Part shown: positions 1-64,000 of the stretch, in pieces | Layout of the letters: the number at the start of each line of letters is the position of its first letter | How positions within the stretch are numbered: position 1 is the stretch's first letter | Origin: Eledone cirrhosa | Lineage: Eukaryota | Length of the DNA: 64,000 bases | Reading direction: 5' to 3' | Assembly: GCA_964016885.1 (NCBI GenBank) | Contig: OZ024741.1 | Coordinates: 307,396,001-307,460,000, forward strand | Program-made: the position numbers and the translations under genes | The notes under the pieces: model-generated | The model's input: only the letters and a program-made list of their open reading frames with translations | Databases searched by the model: none | What the model was told of the DNA's origin: nothing

Positions 1-670
1 GTAAAATAAAAAATATATAATATTTATACATAGTATATATTATATTATTTATTATATGTAAATGAACGATTTTATTTATTATACATTGTTCACAATTTGC
101 ATGTAGGCAGGACTCTCTGGAAATAGGGGTGTGGGTATTGTTGTAACTGAGCCCTATTTAAATCCATGCATTTTTAAAGGTGAATGGTGAAGTATTTACA
201 AATAGACCTAAGGATGGCTCTGATCTCCTCCATGATATTTTCCTTACGTTCAGTGCTGGTCCTCGGTTGTTGAGATATACCCTATTCTATACATAGCTCC
301 AAAGAAAGAAATGTGGGGCGCTTAAATCAGGTCTATCTGGGGCTCAGTCAGATCAGTCTTTAAACTGATCTCACGATTTCTAAAGTTATTTTTCAGCCTT
401 TATTCTGTAGGGGTACAATAATATTGACTTTGTTGCTCATAATCACTTAATAAAAACTTATTGCGAAAAGAAAAGTAATTCAGTGCGCATGCATAGAAGA
501 TGATATTTAGACAACATATTTAATATTCAGCATAAACATAAAATAAGGGATATTAAGCGTAATTAATTTATATTTATATTAGAACGGTAAATCACAATTC
601 TTAGAGCTGAAACAGATCTGTTTCTAGCCGAGATAAACAATGCTAATTGCCATTATTAGATAAATAAATA

Positions 671-901
671 TACCCATCTGCCAACTATCTGGCAGATGGG
701 TATACGATGCTGATGATAGCTAACAAGCTTGAAACTAGTACATCGTTCCTGTGTCAGTGTTGAACAAAAAGGTGACGTGGTTGCCTTAACACCGTACGGC
801 ATAAAAATTCAGGCTGTTCAGTTTGTTTACAAACGAACAAGGCGGCGTTATAGTAAGCGTCCGCTAAACTGATACGTGCATATATGTATGTGTACCTGTA
901 T

Positions 902-955
<54 letters not shown>

Positions 956-1386
956 TGCTACTGTACGTCTGTATACATATATGTATGTACGTATACACAC
1001 ATACTTACATTTAAGTAAGTGCCGTACTAAGAGTGAGAAATGAAATTTCGTTTTCATTTTATTTCAACTTATCGTTTTCGGTATGCCTGACCGACTTAGC
1101 TCACTCGATATGCAAATTAGGCTGCTCAGCCGTTAATTTTCATAAGGAAAGTATATACTTTCGAACGTTCAACTATCTGGCAGATAGGTATACGGTGCTG
1201 ATGATAGCTAACAAGCTTGGAACTAGTACATCGTTCCTGTGTCAGTGTTGAACAAAAAGGTGACGTGGTTGCCTTAACACCGTACGGCATAAAAATTCAG
1301 CCTGTTCAGTTTGTTTACAAACGAACAAAGCGGCGTTATAATAAGCGTCCGCTAAACTGATACGTGCATATATGTATGTGTACCTG

Positions 1387-1446
<60 letters not shown>

Positions 1447-1496
1447 TGCTACTGTACGTCTGTATACATATATGTATGTACGTATACACACATACT

Positions 1497-1500
<4 letters not shown>
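671..1500 (+). mobile_element. Hammerhead-bearing tandem element, family E (~488-bp unit, ~1.7 copies; retrozyme/Penelope pLTR-like)
   Basis: 684-1010 is repeated at 1170-1500. The same unit occurs at 19419-20280 and 54603-55235. There is a short fold-back at the left end (671-703). Confidence 0.8.
704..746 (+). ncRNA. Type I hammerhead ribozyme (family E)
   Basis: ACGATG-CTGATGA-t agct aaca agct t-GAAAC-TA-GTA-CATCGT. Perfect stem I, palindromic stem III (ACTAGT), GUA cleavage triplet. Confidence 0.85.
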
Positions 1501-1586
<86 letters not shown>

Positions 1587-1669
1587 CATACATATATATG
1601 TCAACCGAGCCCGAGCACACGAGTAGAAGGACGTGTTTTTTTGCTTGCGGCATATCGCAAAATCGGATT

Positions 1670-1760
1670 TTCATCTGAAGATACCGTTCTCATAACAACA
1701 ATAAATACATAAATTACATCATGGATTGCAGAAGAGAACCGTTGAAATAATTATTATGAA
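1670..1760 (+). ncRNA. Type I hammerhead with extended stem II
   Basis: TTCAT-CTGAAGA-taccgttctc..(~42 nt)..gagaaccgtt-GAAA-TAATTA-TT-ATGAA. Stem I TTCAT/ATGAA; palindromic stem III. Confidence 0.65.
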
Positions 1761-1829
1761 TAAACGATTTATGTAACATCAGCATTTTTCTTAATGGTAT
1801 TCTTATATATATATATTCTTCTTCTTTCT

Positions 1830-2350
1830 CCACTTATAGAGTTGTTGGGGTAGAGCCATCAACAATTTCACAGGGCTCTATCGAAATTAGTCATAACCAT
1901 TTTATATGATATTTTATATTATTCTCGTTTTATTAGAAGTTAAAAAGGCGTCTTGTTTCGTCCAAGAATATTTTCAGTAGTATATTTACGTAGCTTTACT
2001 TTGTTCTCGTTAAAAGGCAACCTCACGCTTTACTTGAATATTATCTTGAATATTTACTTGAATATTATTCATTTCTAGAATGTCTCCAGGCAGTAGAATA
2101 AATTATTTTGTGGGAAAAACTAACACCACGATCTGACCTTTGAAGTACATTTATTTGTATGCATTCAGTCCGGGTCTCCGGTTTGAGGATATCTGCCTTC
2201 CTCTCCAACATCACTTTTGGGTACCATGAATACGGTCATGACTACTGCCATTCTTTTTCGATTAAAATAGTCAAGAAAAATACACGAGATGTAGTTTATC
2301 TTTCTTTTCACCCCCTTGCAATCTCTAAGCTCAGGAAAAGGTTATAGCTA
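1830..2350 (+). pseudogene. Possible very decayed GIY-YIG endonuclease (Penelope-like) remnant
   Basis: Manual translation gives ..PGSRINYFVGKTNTTI.. and KIVKKNTRDVVYL..LAISKLR, loosely like PLE GIY-YIG domains. Lies next to hammerhead elements. Confidence 0.25.
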
Positions 2351-4234
2351 CTGTTCGGCTCTCCTTAAACTAATCCACGAGAAAAAATAACAGAAAGAGA
2401 CGTGAATTTGCTTCGCCTTTTGAAACTGATACATCACTCTGTTTGAAACAGCTTATAATTTACGGAAGAAACATATGGAATATTACGCCAATAATTTCTT
2501 CTTTTACCACAAGGGATTTCGGTCATTCATGCATTCATTTAGTCATTCATACATATAGTCATCAGACAGAAGGAGAGGTCAATTTCTTTACCCCTCTCCC
2601 AGCCAGAGAAAACAAAAACGCGTGGCGGCGATACACCGCCCCGTTATGAATGAACTTACCCCCAAACTCCAAAACCCTGTGACATGTGTCTCAATAGAAT
2701 AATTGTTATAATAAGACTGCATTTTTATTTGCTTTCGCTTTTATGTTTCTATTTCTTCACACATCTTTTCTTTCAAGGTTTTCCTTGCCTTTTATCATTT
2801 CTAATATTTTTCTTTTATCGATTTTTTTAATCTCAACTTTAAAACAAAACTCCAGTTCCATGATTTTCCTTTTTCAATCTGTCCATCTCTCATATATTCC
2901 ATTCGATTAAGCTTTACAAACATTAAAATGAAAATGTCAAATACAAAAATGTATAAACACAGCAATTAAAATGAACGTACAAACATGTTTATTACTTTCA
3001 CACTCATATTGTCATCCTTAGTCACGGTTAAACATTCTTTTTAATATAAATCTTCTTGTATCTTTTTTTTTTGTTCAATCATCATCATAAACACATCTCC
3101 TTTGACATAGCTGTCGCTGACGTCGTCATCGCCATAGTCAATGTTAGCATCGTTGATTTTAAGATAGGGATCAGAATACGTAGTAGGAACAGCTCTAACA
3201 ATAACACTGCCAAAAAGCCCCCAACAGCAATATCTGGAAGAGTAAAATCATCAACATCATATAAATTAAAGTAGTATTAAATCAATGTTCATCATAGTCA
3301 GTCATCCATGTGTTTCAACTTACTGATGTTCACAAGAACAACAACAAGCATGACAACAGCACTATTAATAACAGTTATTTTCATGATTGGCAGGAACTAA
3401 GGAATAATAGGAGGAGTGGTGCAGTCGATTAAATCGACCCCACTACTTGAATGGCAGTGTATTTTGTCAACCTCCGGTAGGTTAAAAGGTAAATTCGACA
3501 TCCGTGGGATTTGAACGCAGAACGTTGAGACGCAATTAATTGCCGTCATTTTATTTTTGAACTTCTCTTTACTTACACTGCCATCCACCATGTAAATTTA
3601 TGATATTAATGTTTTCGTAACATATGTACAAATCGACATTTTGAGGGAAGGTACAGGCTATGAGATATACATCAAGATGAAGAATGGAAATCAGTAGAAG
3701 TCAGACATACGGCGATCATCTTAAATTGTTACTCATCACAACTAACGAGGACACGCATGAGGGAATTTTTCCCCTTTAAGCACACCCTCATGTTTGATCT
3801 ACCCGCATGGAGGATATTTCAAATCGAATTTCAGTGTTTATCTTTCCCACACAGATATCACCGTATTTTTTTTTATAGATATATTTATTTATTTCGTTTA
3901 GTTGTTTAGTACATTTTTTAAAATAAAATTTTCTCAGTTTATTTCAAATGGCCGATTCGCTTTCATGATTTCTAGCTTTGTTGATGTTTGTGATCTTCTG
4001 GCTTTTTTTTTTCTCTTTGGTTTCAGTTTTCTTTTTATCCTGCATGGTCTGAGCACAGTCTGGCATGCTAAAATAAAACTACTCCTATACCTCCCTTTCA
4101 CCCCCCTCTCTTTCTTTCGTTCTCTTTCTCTCTCTCCCTCATGCTCTCTTTCTCTCTCTATATATATATATGCATATATATATATATATGCATAAATGCA
4201 CACACACACATATATATATATGTATGTATATTAC

Positions 4235-4427
4235 TTAATATAGAAATGGCTTCTACAGGACTAGAACTGTTTCATTCGAAGGAAATCATCAGGAAAGCCC
4301 TTTCTGACGATTTCCTTCGAATGAAACAGTTCTATTCCTGTGGAAGCCATTTCTATATTAAATATTATATACTCTACTATGTATTGAGTACCTTACTTAC
4401 TGTGGTTACTCCCGGTTGAACCCGGGA
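4235..4427 (+). mobile_element. Family A palindromic hammerhead element
   Basis: Inverted repeat 4235-4361. Minus-strand hammerhead 4249-4298: GCTTTC-CTGATGA-tttccttcgaat-GAAACAG..CTGTA-GAAGC. Other copies at 9866-10058, 25310-25504, 60478-60652. Confidence 0.8.
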
Positions 4428-4445
4428 TACACACACGCACATATA

Positions 4446-4509
<64 letters not shown>

Positions 4510-5524
4510 ATATTGTTGTGTGATTAAGTAGTAAGTTTCGTAGACACTTAATTTCAAGTTCGATCCCACTTTGTAGCTAGAACGTCTCTTTGTGGCATTT
4601 CGCCATTCGATAACTCGAGATCGACAAATATAAGTACCAGACTGATATCAGTATGTAATCGAACCTGAGCATTCCAGAGACAATTACTCGGATTTCGACG
4701 ATGAATGTACCAGTTGTTCGACCAATAAAACAGCAAGCTCATGAAATTAACGTCTAAGAGCCTGAGTATTCTACAGATACGTGTATCCTTAACACAATTC
4801 TTAGGTAGATTCAATGAGACAATGTGTGACAAACCTGGACATTTGAATTAAAGACAGTTCATCTGACCAGCTTACAGTTTCCGTCGATCTAATTAAACTC
4901 AAAAGACATGGGTCTATCTGAAGCTATGGTAAATGAAAATATGCTCAAGATGTGAAACAGACCTTTTAACTATTCGGCTATGCTGCCTCCATCTAAGAGA
5001 TGTGTATGACTAAATTAGCTAATGTGTCTTATATAAAACAGTAAGGTGTGATGGGAGAGATATCTGGATGTTATTTCCTGCAGTCCAAGCGACCACACAA
5101 TCTCCCTCTGTTGGTTTATCCTGTTGTTGTTGCGACTGGGTATGTTACAGGTGTTACTAGTGTTTTTAGGGCAGCTGCAATTGATGATAATGTTTTTATT
5201 GTTGTTGCTGATATTGGTATCTTTGTTGTCGTCGGAGCTGCTGTTAGGCTTTTTATTGTTGTTAGTGTTGTTATTATTGACTGCTGCTGTTGTTAATGTT
5301 ACTAATCGTCTTGTGATTGTTTTTGTTTAACCGCAGGCTATAGTGATGACAGTGCACAACTATCAAGTCTCAAGATATTTGAGACGTGACCATGCAGCCT
5401 TTTGAAAATATTTAGCGCTACATTATTTTACTGTATTCGCCCCTAATTTAAGACAACGTAGAAAGTTTGCGATTTAAGGAAACACATAACTGCTATTTCT
5501 AGCAGATAAGTCGACTGCATGGTG

Positions 5525-5810
5525 CAGCGATTACCGAAGTGGGTGTTCCCTAGCCCTGAGCGCACTGGAAGGTAAAATATTAGTAGTTGGGTCATTGGCG
5601 GGCAAGGGGGGGAGGGTGAAGCAGGAAAGGGGTAAAGGATACAAATTAATAGATGCTCGTAAAACCGCCACCTTTAGTAATTCAATAGATACAGAAATAA
5701 AATATAAAAATTATTAAAATTTAAATTTTGATCAACTTTGCAGCGGGTATTCTCGATGAAAGATATCTTCTAGAAAGGGGCGGTAGTCCAAAAGTGTTTG
5801 GGAACCTCTG
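5525..5810. mobile_element. Decayed hAT (Charlie-like) MITE
   Basis: Ends CAGCGATTACCGAA.. and ..TTTGGGAACCTCTG. Flanking 8-mers GCATGGTG/GCGTAGAG match only partly. Confidence 0.45.
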
Positions 5811-6339
5811 GCGTAGAGGTTTCCAAAAAGATGAGAGACAATTGAATAGAGGAGGAGAGATGTGAATTTAAGCGTCGAACCCGGGACATCCGGCATGCAG
5901 AGTGAGGGTGCTTTAACAATTGAGTTAGTTGTTCTTGTAAACGATGGGCGGGAAAGTAGGCATATAATGTACTTTGTTTATATGACGTAATATGATGTGG
6001 CTGTCCTATTGTCTTTGTGTCGTCCTTCACGTGGTTTTTCACTCCACTCCGTCCCACGGTCTGTGTCAGAGAGACAGAAAATGTCAACCCATGCGTATCT
6101 GCGGGTATTCGACGGAATAAACTTAAATTTCAAAAACACAAAACAAACATAAATGAATGAATAAATAATTAACTATATTAGACAATATAAATAAATATGA
6201 ATATTAATGAATAAATACGCACGCACACACTAGCAAACACACATATGTATATATACATTAATAAAATAATAAAACATAATACTGGATTTCGTTTTTGCCA
6301 CTTTCGTTGCAAATGTATGTATGTATGTATATATGTATG

Positions 6340-6371
<32 letters not shown>

Positions 6372-6558
6372 TGTATGTATGTATGTATGTATGTATGTGT
6401 ATATATGTATGCATGTATGTAAGTATGTGTATGTATGTATGCATGTATGTATGTTTGTATATAGTAACTAAACAAATTTTAAAGCACTTTATTTTAAATG
6501 TTTCTTAAATGTTAATACATACATATACACACACGCACACACACACATATATATATAT

Positions 6559-6598
<40 letters not shown>

Positions 6599-6980
6599 GT
6601 GTGTGTGTGAGTTGAAAAAGGTTGGACAATGAAAAGATGATGTTTATTGCTTAATTAATCCATTGATTTGCGATCGTTTTAAATAGCAAAATGAACCAGG
6701 ATATTATCGGTATATTGACTAATCGATAGCATTTATGCAACTCCAGAGTACAAGTCTCGAAATCGTTTCGAGACAAGAAATAGGTAGTAACTTAACCACT
6801 ACCATGTTGATACATCTATCTCCACCTATCAATCGATCCTCTGAAACGATTGAAAAACAACGAACTAACTTGCCAGGTGGTGCTATTAAGTTAGACATGG
6901 CCTGGGCGAATACTTGCCGAAGCCTATCAAAATTAACTATCTACCTACGCCTGACTTTTTTTTATTGTTGTATACACAAA

Positions 6981-7023
<43 letters not shown>

Positions 7024-7024
7024 T

Positions 7025-7792
7025 ATAATTGGAAATCAGTAAAATCGAATCTCTGGCGGTTTGCAAGTGAATTCGGCCTACTTATATGAAATGATGAGTT
7101 AGCAAAGCACTCGATAAGATAGGTCCTTAGAGTAATAACATACGTTTAAAAAGCTTGACAAATCGAACATTGTGGTAGGCTAAACTAACACACAATATGT
7201 ATACCAGAGAAACGATAGCACTAATCAGGTTGAGAAAAAGTACACCTGGACAAATTAGACGAATAGACGTTTAAGACAAATTAGACGAATAGACGTTTAA
7301 AGTGTTTCTCTGAATCCAAAATGAAATATCCGACTTACTTGAAAGGCAAGCTCCTGGCAATTGATGACCGAACGTTGGATTCAATTTTTCAACAGGTTTA
7401 TCGTTCTTCCTGGGATGGAAGTGATAAATTATATGTTGCTGCAATAAGCTGCTAATCGAATCTATAATTATCACGTGCTAATTCCGGCAAGGGAAATAAC
7501 CCCGGTCCCAAGCGGTTATTCAAAAAGTTAGCGAAAAAAGAAATATTTAAAATTCCCGCTAAACATCATGATAAGCTCTCGACTAGATGTTATAAAACAA
7601 ACACTAATAATTAACCAATCAATGAAATTGTCTAATTAAATTAATTAGTTAACTATTAAATCTAGGAGAATAATATAATTGGAAATCAGTAAAATCGAAT
7701 CTCTGGCGGCTTGCAAGTGAATTCGGCCTACTTATATGAAATGATGAGTTAGCAAAGCACTCGATAAGATAGGTCCTTAGAGTAATAACATA
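7025..7792. mobile_element. ~765-bp element with ~115-bp terminal direct repeats, between microsatellites
   Basis: TATAATTGGAAATCAG...GAGTAATAACATA occurs at 7025-7142 and again at 7674-7792, with one mismatch seen. Confidence 0.65.
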
Positions 7793-8857
7793 TATATAAA
7801 TGACTCTGTCACCTGGACTGATTTTCTTCTGGTTAAGATTTTAAGCGGTGATAACCTACCACAAAAACTACTGGTCACACTGCCGAATCTCCCTGCATCC
7901 ATCCTTCCAAGGATACATTGAGTTCTAACAACGTTATCAACCCCACCACAACCAAGTGGATTACGATATATACATACATACATACCGATTGAACCCGGGA
8001 CTTATATATATATAGGCATATATATATATATATATAAGGTAATTTTCCGAAAGTTAAAATTCTACTGCTCTCACCCATCAATCCTGTTTCAATCAACAAA
8101 AGCATGGGGTGTGGAAAATTTCAGCTCAATCGGTCAACTGTTAGGCGACCCTCAAACTCCTTGAAGTTGGAACATAGTATACGCAACGATTAATTCTGTT
8201 CAAAAGCGGTTTACTATTTTCTTTTCTTTTTCGAGAAATTTATGGCAAACCCAGCAAATGTTTAAAAACGTTCTGAATCAAATTTACCAACAGTTAATTT
8301 GAAAAATTCCTGAAATAGCATGAAAAACTTAAGAAATATTAGGTTTTCTTAATAAACCACTTAACTTCTATCAGAGAAACGCATTTTTATTTACATCAAT
8401 AATTTCTATAGAATCAAAAATATGTGACCACTGAACACTGCATATTGAACATTATTTTTGCATATGAGAGGTTGACTTTGCCTTTCATCCTTACAGGGTC
8501 GATAAAATAAAGTACCAGTAATGCACTAGATAATTCCTGGCCTTGTGCCAAAAGTAGAAACAATTATTTTTGCATATGAGAAAATTTAGTGGAAGTTGGG
8601 TGTGTTTTACGGTTTTCGGTAACGATCTGTAAAACAAATTATTTCTCAGTTTCATCTTTTGTGAGAATATTATTGTAATCCTGAATGAACAACTGTCTCT
8701 TAAGTTTTTCAAGTCCACTTTTGTAACCAGGATCACCTTCCAATCGGTGCTGATAGAAAATCCCGTGTAGAAAGTTTTTGTACAAAAGATTTTTTTACTT
8801 CTTCTTCGCCTTTGTCTGCTTCCAGCATAACTTGAGCAATATTTGCCTTAACCGCAT

Positions 8858-9842
8858 TTTGCTCTCCTTTTCTCCTTTCCTCGTTGCTCTCGTTGCTCTC
8901 CTTTTCTCATTGCTCTCATTGCTCTCCTTGTTCTCCTTGCTCTCTTGCTCCCCTTTTCTCCTTCCTCCCCTTGCTCTCCTTGCTCTACTTTTCTCATTGC
9001 TCTCCTTACTCTCCCTTTCTCCTTGCTCTCCTTGCTCTCCTTGCTCTTCTTACTCTTCTTTTCTCCTCCCTCTCTTTGCTCTCCTTACTCTACTTTTATC
9101 CTTCCTCTCCTTCCTCTCCTTTTATCCTTGCTCTATCTGCTCTCCTTTTATCCTTGCTCTCCTTGCTCTCCCTTTCTCATCGCTCTCTTTGCATTCCTTA
9201 CTCTCCTTTTCTCCTTCCTCTCCTTGCTCTCCCTTTATCTTTGCTCCCCCTGCTCCCCTTTTCTCCTTGCTCTCCTTGCTCTCATTGTTCTCCTTTTCTC
9301 ATTGCACTCCTTACTCTCTTTGCTCTCCTTGCTCTCCTTACTCTTCTTTTCTACCCCCTCTCCTTGCTCTCCTTTTATGCTTGCTCTCTTTTTCTCATCG
9401 CATGCTTGCCCTCCTTACTCTCCTTTTCTCCTTCCTCTCCTTGCTCTCCTTTTATCCATGCTCTCCCTGCTCTCCTTTTATCCTTGCTTCCTTGCTCTCC
9501 TTTTCTCATCGCTTTCCTTGCATTCCTTACTCTCCTTTTCTCCTTCCTCTCCTTGCTCTCCTTTTATCTTTGCTTCCCCTGCTCCCCTTTTCTCCTTGCT
9601 CTCCTTGCTCTCCCTTTCTCCTTGCTCTCATTGTTCCCCTTTTCTCTTTGCTCTCCTTGCTCTCCTTACTCTTCTTTTCTCCCCCCTCTCCTTGCTCTCC
9701 TTTAATCCTTGCTCTTCTTGCTCTCCTTTTGTCATTCCTCTCCTTGCTCTCCTTTTGTCATTTCTCTCCTTGCTCTAATTTTCTCATTGCTATCATTGCT
9801 CTCCTTTTATGCTTGCTCTCCTTGCTATCCTTGTTCTCCCTT
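8858..9842. repeat. Pyrimidine-rich degenerate tandem repeat (CTCTCCTTG-like units)
   Basis: ~1 kb of C/T-dominated 9-mer-based repeats; source of the spurious Leu/Ser/Pro ORFs. Confidence 0.9.
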
Positions 9843-9865
9843 TGTTGAAAAATATATATATATAG

Positions 9866-10058
9866 TTTAATATGGAAATGGCTTTTATAGAACTATAATT
9901 GTTTCATTCAAGTGAAATCATCAGGAATTTCCTGATAATTTCTTTTGAAACAGTTCTAGTCGTGTAGAAGCCATTTCTATATTTAACTTGATGTTTACAC
10001 TTTACTAATGTATTGAGTACTTTACTAACTGTGTTTACCCCTGATTGAACACTTGACT
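9866..10058 (+). mobile_element. Family A palindromic hammerhead element, decayed
   Basis: Same layout as 4235-4427 (TCATCAGGAA-TTTCCTGATAA centre; TATTGAGTAC tail), between (TA)n and (CA)n. Confidence 0.7.
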
Positions 10059-10082
10059 CACACACACACATACACACACACA

Positions 10083-10139
<57 letters not shown>

Positions 10140-10589
10140 TTATATAAATATAACGTCACCTCTACGTTTTTGTAACTTGACTTACCCCCCCCCCCCCCCA
10201 TCAATATTCTGATACTGTTTCACCGGTGAAGCTGTTGCTACTACAGATGATAGTGATGATGATAATGATGATGATAATGATGATCCTCATCATTATCATT
10301 ATCATGAGGTTGAGGATATGGTGGAGGAGGAAGCTGAAAGTGGAGGGTAGTTAGTGGTGATGTCGGTGGAGGAAGTAGTGAAGTTGATGGTGGTTGTGCT
10401 GGTGGTGACCGTAGTTACAGTGAGAGGCGGCGTTGCGAAGGGTGAGATGATGATTGGAACAAGGTTATATATGGTGTGATACAGGCGGGGAGGATTTTAG
10501 ACCCAGGGATCGCTAGAGATAAAATAAAATGGCCATTCATTCCTTTGTTTCTGTTTCTCAGCTATGCTAGACTATTCACAAGTAGATAC

Positions 10590-11055
10590 ACAAACATTTT
10601 TACTTTGACGCCAAACTCCGCCAGTTGCAGACTGCGCATCAACATAAAATATCTCTCTCCTCAAAGTTCGATCACCAGCAGCAGAGTTTAAGGAGCAAAG
10701 ATCAAGTCCAGTCAATAAGTTAACATTATCAAGCCATCGTTTTAGCTGCCGGCCTCTGCTTCTCTCACCAGCCAACCTTCCTTCCAGGCATAACCTACTC
10801 ACACCACAAGTTGATCTTTTTATCTGACCGTATAGTTTGACTACTCTTGACTTGACAATTGATGTAATTGGTCTAAGTTTGGTAATGTTGAGCAGCTCAC
10901 TGATACAGACACGGTCGCTGAGATGCTTGCCAGTCAGAAGCTCTCATGATGTGGTTCTGGACTGTAGATAGCTTCTGAAGTGACCTTGTCGTCCAATCAA
11001 CACAGTCAAGACCATATAACACAACTGGTAGGATGAAGTATCGAAGATATTAGCC
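10590..11055 (-). pseudogene. RTE-clade LINE 3' remnant
   Basis: Translation EGRLAGERSRGRQLKRWLDNV..TG..AAGDRTLRR matches the typical RTE ORF C-terminus (G.R.RGRQ..RW.D....A.DR..WR). Confidence 0.7.
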
Positions 11056-11109
11056 TTCACACATATATACACACAAACGCCCCCCCCACACACACAAACA
11101 TGTATATAC

Positions 11110-11420
11110 ATTTATAATTGTTGTTGTTGGACCAGCGAAGACGAGTGTTCGAGATAATTCAATTAACGGTACTGGCAGCTGGTGAAATTAACTCGTAAGT
11201 AGCTGAGCATACCACAGACATGCACAGCGTTACCCTAGTTTTCAGGCAGATTCAGCATGACACGGTATGTGACAAGTGTTGGCCTTTTGAATTACAGGTA
11301 CATCTCATGTATGCTAGGTGAGTGGACTGGAGCAGCATGAAATAAACCATCTTGCTCAAGGGCACAACGCACATCTCGGTCAGAGAATCCACCTTACCAT
11401 CATAAGCTGAAAACTGAAAA
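11110..11420 (-). mobile_element. Second, decayed SINE family (CORE-like segment)
   Basis: CTTGCTCAAGGGCACAACGC segment. Related pieces at ~4770-4990, 27580-27720 and 37610-37710. Confidence 0.45.
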
Positions 11421-11425
11421 AAACA

Positions 11426-11543
<118 letters not shown>

Positions 11544-11965
11544 AAACAAAGAAAGTGTGGTAAGAAAGCAGGTGGACCATAACGCACCAGAGTACTCGAT
11601 ACTTAGGATTATAGAGTGGGTAATAGGACTCCTAGAGTTCAAATCGAGCTGTCGCAATGGCTGGAGCTCGCCCGTTGGGGTCCTGACTCTTTTCCTATAT
11701 GTATATATATATAATTGTGATGGAGTAAATTATGTAAACTATATATATATATATGTGTTTGTGTCTATATTGTATCTGTATTATTTTTGACCGCCGATCA
11801 GTCAATGGCAACATTGAGGACCGAGTAAGTTAGATCGCAGATATAATAAAAGACAGCGAGAAGCGAAAACCAACCAAACAGTGAGTGTGTTCTGTTATTA
11901 ATTCTGGCAATATTACGCAAATATGACCCTCCCCAAGTATAACAATATATATATATATATATATC

Positions 11966-12163
11966 TAACGAAGGAATTGTGGTAAGGAACCAGATGGACC
12001 ATAACGCACCAAAGTACTCAATACTTAGGGTAGTAGAGTGGGTAATAGGAACAAGTATGACCCCGACGGCAGAGCTCAAGCCGTTTCGACGGCTATTTCT
12101 GGACTCGTCTAGAAATAGCCGTCGAGACGGCTTGAGCTCTGCCGTCGTGGTCATACTTGTTCC

Positions 12164-12165
<2 letters not shown>
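11966..12165 (-). mobile_element. Family B palindromic hammerhead element (partial core)
   Basis: Inverted repeat centred ~12106 carrying GAAACGGC..GCCGTC-GGGGT, in (TA)n. Relatives at 11553-11700, 53345-53460, 58530-58703, 60905-61213. Confidence 0.75.
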
Positions 12166-12197
<32 letters not shown>

Positions 12198-12411
12198 ATT
12201 ATATATATTATATATATATATATTATATATATATATATATTATATATATATATATATATTATATATATATATAATATATATATATAATATATATATATAT
12301 ATTCATACATACATACACATATGTGTATGTGTAAACATATGTGTGTTTATGTATATATATATACATAAACACACACATATATTTACACATACACATATGT
12401 GTATATATGTA

Positions 12412-12450
<39 letters not shown>

Positions 12451-13273
12451 TGTATATATATTTATATATCTTTCTATATAATTCTCTCTACACATAATAT
12501 ATTTGTTTGCACACATAGGTATATGCGTGCGCGCGTATGGTTGCCGAAAAAAAAGTGTTTTGGTTTATTAATACACATAGACAATATAATACTACAGCGA
12601 CAACAATCACCTAAACAAAACAAACACAAAAACTAGCTACCCACCCATCCATCTACACATCCTCACCCAAACCCACCAAATAATCGATAAAAAAACCAAA
12701 ACCAAAAAAACAACAAACTATCAAACAAATATATATATATATAAATCAATAAAAATATATCAAAAATAAAGGTGGCACGTTATGAGGTAAGAAAACGATT
12801 AGAAGGCGGAGCAGTTTTTATGCTTTTTCTTAAATATTTTCTTTATTGTATTTCCTATTATATTATTTCAAACACCCCTATAACTGTATACCGCAACCAC
12901 CCTCATCCGATCATTATTATTTTTTTTTTCTGAGGATTTTACTCTTTAAAAATATACCGCTGTTCACATTCACATTCATATTTACTGCGGCACAGAAGGT
13001 TCTCTACACAAAATGTTACTGTCACTACACAAACAGACACACACACACGCTTGCACGCACACACGCACGTACGCACATACGCACAAACACACACTCACAC
13101 ACATAAGAACACACCCACGCACATACACTCACACACACACACACACACACACATATCTATATATATATATATACATATATGTATATGTATAATTATATAT
13201 ATATATACATCTTCCTGCTATTTCAAGCGTTAAACTAATATATTTCTTCCATGTCCTGTGCCGTTTTACATAC

Positions 13274-13342
<69 letters not shown>

Positions 13343-13386
13343 TGTATGTGTATGTGTGTGTGTATGAATACATATATGCATACATA

Positions 13387-13426
<40 letters not shown>

Positions 13427-13734
13427 TGTGAGTGTGCGCGTGTAGTGACAGCTAACCACGTATAATACGTATAACTCCGGCCGTTATCTACTCAATGATT
13501 TTACAAGAATCCTATGTTGTATATGTTGTAAATACGAACTTATAACTCAGAGTGTAAACTTCTCGTTAATTAAGAAATAAAACGGTTTCGTCTGGGTATA
13601 ATAAATGCTTTATAGGGAAAGATGCTTTTTCTTCTATTCAATCTTTGTTGTTTCTTTTTTACCTCCTTAGAACAGTTTTCTTCGATAGTTATACATGCGT
13701 AACTACATTCTCCCCTATAGATCGCTCTATGATT

Positions 13735-13921
13735 GGATTGGCACTATCGGTAGAGGGTCGGACGCCATGCTTTGCAGCAAAGAGTTACGGCCCCTTATGG
13801 TCTGAGTTCAAATCCCGCCGAGGTTAACTTTGCCTTTCATCCTTACGGTGTCGATAAAATAAAGTACCAGTAATGTACTGAGGTAATTGCTGGCCTTGTG
13901 CCAAAAGTAGAAATAATTATT
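13735..13921 (+). mobile_element. tRNA-derived SINE, major family (Nin/Deu-like core)
   Basis: B-box GAGTTCAAATCCC; core GCCTTTCATCCTTACGG..TCGATAAAATAAAGTACCAG; tail GTAGAAA(C/T)AATTATT. Confidence 0.85.
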
Positions 13922-14084
13922 GTGATTAACATTATTACATAACGTTCGGTTATGTATTGTACTATTTTAGATTTTGCACGTTAATGGTTTTGCTATAACC
14001 CCTCCTCACAGAAAATGTTTTATCTTCAATAGTGCATTTTATTTAAAAAAGAATATTGCGTAGTTTTGCAGCAAATAAATAGAC

Positions 14085-14176
14085 TCTTCTTCTTCTTCTT
14101 CTTCTTCTTCTTCTTCTTCTTCTTCTTCTTCTTCTTCTTCTTCTTCTTCGTCTTCTTCTTCTTCTTCTTCTTCTTC
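14085..14176. repeat. (TTC)n microsatellite
   Basis: Directly visible. Confidence 0.95.
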
Positions 14177-14194
14177 TCATCCCCCATTATTAGA

Positions 14195-14528
14195 GTTATG
14201 GCCCTTTTCGTTCTGAGTTCAAATCCCACCGAGGTTGACTTTACCTTTCACCCTTACGGAGTCGATAAAATAAAGTACCAGTAATGTACTGGGTAATTGC
14301 TGGTCTTGTGCCAAAAGTAGAAACAATTATTATTATTTGGATTAGCAGTATCGGTAGAGGGTCGGACGCCATGCTTTGCAGCAAAGAGTTACGGCCCTTT
14401 ATGGTCTGAGTTCAAATCCCGCCGAGGTTAACTTTGCCTTTCATCCTTACGGGGTCGATAAATTAAAGTACCAGTAATGTACTGGGATAATTGCTGGCCT
14501 TGTGCCAAATGTAGAAATTATTATTATT
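14195..14528 (+). mobile_element. Two tandem copies of the major SINE
   Basis: Partial copy 14195-14335 plus full copy 14338-14528, both matching 13735-13921. Confidence 0.85.
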
Positions 14529-14579
14529 ACTTTGATATTTCAGTCATTGTTACATTGTTATTATTTAACCACTACCTAC

Positions 14580-15745
14580 CAGCCTCAGATATTCAGAGCG
14601 TATCGGAGGGTCATTGCTAATCCCAGTAAGCATGCTATCTTGAGTGTTCGAAAGAAGGGAGTGGGGCTGATCTAATGTTCTTTAACCAGCCAGCGTTACT
14701 GACAGTATTGTTGTAGGAGATACCAATTATTCTATTTTCAATATTAAGTCATTGGATTTTTTCAAAACAACTTTAGGGACGTTTTGTCTGGTCCCATATC
14801 CTGCAATCGGAACACCTCTTCTTTTCCTGCAATTAAAATTGCAATCCAATCTTCGAGTGCGCTGGATTGTGAAGCCAGACGGCGGTAATAATTCTCCATC
14901 CCAGTGGAACACTAGCCGGCATCTGCCTTCAGGTGGGAAATCGGATAATTCGATTTCCTAAGCCATCTTCACACGGCGGCTGCTTTTGTTCGATAAAGAG
15001 TTGAGGGGGAAACCGAGAATTCAGACACATCATGACCAAGATTCTTTGCAATTGCGATTTAAGAAGTACTTCCTTATTATACCAATAGTTTCTCCCATTC
15101 CCACGTGGCAACAAGAGTGGCGTCAAGAGTCGACTTTATTCGCTGTGATTTTCGGCGTGGTGCTGACTTGAAGAGTTCATCATCATCATCATCATTAATA
15201 GCTGAGCTGTATGACGAACTTTCAAGAGATATTTTCCGGACATCTTCCTGACTGCGTCATACTGCTTTCTCTTTCTTACTTTAATATCATGAATCTTTTT
15301 CTTTTTCTTCTTCTGAATGGCTCTCAAATGTTCTGCATCAACAACCAGCCAGGAATGAAAACATCCAATCTTCTCGCTGTGTCTGAAAGACAGATTTTTC
15401 TTCAGCTGGGACATCCTTTTGTTTGAAAACATTCTGGTTTCTGGTTTACAACGTCTAAAATTTCTCTGAGGTCACCTTTCCAAATCTTACACTTTACAAT
15501 TGCTTTGTCAGTTTCTCGATTGAAGTGCAGATGTTTTTTTCTGTTTTTGGTTGGAGTATTTGCTTTCCCCGACATTTCCTGGATATTCTAACAAGTGATT
15601 TTTACAGCAACTGATATTATCTCCCCGAGTTCGACGTGATGGTAGAGAAAACTCAAAAGCACTTGTTGTTTCGAAGAGAGTTGAACCTGAGGGCTTTCTT
15701 TCAAGCAGCCAAATAGCCTTTTGGTTTCCATTTTCTAATTCTCTG
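14580..15745 (-). pseudogene. Decayed DDE transposase, hAT-superfamily (hATm-like)
   Basis: Manual translation across frames: IAKNLGHDVSEFSVSPSTLYR, LVFHWDGELLP, GVPIAGYGT, IIGISYNNTVSNAG. These correspond to HWDGKLL...CFDTTASNTG motifs. Many stops. Subfamily assigned from memory. Confidence 0.6.
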
Positions 15746-16285
15746 TAAAACATGAAAAGCAAAATCAATTACTTTAATAAGCCATTGGGTTCTCACATTC
15801 AGGCTATGACAAGCAAAAGAGACGTAAATTATTTTGTAACCATAACTGATGGAACTTGATGAAAACCAGAGTGTTTACTACTCACTAACAAAACTAACAC
15901 TGAAAGAACACTGTAATAAACCTTGCATTAGAACCTTATTGGTAACTCATTATCTTGCTGAATTATCAAAATAAGTATCGAAAAGCTCACCTCTTGTGAT
16001 ATTAAATACTTTTGTATGAATATATACAAAGTCAAAAACGGACAAAAATTCAACCTAGCTACAATCAACAATTGTTGAAGTAGATTTTTTACATATTTTT
16101 GGCATAGCATTAAAAAAACACCAAACTGTGCAACCTTTAAATATACTTGTATCTCCACGTATTTTCGCCTTGGAAGCTTTTATATAAAATGGATTCAGGG
16201 GCACAATTGACATGTGGTGAATCCAACAAACAAAATTTTCCCTATGATTATGCAACACGCTCATCTACATATATATATATATATA

Positions 16286-16353
<68 letters not shown>

Positions 16354-16580
16354 TGTGTGTGTGTGTGAGACAGTGTGTGTGTGTGTGTGTGTGTCTCTAT
16401 GTATATACATCCATTTTTGTATGGTAGCTGTATGGACTATGTGGAGACGTTAGGTGTTTGTAAACTGTTTATTGTTATAATTAGCAAAGATTAGATTATT
16501 ACCACCAAAACTAATCGGAGATTACCACTTTAACTTATACGCGTTAAGCAGAGAAAGAAAGAAAACAAAGAGATAGATTG

Positions 16581-16623
<43 letters not shown>

Positions 16624-17348
16624 TTATTATTATATTATATAATTATTATTATTATATATATAATTATTATTATTATTTTTTATTTTCCCTTCGTTTTTAA
16701 CAGCACTCTTCAATTACACCTAACTCTTATTTATCATATCTATATGAATTAATATAAATTTATCAATATAAATATACCTATCAATTTAATTAATTTATTT
16801 TCTTTTTATAGATGTAAACTCCCTATAATTTAAATAAGATTGATATTTTTCACTAACACATTTATCGTAAAATTTTATTCTCCTTAGATATTTACATTGG
16901 CATTATTCTTTTATAACATCAATTTTTCGTGTACTTTTTACCGACTTGACCTATTTTCATCCCTAAAATAATCTTTTCATTCATCATACTCTTTCCATTC
17001 AAAACTGAAATCTGCCTTCCTCTACCCTTAAATTAAATTTCTACTACTACTATTCTATCAACTTGACCACTTACTACCTTTCTATTGGTCAATTCAAAAC
17101 CTGTTCCCAAACAAACCTATTATATTAAATCTTTGTTGGTTTTTTTCAATAAACAAATATCATTATTTCTGAAGACAGCATATATATGTTTAGGTATGTA
17201 TATTCCCTGTGATAGTTTGTAAAAATTTTACATAGATCTATATGATATACATACCAACACACACATATATATCCTAGAAACGATCGTAAAATGATGAACT
17301 TTTTAATATAAGGAACTGTTTCTTTGTTTTTATTCATTATTTTTATTA

Positions 17349-17415
<67 letters not shown>

Positions 17416-17449
17416 TGGAGAGAGAGAGAGATAGTAGATAAATAGATAT

Positions 17450-17594
17450 ATTTGCCACAGGGGCGTAAAAAGCCCACAGAGGGACTAGCTTCGGCCACAG
17501 AGGGACTTCAACCCACGACCTCAGATGACTTTTAGATGATGTCATTAACAGTCTGATGCTCAGCCGACTGAGATATGCGGTCTAACTTAACAGT
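17450..17594 (-). mobile_element. tRNA-headed short element with a Tx1-like 3' tail, in (TATC)n
   Basis: Minus strand: 12-nt leader, tRNA cloverleaf 17582-17492, TTTTT, then GCCCCTGTGGCAAATATATCTAT. (TATC)-type repeats on both sides. Confidence 0.65.
17492..17582 (-). tRNA. tRNA-like sequence (Lys-like body, anticodon reads GTT) with a 19-nt insertion at 37/38; probably a pseudogene or SINE head
   Basis: GACCGCA-TATCTCAGTCGGCTGAGC-A-TCAGA-CTGTTA-[19 nt]-A-TCTGA-GGTC-GTGGGTTGAAGTCCCTC-TGTGGCC-G. T-loop reads GTTG instead of GTTC. Confidence 0.6.
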
Positions 17595-17645
17595 TAGATA
17601 GATAGATAGATATTTAGATATAGATAAATAGATAGACAGACAGAC

Positions 17646-17706
<61 letters not shown>

Positions 17707-17850
17707 CATCTACAGACAGAAACATTACCCTTATGTATATAAATGTATGTATTATATAATTACAATATATAACTATGCGTAACATACACACACACACACA
17801 CAAACATAATACACACATACATAACATAAACATACACAGACATACATACT

Positions 17851-17882
<32 letters not shown>

Positions 17883-18155
17883 TGCAGAATCGAAATTACA
17901 TAAGACGAACAGACAACTGCATCTCATATTTGTTAGCCACCTGGTGTGTGCTATTTTCCATGTATACAAGCATACGTGTATGTGTGTGTGCGTTTGTGTA
18001 TTTGTATGTTTGTGTGTCTGTGTGTAGGTGTGTCTGTCTGTGTGTTTGTGTGTGTATGCGTTTTCTATTTATATATATATATATTAGCTTATGTATAAGC
18101 ACTTGCACAAATGAATACACCCACACGTGCATTCATACATACATACATACATACA

Positions 18156-18197
<42 letters not shown>

Positions 18198-18307
18198 CAT
18201 ACATATATGTATGCACACTCACACATATATACATATATATATTTCTGTCAATATTATCACAACAATATGACCCTCCCCAACTATAACAATATATATATAT
18301 ATATAAA

Positions 18308-18509
18308 GGTAGAACACTGGAAGGTAATGCCCGTTGTAGTAGAGCACTCAATCCATGGGACGAGTTTGGTAGAAGTAGTAATACAACAGTTAGTTCACCA
18401 CACCGAGAACAATTGTTTCCCCTTGTGCGGATCGTCAGCTCTGAAGATCCGCATAAGGTGAAACAATTGTTCTCGGTGTGGTGAACTGACTGTTGTATTA
18501 CTACTTCTA
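18308..18509 (-). mobile_element. Family D palindromic hammerhead element
   Basis: Inverted repeat 18370-18509. Minus-strand hammerhead 18405-18441: GAG-CTGACGA-tccgcacaaggg-GAAAC-AATT-GTT-CTC. Relative at 60197-60336. Confidence 0.75.
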
Positions 18510-18510
18510 T

Positions 18511-18544
<34 letters not shown>

Positions 18545-19364
18545 TTACTTATATGAATGTACGTATGAATTTGTGTGATGAGTATGTATGTATGTATGTA
18601 TGTATGTATATATGTATGTATGTATGTATGTATGGGCTCAAGTACCGCTGCCTACCATTTTGGGTAAGTGTATTTAAAATAACCTCAGCTCTTGCCAATC
18701 ATTGTGAATGAAATGGCTTAATAATTGTTTCTACTTTTGGCACAAGGCCAGCAATTATCCCAGTGCATTACTGGTACTTTATTTTATCGATCCCGTAAGG
18801 ATGAAAGGCAAAGTTAACCTCGGCGGGGCTTAATAATAACTCTGTAGAAGCCCCTTGTATATACTGTATCTGTAATTTCAAAGGTTCCGCCCTGTCGTAT
18901 ATCGTGTCAGGCTGATTTGGTTCGGGATTTACGTGACAAGTTCACGAGTTTGTCTAATACTCAACCACTTACACGTTAATTCACGAGTTGATTGAACAAA
19001 CAAGATGTGCTCAATATATAAACCGACGGAGACTCCATTATCGTCTTCATTATCGTTACCATCGTCGTCACCATGTAAGTATATGTGTTTGGTGGTAAGT
19101 ATTTATATATATAGCAAATCAATATTAGTTTTATTACTTTATATTTAAATTAGGAATTTCTTAGTAATAAACAACATGTGTGTCTGCATGTCACTAGGAC
19201 CTTGACATATTGTATATATACATACACAGAAACACTATCGCATATATATATACAGTGAAACAATAATCCGATGTTAAACAGCTTCAGGGGAAAGCATCAG
19301 ACAAAGCGTGTATATATAGTTAATAAATGTGATATGATGCAACACTGATTCCTCGTTCTTTATA

Positions 19365-19418
<54 letters not shown>

Positions 19419-19422
<4 letters not shown>

Positions 19423-20280
19423 GGAAAAAATGAAACGAAATTTCATTTCCCACTCTTAGTACGGCTGTTACTTAAATATAAGTATGTATACGTACATACA
19501 TATATGTATACAGACGTACAGTAGTATGTATATATACATACATGCACACAAATATATATGTACGTATTGATTCACCGTACATTTATTATAGTGCTCGGTT
19601 TGTTTGTAAACAAACATCCCGTATTAAGCCGTACAGTGTCTAGCAACCAACGTTGCCCTTTTGTTCAACACTGACAAAGGAACGCTGTACTAGTTTCAAG
19701 CTTATTAGCTATCGTCAGCAACGTATACCTTCCTGCCAGATGATTGAACGTCTGAAAATATATACTTTCTTTATGCATATTAACGACTGAGCAGCCTAAT
19801 TTGCATATCGAGTGAGTTAATCGGCCGGACGAACTGAAAACGATAAATGGAAAAAATGAAACGAAATTTCATTCCTCACTTTTAGTACGGCTGTTACTTA
19901 AATATAAGTATATATACGTACATACTCGATATGCAAATATGTAACTCACTCGATATGCAAATTAGGCTGCTCAGCCGTTAATATGCATAAGGAAAGTATA
20001 TACTTTCAGACGTTCAATCATCTGGCAGGAAGGTATACGTTGCTGACGATAGCTAATAAGCTTGAAACTAGTACATCGTTCATTTGTCAGTGTTGAACAA
20101 ATGGTTGCTAGACACTGTACGGCTTAATACGGGATGTTTGTTTACAAACACACCGAGCATTATAATAAATGTTCGGTAAACCCATACGTACATATATATT
20201 TGTGTGCATGTATGTATATATATATACATACTACTGTACGTCTGTATACATATATGTATGTACGTATACATACTTATATA
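19419..20280. mobile_element. Family E elements head-to-head, two hammerheads
   Basis: Minus copy 19419-19925 (hammerhead 19682-19724) and plus copy 19925-20280 (hammerhead 20037-20079), both with a CTGACGA core. Confidence 0.8.
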
Positions 20281-20362
20281 TATATATATACGTACACATG
20301 CACACATATATACTCATACACAAACGCACACACACACACACCACACACACACATACATACAT

Positions 20363-20433
<71 letters not shown>

Positions 20434-21121
20434 CATACATACACATCCTAAATAAGACACAAACACACGCATCAGATGCTCGTATATATCCATACTCACC
20501 AAGCACATACTGACACACATCTTTAGAGAGATGGACGCACTAATGCGATGCAGCTCGACCACACACACACATACACGAGTACTATTGACATATCGGATGC
20601 TCCTCCCACCACTCCTGTATCCCCACCTTCACGCAGACATACAGACAGCCCTACATTCTTCACTACATCACATTTCTGATGACATTCCTACCAGCACTGA
20701 TTAAAAGAATGTCTCTTCTCTCTCACCGTCTCGTAACTTCTCTCCAGCTTTCATTTCTTTCCCGGTGAAGGACTAAATGATGATACATTGAAGGCACTTT
20801 TCTTTCCATTTCACGCATGCGTTAACCTAATAACACTTTTTGTAAATTTCTGCCTAAGTTTTTTTTTACTATATATATATATATATATTCCTTTTTTCAT
20901 CATCGACCTTCCATTACATACCTACTGCGCTAATGGCCCGATTGAAGTCTGCATAGAATTTCCATATATCTTAAGACAATCATACACACATTCATGTATT
21001 ACATACCTATGTAGATATATTACATAAATATATATATAAACACATATATTACATGCATAGGTGCTTATATTACATATACAAGTATATTTATTACATCAAT
21101 ACGTTTATATATTACATACAT

Positions 21122-21802
<681 letters not shown>

Positions 21803-21869
21803 CATATGTTATACGCATGCGTGCATATATTGAATGCACCCATAGATGTATTACATACATACGTATGTT

Positions 21870-21924
<55 letters not shown>

Positions 21925-22267
21925 TATGTTACACACATACATATATTACGTACATTTAACGCACAGATTTCACATCGCTCTATCTCTTCATCTCTCACCA
22001 TTTTCCGCAACGGAGTTATCAACCTATTTGTCAGACAACCAGCATTTGCACCATCGCTGTTACTCTTTCACTTATCCACCACACAACTGTATATCTTTCG
22101 TCTTTTTGCCTTGTGTGTTTCATTGAATTTGAGGTTTTCACTAAATCTCAGAGCGTAGACCGCCGTACGATATCATAAATGCTGTCAATTTGATGATGCC
22201 GCCGACGGATGGAGCTATGGCCTTGTACCAACACCCTGTGCTTGAACACTTGACAGCTTATATTTTT

Positions 22268-22412
22268 GCAGCATAGAGTTATGTCCCTTTACGGTCTGAG
22301 TTCAAATCCCGCCGAGGTTAACTTTGCCTTTCATCCTTACGGGGTCGATAAAATAAAGTACCAGTAATGTACTGGGTAATTGCTGGCCTTGTGCCAAAAT
22401 GGAAACAATTAT
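22268..22412 (+). mobile_element. Major SINE, 5'-truncated
   Basis: Matches 13735-13921. Confidence 0.8.
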
Positions 22413-22593
22413 TAGCTTTCTTTACTACATCGCAAATATTAAGAAATAGAGAACGTCTGGAAACGTCCCTCAAAATCACAGTGATACATACATGCACATG
22501 CTTATACACACGTGCGTACACAGAAAAATATACGCACACATTGAAGTAAATACACGTAGATAAAAAAGTACTCAAAGATTGAAACTCATACAT

Positions 22594-22659
<66 letters not shown>

Positions 22660-22673
<14 letters not shown>

Positions 22674-23552
22674 TGGTTGTCTGTCTGTCTATCGATTTTT
22701 GGCACACATCTCCTCTTAGAATCTCTCACGGAATTGCACCGAAATTGCTATACTTGTACATTGAGCCCTAGCGAAGACATCGGAAAAAAAAATTTAAAAT
22801 TGACCCACCCTATGTGACGAAATCGAATATAATGTATCGATTTTTGAGCGTAAGTTATCAGTTATTTCCCTTTGTTCTGTTTACATTGAGCGTCTTACGT
22901 AAAAAATTACGTTGGCTTTCTCAGTTGTCGAGCCAGCAAAATATTGACCTGCAAAATTCATCAGTTCGAACACTAAGCTTCCGTTTTGCTTCATTTCCAT
23001 TTAAAAGCATTTTAAAACAATAATTTTACTTGAAAACAAGTCTATTTAAAGACTACGTAAAACAAGCAAATATTTCGTCGTTAGGCGTGCAGACAGACAG
23101 TCGTGCAGAGAGGTGATATACGCGTGCAGACAGACAGTCGTGCAGAGAGGTGATATAGGCGTGCAGACAGATAGTCGTGCAGAGAGGTGATATAGGCGTG
23201 CAGACAGACAGTCGTGCAGAGAGGTGATATAGGCGTGCAGACAGACATAACTGATAATTTGGTTATGCTAATGTTTTTCTCTGCGTTGCAGTGTTTACAT
23301 TTTCGATCTTTGTTAATAAATAACCAGTGCAGTTTCTATCCCCAGCATCCTCTTTTGTTATAACATTCGGGTTATCGTTATGTTTTCTTAACTTCATAAG
23401 GCATATTGTTGGTTGAGGGAATATTAATCAAAAACACCACATGCAAGTCTGCACAGTAGACACTACAGTTTTTAAGCCAAGAAAGAAACTTAACATTGTA
23501 ACTTTAACACAGCTACTGAGCGACCCCGAGCAACGCCGGGCTTTACTGCTAG
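22660..23552 (+). mobile_element. Non-autonomous Helitron, copy 1
   Basis: 3' hairpin CCCG-AGCAACGC-CGGG followed by CTAG|T; 5' TATATAAA..(GTCT)n; internal 36-bp minisatellite. Confidence 0.8.
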
Positions 23553-24609
23553 TATATATATAAAGCTGTGGTTGTCTGTCTGTCTATTGATTTTTGGCAC
23601 ACATCTCCTCTTAGAATCTCTGACGGAATTGCACCGAAATTGCTATACTTGTACATTGAACCCTAGCGAAAACATCGGAAAAAAAATATTTCAAATTGAC
23701 CCACCTTATGTGACGAAATCGAATCTAATGTATCGATTTTTGAGCGTAAGTGACGAGTCATTTCCCTTTGTTCTGTTTACATTGAGCGTCTGCGTGCAAA
23801 AATTAAAAAAATTACGCTGGCTTTCTCAGCGTTTAAAATGACATTAACACAATACACGAACAGTTGTCGAGCCAGCAAAATTTTGACCTGCAAAATTCAT
23901 CAGTTCGAACACTAAGCTTCCGTTTTGCTTCATTTCCATTTAAAAGCCTTTTAAAACAATATTTTTACTTGAAAACAAGTCTATTTAAAGACTACGTAAA
24001 ACAAGCAAATATTTCGTAAAAAAAAGCAAAAATTATATAAGTTTATTTAAAATATATGTATCTGTAAATTTCGTTAGGCGTGCAGACAGACAGTCGTGCA
24101 GACAGACAGTCGTGCAGACAGACAGTCGTGCAGACAGACAGTCGTGCAGACAGACAGTCGTGCAGAGAGGTGATATACGCGTACAGACAGATAGTCGTTC
24201 AGAGAGGTGATATACGCGTGCAGACAGACAGTCGTGCAGAGAGGTGATATAGGCGTGCAGACAGACAGTCGTGCAGAGAGGTGATATAGGCGTGCAGAGA
24301 GACATAACTGATAATTTGGTTACGCTAATGTTTTTCTCTGCGTTGCAGTGTTTACATTTTCGATCTTTGTTAATAAATAACCTGTGCAGTTTCTATCCCC
24401 AGCATCCTCTTTTGTTATAACATTCGGGTTATCGTTATGTTTTCTTAACTTCATAAGGCATATTGTTGGTTGAGGGAATATTAATAAAAAACACCACATG
24501 CAAGTCTGCACAGTAGACACTACAGTTTTTAAGCCAAAAAAGAAACTTAACATTGTAACTTTAACACAGCTACTGAGCGACCCCGAGCAACGCCGGGCTT
24601 TACTGCTAG
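23553..24609 (+). mobile_element. Non-autonomous Helitron, copy 2 (tandem)
   Basis: Direct repeat of copy 1 with indels; same hairpin + CTAG|T end at 24606-24610. Confidence 0.8.
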
Positions 24610-24611
24610 TA

Positions 24612-24830
24612 TAATATAAAATCAAAAGATGGTTAAAACAGTTCCATGTATTTTATTATGCGCATTTCAAAAACATGTTTTTGAAATGCGCATAATAAAA
24701 TACATGGAACTCTTTTAACCATCTTTTGATTTTATATTATTTATACTCCAGTCCTATAAACTGTTGAGTGCTACTTATCCGATATTTGCATTGCTTTATT
24801 GTACTACCTAAAACTTACCTCCTACATATA
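24612..24830 (+). mobile_element. Family C palindromic element with a half hammerhead
   Basis: Near-perfect inverted repeat 24612-24740 with GAAA-TGCGCA-TA (palindromic stem III), then an ACTC..TTGAGT tail. Confidence 0.55.
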
Positions 24831-25226
24831 TATATGTTCGATCTTCCAGAAACCTAACTTGTATACACCACAAGCGGATTTTGTTGATTTCGGATTTACA
24901 GAAACCTCACTTGGATATTCAGTAATTTCCAAGTGGCGGTCCAGGTATGTTATATATACAGATATGTGCATATATGTATGTATGTCTATTTTTATATGTA
25001 TATATCTATGTGTGTGTATGTGTGTGCGTGTATTTCCTTTTCTCACTAGTCAGTTCTTTCGTTGCTACAGATCACGCGGCTAAATTAGCGGTCGCTATTT
25101 TCAATTTGCTGAGCCCTTTAAACTGTATGTTATTACTCTGGCGTCTATACCTTGTCGAGTGCTTGGCTCCACTACTGAAGGCTTTCGTTGGCTTGGCTGC
25201 TGATCGAACTTCGAATATGCTGTACT

Positions 25227-25309
<83 letters not shown>

Positions 25310-25500
25310 GTTATTCCGGGTTGAATCGGAGGTAACCACAGTAAGTAAGGTACTCAATACATTGCAGAGTATAAAAGTTTTAATATAGATGAGATTCTAC
25401 AGGACTAGAACTGTTTCATTCTTTAGAAATCATCAGGAATCTCCTGATGATTTCTAAAGAATGAAACAGTTCTAGTCCTGTAGAATCTCATCTATATTAA

Positions 25501-25504
<4 letters not shown>
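25310..25504 (-). mobile_element. Family A element with a perfect ~62-bp inverted repeat and intact hammerhead
   Basis: Minus-strand hammerhead 25391-25443: GAGATTC-CTGATGA-tttctaaagaat-GAAACAG-ttctagtc-CTGTA-GAATCTC (7-bp stem I). (TA)n on both sides. Confidence 0.85.
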
Positions 25505-25572
<68 letters not shown>

Positions 25573-25831
25573 ATGCAATTCACTTCTACCCCTCAACGTG
25601 ATATTCCTTCCTAAAAACAAAGTTGACGGAGTATTTTTAAAAAGAGGAAAATGCGAAGTTGAAGATGTTAGCGTCCTTTATTAATTGAGCCGTTATATAT
25701 ATTTCAATGACGATAGATATCGCCATTTCTTCAGACAGCAAAAATTGATTAAACGTTAACATTTCCGAGAAAATTTTGGGTGGAAGGTAGCGGACTAAAA
25801 AATGTGTATGTTTTTGCTTTGAGTGTCCGCT

Positions 25832-25930
<99 letters not shown>

Positions 25931-27805
25931 CTTACTTATACATTATACAAATACACTCATACACACACGCACACAGGCACGCGCTCACACACACGCACAC
26001 ACACACACATATATAGATTGCCTATAAAGAGAAAGACGCAGGTGGGGTAAAGGGGTAGAGAAGGAGAAGGATGTTGAGGAGGTAGATGGAAAACATGAGC
26101 TACGAGAGGAAGTAGGAGAAAATAGGAGAAAAAAAAAACAGCAGGAGATAAAGAAGGACAAGAAGACGTGTGAGTGTAGACATTATGCAAAGATAAATAT
26201 GCATTAACACATACACAGAAATATAGAGAATGTGAGGAGCAGTTAAAGTAGAGTGTGGAGAGAGAGTGAGAGAGAGGGAGTGAGAGGGAGGGAGAGAGAG
26301 AAAGTGAGATATACAGAGAGAGAGGGTGAGAGAGAGGGTGAGAGAGAGAGGGTGAGAGAGAGGGTGAGAGAGAGAGAAATACTTTAGAGAGGGGCAGTAA
26401 TAGACTATTACATACCATAAACCATTCAACAATAAACCATCACCAATAACAGAACTATAATAGACCGATAAAACAAGTATTAAAATGGCGGGATCGTGCA
26501 TTTGAATAATAGTTAATGATTGTATGTATATGTGTATATATATATATATATGTGTATATGTATACACATATATATATGTACATATATGTATATATGTGTG
26601 TCTGTGTGTGTCTGTGTGTATGCATATATATATGGCTACGTAAATGTATACATATATATATATATACACATTTATATATATGTATGTAGGTGTATATGTA
26701 TGTATGTACACACATACATTTTGTATATGTGTGTACGTTGTGTTTGTGTGTGCGTATGTGTATTTATGTGTGTTTTAAGTGACTATGTGTGCATGCGTGT
26801 GATTTTGTGTGCGCCTGAGACTGTGCATATGTTTTATAGACAGCCATTAGAAGTGGCATCATCATGTTAACCACAGGCTTAGCTGGAGTGTTGGAGTCGG
26901 TGTTGGGTGGAATTGAGACAATAAAATAGATTGGAGAAGTGAAGTATCAGGGGGAAGATGGGGTAATGGAAAAGAGAAGAAGAAGAAGAAGAAGAAGAAG
27001 AAGAAGAAGAAGAAAAGATGAAGAAGAAGGGAATAAAGGAAATTCAGAAGTTTTAAACAATAAAAAAAAAATTAAATATAGAAATACAACAACAACAACA
27101 ACATTAAGTAACTAAGTAAACACCATCATTCAAATCATGTTACAAATCGTTCACAATTAAAAGACAAAATCTTCTTTCGTAGCAGGTGAAGGATATGAGC
27201 TTGTAAGATATTTGATTTTGAGTTTTATTTATTTCAATACTTAAGTACAATGTCTGTATATATATTTGCCGAAGACAGAAAGGTATGCTGACACACGCAC
27301 ACAATTCGCATTTGTTATTAAAGATTATCTTCTAGTTTCTTCGTTTTACGAATTCAGTTAAAAGTCAAGGTGTCTTTAAGAATGCACAAATCAAAATATC
27401 TTTCATGTGACGTCTTTCTAGTTCAATTGTTTGAACTAGAAAGACGTCACAAACAAGCATACAAATATAACGTTTTAGTATAATAGATATTATGTTTAAG
27501 AAAATAGTCTGTTCAATGTTATCACGATGGTTATCAGAGCCGTGATTATTCCGGTTTCAACGGTGTTAAGCGACTGAGAGTACAAGACATCACTACGCTC
27601 TGAACATGACGCCTGTCCACCGCAAAGGTACCTCCCCCCGCCCTACTAATTGTAAAAGAGGGACGTGACATGGAGAGTTTTGCTCAAGAAAATAACGCAC
27701 ATCCACTCTATCCAACGAGGGACTCATCTTCACGATAGCTATGGAGTATATCATTAAATAGTCTTTAAAACTTTAATTGTTATGACTTTAGCTCTATATA
27801 TGGTA

Positions 27806-29120
27806 GAAATAATTGTTTCTACTTTTGGCACAAGGCCAGCAAATTATCCAGTGTATTACTGGTACTTTATTTTATCGACCCCCCCCCCCCCCCCATAAGG
27901 ATGAAAGGCAAAGTTAACCTCGGCGCGATTTGAACTCAGAATGGAAAGGGCCGTAACTCTTTGCGTCAAAGCATGGTGTCAGACCCTCTACCGATACTGC
28001 CAATCCACCGCCTTATGGTAGAAATAATCTTTAAAGAACGTTTAGATGGCTAATGCGTCTATCTAATTTCGTCATTTAAAAGTGTTTTCTTTATCATATC
28101 CCGTCGAGGTTAACTTTGCCTTTCATCCTAACGGGGGTCGATAAAATAAAGTACCAGTAATACACTGGGATAATCGCTGGCCTTGTGCCTATTGTAGAAA
28201 CAATTATTTATTAAATTAAAAAGAAATTACTTTTTCAACTTTTTTTACGGGGATAATAATAAACTATATCGTTTTGTATATATAACTGGTAAGCTACGAA
28301 AAATAATGTGATTTGGACTGTAACCTAAAGTTGTTGCAAAATGTATTTCTTGAAGAGTTTCAAACTATGGTATTGACGGAGAAAATGTTGAAAATTCACG
28401 ATCTTGATTACAACTATTTAAACTTTTAATAAATTAGAAATCGCACAAGTACTTTATAATGATTCTGAATATAAACGTACCATTTAGAACATTTATAAGA
28501 AGTACTTTTGATAATCAGAACTAGCAAAGTTTATGTGGTATATTTGGGAGCTAGATAGTGATTCGTATTTAAACGCCTCTGGTGGTGTATTTTCTTATTA
28601 GCCCCCCCCCCCCCCCACACACACACAGATATATATCTAAACTATAATAAAGGAAGGTTTGCGGGATTCCGTACGGTTTTTTTTATTTTTTATCCTGTTT
28701 GTAAAATAAGTTGGATTACTTTGAATAAATAATTGTTTCTATTTTTGGCACAAGGCCAGCATTTACCCAGTGTATGACTGGTACTTTATTTCATCGATCC
28801 CGTGAGGATGAAAGGCAAAGTTAACCTCGGCGGGCTTTGAACTCAGAATGGCAAGGACCGTAACTCTATGCGTCAAAGCATGGCGTCCGACGCTCTACCG
28901 ATACTGCCAATCCACCGCCAATCCACTTTGAATAAATAATTGTTTCTACTTTAGGCACAAGGCCAGCAATTACCCAGTGCATTACTGGTACTTTATTTTA
29001 TCGACCCCGTAAGGATGAAAGGCAAAGTCAACCTCGGCGGGATTTGAACTCAGATCGTAAAGGGACGTAACTATGCTGGAAAGCATGGCGTCCGACCCTC
29101 TACCGATACTGCCAATCCAC
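27806..29120. mobile_element. Cluster of major SINE copies
   Basis: Copies at 27806-28016(-), 28100-28210(+), 28728-28925(-), 28936-29120(-). Further copies at 3400-3590(-), 8467-8565(+), 18720-18830(-), 29910-30320(-), 34091-34272(+), 35315-36130(-, several), 59565-59670(+). Confidence 0.8.
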
Positions 29121-30336
29121 TTTGAATAAATAATGAATGAATATTACATAATTGATCTACTAAATTTCGTGGCTGTTCATTAAATATATTTTATTATTTA
29201 TTTAAAGATTCACTTCTTTAAAATTTTCAAATGTCAACACTTCCGGTGGCGATCGCTTAAATAAACATATTAATTTTCTGTCACTAATTTTCTCCTAATG
29301 CAGTTTATATATAATATCATCTTTTTTAATGTATCATGGATTACATTACTGATTACATAAGACAGTGTAACACAGTCTTCGTTCAAATTCTGTGTATATT
29401 GTCAATTACGATTTTATTTGACGTATCTTTTCTACATGTATATATACTTGCGTATAATATCAATATACACACTGCACACGCTAGTATATATAATGGATTG
29501 GTAAGGACTTGAGAAAGCCAGTATAGTGCGGTAGAAATGTATAAAGGGCAAAAGATGACAAATAAACTCAGTATATTTCAGCATGTTATTTCGGAGTTGG
29601 TGTTCACTTCTCAAAGGAAAAATAAAAAGCGATGCATAACAAAAACGAACGATGCGTTCTTCCTTAACTTGGGCCTGTTAAGGAAGAAAGCATCGTTCGT
29701 TTTTGTTTTGGCTTACCCTGTTCACATGTTTGTATAAAAGTATCTGAAACCTATAAAACTCTTCCCAACAACGTAAACCTATTAGAATGTGCTGCCTGTC
29801 CTTACTTTTTCCTGCAGTCATTTAGAACAGTAGGAAATTGCATTGATCATATGACTTTGAGGGGACTGCGATGACCATGTGCATATCTATAAATACAAAA
29901 TAATGACTTCTAATTTAGGAACAAGGACAATAATTTGAGTGGAAGGGGAATGTTGATTGGAAGGTCGAATTAATCAACCCCAGTACTTTTGTGCTACTTT
30001 ATTTCATCGATACCGCAAGAATGAAAGGCAAAGTTGACCCCGATGGAACTTGAAATCAGAATGTAATGATCCATGACTAAATATCTTAATGTATTTTGTC
30101 CGACACACTAACGGTTCTGTCAATCTACTGCACGTAATAATTATAATCTTAACACAAGGCCAGCAATTATCACAGTGCATTACTAGTACTTTATTTTATC
30201 AACCCTGTAAGGATGAAAGACAATGTTAACCTCGACAGGATTTGAACTCTGACCGTAAACGGTCGTAACTCTATGTTGTAGTGCATGGCCTCCGACCCTC
30301 TACCGATACTGCCTCTACCTGCATATCTTATCTAGG

Positions 30337-30662
30337 TCAACCATGTGGATCACAAACTTGTGATCTGAATAGACCACCATAGTGGGTGGAGATTTCCCTT
30401 GGAAACCCCTTTAAAAGTTTTGATGTGGGTTCCACATTTGGGGTTACCACGTCCCGAAGAAAGCTCTCTCTAATCCCTTTGTAGGGGTTATTGTCGTTGG
30501 TGTTGTTGTTGGTGCTGCTGTTGGCGTTATTGCTTAACTTTTTATTCCTGTTGTTGGTGTTTGCGGGAATGACAATGTTACTCAACTCAACGTTCGAGCC
30601 AGTGTCACGTGACAGCTGGCTGGATATTGGGCGGGGGGCGTGTTCCGTCCATGATATTTTTC
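30337..30662 (-). CDS. Candidate terminal coding exon of an unidentified host gene
   Basis: Non-repetitive, GC-richer open frame (KISWTEHAPRPISSQL...QVCDPHG*) preceded by a T-tract and AG. The acceptor is GAG rather than YAG, and no domain is recognised. Confidence 0.3.
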
Positions 30663-31174
30663 CTCGGAAAAAAAAAATTTGTATGTGACAAACTTCGAAC
30701 ATTTGGACACAAGGCCCAAATATTACAGGCTCGCTTTAACACAGGGCAATGTGTGGTACCTTGTTAACAGTTTGTATGAAAAATATAACGATGAGTGCTA
30801 AGTAAACACTTGCAAATTAACAAAACTTACGGAGCGATATTCAACTACGTCTTGACAGAGCAAAGAACAAATATATATAAAATGATAATAATATTCTCCG
30901 AAGATTGAGTCTGCCTCTCCGTTGTCAGCAGATATTCCTTAATTGCAACTGGTATGTGGACGAAAAACTGAGATTATTTTATTTTATTTTATATTTTATT
31001 TATTATTTGTTGTTTTCATTGATAGACCATGGAAGAGAAAATCTATCTGTTACATACAGAACGGCACATACACACTCCTTCATCTATAAACATATATGAA
31101 AATATACTAACAAATAGATGGATTGTATATGTAAGTGTCAGTTGTCAGTATACAGTATATATATGTGTATATAA

Positions 31175-31210
<36 letters not shown>

Positions 31211-31216
31211 ATATAA

Positions 31217-31315
<99 letters not shown>

Positions 31316-31461
31316 GGTATGTGTGTGAATTGTAGACATACAGATAGGTATATTGTAAGATATATACATAGATACACAAATATCAACATTCAAATCCCTA
31401 TATGGATGTTGGAAATATATTTGTGAATGTACTGTATGTAAAAATACGTACATACATCAAC

Positions 31462-31522
<61 letters not shown>

Positions 31523-31526
31523 TATG

Positions 31527-31566
<40 letters not shown>

Positions 31567-31714
31567 TATGTATGTATATATATATATATATATATATATA
31601 CATACATACCTAGATATAAACACACACATACACATACATACTTACATATAAACACACACATACACATACATACAGGTACACATACATACATACATACATA
31701 CATACATACATACA

Positions 31715-31750
<36 letters not shown>

Positions 31751-31934
31751 TTTGGCAGACGGGAAAAGATCAATCAGAGATTTTTCCATATATTTCCTTA
31801 CTAAATGAACAAATCAAAGTCTGTGATTTATATGTCTATATAACATTCTCCTGATATTTTCCGCCCCACTAAATATACATATATTTATAACAACATATTT
31901 ATTTATACATACATCCATACATAGATATATAGAT

Positions 31935-32034
<100 letters not shown>

Positions 32035-32745
32035 TTATATACATACATACATACAAACATACATACATACGTATATACATGCATGCATACATGCATACGT
32101 ACGTACATACATACATACATACATACATACATACATACATAGATACATAGATACATATATATATATATATTCAACAATACATACAAACACACACATAGAT
32201 GCATAAATACATACATACATGTTTCATCATACACACATGCATTCATTCATGCATTCATGCATGCATGTATGCATACACGCATACATACATATATCATATA
32301 TACTTACATACATACATACACACATAATAATATGTGTGTATGTATGTATGTGTGTGTATATGTGTGTGTATGTGTGTGTACGTGTGTTTATGTGTATGTG
32401 TGTGTGAGTGTATGTGTATGTGTGTATGTGTGTGTGAGAGAGTTAGTTCCTTGACGTTTATCAATCTTCTGTGACGAATCGCATTTCCGCTTTGATGTCT
32501 GACTTTAAAACATAAAACCAATCACTCAATCTCTCCCTTATTCTCTCTATGACTCACTCACCCTCTCTCTCATTCATTCATTCAATCCGTCACTCAATCA
32601 ATCATATGCATACACACTCATAACACGTACCTTCACACACACACACGTACATCCAAGCAAAAATACACAGGCTCACGTTCTGTCTCTGCCTTAAACTTGC
32701 CATTATATCAATATATTTTTGTATGTATATGTATATATATATGTA

Positions 32746-32937
<192 letters not shown>

Positions 32938-33602
32938 AACACGTATTCCTGTCTACCTATATACACACGTATAAATATATAAATGAATGAAAACACAAAA
33001 ACACAATACTCTACACATTGCTTCCACTTATGAACTTGTATGTAATTATGTGTAGCGGAGAGGTGACCGCTCTGCCTCAGTGAAGAAATTGGGATCTTGT
33101 AGGGGGTCATATTCACCAAGCAAATGTCTAAACTTTAAGACCTGAAGTTCATAGACATTGTTTACATCAGAAGGGCCATCTTCTCTCCAACTGGAAACCC
33201 ACACCACAAGATGCACCCCACCAGATCTACTAAATTCTCCATGAATCTATTTTTCTCAGTCACCTATTCACGCATAAAAAATTCAACACATCACATCCAC
33301 ATACACATGCATATAACAATAGATTATTGAAAGAGGTTTTAGCCTTACAAAATCACAAGCTAGCTAACACATACAACGAAAAGATTTTTTTTTTTGCATG
33401 TTCAAATTTTAATCATTGGGAAGCTTTTTGAAGAGACTTATATGTTTACAAAATAATTTGCACGTTAAATTACACACAGACTTTTATAAATATTTCCCAG
33501 CAGAAGATACCTCTGTTAACCCTTCAAGGGTAAACAATCTAAGATCTCTATCTGTAACGAATTCCTTTAAAGTGTTTTTTGAGATAATTAGCTTACAACT
33601 TA

Positions 33603-33770
33603 CCGCATTTCCCGGCGTCGAAGACGCTACTTTTTTCCTAAAATAAGTCTAAAAAATCTACCATGAATCCTGGAGGCCGAAAGTTGTTTATTATATTTTT
33701 TCAAATTTTTGGTTGTCAAAATTAGGGTGCGTCCTCGAGGATGAAGCATCTTCGGCGCCGGGAAATACAG
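33603..33770. mobile_element. Tc1/mariner (pogo/Tigger-like) MITE
   Basis: 26-bp TIRs CCGCATTTCCCGGCGTCGAAGACGCT versus the reverse complement CTGTATTTCCCGGCGCCGAAGATGCT; TA on both sides. Confidence 0.8.
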
Positions 33771-34635
33771 TAAGTCACACGCATATTACACATACATATA
33801 GATTAGCTTATAAATTAAATCACATATATCACATACGCACGTTTCAAAGTTTCTAGCCCCGAAAAATTAAAAACTTGAGAATTGCATTCTTTATTCTTGA
33901 AAAGGAGTTCTCCACCGTATGAAAACCACATTTAGTGAGCAAACGGTTTTTTCGTAATTTTGTCCTGGCGCCCGATGAGAGACCAGTTTTGAAACGGCTC
34001 TTCCACTATACAGCAGTGCCTATTACTGGACCCGGAAACCAAAGGTCACGCATACATTTTAAGTGTATAAAATCATAATTATACTATATACGGTGAATTG
34101 GCAGTATCGGTAGAGGGTTGGACGCCAAACTTTCTACCATGGTTACGTCCCTTTACGGTCTGAGTTCAAATCCCGTCGAGGTTAACTTTACCTTTCATCC
34201 TTACGGGGATCGATAAAATAAAATGCCAGTAATCTACTGGGTAATTGCTGGCCTTGTGCTAAAAGTAGAAACTATATATATATTTGAATATTGGATACAG
34301 TTTGTTTGTTTAAGAAATTTGATTTTATCTATAATCTAAAATTGTGTTGTTCTTTTTCTATTGGTTTGCCTTGGGGCATGGGGAGGGGGGGGGGCTGGCT
34401 ATGTGTACCTACCATTTACAATCCGAGACCAAGATCGATTACTGTAAATGTTTTTCATGAACTGTTGCTAATTGACAGATTTAAAGAAGAAACTTAAAAC
34501 ATGTGCAGAGAGAGAGAGCGTGAGGGAGGGTGGAGGAGATAAAGGATAGCATAAGAGAGAGAGAGAGAAAGGCTGAGTATGAGAGAGGAGGAGAGGGAGA
34601 GAGAGAGAGAGAGAGAGAAGAAGTAGAGTCTAGAG

Positions 34636-34863
34636 CAGTGATTCTCAACCAGTGTACCGTGGCACACAGGTGTGTCGCGAGATCTTCCTAAGTGTGCCGT
34701 GAAACTTTGAACAAAAACACTAAGAACAAAAATATTATATACGAAACAGTTAATAAATATATATGAAAAATATTATTTTAGCCAGATATTTAGCCAGATG
34801 TGCCGCTATTTTTCCATGTGTTCCAAGGTGTGCCGTTGGTAAAAAAAAGGTTGAGAACTACTG
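34636..34863. mobile_element. hAT (Charlie-like) MITE with a perfect 8-bp TSD
   Basis: TIRs CAGTGATTCTCAACC / GGTTGAGAACTACTG; TSD GTCTAGAG at 34628-34635 and 34864-34871. Confidence 0.92.
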
Positions 34864-36311
34864 GTCTAGAGTAATAGTCAGCGCTGTGCCTGAGACGGGA
34901 ACAATATAGCTGATGCGTGGGCGAAAGGCGAGTGAATTGAGTTTGCCTACATAAAGGTGGCATCCATGGGCCCTCAACTCGTGATGAAATCATAGGGGCA
35001 CTGTGATGACATGCGGCGTTTCTTCGGTATTTTAACCGATCCCTCCTCAAGTTTGAAAACAGCTGATTTCTACCAGTGTAAATGTTGAAGATAATGAAAA
35101 GGAATGAGAGAAGAATCAACCCCAGGACTGGACTGTTACTTATCAATCTCAAAAGTTGCCCACAGAAAGACAAGATGGTTTAAATAAAACAAAATAAAAA
35201 CAGAAGCACAACTTGGCCTTGAGATGGTCACATAATCTGTGATGGAAGAACTTTAACAATTAAATAATCATCAAGTTACTAAAGTAACTGAGGAATGGAT
35301 TAGTTTTTAGATTAATAATTGTTTCTACTTTTGGCACAAGGTCAGCAATTACCCAGTGTATTACTGGTGATTTATTTTATCGACCCCGCAAGGATGAAAG
35401 GCAAAACTAACATCGGCAGGATTCGAACTCAGAACATAAAGGGCCATAACTCTGTGCTGCAAAGCCTGGTGTATGATGCTCTACCGATATTGCCAATAAT
35501 AATTTTTAATTTGTGAAAAAAAGGGTAAGTCGATGACATTGGCCCCAGTATTTAAGTGGCACCTTGTTCAATCAACCTCGGAAGGATGAAAGGCAAAGTT
35601 GACCTTGCTGGGATTAGAAATTAGAACGCAAAGAACCGAGACAAATAACAAAGCATTTTCTCCAACGCTCTAGAACTCTGTCACCCCTGCACTTTTTCCT
35701 GACCAAATTGATTTCTAATTGATGCACAAGACTTTTCCCCTCTCCTTTTTTAGAAAAGAAAGTTACTCTCTTCGCCTAGAAGGATGAAAGGCAAAGTTGA
35801 CCTCAGCGGGAATTTGAACTCAGGATGTAAAAGGTAGTAACTAAATACCACAATGACATTTTATCAAACGGTCTAATGATTCTGGTGATCCACCACATTT
35901 TTCCTGATTAATAATAGTTTCTGATTCAGGCACAAGACGAACAATTTTTGGGGAAGAAAGTCGATTAAATCTACACCTGTGTGTTACTGGTACTTTATTT
36001 TATCGACCCTGTAAGGATGAAAGGCAAAAGGTTACATTATTTTTTAAAATTTAGATGGTAAAGAGACATAACTAGATGCCACGAAGCATGTAGTCTGACG
36101 TTCTACCGGTACTCGCAATCCACCGCCATTTTTTCTTGACTAATAATTTAACAGAAGGGAAGGTCAACTGGTGCGTTTCTTTGTATTAGCAGCTTGACTC
36201 TCCCAAAATATAACAATATGTGTGTTAGTGTGTGTATGTATGTATGCATGTATGTATGTATGTATGTATGTATGTATGTATGTATGTATGTATGTATGTA
36301 TGTATGTATAT

Positions 36312-36660
36312 GTCAGGTTGCACTCGAGTGCTACTGGTAACATGTAACCCAGTACAACCTGTCTCATGGTCGGATCGTCGGTGACTAAACCGGCAACCCC
36401 ACTAAGCTTGCTTGGTGAGGAGGGTGATATTTGGACACCCTGCGGGATGAAATAGAAGCCCCGCAAAGAGCGGAGGAACTCAGCAGAGTCGCCGGCCATC
36501 CAAATAGCCCTTTTTTTCACCTGGGAGTGAAAGGCCCCCAGTTGTTGTCACAACGCCTTTCTAAGAGAAGGAGACTGAAAAAAAAAAAACAACCTGCGCC
36601 TTCGGAAGCATCCGATGATATTGACCAGTTCTCCTTTTCGGGCAGTGTTTTCGATGCTCA
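36312..36660 (+). mobile_element. Possible LINE 5' UTR fragment (RTE-like)
   Basis: GC-rich unique block after (TATG)n with ..AAACCTGCGCC..; resemblance from memory only. Confidence 0.3.
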
Positions 36661-36839
36661 GTGAGTGGAATTGGTCGAGTACAATACCTTTCCCCACTTA
36701 AAATACCTTCAAAGCAAGCACAGGCATTGTTTGCTCAAGATCTGTTACAGGTTCATGTGGATAGCCGTAGCCTAATGGTGCACCATTTTCTGTAATCTGA
36801 CAAGCGATTGCAATACTCTTAGCAGAGTTTGCAGCCATC

Positions 36840-37187
36840 ATGTATGTTTTCTCTTTCTCTTAATTTCGAGTATATTTTTTTGACCGGCCACCTTCCTGGT
36901 GGCAAGGTTGTAAAAGAAAAGAAATTGTCATCCCTTGAATCGCAAGAATGTTTTGCATATTTTGAAGGTGCCAGCTATCGCAGCCATTTGTAGACTATGA
37001 ATTAGGGAGCTGCGCTTTTTGTCCGCAAATCCAAGTTCGGTCATACTTTGGTCCAAGCGGGTTGGTATATAACCCGTAGCACCAATAATGATGGGTATGA
37101 AGCTAAAGGTGTATCTTGGATACTGGATTTGTAAGCTCCTCATCAATGGTCCGTAGATGTCCTCCTTCTCCTGTATTTTTCTGACTA
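36840..37187 (-). pseudogene. 3' end of an R4/Dong-like RLE non-LTR retrotransposon
   Basis: KIQEKEDIYGPLMRSLQIQYP..FIPIIIGATGYIP..LQMAAIAGTFKICKTFL* is an RLE C-terminus. The short 3' UTR ends in AAAACATACA, and the 5' break abuts (CATA)n. Confidence 0.75.
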
Positions 37188-38808
37188 TGTATGTATGTAT
37201 GTATGTATGTATGTATGTATGTATGTATGTATGTATGTATGTATGTATGTATGTATCTATAGAGAGTCTATTGCTAGAACAGAAATCTAGTAAGGCCTCG
37301 CTATTCTTATTTAGATCGAGATCACCATTCCTTCTTTTTTTATTCTCTTGAGGTAATTGTTCCTGTTTAGACACGGTGAGGGAAGGGCTGCACCATGTTT
37401 AAATCCCAACGACACAGTATATCTTTACGACGCTCCCACGACTCCATCCGAAGATTTCAATTGTTTTTTATGTTGTTGCTGATGATGATGATTTAGTTGT
37501 TTTAGTTGTTTTAGTTGTTTTTAACCCCTTGGTATACCCGGGTTGAGCAGATCAATGTCACTTTTCCCACAACCATTATGTCAATGTTTGAAAAACACTT
37601 ACTCTGTTAAAGCGCGCAGCTTATTGGTTAGAGTTCATGGCTCACGATGACAAAGTCATGGGTTCGATTTCAGCGGGCAGCACGGTATGTCTTTGAGTTG
37701 CTGTAGTCAATTAAACAGATAAAAAAATTGTAACAGTAGCAGAAGTTTTGGTTCACATTCTGCAGAGGACTGGTATTCCATTCTGACAGAAGACACTTAC
37801 TTTCAGTCGCTTAACTCTAATAAAACTGGCATAAACTTATTTCTGGTAACCCTATGATCTTTGGACAATTTTTTCAAAATATTATTCGTTCTATATTACA
37901 TATTCCAATGTGCCCATTCTTTTTTAGGACGACAGGTTGTATTTTATATGATATTTTGCTGCTAATTCTAGCAGGTCAACAACGTAATTTGCTCGTGGCT
38001 TTTTTTATATTTTGGTAAGAGGAATTGTAGTTTTTATGTTATTGTTTAGCCACCCATTGGCTGATTAAGGGATTTATGATTAAACTCATTCTTGTCGTAA
38101 CCATTCTGTTGTTTCTATGTGTAGTGGATTCAGGACCATATCATCCAACGTGTTCCGTTTTCTAAAACTGTAAGCTGTCATTTGATGGAGGCTTGGCTTC
38201 TATTTATAGCAGGTCGAGTGACAACGTAGAGGTTCTGTAGCTTTTTAAAAACTTTTGATAACGGTGATAGGTTGAGCTAAAGTAGGGGAGATAATTATTA
38301 CCAGAGACAAACATCGAATCATATTGAAAAACACGTTGAGGATTCGTTGAGAAAGAAGGAAAGAAAAGAAAACAACAGCACAAATCTACATAGCAACGAA
38401 ACAGGGATAAATATAAATAAAAATAGAATTATAAGAAACATCAGTTTGAGATTGATTTAATTTTTTTTTCTTATTTTCATAGCAGATCGGCCCTTTCATG
38501 AATATTAATAACTTGATACATACCCATACATATGTACATAATTATATAAATGTGTGTACGTACGAGTGTGAGTGTGTGTGTGAGTCAGTGTTTGTGTGTG
38601 TGGGAGTGTGTGCGTGCGCATGTTTAGGGACAAGGTTTATCAATATTATTATTCATTATACCTCATATATATATCATATATATATCATAATACACAATAG
38701 CCTGTATGTCTGTATATATCGGCTTATGAGTACGTATTTTTGTGTAATTTTCTATGTAATTTAGTGTTTTTTAGTAGATTCGCTAAACACACACAACACA
38801 TATATATT

Positions 38809-38844
<36 letters not shown>

Positions 38845-40017
38845 CACACACACGCACACACACACACACACACACGCGCGCGCACACATACACACAGACA
38901 CACACACACACACATTTATATACATATATATACTCGCACATTAAACACAATCACATAAGAGAAATATGAGCAACACTATAACACTATTTGGCATCAGCTA
39001 TAAAAAATGAAGGACGTTTATATTTAAAAGTCGCCATTTATTTATCTGTAATGGCGTCCAGACCGTTGTAAAAGAGATTGCACTGTTATTAGCTGCTGGT
39101 GTGTAGCATATAAAAAACAATTAGAATAATATTTACGACTCAATTATTAGGTAGTCTGTTTTCTAACAAACATACATAAAAAAAATCTCCTGTCTTCTTT
39201 TTAGCAAACCAGAAACACTGTAGTTGGCCGTTACAATTGCTAGAAATAATAGTGAAATGTTTCTTAAATCACACTCTACCGTAGAATGAAGATGTCTTCA
39301 GGCTGTCGCTCCTTCTAGTACAATTCATAGTACTGTAGTAATGGAGACTCTTCATATCATCGCTTCACTTAATACAAATAACAGCCACATCTTCCTCATA
39401 TCATTGACTACTGCACCAATAAATGGGCCTCTATGTGCTAGAAATAGCAGCTAAATGTTCCTTTAAATTATCTCCAACCATCCTGATGGTCACGTCTGGA
39501 ATGATTTTGATCAAAGGTCTGCTCGATCGTAATTGAAATGTCTTAAAGGAAAGAAAGGTGCTTTGGATATTGTAGTCTTAGACATATACCTGGATATAAA
39601 GCTTGATACTCAATGCCTAGAACATTATCATCGGTCTGCACGCTCCTGATTGATCTGTGGTTGAAAATAAAAACTGTTCTCTTCCTTTCATTCGAGCCCT
39701 AGGGTATTGAGTAGATAAATAAATCAGGACACATTGTATTATTTAATCCTAGATATGCTATGGTTGAGATAATGACAAGTAGGTTATGGCTAGAACATCT
39801 TTGAACTATTGAATTAAAAGTAATTTGTGCAGGATGTGTGTTGCATCTAGCAGGATTATTTCTTGAACTGTGTAGAGATGTGAACCCTAGTATTGATTTA
39901 TTGAGTGTGTCCATATTCTTCTTCTTGATAATAAGGCAGAGGAATGGTAGAATCGTTAGAGTGTAGAACAAATGTTTCAACCTATTTGTTCAGATTCCTT
40001 TAATTCTGAGTTCAAAT

Positions 40018-40487
40018 CCTGCAATAGATCGACTCCTGCGCTTGATGGTCCGTAGATGTTGTGAGAGGAATATGATGTTATCTGCCTGATATATACAGAC
40101 TTGTTCAATAGATCGACTCCTGCGCTTGATGATCCGTAGATGTGAGAGGAATATGATGTTATCTGCCTGATATATACAGACTTGTTCAATACATGGGCTC
40201 CTGCGCTTGATGGTCCATAGATGTGAGAGGAATATGATGTTATCTGCCTGATATATACAGACTTGTTCAATACATGGGCTCCTGCGCTTGATGGTCCGTA
40301 GATGTGAGAGGAATATGATGTTATCTGCCTGATATATACAGACTTGTTCAATACATGGGCTCCTGCGCTTGATGGTCCGTAGATGTGAGAGGAATATGAT
40401 GTTATCTGCCTGATATATACAGACTTGTTCAATACATGGGCTCCTGCGCTTGATGGTCCGTAGATGTGAGAGGGATATGATGTTAGC
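40018..40487. repeat. 81-bp minisatellite, ~6 units
   Basis: Unit ATATGATGTTATCTGCC...GATGTGAGAGGA recurs every 81 bp; two more units at 41440-41600. Confidence 0.9.
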
Positions 40488-40977
40488 TTTGCATAATATA
40501 TATTTATATACATAGAGAGAGAGTGAGTGAGTGTGTGTGTAAGAGAGAGAGATACGAATACATTGATTAATCCAATACTATCGCAAAAGAAACTATATCT
40601 TTACGCAGTCAGATCAAACTCGGAACATGTTTACCTCATTCGATATATGATCTTCAATGAAAGTTTCATTCTTAAAGGAGGTGTAGGTGTGCCAATATGG
40701 CATACAGTGTGGCTTGTGCATTTTAGACAAGGCAACGCTCACATCTATTCAGGATTAACAGCAACTGATGCCCTTTGAAGAGAAAGATAAACTGAAAGAC
40801 AGACTGAGAGAAAGACAAAAAGAGACAAAGTGGTACCATATTTTTCACCACCTGAAAGGATAAAAGGAAAGCTTGATATCATCGACATTTGAACTCAGCG
40901 CATAACCAGGCGAAAAGAATACCACAAAGTATCCTATTTGACACTCTATAAACTCTGTAAAATGTTTCAGGTTATAG

Positions 40978-41799
40978 GTACGCTTCATAGGTAGATAATA
41001 CTGTGAAGACATCGTTGGACAGCTACGTATGATATGGATAACATCTTCGATGTTAATTCCGCAGTCTGCATCTGTTGTCACATCTACGTATTTTGCCTGC
41101 ACCCCTATCTCTTTTGTGAAACAGATGTTTTGCCTGCATTCCTATCTCATTTGTGAATCAGGTATGTTGTAGTTATTTCCTGTTGTTCAGTTACAAAAGC
41201 ATATTTTTCAAAGTGAGAGCCAATATTGTAGTTGTTGACCCAAGAAAGACTATTTTGCTAATTTATATTACTCTCACATTGAAGTGTTCTGGCAACATAG
41301 CCATGCAGGATTTATTTTGCTAATAAGCATGCAGTATTCCATCCACAGCTTCATTGCGGTATTGCTGTAAAATTTCCCTGGGTGCGAATGTTTGTTTATC
41401 ATACTGAAAGTATTCCTCAAAGAGTTCCTTTCTAAATTTCATGATGTTATCTGCCTGATATATACAGACTTGTTCAATACATGGGCTCCTACGCTTGGTG
41501 GTCCGTAGATGCTGTGAGGGGGATATGATGTTATCTGCCTGATATACACAGATTTGTTCAATAGATGGGCTCCTGCGCTTGATGCTCCGTAGATGTTTTG
41601 AGAGGCAAATAATGCGACACACAAATGCTGTTGATGTGAACATTTCCGTTGCTTGTTAGGGTTTTATCGGGTTTTAACATGGGTGGCTCGGATTTCATTT
41701 AGCGTCCACTGAAGTATGCTAAATGCTGGTGCCAGTACAAACACCACAATCACATTCTCGACCACTGATTTATTTTGCGCAGAGAGTTCAGAAGACCAC

Positions 41800-41800
<1 letters not shown>
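40978..41800 (-). pseudogene. Decayed R4/Dong-like LINE fragment (RT C-terminus to CCHC finger)
   Basis: Translation WSSELSAQNK, ILQWTLNEIR, LHGYVA, SHFEKYAFVTEQQEITT, CDNRCRL..IEDVIHIIRSCPTMSSQYYLPM. The 5' break abuts (CATA)n. Confidence 0.75.
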
Positions 41801-41830
<30 letters not shown>

Positions 41831-41910
41831 TGTATGTATGTATGTATGTATGTATGTATGTATGTATGTATGTATGTATGTATGTATGTATGCATGTATG
41901 TATGTATGTA

Positions 41911-41946
<36 letters not shown>

Positions 41947-42087
41947 TGTATGTATATATGTATGTATGCGGATGGATGGACGTATGTACGTTTCTATATA
42001 TGTATATGTATGTGCCAATATCTCTAATTTCGTATGTATCTCACTCTCACTCATACATCGTACCTCTATCTATCCACCAATCAATCA

Positions 42088-42165
<78 letters not shown>

Positions 42166-42220
42166 TATCTATCTATCTATATATCTATCTACCTACATAC
42201 CCACCTACTTACCTACCTAC

Positions 42221-42266
<46 letters not shown>

Positions 42267-42475
42267 GGGATGGACACACGCGTATAACTTGCTGAGTAAG
42301 TTCTGTTTAAATTTCTATAGAAATTCTTGTCTGATAACTTTAATTTTTGTACCATTTTGTAGAGGGACTGCCAGGTCAAACTTTGATCTGGTCAGTCTCT
42401 CAAAATATTCTACGCCTTTAGGCGAAATAGTTAAAAAAAAAGTTTTTTCTTGTTGAAAAGTCAATATTTTTTTAA

Positions 42476-44257
42476 ATGGCCGAAGCTTCTTCACCAAAAT
42501 TCGAAGGAGGAAAGGGGAAGATGAACTTACAGCTTCCCCCTGCCACTGTCACAGTAGCAGAGGTCAAGAAGATAGGTCAGCCAGAGGAAGAATTCTCTCC
42601 ACCTGTTAACCGACAACTTGACGTTACCATGGCAACAACCCAAAGAACCAACAGCAACAACAACAACAATGCGACGGTAGAAAACAACACCAATAACAAT
42701 AACAATAACAACAACAAGACCAATAACGGTGACAACAACAACAATGATAACAACAACACCACCAACGACAACAACAACACAAACAAACAAAATTTCTCCT
42801 TCGCCGAGACGACAAGGAAAACCCTCGACTATCTGCCAGTAGATATAACAAAAGCGAAGGAGCTACTGGCGGATGCGAAAAAATATATAGTGTACGGGGA
42901 AAATGGTTCATTCACAATCCATTCCCCCCCGGAACTAAAAAGCCAGAGACTCCTAAACACGGTCATGTTTAGGACAATCTCGAACAAAAGTAAAAAACCA
43001 GCTCAACCATCACAGAGCGAGATAGAGCTGGTTTTAAAAGACGTCATGAAGGACATCACCTTCATTCAGAAGGATAGACTCTACGGGAGTCTATCCATTC
43101 TCATGAAGGACAGGGACACAGCAGTGAAACTGTCCATCAAACCAATCACATCCACCGCATACACCTTCTACCCTACGTACATGGGTAGAAGAACACAAAA
43201 AATAAAAATCCACACCATCCTGCCGATTATGGACATATGGTGGGTTTTGACAGGTTTTCTGGACCTGGAGGATGACATGCTGGTGTCCATGGGAAAGGCA
43301 TCGGGTGACGCGTTCAGTGGAACGAGCCTCGAACTTGTAGTTCAAATGAGGCCCGAAAGGATCGCCCAGATCCCTGAACGCGTCATACTGGATGATCTAA
43401 CCTTCATCAACATTACCGTTGAGGGTAGACGGCCCTCGTGTTACCTCTGCGGAACCAGAGGTCACCTGAGGGCTGTCTGTCCCCAACTTAATAAGAAAAC
43501 CCCAATCCTGCCTACACCACCAACAACTGCACAACCAACACAATCACCACAACAACCACTACAAAAACAACCACCACAGCTCAAACCAAAACAAAACAAT
43601 GTCCAACCCATCCCCTCCACTCAAAAAACAAAAACAATTTCCAAAACACCCGTACCGCAAACACAACCCGAAAATATACCCCTCCCCTCCAACGCGGAAG
43701 ATGACCCTAGTTCGTCGTCAGACGAGGAGGAGCACTTCCACACAATCAAAAGAAAAAAAAGAAAACACACCTCAGACACACAAATGAAAAAAACCCCTCC
43801 CCAAAACATAACACTGACACCAACACAAAAGAGCTCACAACAGCAAACAAAAAACACCACACAAAAACAAAAACATGCATACACATACATAAATACAAGA
43901 AACAAAAAACTGTTAAACATTGTGTACAACAACAATCTAATAAAAACACAAGGGCCTAACTTCACCCAGGCAGGGGATTTCCCCCACCTCAAAATGATTA
44001 AGGCCCCACAGGACACCTATAAAACTTTAAAAAACAATTTTAAAGAGGACGTGGGTCCCCCCTGCGTCGGGCCCATTAACCGAGTCCTCCTAAAAAACTA
44101 TCCCACCCCCTCCCCAAACACCCTCACAACTCCAAGCTCCCCAACCACACAACACACTGATGCCCCCACACTTCCACAAACCACCACCCCACCCAACAAC
44201 CCATCCCCCACCCTAATGGAAATTGTGCAGCCCGATACCCGGGACACAGAGAGGTAA
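42476..44257 (+). CDS. ORF1 gag-like nucleic-acid-binding protein of the Tx1-like element
   Basis: 593-aa ORF with a CCHC knuckle (CYLCGTRGHLRAVC), an Asn-rich N-terminus and a Pro/Thr/Gln-rich C-terminus, directly upstream of ORF2. Confidence 0.88.
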   Translation: MAEASSPKFEGGKGKMNLQLPPATVTVAEVKKIGQPEEEFSPPVNRQLDVTMATTQRTNSNNNNNATVENNTNNNNNNNNKTNNGDNNNNDNNNTTNDNNNTNKQNFSFAETTRKTLDYLPVDITKAKELLADAKKYIVYGENGSFTIHSPPELKSQRLLNTVMFRTISNKSKKPAQPSQSEIELVLKDVMKDITFIQKDRLYGSLSILMKDRDTAVKLSIKPITSTAYTFYPTYMGRRTQKIKIHTILPIMDIWWVLTGFLDLEDDMLVSMGKASGDAFSGTSLELVVQMRPERIAQIPERVILDDLTFINITVEGRRPSCYLCGTRGHLRAVCPQLNKKTPILPTPPTTAQPTQSPQQPLQKQPPQLKPKQNNVQPIPSTQKTKTISKTPVPQTQPENIPLPSNAEDDPSSSSDEEEHFHTIKRKKRKHTSDTQMKKTPPQNITLTPTQKSSQQQTKNTTQKQKHAYTYINTRNKKLLNIVYNNNLIKTQGPNFTQAGDFPHLKMIKAPQDTYKTLKNNFKEDVGPPCVGPINRVLLKNYPTPSPNTLTTPSSPTTQHTDAPTLPQTTTPPNNPSPTLMEIVQPDTRDTER

Positions 44258-44281
44258 GTGCCTTTTCTCTTCACCACCAAC

Positions 44282-47200
44282 ATGGCTATGCTAAGAGTAG
44301 GCTGTTTAAATGCGCGTGGCCTGGGCTCAACTTGGAAGCAAGCAATGCTTCTAAATGACCTCAGGTCACAACGTATAGATGTGATGGTTATTTGCGAGGC
44401 CCGGATCAGCAACGTGCGACAGCTGGCCCCCACCTTTGATGACTTCGAGATGCACGCATCTCTCTGTCAGCCTGGAGGTGGGGGTGGAGTTGTCGTTCTG
44501 CTGCAAAAACATCTGGGTCTCGCAACACAGATGGTACATTTGGACCCGGAGGGTCGACTAGTGGTTCTGGACCTTGGCAGTGGTAAAGGCGGAGCGTTTA
44601 GGTTGGTAGCCGCCTACGGCCCTTTCGGGTCAATGCGGCCGGACTTCTTCCATCGTCTGGAGACTTTTCTAGGGACGTCCCGCTCCTTGCTATTAGTGGG
44701 GGACTGGAATGGTATCCTAGATGCACGCTGGGACTACGTAGGGGCCTGCCCCGATAGAGAGGGGTGTAATAGCCTCAAAGGGTTAATCGGTCGATTTGAC
44801 CTGGCCGATAGATATCGACTAGATTTTCCGACTGCGCCAACCTGGACTTGGGCAAATCGTAGCGGATCATCTAGGTCGTACCTAGATAGGTTCTTAGTTA
44901 GAATTAAGGATAAGGACTTTTTAAGTTGTCCAAAAATGCGCATTGTTGGCTATTCAGACCACAAATTAGTGACCTGCATGGTCAACCTTGACAGAACTCA
45001 TAGACAGGGCCCCGGTTACTGGAAGCTCAACTTGTCCTTGCCGGCAAGTAGAGCCTACAGGAATCGGATTAGTACGTTAGTTAAGGAACGGTTGACTGGA
45101 GCGATCGTCAACAGCAGGTGGTGGGTATCTCTAAAGAGAGAGATTAGAGTAGTCTCGATAGAATTTAGTAAGGTTCTAGCTGCGGATAGGAATAGGAAGG
45201 AAAGGGAGCTAATAGATAGAGTAGAAGAGGCAATTAGAAGCGGCGACGTGGCCAGAGTGCTAGCGTCGAGAACGGCTTTGAGCCAGTTTTTCGACGCGAA
45301 GCACGAAGGCTGCGTTGTCCGAAGTAAAATACGTGCTCTAGGGAACGAGGGGACCAAAGCTGTTAGCTGGGCCCGCGTGACAGAGGCCAACAGTGGAACT
45401 AAATCCACCATCCGGTCTTTGCGAGACCTGGATGGACGGGCGATTCTTGAGCCTAAGCAGATGTGTGAGGCCTTTCAAAGGCACTTTGCCCGACTGTTCG
45501 GGAGGGGCGGGGAGCCGGTTGGGAACGTGGACTTCGGTCCATACCTCGACGGCCTGCCGCGCCTCTCGGACAGGGAGGCGAAGTCCTGCGAGGAGCCGAT
45601 TTCGGCCGCTGAGATAGAGGACGTGCTGAGCCAATGCGGCAAACGCAAATCCCCGGGTCTCGATGGTCTTCCTTACGAATTATATCTAGCTATGCCGGAC
45701 TTGTTCCCCGATCTCCTCGAGGCGGTCTACTGCAACTGGCAACAGAACGGGAGAATTCCCTGTACTGTGACCAAGGGCGTAGTCACGCTAGTGAGGAAGG
45801 ACGAGAACAAGGGGGACGAAATAAGTAACTTCAGGCCCATAACACTGCTAAATACAGAGTTACAGATTTTGGCCAAGGTGCTAGCAAAGAGGTTGGCGCT
45901 TGTCGTGGGCAACCTGGTGGGAGATGCGCAGACATGCGCTATCCCGTCCAGGTCCATCCATGACAACCTCCACCTCATGCGATACATCATAGAGAGGGTT
46001 GGGAACGAACCCGGCTTTGGTGGGGCTCTGATCAACTTGGATCAATCTAAGGCGTTCGATAGGGTCGACCATGGTTACCTGGATGCGGTGCTAGCGGCGG
46101 CAGGCTTCGGACCCGTTTTCAGGGGCTGGATCACTGCTATGCACAGCAGCCGCATCTGCTCTAGGGTCAAGGTGAACGGCTACCTCTCGGAGCCGTTCAA
46201 AATCGCGCGGTCCATCCGACAAGGGTGCCCTCTCTCCTCCCTTCTGTATGTATTGACTCTCGAGCCACTACTGCGGAAGTTGGAGTTGTTGCAGGGCATC
46301 CCTTTGGAACCGGGATTGCGGAAAGCGGTGTCGGCCTACGCCGATGACGTGACAGTAATGGTGTCGACGGCCTCCGAAATCGAGGCGGTCGGCACCTTAC
46401 TGGAGGAGTACGAAAAGTTCACAGGGGCTAAGCTGAACCGGGACAAGTCGATCGGTTTGCAACTCGGCACGTGGAGGGGCAGACCGATGCCCTCCGATAG
46501 CGTCGTCGGACGCTGGACGGAGGGCCCGGTGAAGTTGCTCGGGGTCTGGTTCGGACCGGACCTCCAGGTGGAGAAAAACTGGGCGGAGGTTACGAACAGA
46601 GTGTTTGCACTGACCCAGAAGTGGGCCAGTTGCAAACTATCCCTGAAAGGTCGGGCGGAGGTGGCGAACACCTACATAGCGTCCGTCATCTACTACCGCC
46701 TGACCGTAGTGCCCTGCCCAAGGGAAACCCTCACCAAGATGGAGCGCGCGCTCTTCCAATTCCTTTGGAAGAGGCGGGCTCCTATGGTGAGGAGATCCAT
46801 CTGCTGTCAACACCCTTCGAAAGGAGGGCTGGGGATGCCGTGGCTAATGATGCGTAAACACGCATTAAGGCTACGGCACCTCTACGTATTCCTCACCGGA
46901 CAACCGGTGTGGGCCTCGTTTGTGAGACGAACCTTTCCCAGACTCGTCTCACTCACCGAGCTGCAATCCTGGGTCAAGCAAAGACCGAGAAAACTGGGCG
47001 CCTGGCACACTGAGTGTGCCCAGGCGCTCACCGCCCTCTGGCAGGCGGATCCGGTTATCAGTGGAGACTCCACCGCAACATTCTATAGAGGGCTGGTACG
47101 CAGCAGGTGCGACGACGCCCTCGGAGAAGCCCTAGACATGGAGGAGGACGAACTGGCCAGCCTTTTCGGTAGGACATTCAGCCCGGGACCTATGGACAAC

Positions 47201-47719
47201 TTCCAGAAGTCCCTGGCCTGGCAGTGCTACCGAGGGGCTTTACCCGTTCGAGAAAGGCTCTACAGACACGGGCGCCCGGGTAGGGACCCCGCCAAAAAGA
47301 TCTGTCCCAGATGCGTGTGCGACGAGGAAACCGTTGCACACGCATTAGTACACTGCTCGGGCGTAGCCGATCTGTGGGGCTATGTCGAACAACTGCTGTC
47401 AAGGGTGGGACCGATCCGGTTGACCACCGAGTCTATTGTAATGATCAAGCCGCCTCCCCCCTTCAAAGATGAAGCAGAGGCGGTGTTTCTGTGCGTAATA
47501 GCCATGGCGAAAGAGGTTGTATGGTGGACGCGTCTGAAAGGACTGAGGTCGGGCACCTTTCTCTCTGGCCAACAACTGGTCCGTTTCTTCCGATATCATT
47601 TCGGAAGAAGGATCAGGATGGAGAGAGAGGTGCTGCACCCCAGCCGTTTCTATGAAAGATGGGTGAAAGTGGCGAGAATGGCCCGTGTGAATGGGCCTTC
47701 ACTCTACATCAGACTATAG
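44282..47719 (+). CDS. ORF2: APE endonuclease + reverse transcriptase + C-terminal Zn finger
   Basis: APE motifs LNARGL, GDWN, YLDR, SDH. RT motifs PGLDG, FRPITLLN, DQSKAFDRVDH, IRQGCPLS, YADD. C-terminal CPRC..ETVAHALVHC. First ATG at 44282; the ORF track starts at the GTG at 44258. Confidence 0.95.
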   Translation: MAMLRVGCLNARGLGSTWKQAMLLNDLRSQRIDVMVICEARISNVRQLAPTFDDFEMHASLCQPGGGGGVVVLLQKHLGLATQMVHLDPEGRLVVLDLGSGKGGAFRLVAAYGPFGSMRPDFFHRLETFLGTSRSLLLVGDWNGILDARWDYVGACPDREGCNSLKGLIGRFDLADRYRLDFPTAPTWTWANRSGSSRSYLDRFLVRIKDKDFLSCPKMRIVGYSDHKLVTCMVNLDRTHRQGPGYWKLNLSLPASRAYRNRISTLVKERLTGAIVNSRWWVSLKREIRVVSIEFSKVLAADRNRKERELIDRVEEAIRSGDVARVLASRTALSQFFDAKHEGCVVRSKIRALGNEGTKAVSWARVTEANSGTKSTIRSLRDLDGRAILEPKQMCEAFQRHFARLFGRGGEPVGNVDFGPYLDGLPRLSDREAKSCEEPISAAEIEDVLSQCGKRKSPGLDGLPYELYLAMPDLFPDLLEAVYCNWQQNGRIPCTVTKGVVTLVRKDENKGDEISNFRPITLLNTELQILAKVLAKRLALVVGNLVGDAQTCAIPSRSIHDNLHLMRYIIERVGNEPGFGGALINLDQSKAFDRVDHGYLDAVLAAAGFGPVFRGWITAMHSSRICSRVKVNGYLSEPFKIARSIRQGCPLSSLLYVLTLEPLLRKLELLQGIPLEPGLRKAVSAYADDVTVMVSTASEIEAVGTLLEEYEKFTGAKLNRDKSIGLQLGTWRGRPMPSDSVVGRWTEGPVKLLGVWFGPDLQVEKNWAEVTNRVFALTQKWASCKLSLKGRAEVANTYIASVIYYRLTVVPCPRETLTKMERALFQFLWKRRAPMVRRSICCQHPSKGGLGMPWLMMRKHALRLRHLYVFLTGQPVWASFVRRTFPRLVSLTELQSWVKQRPRKLGAWHTECAQALTALWQADPVISGDSTATFYRGLVRSRCDDALGEALDMEEDELASLFGRTFSPGPMDNFQKSLAWQCYRGALPVRERLYRHGRPGRDPAKKICPRCVCDEETVAHALVHCSGVADLWGYVEQLLSRVGPIRLTTESIVMIKPPPPFKDEAEAVFLCVIAMAKEVVWWTRLKGLRSGTFLSGQQLVRFFRYHFGRRIRMEREVLHPSRFYERWVKVARMARVNGPSLYIRL

Positions 47720-47983
47720 GTGAGGAAGATGAAAGACCAAGGGAGCACCCCTTCTCTGTGCTCCTGAGGAGAAGGGTTGCACACTTTTTTCGGGGGTGTG
47801 TGCGACCCCCCAAGGCGCCTCCTCTCTATTGAGGATTTTGTTAAAAATTTTATTTTTTGTTATATCTTATTTTATTTTTATATTTTGTTATTGCCTCCTC
47901 CTTATTGAGGACGCCTTTTTGTGTAAACTCCCCCCTTTGTACTTGTCCCACTTTTGATGCCCTAGTGGCAAATAAAAGAAATA

Positions 47984-48038
<55 letters not shown>

Positions 48039-48039
48039 A

Positions 48040-50706
48040 TAAGAGGCACTTAGGAGTGGCAACGTAGCCAGCGTGCTAGCGACGAGAACGGCCTTGGACC
48101 AGTTCTTCGACGCAAAGCACGAAGGCTGCGTTGTCAGAAGCAAAATACGTGCTCTGGGAAACGAGGGAGCCAAAGCTGTTAGCTGGGCCCGCGTGACGGA
48201 GGCGAAAAGTGGCAACAAGTCCACGATTCGGTCTTTGAAGGACCAAGACGGACGCGTGATACATTAGCCGAAGCAAATGTGCGCGGCCTTTCAGCGGCAC
48301 TTTGCTCAACTGTTCGGGCAGGGCGGCGCGCCGAGAGGGGCTATGGGTTCGGTTCATACCTCGACGGCCTACCGCGACTCTCGGACAGCGAGGCGAAGTT
48401 CTGCGAAAGGCCGATTTCGGCCGCTGAGATAGGAAACGCGCTGAGCCAATGCGGCAAACGCAAATCTCCAGGTCTCGACGGTCTACCCTACGAATTTTAA
48501 GTAGCAATGCCGGACTTGTTCTCCGGTCTCCTGGAAGCGATCTACTGCAACTGGCAGCAGAACGGGAGAATTCCCAGTTCTGTGACCAAGGGCGTAATCA
48601 CGTTAGTCAGGAAGGACGAGAACAAGGGGGATGACATAGGCAACTTCCGGCCCATAACTCTGCTCAACACAGAGTTACAGATTTTGGCCAAGGTGTTGGC
48701 AAAGAGGCTGGCGCTTGTCGTCGAAAACATGGTGGGAGAAGCGCAGACATGCGCAATCCCGACCAGGTCCATACACGACATCCTCCACCTCATGCGATAC
48801 ATCATAGAGAGGGTAGGGTGTAAACCCGGCTTCGGTGGGGCCCTGATCAACTTGGATCAGTCTAAGGCTTTCGATAGGGTTGATCATCGTTACCTGGATG
48901 CGGTGCTCGAGGCGGCAGGCTTCGGTCCCGTGTTCAGGGGCTGTATTGCTGCAATGCACAGCAGCAACATCTGCTCAAGGGTCAAGGTGAACGGCTACCT
49001 CTCGGAGCCGTTCCATATCACGCGATCCATCCGACAGGGATGCCCTCTCTCCTCCCTTCTGTACGTACTGATTCTCGAGCCACTACTGCGGAAGTTGGAG
49101 TTATTGCAGGGCATCCCTTTGGAACCGGGACTGCGAAAAGCGGCGTCGGCCTACGCCGACGACGTAACAGTAATGGTGTCGAGCACCTCGCAAATCGGGG
49201 GGATCGGCACCTTATTGGAGGAATACGAAAGATTCACAGGAGCGAAGCTGAACCGGGACAAATCCGTCGATTTGCAACTCGGAACGTGGAGAGGCAAACC
49301 GATGCCTTCCGATGACGTTGTCGGACGCTGGACGGAAGGACCGGTAAAGCTGCTCGGGCTCTGGTTTGGTTCGGACCTCCAGGTGGACAAGAACTGTAAC
49401 GAGGTGACGGCCAAGGTGGCGAACAGTTTTATAGCATCCGACATCTACTACCGCTTGACCGTCGTGCCTTGTTTAGCCAAAACGCTCACCAAAATGGAGT
49501 GCACGCTCTTCCAATTCCTTTGGAAGAAAGGGCTCCTTTGGTGAGAAGATCCATCTGATGCCAACACCCTTCAAACGGAGGGCTGAGGATGCCGTGGCTG
49601 ACGATGCGCAAACACGCGCTCAGGCTGCGGCACCTCCACGTATTCCTCACCAGACAACCGGTGTGGGCCCCGTTCGTGAGGCGAGCCTTCCCACGACTCG
49701 TCTCACTGACCGATCTGCAGTCCTGGGTCAAGAAAAGACCGAGGAAAATGGGCGACTGGCACATCGAATGTGCTCAGGCGCTCACAGTCCTCTGGCAAAC
49801 AGACCCGGCGATCAGTGGAGACTCCACTTCGACATTCTATAGAGGGTTGGTCTGCAGCAAGTGCGACGACGCGCTCGGAGAAACTCTAGGCGTAGAGGAG
49901 GACGAACTGGTCAGTCTGTTCGGTAGGACCTTCCGCCCGGGACCAATGGACAACTTCCAAAAGTCCCTGGCCTGGCAGTGCTACCGAGGAGCTCTACCAG
50001 TTCGAGACAAGCTCTACAGACACGGGCGTCCGGGTAGGGACCCTTCGAAAAAGATCTGTCCGAGATACGTGCGCGACGAGGAAACCGTCTCACACGGATT
50101 TCTACACTGCCCGGGCGTTACCGACCTGTGGGGCTATGTAGAACGACTATTGTCGCGGGTGGGACCAATCCAGTTGACCACCGAGTCCATTTTCATGATC
50201 AAACTGCCACCCTCCTTCAAAAACGAGTGAGAGGCGGTTTTCCTATGTGTTATGGCTATGGTGAAAGAGGTTATATGGTGGACGAGGTTAAAAGGGCAGA
50301 GGTCAGACACCTTTCTCTCCGGCAAGCAACTGATTCGTTTTTTCAAATAGCATTTTGGAAGAAGAATCAGGATGGAGAGAGAGGTGCTGTACCCCAGCAA
50401 ATTTTATAAAAGGTGGGTGAATGTGGCAAAGATGGCCCGAGTGGTTGGGCCTTCTCTCTATATAAGCCTGTAGGTTGAGGAAAAAAAGGAAGAGAGGATG
50501 GGAGTACTCACCCTTGGTGCTCCTGGAGATGAGGGTTGTACATTTTTTTGGGGGGTGTACAACCCCTGTGTAACACCTCCCCCCTATTGGGGATTTCAAT
50601 TGTTATTTGTTATTGTATTAATAGTTTTATTTTCATATACCTGTATGTAACCTCCCGCATTTGTATTTGTCCCCTTCTTTCGTGCCCTTGTGGCTAATAA
50701 AGAAAT
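48040..50706 (+). pseudogene. 5'-truncated, decayed second Tx1-like copy (ORF2 RT/ZnF region and 3' UTR)
   Basis: Colinear with 45224-47982. Contains stops, frameshifts and an internal deletion. ORF fragments 48507-49544 and 49589-50230 match ORF2. Flanked by (TATC)n on both sides. Confidence 0.92.
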
Positions 50707-50763
<57 letters not shown>

Positions 50764-50949
50764 CATCTATCTATCTATCTATCTACCTACCCCCTACTTA
50801 CCTACCTACCTACCTACCTACCTACCTATCTATCTATCTATCTACCTACCCCCTACTTACCTACCTACCTACCTACCTACCTATCTATCTATCTATCTAT
50901 CTACCTACCCCCTACTTACCTACCTACCTATCTATCTATCTATATATCT

Positions 50950-51202
50950 ATATCAGCCTGTAGGTTGAGGAAAAGGAGGAGGAGAGGAAAGGAGTACAAG
51001 CTCTTCGTACTCCTGGAGATGAGGGTTGCACATTTTTTTCGGGGGTCTGTGTTACCCATATAAACTGTCTCCCTCTATTGGGGAAAATCGACTAACTTTT
51101 AAATTCCATCTGTGATAACATTTTACACGTTTTTATTGTATGTAAACTTCCCCCTTTGTATTTGTCCCCTTCTTTTGTGCCCCTGTGGCTAATAAAGAAA
51201 TA
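50950..51202 (+). mobile_element. Third Tx1-like copy, 3' UTR only
   Basis: Begins AGCCTGTAGGTTGAGG (ORF2 stop region) and ends GCCCCTGTGGCTAATAAAGAAATATATC, matching copies 1 and 2. Confidence 0.85.
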
Positions 51203-51760
51203 TATCTATATATCTACATTCATAATTAATAAAGAGAGATATTTATCTACATTCATAGAAATATAGATAGCAAGCTAGCTAGATAGATAGGGGCAGACAA
51301 GGAGATGGATAAATAGATATATATATATAGATGATATATAGGTAAGTGGGTAGACAGATAGATAGATATTTGCATTTTAATCTGCCTGTAACAGCCCCCC
51401 TCCCATCTACTTGTGTCTGAATTGTTTCTGTTGTCGCTCTTAACACCTACACCTTTCACTGTACACCATACGTCCCACTCTGTCTTTTAATGTAACTTCT
51501 ATTTATATAGCAGGCTTCAGTGATTACCATTGTCTTGTTAGGAACTCGTCTTTTGATAAATTTCACTGGTTTTGTTGTCACTTCAAAATAACATTCAATA
51601 TGGCGCCCATAATTGAAAAAAAAAAAAAACTTTACAATTTATGTCCTCTAGTTCCACAGACGAATGCCTGATGTTTGAGCGAATACGTGTGTATACGTAT
51701 GAATATTTGTAAATATACTACACACACACACACACTAACGCACTTACGCACTTACACACT

Positions 51761-51834
<74 letters not shown>

Positions 51835-51929
51835 AATACACAAATATATATATATATAAATATACATAAATGTGTTTCTCTTTGTATGTATACATATATA
51901 CACCCACACAGTCACACACACACCAAAAC

Positions 51930-51966
<37 letters not shown>

Positions 51967-52578
51967 GTGTATGTATGTATATATATATATATAAATACAT
52001 AATATATATATTCTCTTCTATTTATACTTTTGAATAGGTATTATTGTGTAACATGTCATAATTACAATATAAACTAGCTATTGCAATATAAACAATATTT
52101 AATATAAATGACACATCATAAATAGAGAAATGCTTTTTTTTAATATTAAATTCTATTTCTTTTCATTTATTCATTTCAAAATAATAAATGCCATTTATTT
52201 ATTCAGTTCCTTATTTTAATTTCCGTTTTATTAATTCTTCTGGTTCGCTACTTCACTTCATTATTTTGCTTTGTAAAATTTTTGAAAAATTTTTAGAAAA
52301 GATTTTTGAACTTTCCAATTTCAAACTTTGTGACTGAAAAGAGAACTTTATAACACGATATTATTGGTATTGATTTTTTTTTTAATAATGTACAACTGAT
52401 ACAGACATTAATTGTACACACACACACACACACATATATACATACATATTTATATTTGTGTGTGTATATACATATATATATATTTATAAGTATATATATA
52501 TACATATATAAATATGAATATATGTTATATATATATATAATATATGTATATATACATATATAATATATGTATATATAC

Positions 52579-52651
<73 letters not shown>

Positions 52652-52836
52652 CATGTATTCATATTTATATATGTATATATACTTATACATATATATATGT
52701 ATGTATACAAACACACACACGGTTGCAACGTTTTTCGAAATATTTACTTCTGCGTTCACATTGATTTTTTTTTTATTTTCAGAAGATCCTGTTATTGGTG
52801 ATAGCAGCGATTCTTTGCTTAAACTTTAATCTGTTA

Positions 52837-52918
<82 letters not shown>

Positions 52919-53279
52919 GAGTATATTTGTTTTGCTTTTCTGTTTGGACATATTCAAAACAACGAACAGCGGAGGACACGTTTCGCACCTTTCCGACAGA
53001 TACCCCCCCCCCCCCCCCCCGGAAAAAACCCCAGTTGATGGATGTGAATCCGAAATATATAGGGACAATTAAATCTCTCCCAGGGTAACTCTTTCTCGTG
53101 TTGTTATTTTTATTTTTATCCTTTACGCTCATTCCTTCATTCCTCTACACGTTACAGTCTTATACACGCCACGCATCTCAACGTACACCCACTTACATCT
53201 CTCTCTCCACCACCGGATCTTGTTACCCGGAGATTTACCCATCTGCATTGCCGAGGTTTCCAAACGACATAAAGAAATT

Positions 53280-53345
<66 letters not shown>

Positions 53346-53481
53346 AAAGAGTGTGGTAAGATACCAGGTGGACCATAACGCACCAGAGTACTGGTTGGCT
53401 TAGTTCGGATCTGGCTGTCGAAACGGCTGGAGCTCAGCCGTCGGGTTGGTGACTCTTTTCATATACATATATATATATATA

Positions 53482-53513
<32 letters not shown>

Positions 53514-53552
53514 GACACACACACACACACGCACACATACACACACACACAT

Positions 53553-53584
<32 letters not shown>

Positions 53585-53910
53585 GTATTTATATATATAT
53601 ATATATTTATATATATGTATGTATGCATGTTTGTGTGTGTGTCTAACAACGAAACCACTAAGGGAAAGTTTAGTAGTTAATTAATGGATTGTTTTACGGA
53701 CGTTTCGGAGGGCATATATATATATATATGTGCAGTATATTTGTTTTGCTTTTCTTTTTGGACTATTTATCTGGTAGACCTTTATCTTATTTGTTTCGTT
53801 ATTCAAAATATATATGACACTTTGAATATTCAATATTTAATAAATAGCACTTTTCCAGGTAAAGAGTATTCCATTTGCTTCGATGGGATATTCACATTAA
53901 CACTATATAT

Positions 53911-53996
<86 letters not shown>

Positions 53997-54063
53997 AAGG
54001 TTTAGCAAATAATGAAAAAGTTTCAAAATAAATTTTAAAAAATTGACTTTACCTACTATAGTT

Positions 54064-54146
54064 ACCTTTACTGATCGGTTTCGAATCCCAAAAATAAACG
54101 GAGGCCATACGGCCTTCGTTGCAAAGAAAGATTCTCGTCAGAAGGT
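54064..54146 (-). ncRNA. Type I hammerhead with a long stem II extension
   Basis: ACCTT-CTGACGA-GAATC..aacgaaggcc gtat ggcctccgtt..GATTC-GAAAC-CGATCA-GTA-AAGGT. Confidence 0.8.
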
Positions 54147-54437
54147 TCTTTTCATTCGAAGAATATAAAATTCTTGAATTTAAATTACGAACTAGCGCTA
54201 TCCTAAACTGTTCCCGAGATGAGAGTGAATGAAGTGGAATCAATTTTTTCAAGGGCCGAAGTAAAGATAGAGGCAGAGGGAGGTAGGTCAACCGGCCGCA
54301 ACTATCACTAGCAGCAGTCGGAACGACCAAATTTGCTTCTCAACAATAGAGGAGAATAGTAATAATAGGATATGTGTTCCTTCACGCACAAGGCGCTAAG
54401 GGACGCATGTATTGTCCAACCAAATGCCAATGTGGTT

Positions 54438-54509
<72 letters not shown>

Positions 54510-54602
54510 TTTCTGAATTTGTTTAGCAAGATTCTTTATCTGAAATCGTGTGTTGAAAACGATATTGGCAACATGACCCTCCCAAAGTATAACAATATAT
54601 AT

Positions 54603-55004
54603 ACATTTAAGTAAGTGCCGTACTAAGAGTGAGAAATGAAATTTCGTTTTCATTTTATTTCAACTTATCGTTTTCGGTATGCCTGACCGACTTAGCTCAC
54701 TCGATATGCAAATTAGGCTGCTCAGCCGTTAATTTTCATAAGGAAAGTATATACTTTCGAACGTTCAACTATCTGGCAGATGGGTATACGGTGCTGATGA
54801 TAGCTAACAAGCTTGAAACTAGTACATCGTTCCTGTGTCAGTGTTGAACAAAAAGGTGACGTGGTTGCCTTAACACCGTACGGCATAAAAATTCAGGCTG
54901 TTCAGTTTGTTTACAAACGAACAAAGCAGCGTTATAATAAGCGTCCGCTAAACTGATACGTGCATATATGTATGTGTACCTGTATGTATATGTATGTATA
55001 TCTG

Positions 55005-55095
<91 letters not shown>

Positions 55096-55230
55096 GTGTG
55101 TATATGTGTATATGTGCATGCTACTGTACGTCTGTATACATATATCTATGCACGTATACACACATACTTACATTTAAGCAAGTGCCGTACTAAGAGTGAG
55201 AAATGAAATTTCGTTTTCATTTTATTTCAA

Positions 55231-55235
<5 letters not shown>
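54603..55235 (+). mobile_element. Family E monomer with ~65-bp terminal redundancy and intact hammerhead (54788-54830)
   Basis: 54603-54668 is repeated at 55170-55235, followed by (TA)n. Near-identical to 684-1500. Confidence 0.85.
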
Positions 55236-55277
<42 letters not shown>

Positions 55278-55384
55278 ATAATAATAAATTTGAAGACTAA
55301 AATCCAAAGAGGGCTCGATAAGGATAAATATATATCAAATATATAAGAACCGTAGAGCAAATATTTATTAAAATAACAGATTAA

Positions 55385-55435
55385 AGTTTAAGCAAAGAAT
55401 CGCTGCTTTCACTCCTAACGGGATCTTCTGAAACT
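55385..55435 (-). ncRNA. Hammerhead-like fold with a CAGAAGA core
   Basis: AGTTT-CAGAAGA-tcccgttaggagt-GAAAGCA-gcgattctt-TGCTT-AAACT. Second copy at 52775-52825(+). Confidence 0.55.
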
Positions 55436-56059
55436 AACAAAGTCAATCTGTAAACGCAGAAGTGGATATTTCAAAAAACGTTGCAACCGGAGGAAGACAG
55501 GAAGACGATACTTTGGTTCGTGGAAACGTTCCCTGGCAAAGAACGGGAAAAAACGAATATAATACGTCATTAATAGGAGCGGTGAAAAACAATTACGCGC
55601 AAAGACAGAACCACGTTTATGGTATAAAAGAGGTCGTAGACTAATGTTCTCTTAGGTAGTTCATAGAGACGTTCTCTGGCAATGAACGAAAAAAAACGAA
55701 GATAATACGTCATATGTGGAGCGTGGAGAACAATTGCACGCAAAGACAAAACCACGTAAATGGTATAGCTGAAGTCGTAGACTAAAATTCTAACTAGGAG
55801 ACCGCTTCAGAGTTCAGAATAAAGTAAATAAATACATACACGCATACAAATACGTACATACACAAGCATACGCGAAAACACTTACCATAGGTATACAAAA
55901 CCACGCACATATAAATATGTGTGTGTATATAAATATATATATTATATATATATACGATATTAACAAATGGAAACTATATTTATAAAACCATATCTATTTT
56001 ATTATACATATTTCAAGGATATATATATATATATATAACTTTATTAATAATAGGTGTTA

Positions 56060-56470
56060 CTATGCCGGCCCTAGGGAATCAAGAAAATGAATTTTTTTTA
56101 TGTGCACAAGATGCCTTGAAATTTCGGGAAAATCGGCTAGACGTAACGCCTCAAAAAAGCCCTAAAAAGCTGAAGAAATGAAATGTTTCACCTAATGCGG
56201 GCCCTAAGCCATAAAAAAGTTGGATTTACTTTGCTCACAGTATGAGGCAGAGACTGACTAATACATAATTACAATTTGAAGGAAATCGACCTGTCGTAAC
56301 GCCTCAAAAAACCCCTAAAAAGCTGAAAAAAAACGCAGTTTTTCACCTAATGGGCATCAAAAAGTTGAATTTTTTTATGTGCATAACACTCCCTGAAACA
56401 TAGGTAATACACATGTAAAGTTTGAAAAAAGTCGGTTGGGTATTTCTTGAGTTTTAGGGATTCAAACACA

Positions 56471-56543
<73 letters not shown>

Positions 56544-56576
56544 ACACACACACACACACACACAGACACACACACA

Positions 56577-56618
<42 letters not shown>

Positions 56619-56918
56619 TCCTCAGGGAAGTGACGTAGTGCAGACAGCCAGACATACAGACAGATATTATAAGCGCGCGACCTTATATGTATGTATCTAT
56701 ATAAAAAGAGAAAGAGTAAGAATTATAGAGTGAGATTGCTAAATCGCCTAATGCAGTCCAAAGGGCATTGAAAATTTAAAATTTGATTTGCTCAGAACAC
56801 TCCCTGAAACATAAGTATTACATGTGTAAAGTTTGAAAACAGTCGGTTGGGTGTTTCTCGAGATTTAGGGATTCAAACTCACACACACACAGACATCCTC
56901 AGTTTTTTATATATAGAT
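56060..56918 (-). mobile_element. Non-autonomous Helitron-like element with internal duplications
   Basis: Minus-strand start TCTATATATAAAAAACTGAGGATGTCTGTGTG; 56345-56625 is partly duplicated at 56745-56900. Confidence 0.55.
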
Positions 56919-57051
56919 AAGTAACACCAAAGTCGATATACTGTCAAACTAACACATCTTTCAACTGATACAAATTCATCAGATTCATCCTGAGGATGTG
57001 AGATTATGAAATCAGAAATCTTATTCTCTTGCTCTCTATCTCCTCTCTCTC

Positions 57052-57117
<66 letters not shown>

Positions 57118-57219
57118 ATATATATATTATTATTATTATATTTTGTGGGGTCATGCTGCTGATAAAAACACAAGAACCTGGTGGTTTTTACTACAATTTA
57201 TGATAAATTTCCAGTTGGT

Positions 57220-57790
57220 TAATTTAATAACCGGATGGTATTTTATTTATTTATTGTCAAAGGTCTTTCGTCACACATTCTGTGACCTTCTCAGTGACTA
57301 ATTTCTTATTTTGTATCTCCTTTGTTCTGTCCGACACCATCTTGTTTATGTGAGCCTCGTGGACAGCTTTATTATTTTTATTAGTATTAAGATCCCTATT
57401 TTTATTCACTTAATTATCATTAAGTTTAGAAATATATTTATGTGTAAAAATCCAATTATTAGCTCATTTAGGTGTAGGATTAAACAGTATTTCCTCGTTA
57501 TAGCTTCATCTCACCAGAGCATCATTATTATATATAACATTTCGTGTGAAAATATGTTTATTGGCCGAAAGTCTTGTAATTCTACCTGATATATAATTAA
57601 CAATAGATTTAATAATAGATTTAGGGTGATTTAAATTTGTATTCACATAATATATGAATTCACCAGGTATATGATAGGGGCTATGTTATTTAAATCCTAT
57701 GTAACATCTATGAAGTTAACAACGTTTATATTGTTTTCTGCTGTTATAGCGAGGTTATATTTGTTTTAAAACTTATACACATGTCATCTC
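57220..57790 (-). pseudogene. Penelope-like element remnant: RT/thumb fragment plus 3' hammerhead-like motif
   Basis: Translation NKYNLAITAENNINVVNFIDVT*DLNN..PYH..YVNTNLNHPKSIIKSI..RITRLSANKHIF..NDAL, typical of a PLE RT C-terminus. Downstream 57256-57298: GTCA-CTGAGAAG-GTCACA gaatg TGTGAC-GAAA-GACC-TT-TGAC, then AATAAA. Confidence 0.8.
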
Positions 57791-58299
57791 ACTCTCTCAA
57801 ATGTAGAATTGCTGAAATTAAAAGAATATCATCTCTATATACACAACGCCAATGTTAGGGAAATTGCTTTTTAAGTTGTTAATGAGAAACATACCTACGA
57901 GACCAGTTACTTGGTTCGAGTCTTTTGACGATTGTTAACGATTTTTACTAATCCAAAGACTACCATTAAATGCTAGAATTGTACATTTATCTGCTATAAT
58001 AATATCTATATCTTTTGCTAGCTGGTGACTTACAGTATTCCACTTCCGATTTAGTAGAATCATGTAAGTGACAATATATTTTAAAAGAAATATAATTATA
58101 TTTAAACAAAAATGAATTATGAATAAATATATATGTATATATATGTATATGTGTATATGTATATGTATATGCACAAAGCTGTGGAGGGGAACTGTAGCTC
58201 ACAAAGGAACGGCGAAGGTTTCAAAAACATTATTTTTGTCCGTTTCCTTGCCGCTTTAGTTTGGATTGCCTCGAGAACGTAACCTTATTACATAATGAA

Positions 58300-58374
58300 G
58301 CTGTCTGATGAGATCATGACACTGGTAGCGTGAAATCACGCGGCCACTGTCGTCCCTGAAATATGTATCACAGC
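58300..58374 (+). ncRNA. Type I hammerhead with a long stem II
   Basis: GCTGT-CTGATGA-..atgacactgg..gcgtg aaat cacgc..ccactgtcgt..-GAAA-TATGTA-TC-ACAGC, followed by AATAAA and (CT)n(TA)n. Confidence 0.72.
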
Positions 58375-58423
58375 CTTATCAATAAAGGACTCTTTAACAT
58401 CTACAACAACTTCACATTTTTCT

Positions 58424-58532
<109 letters not shown>

Positions 58533-58940
58533 AAAAAGTATGACCCCGACGGCAGAGCTCAAGCCGTTTCGACGGCTATTTCTGGACTAATTTAGCTCTG
58601 CCGTCGGGGTCATACTTTTCCTATTACCCACTCTACTACCCTAAGTATTGAGTACTCTGGTGCGTTATGATCCATCTGGTTCCTTGCCACAATTCCTTCG
58701 TTATATATATATATACAAATAAATAAAAAAATATACATTGTATTATTTCCCCCGGACATGAATCAAGTTTCTAGCTGTCGTACGAATGTCACCGTCTTTA
58801 CGTCTTTAATGGCTATTAGAAAAACCAATAAAGAAATGCTACCACAATGTAATCACGGTGCATAATCGGTAAGCGAAATATAAGTACTTTGAAAAGCAGC
58901 CGTGAAAATCTTTAACAATAAAAATTGGCGAGTAACATTA

Positions 58941-58972
<32 letters not shown>

Positions 58973-58981
58973 GTGTGTATG

Positions 58982-59037
<56 letters not shown>

Positions 59038-59070
59038 CATACACACACACATATATATATATATATATGA

Positions 59071-59251
<181 letters not shown>

Positions 59252-59254
59252 CAT

Positions 59255-59286
<32 letters not shown>

Positions 59287-60156
59287 TATATATAAACATA
59301 CTGCACAAAATAAACATCAGTATCTTTTAGAGCGAGATATCAGAAAATTATATATAATACAATTCATATTTATTCGTGCGGAAGCATGCATGTTGTGTTA
59401 GGGGTTTCACTTCACAAAGATCATGTTTTCGGACATGAATTAGTTTTGTAATGGTCGTCACTGCAATAAAATGATAAACGTGTACATTACAGTCATCAGA
59501 AAGAAATAGAAAGGCTAATAAGAAAAAGTCACAAACTTATTCGGACAAATGTCAGAATCATTAAAATGGCGGATAAAGTTACTTGTGGTATTCGCTCCAG
59601 TTATCTGCTCCATGAGTTCAAATTCTATCGAGGTCAACGTCACCTCTCACTGCTTCGAGCTTCATAAATAATCAATCAGCTAGATCTTTCTAAATCTCTT
59701 TCATTCTCTTACGATTTTTAACTAATTTTTTTTCTCTTGCACCCTTTCTCTCTCATTCCCACTCGCACTCACACACACACCCTCACTCTCCCTGGAAGAA
59801 ATCGGCTCTTTAAAACAGAGTTTCGGCAGGTTTGAATGTGCGGAGAGTACGTCATACCGATGCCCCCATGATACCACAAAAAGTTCAGAGCCCATGAGTG
59901 TATTTGTCAATATGCACAAACACGGAATAAAACAGTAAAAATCTTAAAGTGACATTTATAACAATAATTGTTTCTAGCAATAATGGTGATAAATAACTAT
60001 AACAAGGGTATTCTGTCTTGCAAGCTGTTAGAAAAGGGCTACATAAAATTTGAATAAATTTAACATTGAAGGATTTAATATTGATGTGATACAATATATG
60101 TATATATGGCTTGTTCGATGTGAAAGTGTATATTTATATAAATTCCCTAATCGCTA

Positions 60157-60198
<42 letters not shown>

Positions 60199-60332
60199 TG
60201 GTAACACAACAGTTAGTTCACCATATCGAGAACAATTGTTTTCGGTATGGTGAACTAACTGTTGTGTTACCAACTCCGCCTAAGTCGTCCCATAGACTGA
60301 GTCATTTACCACTACGGATATTACATTCCAGT

Positions 60333-60425
<93 letters not shown>

Positions 60426-60440
60426 ATATATCTATATATA

Positions 60441-60476
<36 letters not shown>

Positions 60477-60848
60477 ATGTTTAATATAGAAATGGCTTCT
60501 ACAGGAGTCGAACTGCTTCATGCGAAGGAATAATAGTTTCCTTCGAATCAAACAGTTCTAGTCTTAAGGAAGCCATCTCTATATTAAACAGTATATACTC
60601 TACTATGTATTGAGTACCTTACTTACTGCCATTACCCCCGATTGAACCTGGCATACACACACACACATATATATATATACATACATACACACAGACACAC
60701 ACACAGACACACACACATACATACATATATATGTGTGTGTGCATTTAAGTACGTATGTATGTATGTGTGTGGTGTATGTATGTATGCATAAACACATACA
60801 TACACCTCCATATATGTATATATACACATACATACATACATACATACA

Positions 60849-60904
<56 letters not shown>

Positions 60905-60906
<2 letters not shown>

Positions 60907-61210
60907 ACGAAGGAAGTATGGTAAAAAACCAGGTGGACCATAATGCACCAGAGTACTCATTACTTAGGGTAGTAGAGTGGGTAATAGGAAAATGTTTAAC
61001 CCCGACGGCAGAGCTCAAGCCGTTTCGAGGGCTATTTCTGGACTAAATTAGAATGTTTAGCTTGGTAAATAAACAGCTGAACTTTTCAAGGGGTAATTCC
61101 TTATGCCCCTTGAAAAGTTCGGCTATTTATTTACCACGCTAAAAATTCTAATTTAGTCCAAAAATAGCCCTCGAAACGTCTTGATCTCTGCCGTCGGAGT
61201 TAAACATTTT

Positions 61211-61213
<3 letters not shown>
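60905..61213 (-). mobile_element. Family B palindromic element with complete U3/A8-variant hammerheads on both arms
   Basis: Minus 60999-61094: ACCCC-TTGAAAA-G..gctgttt..aaatagc..C-GAAACGGC-ttgagctct-GCCGTC-GGGGT. Plus arm at 61105-61200. Confidence 0.75.
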
Positions 61214-61262
<49 letters not shown>

Positions 61263-61491
61263 AAGTTATATTTAAAATTGTTGGGTTACAACTAGTAAAT
61301 ATTTATAACTGATATAAAAGCACTCGACAAATATTTGAGTGTGTGACTATATAGTCACACACTCAAATTACATGCTTATTGATATATATATATATATATA
61401 CAAACATACCACCTTATTCATGTATATATAGTAAGACATATACAAACACATATATTAGAATGTATATATATATATTTGAATATATTTGGGC

Positions 61492-61569
<78 letters not shown>

Positions 61570-62009
61570 ATATATATTTGTATCTATGTATGTGTATATA
61601 TATATATATATATGCATGTGTGTTAGGGGGTGATTGTGTGTGTGTGTGTGTATGCGTGCGTAGATTGTGTGTATGTATGTATATATAGTGTTAAACTAAT
61701 ATATTTCTTCATCGTACTGTATCGTTTGCTTTGTTATTTCTTTTTAATTTTTGCACACACACACAGACATATATATATATATATATATATATACATTACA
61801 TATATATATTCATATATATACATACATTTTTATATATGTGTTTGCATATGTCTTACTATATATATATGAATAAGGTGGTATATTTGTATATATATATATT
61901 TGTGTGTGTGTGTGTCTGTGTGTGTACATGAATACTTCATCATCATCATCATTTTACGTCCGCTTTTCCCTGCTTGCAAGGGTGTATATATATATATATA
62001 TATATATAT

Positions 62010-62110
<101 letters not shown>

Positions 62111-63324
62111 ATATTCATATTTACATATATATGAAAAATTGAATAAACCTTATTTATATATTTAGAAACAAATAATTGTATTTAGAACATAAAATTTAAA
62201 AAACAGTATCCACTGAAATTTATCTAAAAGGACAAATACAATATCGGAAAACAACAGCTTCACCTATTTTGGGGCAGGTTTTTTCACAAATTCTTACTTC
62301 CACACTACTACCACCTTACACGCTATACCCACATTCATATATTTAAATATATAAAAATACACACCCTATACTGCACACGCAATGCCTCAAATTCATGAAG
62401 ATATAAATATAAAAATCCACACAAACACATCATATACAAACAAATATATATACATATCTACTTGCATGCATATATTCATACATATATGGATGCATACATA
62501 CATACATATATGTATGTATGTAAAAGGTAACCAGAAATAACAACACGATCGGTATATACATACACTTATACATACATGCATGCTTCTTTCCATACATCCA
62601 TTTATCGATCCATCCATCCACCCATACATACATACATACATATATACATACATACATACATACATACATACATACACACACATGCATACATACATATATA
62701 CATACATACGTACATACATACATATATACATATTAAACATTATATACTCACATATTAAAAAACCGCTTTTTTTTCATATAACAAGCAAAACCAACCTTCA
62801 ATTATTTTCTATTTTATTTTCATGGTACAAAAACAAACAAATACAAAGAGCAAGACGAAAAATAACAACAAAAATCGATATTTATTTTTTTCATTGTAAA
62901 TATAATTTATTGAAAATAACAAAAGATTACACAAAAAACTATATATTGAAGTCAAGCAAAATAATAAAAAGTATCGCAAACATTTATTTCCCACTATATA
63001 TATATACACACGCACATATATATGAGTCTCTATGTATATATATACATACATATATTTATATATATATAAATGTATGTATATATATATATATATAAATAAA
63101 TGCATATATATATATATATATATATATATACATTCATACAGACATGCAGGTATATATGTATACAATATATATTCAATATAGAAGTTGTCAAATTTTTTTC
63201 ATTATTAACTTTCAAATATTGAACTTGGATTCAATTACAGTCTTAAAGCATTAAATTTAAAAAAAAAGACTTCGAAACAAAACAAAATATTGAGTTCCTT
63301 CGTGTGTAACATGTTAAAAACACA

Positions 63325-63405
<81 letters not shown>

Positions 63406-64000
63406 CACACAGGCACGCACATATATACAGATTGCGTCACACTAGCCACATTAATATGAAACGACGACAACAAACGAAATGTAACATACTAGTAAATTGA
63501 AAAAGAATTCCTGTTGCGAATATTTTCAATGGTTGTTCCTTGTTTTCAAAGAATTTGATTTAATTCTAACTTTCTATTACATTATTATTACTGACATCAT
63601 TATTATTGCTACTTACTACTACTATCATTATTATTATTATTACTATTATTACTATTATTATTATTGGGGTCGATTTAATCGGCTTTCCCCTCACCTTCAG
63701 ATTGCTGGCCTTATTTATTTATGTATTTGTTGTTGTTGTTTTCAAATTTTTATTGGGACTATTATCTGAAATATAATTTCAGTTCTCGAATTTCATTCTC
63801 TACCAATTTTTAGTTGTAAGCTTTTCTCTCGTTAATAGTCTTTCTCAATAAAGTTCGCACTTTTTTTACTAGCTCCCCAAAATGTCGTGATTTCTCTCTC
63901 TCTCTTGTCCTTTCTGTCGTGCCCCTTCTCTCTCTCGCTCTCTCTCTCTCTCCCCACACACGCAGACACACACAGAAACCCAAACACACACATATATAAT

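Follow-up and report, generated by a model that had tools for sequence, protein, structure and literature searches.

The window, by which we mean the whole 64,000-nucleotide stretch of Eledone cirrhosa DNA analysed here, carries near its left end a tandem array whose two hammerhead cores, at 710 and 1198, stand 488 bp apart, as the initial annotation had claimed. The array starts at 682 and lies on the plus strand, behind a 14-bp inverted piece (669–682, minus strand) that is the reverse complement of 691–704. Its first unit is 5'-truncated (682–891, or u218–427 in the unit coordinates used below, where u1–427 denotes window positions 953–1379) and contains a type I hammerhead with an intact core (704–746, CUGAUGA at 710), a stem II closed by U·U, GAAA, a palindromic ACUAGU and a predicted cut after 740. 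An internal (TA)n tract follows (892–952, pure run 906–951), predicted to form the tip of a long RNA hairpin, and then the full non-TA body that serves as our reference (953–1379). This body comprises an AC-rich stem-loop (995–1022) whose loop contains the first of two end sites, S1 (~1010, ~u58); a 'tail' with a hairpin between S1 and S2 (1011–1072); and S2 itself (1070–1072, u118–120), both sites being read through in this unit. Downstream lie TATGCAAATTAG (1109–1120), which is the upstream element of host U6, U6atac and MRP promoters, a TATA box 41 bp past it and also within an RNA hairpin (1151–1158), and a second hammerhead (1192–1234, core at 1198, predicted cut after u276 in the reference) in which GAAA is changed to GGAA at 1220, so that this copy is predicted to be impaired and the array holds only one intact core. 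A second internal tract (1380–1443, pure run 1391–1442) leads into a last partial unit (1444–1501), which ends at S1, after CATACTTACAT and about 60 nt before S2, in flanking (TA)n (1501–1580).

The hammerhead core motif occurs five times in the window (at 727, 1215, 19701 on the minus strand, 20060 and 54811) and not once in 100 shuffles. Two of these copies form an inverted insertion, previously placed near 19419–20280 and here mapped to 19417–20282, a member of an older subfamily that shares about 80% identity with the others. Its left arm (19417–19925, minus strand; hammerhead 19688–19718, promoter element 19796–19807) has S2 as its outer end, and its right arm (19942–20282, plus strand; hammerhead 20043–20073, promoter element 19954–19965) has S1 (~20280). 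The fifth copy is a monomer with a tail at both ends (54603–55235, plus strand; hammerhead 54794–54824, promoter element 54705–54716, internal tract 54976–55115), whose 3' end is at S2 and runs into (TA)n at 55233–55274. Its expected redundancy of about 65 bp proved to be a 66-bp direct repeat, 98.5% alike at either end, and the variable-length (TA)n tract said to be part of the unit is present in it. The fixed 3' end of the initial annotation stands for the copies that end at S2 (55235 and 19417), but a second end exists at S1 (1501 and ~20280); that second fixed end, the strict pairing of S1 with S2 and the U6-type promoter element had all been missed.

The window also holds other repeats. 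A second hammerhead family, in which U·U likewise closes stem II and stem III is longer, forms short inverted pairs at 4240–4330 and 25380–25490 and recurs in many of the loci fetched, and at 58305 (plus strand) and 25734 (minus strand) there are further motifs resembling a hammerhead, whose stem III reads TATGTA or TATATA. At 42476–47719, a 593-aa ORF that gave no Pfam match is followed by an open 1153-aa frame with endonuclease, reverse transcriptase (RT) and zinc-finger regions, a LINE-type retrotransposon with a broken relative at 48076–50230. A tRNA-like stretch with a 20-nt insertion (17492–17582, minus strand) is probably a SINE head.

A search of the whole genome (1,796 contigs, 3.0 Gb) with 23 nt of the core gave 17,196 exact copies, against none for the reversed control. 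Among the 40 of 2,006 candidates that were scored, best DNA matches are mostly 98–100% identical, so that one subfamily is young; of its places, 409 stop on (TA)n at S2 and 522 continue past that site. The head-to-tail period is 426–587 bp (54 intervals), and units run head to tail from S2 back into promoter and ribozyme without an ORF up to 6–7 times, each carrying a type I hammerhead core (CUGANGA/GAAA/GUA, stems I–III). The unit is thus a real, genome-wide, non-coding repeat of retrozyme type, and the earlier description of it as retrozyme-like and non-coding is supported by the hammerhead core, by the head-to-tail repeats and by the lack of any ORF of at least 120 aa at the unit places. 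A distantly related sister family (E about 1e-17; L191:8253–8633, minus strand, and L250:3480–4630) shares the layout of promoter element, TATA box, hammerhead and tail hairpin and lacks the long (TA)n. One sister-family copy, selected by pattern, stops at the cut site of its ribozyme, where (TA)n follows. The unit or its relatives are also present in four contig runs from three organisms; the two other organisms (runs X5 and X6) have relatives of it, in one case with an inverted junction.

To place the ends of the element, we mapped 107 clusters from 94 sources, namely 65 loci from the first 100 exact matches (contig C1), 28 best-match loci and the window. The 169 outer 3' ends fall at S1 (70), at S2 (76) or elsewhere (23), and none lies within 10 nt of the ribozyme cut, in agreement with the earlier observation that copies do not end at the GUA cleavage site. 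A (TA)n tract adjoins 63 of the 70 S1 ends and 66 of the 76 S2 ends, compared with 8 of 35 ordinary 5' ends, and these 129 of 146 ends bear out the proposal that (TA)n is the target. Both ends could be classified in 47 of the 62 two-armed clusters, and in these inverted insertions S1 is paired with S2 in 44 (p=1e-10), the rest being three S1+S1 pairs and no S2+S2 pair; in the set chosen by position the proportion is 28 of 29. By eye, one of the three S1+S1 cases is a low-complexity artefact and another is two merged insertions, and in the remaining 15 two-armed clusters one end is lost or broken at a tract. Two-armed clusters make up 41 of the 73 chosen by position, and the longer arm ends at S2 in 26 cases and at S1 in 18, with no clear rule. 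Only one of 102 clusters tried gave a usable empty-site comparison bearing on whether the flanking (TA)n precedes insertion (L142), where the site is AT-rich and no (TA)n has been added.

The 5' junctions within the body (n=141) are spread evenly over the unit (KS p=0.18) and do not pile up at the cut (1 of 141 against 3.7 expected) or at the predicted start (10 against 6.5 expected, p=0.12). This uniformity, with a single junction at the cut, indicates that the templates run through both the cut and the promoter. Random 5' truncation together with an inverted 5' arm is as found in a non-autonomous Penelope-like element (PLE).

The same genome contains 10,597 candidates for the GIY-YIG endonuclease, of which 150 were scored, and the loci fetched have long RT and GIY-YIG frames in which a CxxxxCxxC motif precedes the nuclease. 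We call these coding families Neptune-type from this motif, which PMC8557442 gives, in the part available, for Neptune and Nematis, rather than from a tree. They end in (TA)n at two sites about 20–70 nt apart, carry microsatellites in their own 3' regions, and in 9 of 11 divergent pairs, scored by eye and without L099, where the arms converge, or the L081 family, which the script could not score, their two arms end at different sites. Since the unit has this pairing of end sites and this (TA)n target in common with them, their enzyme most likely copies it in trans. The enzyme of the Anolis element Poseidon PAc (Frangieh et al. 2024, PMC11167929) cuts AT-rich DNA and extends both strands in vitro, begins synthesis at two sites within the RNA, which delimit the genomic tail and of which one lies in an AC-rich stem-loop downstream of the hammerhead, and does so without need of ribozyme cleavage. 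The unit shares these two start sites, their placement, the AT-rich target and the extension on both strands, whereas PAc is coding and the unit non-coding, the PAc tail is 30–40 nt and that of the unit about 60 nt, and the PAc enzyme showed no strand difference in start site while the arms of the unit differ in 44 of 47 insertions. Because coding PLEs and this enzyme use two sites bounding a tail, and S1 likewise lies in an AC-rich loop, the 66-bp redundancy is a Penelope-type tail between S1 and S2.

No copy of the unit is joined to an RT–endonuclease ORF in any of the 94 sources, as the initial annotation would have it; PLE protein matches occur in two of them, neither joined to the unit. 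Comparison of the unit by blastn and nhmmer with coding-PLE loci, among about 100 loci fetched, gave no DNA similarity, and a search for a partner by protein returned one family only. The coding families L081, L099 and L083 carry a U3–A8 variant of the hammerhead core, and CCAAT and TATA motifs lie upstream in L081 and L084. A pattern for a variant core gave counts near the control level (92 against 63), and 15 follow-up stretches drawn from it yielded no PLE protein matches.

Of 102 full units, 90 have an intact hammerhead core, although Rfam returns no hammerhead match at its gathering threshold. The G10.1–C11.1 pair described as usual (PMC4209133, available part) is replaced by U·U in all 16 family rows and is G–C in the two sister-family rows, whose stems differ in sequence and keep the same register. 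Stem III is the palindromic ACUAGU in a type I hammerhead, a form that, as reported in the same source, requires dimerisation and shows weak cleavage in vitro. For Xenopus retrozymes, the available text of a recent preprint (bioRxiv 10.64898/2026.07.22.740005) reports that eight of nine dimers gave no cleavage in vitro. An alignment of 18 rows has 92.5% of its cells paired, and in 11 of 29 pairs both partners change; this covariation signal comes mostly from the two sister rows, which represent a single event. Monomers taken from cut to cut are predicted to be highly self-paired, with folding z-scores against shuffles of −9.4, −9.2, −6.7 and −10.4, and of −5.6 for a body without the long tract.

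The internal (TA)n tract differs between subfamilies. In young units the median length of its longest pure run is 36 bp, and 124 of 161 reach 20 bp; in old units the median is 10 bp, and none of 54 does. The long tract is therefore a recent gain. Within arrays, long pure runs vary and short ones are constant, as slippage predicts, and tract lengths differ on average by 23 bp within and 35 bp between insertions (permutation p=0.0002, 62 groups), a similarity that is in part the difference between subfamilies. Internal tracts also receive other insertions, in L002, L008 and L009 among 217 tracts and also in L193. The proposal that the element spreads new (TA)n tracts holds in that the young subfamily carries long ones, but was overstated: by rough extrapolation the element supplies about 0.5% of such tracts in the genome, and the window alone has 64 tracts of at least ten TA units.

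Arrays bear on the form of the template. In L150, three private substitutions are common to all six units, with a divergence of 0.36% within the array and 1.83% to the nearest other copy, and in L136 five tracts are identical, that of the inverted arm included. Insertion-specific haplotypes extend over all units and both arms in L150 and L136 and over all units in L151, L146 and L101. Conversely, the variants of L193 follow a period-3 pattern (8 of 14 variable columns), a higher-order repeat, and those of L156 a mixed one, so that not every array can derive from a one-unit template. Arrays of at least three units contain 57 singleton and 18 shared variants, and the nearest neighbour of a unit (n=64) lies in the same insertion for 30, is tied for 8 and lies elsewhere for 26, a count biased against the same insertion because many units come from best-match loci. 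Two head-to-tail cores occur in only 13 of the 73 position-chosen clusters. Rolling-circle copying of one- to three-unit circles fits these data, and so does linear read-through combined with DNA duplication.

Each unit carries TATGCAAATTAG at u157–168 and GTATATA at u199. Of the 377 runs of at least four T, 373 fall within u80–199, in units that are not independent of one another, and these runs are evidently read through. In host U6, U6atac and MRP loci the element lies at −76 to −78 and a TATA box at −31. It is present in three of the six U6 loci viewed, displaced by an insertion in one and absent from two, and it occurs in the best of six U6atac loci and at the single MRP locus, which is to say in all five Pol III genes with intact upstream regions; upstream of U1 (0 of 8) and U2 (0 of 2) it is absent. 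A matrix built from the five positive host sites scores the unit at 18.1 bits, against a best of 17.2 in 812,694 background positions, and conservation of the element reaches 98% between subfamilies that are 68% alike over their bodies. A U6-type promoter in each unit is accordingly suggested by these matches, and we advance it as a possibility rather short of an even chance. Retroposition does not normally carry along an upstream promoter of U6 type, so its retention here would be unusual. Host U6, U2 and U1 genes lie in tandem clusters (G000 C19:31.78–31.84 Mb, C3:307.35–307.45 Mb and C2:180.97–181.0 Mb), and at L214:1480–1620 a U6-like copy has as its flanks a coding-family tail and sequence from the second hammerhead family, an arrangement that suggests capture of U6 RNA.

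We consider it probable that the unit is a non-autonomous element copied in trans by a Neptune-type RT with a GIY-YIG endonuclease. The observations behind this reading are the copy number, the two ends, the inverted pairing, the (TA)n flanks, the absence of an attached ORF, the conserved RNA folds and the U6-type element; against it stand the lack of DNA similarity to the coding families fetched, the U·U in the hammerhead, the short promoter spacing, the T6–7 runs read through in old units, the mixed arrays, the 30 of 64 units whose nearest neighbour shares their insertion, the small share of clusters with two head-to-tail cores and the Xenopus dimers that mostly gave no cleavage. A tandem locus would be transcribed from the promoter within the unit, which may, on a tentative view, be of U6 type, and transcription would read into the next unit. 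The hammerheads might then pair as dimers and cut out unit-length RNA that is ligated to a circle, a step to which we give an even chance. Very probably, the borrowed enzyme would then make a cut in each strand of a (TA)n tract and prime cDNA synthesis at internal sites of the RNA, using S1 for one strand and S2 for the other. Each cDNA would proceed back through promoter and ribozyme, over up to several units, until a random stop, and the joining of the two cDNAs would give the inverted and tandem insertions, with the internal (UA)n copied passively and altered in length by slippage. A more elaborate version is speculative and, to us, rather unlikely: a SINE-like parasite that has captured the external U6-type promoter of the host and retains it when retrotransposed, since a hammerhead-cut circle allows a Penelope-type enzyme dimer to copy the entire unit while priming the two target strands at two different fixed sites in one RNA, the circle also bringing the (TA)n landing pad of the enzyme itself.

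The origin of the unit could be read otherwise. It might be the pseudo-LTR (pLTR) of an unsampled coding PLE family, most copies being 5'-truncated insertions, and all of its junction features are indeed those of coding PLEs, only 150 of the 10,597 GIY-YIG candidates were scored, and Xenopus retrozymes resemble pLTRs in the available text of the preprint cited above. Yet ORF-free units run head to tail up to six or seven times, 522 young copies read through S2, none of the 94 sources has a joined ORF, and the coding pLTRs fetched show CCAAT plus TATA rather than the U6-type element, which makes this reading improbable. Spread without RNA, as a DNA minisatellite or a rolling-circle DNA element, would account for the higher-order repeat in L193, but it is contradicted by the pairing of S1 with S2 ends and sits poorly with thousands of dispersed short insertions that have fixed 3' ends, random 5' ends and inverted arms and that match the retroelements of the same genome; we regard it as very improbable indeed.

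Two further alternatives concern steps within the preferred reading of trans-copying by a Neptune-type enzyme. With the same enzyme and the same ends, the template could be uncleaved, linear read-through RNA from tandem loci, no circle being needed, the hammerhead being weak or otherwise used and long arrays growing by DNA duplication. The in vitro insertion that has no need of ribozyme cleavage (PMC11167929), the U·U that closes stem II, the patterns of L193 and L156 and the absence of 3' ends at the cut all favour such a template, whereas arrays of three to six units with their own fixed private variants, as in L150, call for a one-unit bottleneck and then multimerisation, and the core intact in 90 of 102 units and the covariation of the hammerhead stems with the sister family also speak against it. 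We treat the linear template as a serious possibility that falls somewhat below an even chance, and a circular RNA as a plausible prediction that is evenly balanced. As to the promoter, TATGCAAATTAG could be an ordinary octamer site of a Pol II TATA promoter, or be kept for RNA structure, rather than serve Pol III. The spacing between element and TATA is 41 bp in the unit and 40 bp in the sister family against 45–47 bp in host Pol III genes (4–6 bp shorter in the unit), both motifs fall within predicted hairpins, and the long stem predicted around the ribozyme begins upstream of the predicted start. Moreover, a T6–7 run directly before S2 in 5 of 11 old units was nevertheless copied through, and the promoter of newt satellite 2, as cited in the available part of PMC2220036, is of snRNA type and yet Pol II. 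Set against these points, the occurrence of the element in all five intact Pol III genes and at neither U1 nor U2, its score above every background position and its conservation between diverged subfamilies leave the non-Pol III alternative, in our judgement, with about equal chances of being right or wrong.

Much of this biology has precedents: retrozymes and their interpretation as non-autonomous PLEs are already published, and so are tails and (TA)n targets, at least in the parts of the sources available. The animal non-LTR retrozymes (Cervera and de la Pena 2020, PMC7229834), as their accessible text describes them, share with the unit non-coding tandem repeats with one type I hammerhead each, low GC, a highly self-paired monomer and coexistence with PLEs. 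They measure about 170–450 bp, or 150–450 bp as quoted in that paper, against 426–587 bp here, and the unit differs from what is described there in its internal (TA)n, U·U-closed stem II, two paired ends and (TA)n target, its circles being only predicted. The preprint (bioRxiv 10.64898/2026.07.22.740005), within whose range of 51–972 bp our period falls, reaches in its available text the same overall conclusion, that retrozymes are non-autonomous PLEs; its basis is co-occurrence and pLTR similarity in vertebrates, whereas ours is junctions, with no pLTR similarity found. Non-autonomous Chlamys elements such as MRC1, and insertions of Naiad and Neptune (Craig et al. 2021, PMC8557442), resemble the unit in the portion available: their copies run head to tail, the 5' arm is inverted, often only one end bears a tail, and the targets are microsatellites. 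Naiad and Chlamys are described there as lacking canonical hammerheads, of which the unit has one, and their non-autonomous forms resemble the 3' end of the partner, while the unit has no such match so far. Hammerhead tandem repeats with a promoter of their own are also known from newt satellite 2 (snRNA-type, Pol II) and the schistosome satellite (Pol III), both as cited in the accessible part of PMC2220036; unlike in what is given there, the motif of the unit is a host U6-class element with a TATA box, upstream of the predicted start. In the literature covered, which included few subscription papers and no supplements, neither a strict pairing of start sites nor a U6-class element has been described in a retrozyme.

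The preprint, in the text available, leaves to future work the mechanism by which animal retrozymes return to DNA. The junctions described here link one retrozyme to Penelope-type priming and yield a sharp rule, under which S1 serves as the start on one target strand and S2 on the other. An RNA of 490 nt with mapped start sites, together with long open partner frames in the same genome, makes a small substrate for reconstitution.

Follow-up and report, generated by a model that had tools for sequence, protein, structure and literature searches.

Fusions of a small cellular RNA with the 3′ end of a LINE have been described from several systems. Template-switch chimeras occur with several LINE clades, including L1, L2 and RTE (PMC4476161), and in papers cited there such chimeras were proposed to seed SINEs. 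Double template jumps have also been described (PMC2104539), and ligation by RtcB was shown for U6/L1 chimeras (PMC6789731). Human tRNA/L1 chimeras were reported from 21 loci, mostly as antisense tRNA halves, and were ascribed to twin priming (PMC13174262). In crocodilians SINEU is mobilised by Tx1-Mar, and Kibi and Koshi are Tx1 elements that target microsatellites; the same paper sets out how a SINE family can be told apart from chimeras that arose independently (PMC4494074). In Octopus vulgaris both L1-Tx1 and U-derived SINE families were recently active, and no pre-tRNA with a Tx1 tail is described in the available portion of that report (PMC13282606). A literature search, with most subscription journals and Repbase reports outside its scope, returned no paper on a pre-tRNA fused to a (TATC)n-targeting Tx1 element.

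The locus described here, from Eledone cirrhosa, consists of one copy, now decayed, of an unspliced pre-tRNA-Lys(UUU), followed by the last ~20 bases of an L1/Tx1-type LINE, within a TATC repeat. It was probably produced in one retrotransposition, by template jumping.

Anatomy of the element

The element lies at positions 17450..17594 on the minus strand of the window, by which the whole 64-kb stretch of DNA that was analysed is meant. In the order in which the minus strand is read, its features and flanks are the following.

17595..17660, minus strand: 5′ flank, a degenerate (TATC)n/(TGTC)n microsatellite, likely the LINE target array
17590..17594, minus strand: ACTGT, 5 nt, matching neither the repeat nor the closest parent gene
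17583..17589, minus strand: pre-tRNA 5′ leader, 7 nt, identical to the flank of the L002 gene (G000:C14:42.68 Mb)
17546..17582, minus strand: tRNA-Lys(UUU) 5′ exon, bases 1-37, with changes in the acceptor stem, D stem and D loop
17527..17545, minus strand: tRNA intron, 19 nt, at 37/38, 17/19 identical to the L002 intron; ARAGORN i(38,19) in copy and parent
17492..17526, minus strand: tRNA 3′ exon, with a 1-nt deletion and the B box mutated from TTCAA to TTGAA (C56 to G)
17483..17491, minus strand: pre-tRNA 3′ trailer, 8/9 identical to the L002 trailer
17472..17486, minus strand: second copy of the tRNA T-stem/acceptor 3′ strand, 15 nt, repeating 17507-17493
17467..17471, minus strand: T5 junction, assignable both to the Pol III terminator and to the U-run in the 3′ end of LINE subfamily B
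17450..17467, minus strand: LINE tail, 18 nt, the exact 3′ end of L1/Tx1-type subfamily B
17432..17449, minus strand: 3′ flank, a short run of degenerate TATC that passes into (TC)n and (TA)n

A cellular RNA copy (5′) and a LINE 3′ end are joined here directly and in the same sense; the head is tRNA-derived, and the 3′ end is held in common with the partner LINE (18 nt exact, subfamily B). The minus-strand sequence from 17594 to 17450 agreed with the sequence-only reading of this locus, which had recognised a leader, a tRNA with a 19-nt insertion at 37/38, a trailer and TTTTT. This anatomy is borne out by the sequence, Rfam and ARAGORN, but the T5 does not directly follow the trailer, as had been implied; a 15-nt repeat of the tRNA 3′ end, not mentioned in that reading, lies between them.

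A tRNA was called at 17582-17492 (minus strand) by Rfam with 31.3 bits (cut-off 29), and this was the sole RNA family match across the 64-kb window. No tRNA was called at the element by ARAGORN at its default threshold; with a relaxed threshold and introns allowed, a tRNA with intron i(38,19) was reported. The anticodon at 17549-17547 is GTT, and that of the parent is TTT (a T-to-G change). An identity as tRNA-Asn(GTT) was considered and rejected: the body is that of Lys(UUU), and in the parent the intron pairs with the TTT anticodon loop. The 15-nt second copy overlaps the trailer by 4 nt (AGTC). At the site of the GGCC in the first copy it retains the GGGC of the parent, so the repeat predates the GGGC-to-GGCC mutation. 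The ACTGT at the 5′ border may represent untemplated bases or the leader of a slightly different parent.

TATC-type repeats border the element on both ends, and the 5′ flank is covered by a TRF array (17595-17706; unit TAGA on the plus strand). With microsatellite on either side, no target-site duplication could be assigned. The element is on the minus strand and the LINE copies of the window are on the plus strand; all of them read TATC on their own sense strand, and the claim of an orientation shared with the Tx1 copies is accordingly correct with respect to the repeat.

A 238-nt contig from a public sequencing run matched 17445-17586 without difference at a depth of 8.6, so the element is not an assembly join, although the run may derive from the assembly's own sample. 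The element was found in that one sample only, other public runs sharing the flanking repeat only. No empty-site allele was seen in four public runs, in which no contig spans the locus. The left neighbour at 17100-17335 is a very high-copy repeat, with a summed contig depth of >100,000 in the same run. Minisatellites were also observed in the window at 40022-40485 (81 bp, 5.7 copies, 97% matches), 23082-24304 (37 bp) and 8859-9839 (a degenerate 9-bp array).

Parent tRNA and LINE donor

A BLAST of the 145-mer had been expected, in the sequence-only reading, to return many copies with the same tail in (TATC)n. The genome search gave 39 matches, and the tail was covered in the self match only; this DNA search was not exhaustive, since it missed two loci (L067 and L069) that were both recovered by pattern search. 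The 29 other loci that were fetched from these matches are intron-containing tRNA-Lys(UUU) genes or copies, and tRNA-Lys(ttt) was called by ARAGORN, with introns allowed, in 13 of the 15 loci given to it. A candidate for the intron-containing parent, for which a tRNAscan-SE search had been proposed, emerged from these calls: the closest relative is the intact tRNA-Lys(UUU) gene L002 on C14, and in its alignment with the element 96 of 108 columns are identical, 11 are substitutions and 1 is a gap. Homology is confined to the stretch from the 7-nt leader through the 9-nt trailer and stops just outside it, which identifies the element as a copy of the precursor RNA and not as a DNA duplication. 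The exact parent may be a gene other than L002, as two of the differences match other family members.

The 3′ half of the tRNA-Lys has 94 matches in the genome, 48 of which sit in one cluster (C2, 99 Mb) that includes a 1.29-kb tandem array. In addition to the element, 68 copies were examined, comprising all 46 outside this cluster and 22 of the 48 inside it. The 5′ exon and intron were visible in 63/68, and none of the 68 was spliced. Introns of the tRNA-Lys(UUU) genes are 17-24 nt long and varied in sequence (C2 99.02-99.11 Mb, C1 206.12 Mb, C19 7.19 Mb and dispersed loci; L002-L030, L149-L171). Nothing relevant was found in the literature on intron-bearing tRNA-Lys in molluscs or cephalopods.

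The copy is decayed. Its fold has a z of 0.06 and 97 of 200 shuffles fold as well; for L002 the z is −3.19 and the corresponding count is 0/200. A foldable cloverleaf is absent from the element, as is the conserved T-loop of a functional tRNA gene. Decay amounts to ~11%, comparable to the divergence among copies of LINE subfamily B.

Two LINE subfamilies, A and B, bear on the origin of the tail. Subfamily A is represented in the window by the following features.

42268..47983, plus strand: full-length L1/Tx1-type LINE, subfamily A, flanked by TATC arrays; related to the donor subfamily but not itself the donor
42476-44257, plus strand: LINE ORF1, 593 aa stop to stop, with a CCHC knuckle
44258-47719, plus strand: LINE ORF2, 1153 aa stop to stop, with endonuclease, RT and zf-RVT (Pfam PF03372, PF00078, PF13966)

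This LINE is intact and young, and three truncated relatives are nested after it, at 48040-51210. The tail motif GCCCCTGTGGCWAAT (≤2 mismatches) has four matches in the window, against 0.06 expected by shuffling: 17450 is the element, and 47959, 50684 and 51179 are three LINE ends. The earlier observation that the tail matches the Tx1 termini of the window is therefore real as a motif match, but subfamily B is the better fit, with 18-19 nt matching exactly. The window's own LINE ends, which match exactly over ≤12 nt, were rejected as the tail donor. The match reaches 26 nt in L033, a plain LINE end of subfamily B, and the element's shortened tail has two matches in the genome, namely the element and L033. 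The terminal 8-nt A-rich piece is absent from the element's tail and likewise from L033.

Exact subfamily B tails number 735 genome-wide. Sampled copies of this subfamily are ~71-83% identical to the ORF2 end of the window LINE, so the tail of the element derives from a LINE and not from a SINE tail. The end pattern of subfamily A has 668 matches in the genome, and 30 sampled 3′ ends were 97.6-100% identical to the window LINE. Judged by divergence, subfamily B is the older of the two, its long copies being 86-93% identical to one of them, L092. Both subfamilies prefer the same target. Among truncated copies, 11 of 14 from subfamily A and 14 of 28 from subfamily B have a run of at least two TATC units in the 30 nt that precede their 5′ end, compared with 0.2-1.0% of background windows; (TATC)n follows the 3′ end in 26/30 A and 24/30 B copies, the A figure being biased because the pattern contains part of the repeat. 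Copies of ≤100 nt made up 2/30 (A) and 7/30 (B) of those sampled. LINE copies nest in clusters, and ends as short as 35-55 nt occur. A fold test of the subfamily B 3′ end gave no stable hairpin (z 0.42).

The domain layout of the Tx1 clade (AP-type endonuclease, RT and C-terminal zinc finger; ORF1 with CCHC) is present in subfamily A, to which B is linked by DNA similarity, and the target-sequence preference of that clade was found in both A and B. A protein search gave no Tx1-named match among the 120 matches listed; the best named relative of the LINE protein among them is from Argonauta hians (67% identical). The partner LINE is presumably a Tx1 element, an assignment that fits its domain layout and target preference.

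Probable origin of the element

The arrangement of the repeats bears on how the parts were joined. The element sits at the LINE's target; a TATC run precedes the tRNA and another follows the tail, and none lies between the two. For a LINE that targets TATC, this fits one insertion primed on LINE RNA. By a rough count, the chance of any tRNA-Lys copy lying ≤40 nt from such a tail is ~0.0009. Microhomology was found at each joint (CCC(T)CTGTGG, the U-run and A(A/G)TC). Counting against this reading, the LINE part is only 18-23 nt long and its core resembles the tRNA's own 3′ end, and neither a target-site duplication nor an empty-site allele was seen.

We infer from these features a single event that may have run as follows. 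Subfamily B protein would have nicked the (TATC)n array and started reverse transcription on its own RNA. After ~25-30 nt it would have reached the U-run and jumped to the 3′ end of a tRNA-Lys, of which 15 nt would have been copied; the CCC(T)CTGTGG shared by the LINE end and the tRNA 3′ end may have guided this jump. A second jump or a slip would then have led to the trailer end of the unspliced precursor, possibly guided by the A(A/G)TC shared by trailer and T-loop, and the intron and leader would have been copied before copying closed onto the upstream TATC. The target site would have been inherited by the copy only because the LINE RNA was copied first. Alternatively, the 15-nt repeat could have arisen after insertion. 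The element has no detectable offspring and is predicted to be inert. No second chimera of a small RNA with Tx1 was found among the 68 tRNA-Lys copies or among 69 U6 ends outside the C19 array (from the 100 of 158 matches listed).

Two separate insertions, in which a very short LINE end and a pre-tRNA retrocopy came to lie side by side at different times, are an unlikely alternative. LINE ends of 35-55 nt and nested LINE clusters would provide the one part, and dispersed pre-tRNA-Lys copies without a LINE tail, several of them beside (TA)n, the other; nor does a target-site duplication link the two. However, a LINE that targets TATC left none between tRNA and tail, no LINE sequence remains upstream of the tRNA, and random adjacency has the low chance given above. 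Upstream TATC was flagged for only one other tRNA-Lys match, as a 9-nt chance run.

Fusion at the RNA level, with the pre-tRNA or a cut piece of it ligated (e.g., by RtcB) to a short LINE 3′ fragment and then retrotransposed once, seems decidedly unlikely. Ligation ahead of reverse transcription would yield an identical sense fusion, and the tRNA splicing complex naturally acts on pre-tRNA that contains an intron. Against this, a Pol III precursor ends in U-OH, and the intact intron means that the splicing endonuclease had not cut. The 15-nt repeat would need two ligations, and microhomology is present at both joints. The sense orientation and the U-run junction do resemble U6/L1 chimeras with demonstrated RtcB ligation, but the RtcB reaction needs a 2′,3′-cyclic phosphate (PMC6789731). 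Taking template jumping and ligation together, the element is very probably a single-copy chimeric retropseudogene.

The sequence-only reading had favoured a SINE or a chimeric retrocopy with the target specificity of Tx1. The chimeric retrocopy is supported; the SINE is not, given that a single copy, named beforehand as refuting it, is what was found. The junction of tRNA and tail has one genome-wide match at ≤2 mismatches (control 0), and the shortened tail occurs elsewhere once, in a LINE end. The intron pattern occurs at seven places in the genome, and the six others are without the LINE tail; nor was such a tail present within 205-300 nt in any of the 68 other tRNA-Lys copies examined. 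A tRNA head was seen at 0/60 sampled LINE ends (among the matches listed). Three B-box-plus-tail pattern searches gave no tRNA-headed LINE end, three matches of one search not being tRNAs; these patterns require an intact B box, so that the element itself is no positive control and diverged chimeras are missed. It is accordingly most improbable that the element is one copy of a tRNA-headed family that the LINE mobilises in trans and directs to (TATC)n. In its favour are the head-plus-LINE-tail layout with TATC flanks, the existence of Tx1-mobilised, target-biased SINEs (SINEU, PMC4494074) and a genome DNA search that missed two tRNA copies. Against it, in addition to the copy number, the B box is mutated and the T5 terminator (17471-17467) precedes the tail, where Pol III would be expected to stop; the many dispersed copies of a SINE2 family were not found, and the intact Pol III promoter, with no terminator ahead of the tail, is missing.

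A related reading, in which a tRNA-headed SINE with a borrowed, microsatellite-targeting Tx1 tail was founded at this locus or has its last survivor here, so that a SINE birth is on view, is very unlikely. If it were true, the likeness of the LINE and tRNA-Lys 3′ ends would have guided that birth, and more copies would be hidden in TATC arrays that are diverged or unassembled, or in the genomes of relatives.

A tRNA gene, bona fide or decayed in place, or a DNA-level duplicate with a tail-like sequence arisen by chance from the tRNA 3′ end, can practically be dismissed: the intron is kept, the Rfam score is barely above its cut-off and three near-repeats of CCC(T)CTGTGG suggest local duplication, but parental homology does not extend beyond leader and trailer, the fold does not surpass that of shuffled sequences, the LINE match is exact over 18 nt, and the third CCC(T)CTGTGG unit is preceded by TACG and followed by CAAAT, both of which agree exactly with the LINE and do not occur in the tRNA.

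As a single dead chimera, the element has little importance for its host. It preserves, as a fossil, the step that has been proposed for the birth of SINEs, in which a LINE tail is acquired by a tRNA head. The T5 ahead of the tail and the defective B box illustrate why a founder of this kind would not succeed. It also suggests that a microsatellite-preferring L1/Tx1-type enzyme can jump onto a nuclear, unspliced pre-tRNA.

Other small-RNA fusions and comparison with known systems

Fusions of small RNAs with retroelements look common in the genome of Eledone cirrhosa. A U6 survey gave 158 matches, of which 100 were listed; 69 3′ ends outside the C19 array were used. Among these listed matches, 34 of the 69 were directly followed by a recurring repeat end or head (22 by one short repeat end, 12 by one of two heads or bodies that we take to be SINE-like) and none by a Tx1-type tail. 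The same held for 8 of 34 dispersed tRNA-Lys copies, none with a Tx1-type tail; the heads and bodies beside these are again assumed to be SINE-like.

The short end, of ~60 nt and presumably RTE-like, lies within a few bases of the 22 U6 3′ ends, and many of these U6 copies are 5′-truncated. Among the fetched loci the motif was beside U6 only (17/17). These loci may have arisen as repeated chimeras at a single hot spot, or they may represent a short retroposon with a U6 head. In a number of unspliced pre-tRNA-Lys copies, some of them 5′-truncated or decayed, the trailer T-run is joined to the head, body or tail of a SINE-like sequence; these copies are likely products of the same chimera process with other partners. 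Some of the small-RNA fusions could instead be later insertions behind the T-run.

U6 followed by the ~60-nt repeat end: L136, L137, L143, L172, L175-L177, L187, L188, L190-L192, L196, L199, L200, L203, L204, L208, L211, L214, L215, L220
Pre-tRNA-Lys joined to SINE-like sequence: L008, L067, L069, L146, L155, L161, L163, L166, L167, L170, L015 (8/34 by motif; L015, L067 and L069 by eye)

Further U6 copies are joined to other apparent retroelement 3′ ends, some resembling coding sequence (L135, L138, L141, L142, L144, L182, L219). Head-to-head inverted pre-tRNA-Lys or U6 segments were seen beside (TA)n (L005/L027 at G000 C1765 81017-81163, L173, L194) and are suggestive of twin priming or fold-back duplication. 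The C19 array holds ~35 tandem U6 genes with a 1.8-kb unit (G000 C19 31.78-31.84 Mb; L103-L130). The frequent fusions of U6 and pre-tRNA to several repeat ends may merit a survey more than the locus of the element does.

The known systems are compared here as far as they are described in the available portions of the papers cited. Small RNA/LINE chimeric retrogenes (U6/L1, and U6 with L2, RTE and SINEs in platypus and lizard) share with the element a 5′ Pol III RNA, a joint at a U-run, the sense orientation and a short LINE 3′ end, and they too are independent single events (PMC4476161, PMC6789731). The element differs from these in having a complete, unspliced pre-tRNA as its head, an L1/Tx1-type LINE with a preference for (TATC)n as its partner, a LINE part of only ~20 nt and no target-site duplication that can be read. 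Human tRNA/LINE-1 chimeras likewise fuse a tRNA to a LINE in one insertion, mostly as antisense halves, whereas the element is full-length and in sense, with leader, intron and trailer (PMC13174262). The three segments of tripartite chimeric retroelements, and their explanation by two jumps, have a counterpart in the origin proposed here, except that two segments come from one tRNA species and the middle one is 15 nt (PMC2104539). In pre-tRNA retropseudogenes (Schmitz et al. 2004, cited in PMC4476161) the precursor was copied and not the mature tRNA, as in the element, which differs by its LINE 3′ end.

With SINEU and Tx1-Mar the element shares a small-RNA head tied to Tx1 machinery and its target preference, and the LINE targets a microsatellite; SINEU, however, forms multi-copy families with master copies, and the element is one copy (PMC4494074). 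By the criteria of that paper it is a chimera, because many LINE ends exist and only one copy carries the head. Its target is (TATC)n and not (TC)n, (TTC)n, (TTCC)n or (TTTC)n, and TATC is absent among the Tx1 targets in the available part of PMC4494074. The element belongs to the known class of U6/LINE, tRNA/L1 and tripartite chimeras, and is mildly unusual in that a full-length, sense, unspliced pre-tRNA is placed on the end of a microsatellite-targeting LINE.

Follow-up and report, generated by a model that had tools for sequence, protein, structure and literature searches.

Several Tx1-type LINEs that encode an APE endonuclease and a reverse transcriptase (RT) prefer microsatellites. Kibi is described at (TC)n, Koshi at (TTC)n and crocodilian Tx1 elements at (TTCC)n or (TTTC)n, in a study that regards a family as target-specific when one sequence type occupies more than 20% of its flanks (PMC4494074). 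Tx1L of Xenopus laevis is described as inserting at one site of the Tx1D transposon, with an endonuclease hairpin of 11 residues (PMC1950540), and in Octopus vulgaris 421 insertions are reported for 13 L1-Tx1 families with recent activity (PMC13282606). In another clade, the R1 element of Drosophila targets the 28S rDNA. Waldo and Mino also belong to the R1 clade. These two APE-type elements are described at microsatellites, Waldo at ACAY and Mino at (AC)n (PMC3812793). R1 insertions are described as duplicating about 14 bp, as showing microhomology where the 5' end is truncated and, in some full-length copies, as carrying additional target-like sequence at the 5' end; by inserting again into the duplicated target, they form tandem arrays (PMC2718515).

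In this study, we analysed a window of 64,000 nucleotides from Eledone cirrhosa containing a LINE, hereafter element A, that a preliminary description had called an intact, probably recent Tx1 element specific for (TATC)n. Our results make it likely that A is a recently multiplied Tx1-like LINE inserting at TAT[C/A]T sites, mostly (TATC)n, by target-primed reverse transcription into existing repeats. The Octopus vulgaris families are described as recently active, and the family of A is young as judged from sequence identity; no target sequence was found in that description (PMC13282606). It shares with Kibi, Koshi and the crocodilian elements the preference for a microsatellite, and is set apart from them, by their described targets, through its unit TATC and core TAT[C/A]T (PMC4494074). 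The repeat units of Waldo and Mino are likewise different (PMC3812793).

Results

Layout of the window

Three LINE copies, A, B and C, lie on the same strand of the window, as previously noted, together with the following features:

42065..42266, + strand, compound array of (TATC)n and TACC units, preceding A
42267..47983 (from 42264 if the leading TCT is counted), + strand, element A, full-length Tx1-like LINE
42476..44257, + strand, ORF1 of A, 593 aa, no stops
44282..47719, + strand, ORF2 of A, 1145 aa, no stops
47720..47983, + strand, 3' UTR of A
47984..48038, + strand, (TATC)13.8 array separating A from B
~48038..50707, + strand, copy B, decayed 5'-truncated relative starting near ORF2 aa 316
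50708..50951, + strand, compound (TATC)/(TACC) array separating B from C
50937..50950, + strand, left copy of the 14-bp target-site duplication of C, read from the sequence
~50947..51202, + strand, copy C, a 3'-terminal fragment from a sister subfamily
51203..51216, + strand, right copy of the same duplication, TATCTATATATCTA, read from the sequence

No Pfam match was obtained for the seven further long ORFs present in the window. All three copies terminate in AATAAA(A)GAAA plus two nucleotides, which bears out the reported lack of poly(A). The statement that each copy is bounded by (TATC)n holds for A and B but fails for C, behind which there is no array; instead, TATCTATATATCTA (51203-51216) exactly repeats 50937-50950 and represents the 14-bp target-site duplication of C. 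Both long arrays are compound and include TACC units. Copy B is 81-86% identical to A, has lost about 64 bp, and its ORF2 carries five stops and two frameshifts. Copy C comprises barely more than a 3' UTR and is 76% identical to B. Although short, it is not necessarily old to judge from identity, because its 259 bp match the copies at two other loci (L185 and L186) at 100%.

Element A and its placement

At the sequence level, A has intact ORFs and catalytic motifs. ORF2 begins 24 nt past the ORF1 stop, in the frame of ORF1, and encodes an APE endonuclease (aa 23-227), an RT (aa 512-755, with YADD) and a zf-RVT motif (aa 976-1032). This two-ORF plan, with an N-terminal APE, an RT and a C-terminal zinc motif in ORF2, is that of the L1/Tx1 group, as are the 5' truncations and target-site duplications found among the copies. 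The ORF1 of Tx1-clade elements bears a CCHC zinc knuckle. In A, the N-terminal part of ORF1 is rich in Asn and Thr, and one weak candidate knuckle of the form CX2CX4HX4C lies at about aa 321-337; its match to PF00098 (E 0.051) is below the Pfam cut-off. Proteins that look like ORF1 bear zf-CCHC, and a ZCCHC3 RNA-binding cluster (0.89) offers no more than a lead. The 3' UTR closes with a small predicted hairpin (about -7 kcal/mol), AATAAAAGAAA and the dinucleotide TA, and poly(A) is absent; a run of A was found in 0/156 matches to the 3' end of A, overlapping loci being counted repeatedly.

The Tx1 label is supported in the sense of Tx1-like. In a quick RT tree of 49 rows, built with vertebrate L1 and the Repbase set left out, the lineage of A joins the Tx1 references on a branch with an SH-aLRT of 92 (unstarred), with plant L1 apart (100). 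In this tree, the RT of A forms a separate lineage, falling outside the vertebrate Tx1 group that contains Tx1L and a Tetraodon pol-like protein; its RT region is 33-41% identical to this vertebrate group and 24-28% to plant L1. Tx1L (YTX2_XENLA, P0301) has the same ORF2 layout as A, with 30% identity over 833 aligned positions (E 3e-89) and 36% in the RT region, but its ORF2 is longer (1308 against 1145 aa). Its target is also stricter than that of A, and its hairpin exceeds by two residues the nine predicted between the anchors of the A endonuclease (PMC1950540). The best solved relative of A is human L1 ORF2p (PDB 8sxt; E 3e-48 over aa 8-857). Its endonuclease hairpin has the same length as that of A, and human L1 is promiscuous; unlike A, it uses poly(A), with TTTT/AA sites.

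Family size and youth

A pattern search of the genome located 1959 exact 3' ends and 355 exact 5' ends of the family. Over the aligned parts, identity to A ranges from 99.67 to 99.95% among the 39 copies closest to it, 34 of which keep both ORFs. The description of A as intact and recent is supported: both its ORFs are open and, reading youth from identity, the element has recently multiplied. Among the sequencing runs listed as carrying it, none was of RNA. Duplicated or tandem copies occur at loci L143/L144 and L032/L057.

3' junctions

NN-TAT[C/A]T follows 1904 of the 1959 3' ends (97%; background 2.9%), unlike the targets of the Kibi/Koshi lineage, which are (TC)n, (TTC)n, (TTCC)n and (TTTC)n. 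NN-TATCTATC follows 1284 of them (~66%), against a background of 0.0045%. The background comes from 20 stretches, where TATCTATC starts at 18 of the 399,520 strand positions; no (TATC)5 array was present in these 200 kb. Among sister 3' ends, TATCTATC comes next in 133 of 179 distinct ends, at loci partly picked for TATC. About 34% of 3' ends lack two TATC units, and copies are found in (TA)n and (TATATC)n repeats, in minisatellites and in unique DNA beginning with TAT[C/A]T. With one third of the 3' ends, and 20 of 53 truncated copies (see below), departing from it, strict specificity for (TATC)n is rejected, and the original wording, 'specific for (TATC)n', is not supported: the preference for TATC repeats is strong, not strict. 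No TATC tail is present where a copy lies in a minisatellite or in unique DNA (L083, L112, L135, L143/144, L145). At four loci (L113, L114, L141, L155), TATC stands at the 3' end and the 5' side has no match, consistent with either a short tail derived from the RNA or a deletion of target.

5' junctions and target duplications

The first 69 of the 1959 3' ends, all on one contig (C1), were examined, including stacks and the duplicated insertion L143/144. Five copies (L109, L123, L151, L157, L159) were dropped because their 5' neighbour is the same element after internal deletion or rearrangement, and L064 was left out of the duplication analysis. At least three TATC units were found within 30 nt upstream of 26 of the 53 5'-truncated copies (49%; background 0.016%), 16 of these 26 not being stacked on another Tx1 end. 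Two units preceded seven copies (background 0.063%), (TA)5 or more preceded eight (background 6.7%) and other sequence 12, so that 20 of the 53 had fewer than two units. With 66% of 3' junctions and 49% of truncated 5' junctions, the family counts as target-specific by the 20% rule as described in PMC4494074.

Full-length 5' junctions were rejected as target evidence, since TCT/TATC there is partly borne by the element: among the 355 intact 5' ends, TCTCT precedes 247 and WTCT 68, and the TCT at 42264-42266 in A likely belongs to the element. The preliminary description held that its proposal would fall if other copies lacked (TATC)n at their 5' junctions. Full-length copies confound this check for the reason just given; where it is informative, the 26 truncated copies with at least three units show that the repeat is there.

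Interrupted targets are duplicated on either side of the copy over 11-22 bp. In truncated copies with a non-periodic duplication, this abuts or overlaps the element in 12 of 17 cases and is followed by 4-23 extra nt in the other 5/17, whereas in all six informative full-length copies the duplication is separated from the element by 6-22 additional TATC-like nt. No empty allele was seen. Contigs from five sequencing runs, compared with L031 and L137, gave no joint across an insertion among the rows listed; repeats at the junctions are skipped in this comparison, which therefore speaks neither for nor against empty alleles. Among the matches listed, the search for paralogous empty sites of family loci returned only other Tx1 stacks and self-matches.

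Discussion

The TATC upstream of truncated copies and the duplicated interruptions support insertion into pre-existing TATC. Together with the missing tail in clean non-TATC copies, these interruptions indicate that the repeat is mostly target rather than tail. We propose a first nick in the GATA strand, made by the APE domain within or just behind 5'-A[G/T]ATA-3', after which the free end would prime on an RNA 3' end devoid of poly(A). This end probably extends a few bases into the TATC flank of the donor and would pair with the primer. The target duplication would result from a further cut at a distance of 11-22 bp; truncated cDNA may be joined through 1-5 nt of microhomology, and full-length cDNA through a TCT/TATC-like leader. 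The duplication length, the microhomology and the extra target-like sequence are reminiscent of R1 (PMC2718515). Since target is left on either side of each insertion, later copies and sister subfamilies can accumulate in head-to-tail stacks such as that of A, B and C, which may be likened to the tandem arrays of R1 (PMC2718515). In view of its nine-residue hairpin, the endonuclease may read a short motif only.

It is possible, though we consider it the less probable course, that the endonuclease is loose and the RNA picks the site, transcripts entering the donor TATC flank so that only nicks pairing with their tail prime well. A family without poly(A) and a predicted hairpin of L1 length would suit this model, which has been proposed for RTE elements (PMC6007223). 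Moreover, the dinucleotide ahead of TAT[C/A]T is often unlike the target sequence and in part tracks sub-lineages, TA going with the youngest haplotypes and CA, CT or CC with others, which points to an inherited RNA end; flanks starting with TATAT are rarer behind TA (2/27) than behind CT (7/18) or CA (3/21). However, these per-lineage counts are small and may reflect age, the endonuclease of Tx1L is described as sequence-specific in itself (PMC1950540), and L143 and L145, ending in CC and TA respectively, share a position in a minisatellite unit without a TATC repeat. Choice by the RNA and target-primed insertion at TAT[C/A]T can coexist.

That the element itself makes the TATC, as a 3' tail and extra 5' units, and otherwise inserts almost at random in AT-rich DNA seems very unlikely. 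The extra nucleotides of the six full-length copies speak for it, as does the failure to see an empty allele, and of the first 30 long TATC arrays 23 lie next to an element of this kind; but the other seven have no Tx1 match nearby, TATC stands upstream of 33 of the 53 truncated copies even though these have no 5' leader, and neither the duplicated interruptions nor the tailless non-TATC copies would be expected. A pure element-made tail is thus rejected, and as sole cause this origin is largely refuted. We give still less credit to broad insertion followed by mere retention of TATC copies, or by their multiplication through recombination or assembly duplication. Duplicated or tandem copies such as L143/L144 and L032/L057 do occur, yet the pattern is already present in the youngest copies, on many contigs and with differing flanks and truncation points, and selection could hardly produce a thousand-fold enrichment in fixed register and orientation.

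Under target-primed insertion into existing repeats, the family of A, whose lineage is separate from the vertebrate ones, adds (TATC)n/(GATA)n to the targets of Tx1 elements that seek microsatellites; no such target for Tx1 elements was found in the literature searched, Repbase and the supplements of PMC4494074 being outside its scope. Its many intact, near-identical copies offer a ready system for comparing endonuclease and RNA-DNA pairing as the chooser of the site. As an integration tool, the element is weak because the genome holds more than 12,000 sites of the target and off-target sites are common. More speculatively, and with considerable doubt on our part, the clade may build its own landing pads and carry their address on its RNA: insertions would duplicate TATC, full-length 5' ends would add more, and read-through RNA would steer the next copy to the repeat of the donor. 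If so, a single radiating LINE lineage would have both produced and settled most long GATA arrays of the genome, and a switch of target could stem from the donor flank rather than from a change in the enzyme. On a practical note, GATA microsatellite markers in Eledone cirrhosa will often lie on the ends of mobile elements.

Organization and affinities of the window copies

Three Tx1-like LINE copies lie on one strand of the window, with TATC arrays between them. The preliminary description had each of them bounded by (TATC)n; the common orientation and the intervening arrays stand, but C is followed by a 14-bp duplication instead of an array (50937-50950 is identical to 51203-51216, flanking the copy). 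C is a 3' end only, 76% identical to B, which is itself truncated, is 81-86% identical to A and carries five stops and two frameshifts. The features of A are:

42267-47983, plus strand: element A, carrying ORF1 and ORF2
42476-44257, plus strand: ORF1, 593 aa, weak zinc knuckle (Pfam)
44282-47719, plus strand: ORF2, 1145 aa, endonuclease and reverse transcriptase (RT) by Pfam

Both ORFs are open, as previously described, and lie in the same reading frame, separated by one stop. In ORF2, a zf-RVT match falls below the Pfam cut-off, and the APE motifs align with their counterparts in human L1 and in Tx1L, the Tx1 element of Xenopus laevis, whose sequence was reached through a turtle match. A possible splice donor, GTAAGT, occurs in the 5' UTR of A, and about 65 nt downstream of it lies a T-rich AG (42294-42362); a second candidate donor overlaps the ORF1 stop (44251-44260). 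GGTAAG is kept in several 5' UTRs of sister families.

A first search matched A to one protein at 69% identity and to further proteins at about 40%; for the RT region, the closest named match was Argonauta hians (67%), which, along with the repeat content, points to an octopus-like animal. A quick tree of 49 RT regions placed A, the 69% match and Argonauta in one group (support 100), nested in a wider protein lineage (support 99). This lineage joined the vertebrate Tx1 group (support 92), apart from plant L1, in a tree that held no vertebrate L1.

Copy number and age

The 3.0-Gb genome holds 355 exact matches to the first 30 bases of A and 1959 to the 26-mer at its 3' end. Over the aligned part, identity to A is 99.67-99.95% for the best 39 other 5' matches, in line with the recent origin proposed earlier, and the family is young. 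Both ORFs are open in 34 of these 39 (33 under a stricter motif check); having been picked by likeness to A, they establish that there are many intact copies but give no measure of the intact fraction of the family. Contigs about 99% identical to A also occur in sequencing runs X3 and X6, labelled as two other organisms (one of 1665 nt and one of 767 nt at a depth of about 3, each with three differences; aligned on the element-bearing locus L031), and may reflect a close species, contamination or transfer. Some copies show 5' inversions or inverted flanks (L035, L038, L147), of the kind that twin priming or fold-back is expected to produce.

Junctions and target preference

We found that A's family is strongly but not strictly TATC-seeking. 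Genome-wide, TAT[A/C]T stands two bases beyond 1904 of the 1959 3' ends; this word starts at 2.9% of strand positions in 20 background stretches of 10 kb. The longer word TATCTATC, counted with a pattern shortened by one base at its left end, follows two bases at 1284/1959 ends against a background of 0.0045%. The specificity for (TATC)n claimed earlier thus holds as a strong preference and not as a strict rule. None of 156 examined matches to A's 3' end runs into poly(A), as had been noted for the window copies.

The repeat could instead be a tail made by the element, which the preliminary description held would follow if other copies lacked (TATC)n at their 5' junctions. All of the first 30 full-length 5' ends examined have TATC-like bases upstream, one of them only a few. 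However, this proves little, because TCTCT, which does not keep the (TATC)n register, precedes 247 of the 355 intact 5' ends and WTCT another 68, and because, in all six full-length copies whose duplication could be read, 6-22 additional TATC-like bases follow the duplication. For the same reasons, we infer that full-length copies bring at least part of their leader with them, and a fair test has to use truncated copies. Of the 3' ends listed for contig C1, the first 69 were taken; setting aside five with internal rearrangements left 11 near-full-length and 53 truncated copies, the latter distributed as follows.

Sequence upstream of 53 truncated copies
At least three TATC units within 30 nt: 26 (background 0.016%)
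Two TATC units: 7 (background 0.063%)
(TA)5 or longer: 8 (background 6.7%)
Other DNA: 12

Enrichment is about 3000-fold for TATC and about 2-fold for (TA)n, and in 16 of the 26 the copy is not stacked against a further Tx1 end. Seventeen truncated copies have the same non-periodic string on either side; the duplication (12-22 bp) abuts the element or overlaps it by up to 5 nt in 12, and 4-23 extra bases are present in five. Where copies lie in a minisatellite or in unique DNA (L083, L112, L135, L143/144, L145), no TATC tail was seen. On the other side, L113, L114, L141 and L155 have 3' TATC but no 5' match. At L143-L145 (G000:C1:108.72-108.83 Mb), two independent insertions, one of them duplicated, occupy one position of a minisatellite unit lacking the TATC repeat.

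Proposed mechanism

Established knowledge of APE-type LINEs, together with these junctions, suggests target-primed reverse transcription in which the GATA strand is nicked within A[G/T]ATA or immediately behind it; because the RNA end and the target have bases in common, the precise point of cleavage is not readable. The dinucleotide in front of the target varies in part with sub-lineage and is therefore brought by the RNA. A hairpin of the endonuclease helps set its selectivity (PMC1950540); nine residues lie between the hairpin's anchors in A and in human L1, and 11 in Tx1L. The nine-residue hairpin would fit an endonuclease that reads a brief core motif, the rest of the preference coming from repeat structure or from pairing by the RNA. 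Head-to-tail stacking would arise because the target is duplicated on insertion, as described for R1 (PMC2718515).

Occupancy of long arrays

(TATC)6 or longer starts at 12,640 places in the genome, interrupted arrays being counted more than once. A or a relative (ORF1 identity down to about 40%) adjoins 23 of the first 30 long arrays on C1, or about 17 of 23 separate places; no Tx1 match was found near the other seven. Small and non-random as it is, the sample suggests that most long arrays are occupied by one radiating lineage, and fits both saturation of old arrays and array growth by insertion without telling them apart. A different repeat, with no Tx1 involved, terminates in a (TATC)n(TA)n tract (L191, L201/L202, L068). 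At L068 this tract houses a full-length A copy, and TATC targets are therefore also supplied by other repeats.

A's family adds a new target unit, TATC, to a known sort of element. A TATC/GATA target for Tx1 was not found in the parts of the literature searched, including PMC4494074, PMC13282606, PMC1950540, PMC3812793, PMC2718515 and PMC6007223 and with Repbase outside the scope, which does not establish its absence from print.

Other repeats in the window

8859-9839: 9-bp minisatellite, long open frames without Pfam match
17451-17590, minus strand: decayed intron-containing tRNA-Lys(TTT)-like copy (Rfam)
23082-24304: 37-bp minisatellite
40022-40485: 81-bp minisatellite

The tRNA-Lys-like copy lies behind a TATC array, is 89% identical to an intact gene at L211 and is joined to a stretch of about 30 nt that is similar to the 3' end of the LINE clade, 18 nt of which are identical to a sister LINE family. 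Such a tail is absent from all 19 other matches that were inspected out of 39. The copy is likely an isolated tRNA-LINE chimera, or else a rare SINE that A's clade has mobilised. Elsewhere in the genome, intron-containing tRNA-Lys(TTT) genes stand in tandem at about 1.29-kb spacing (G000:C2:99.03-99.11 Mb, L218-L239).
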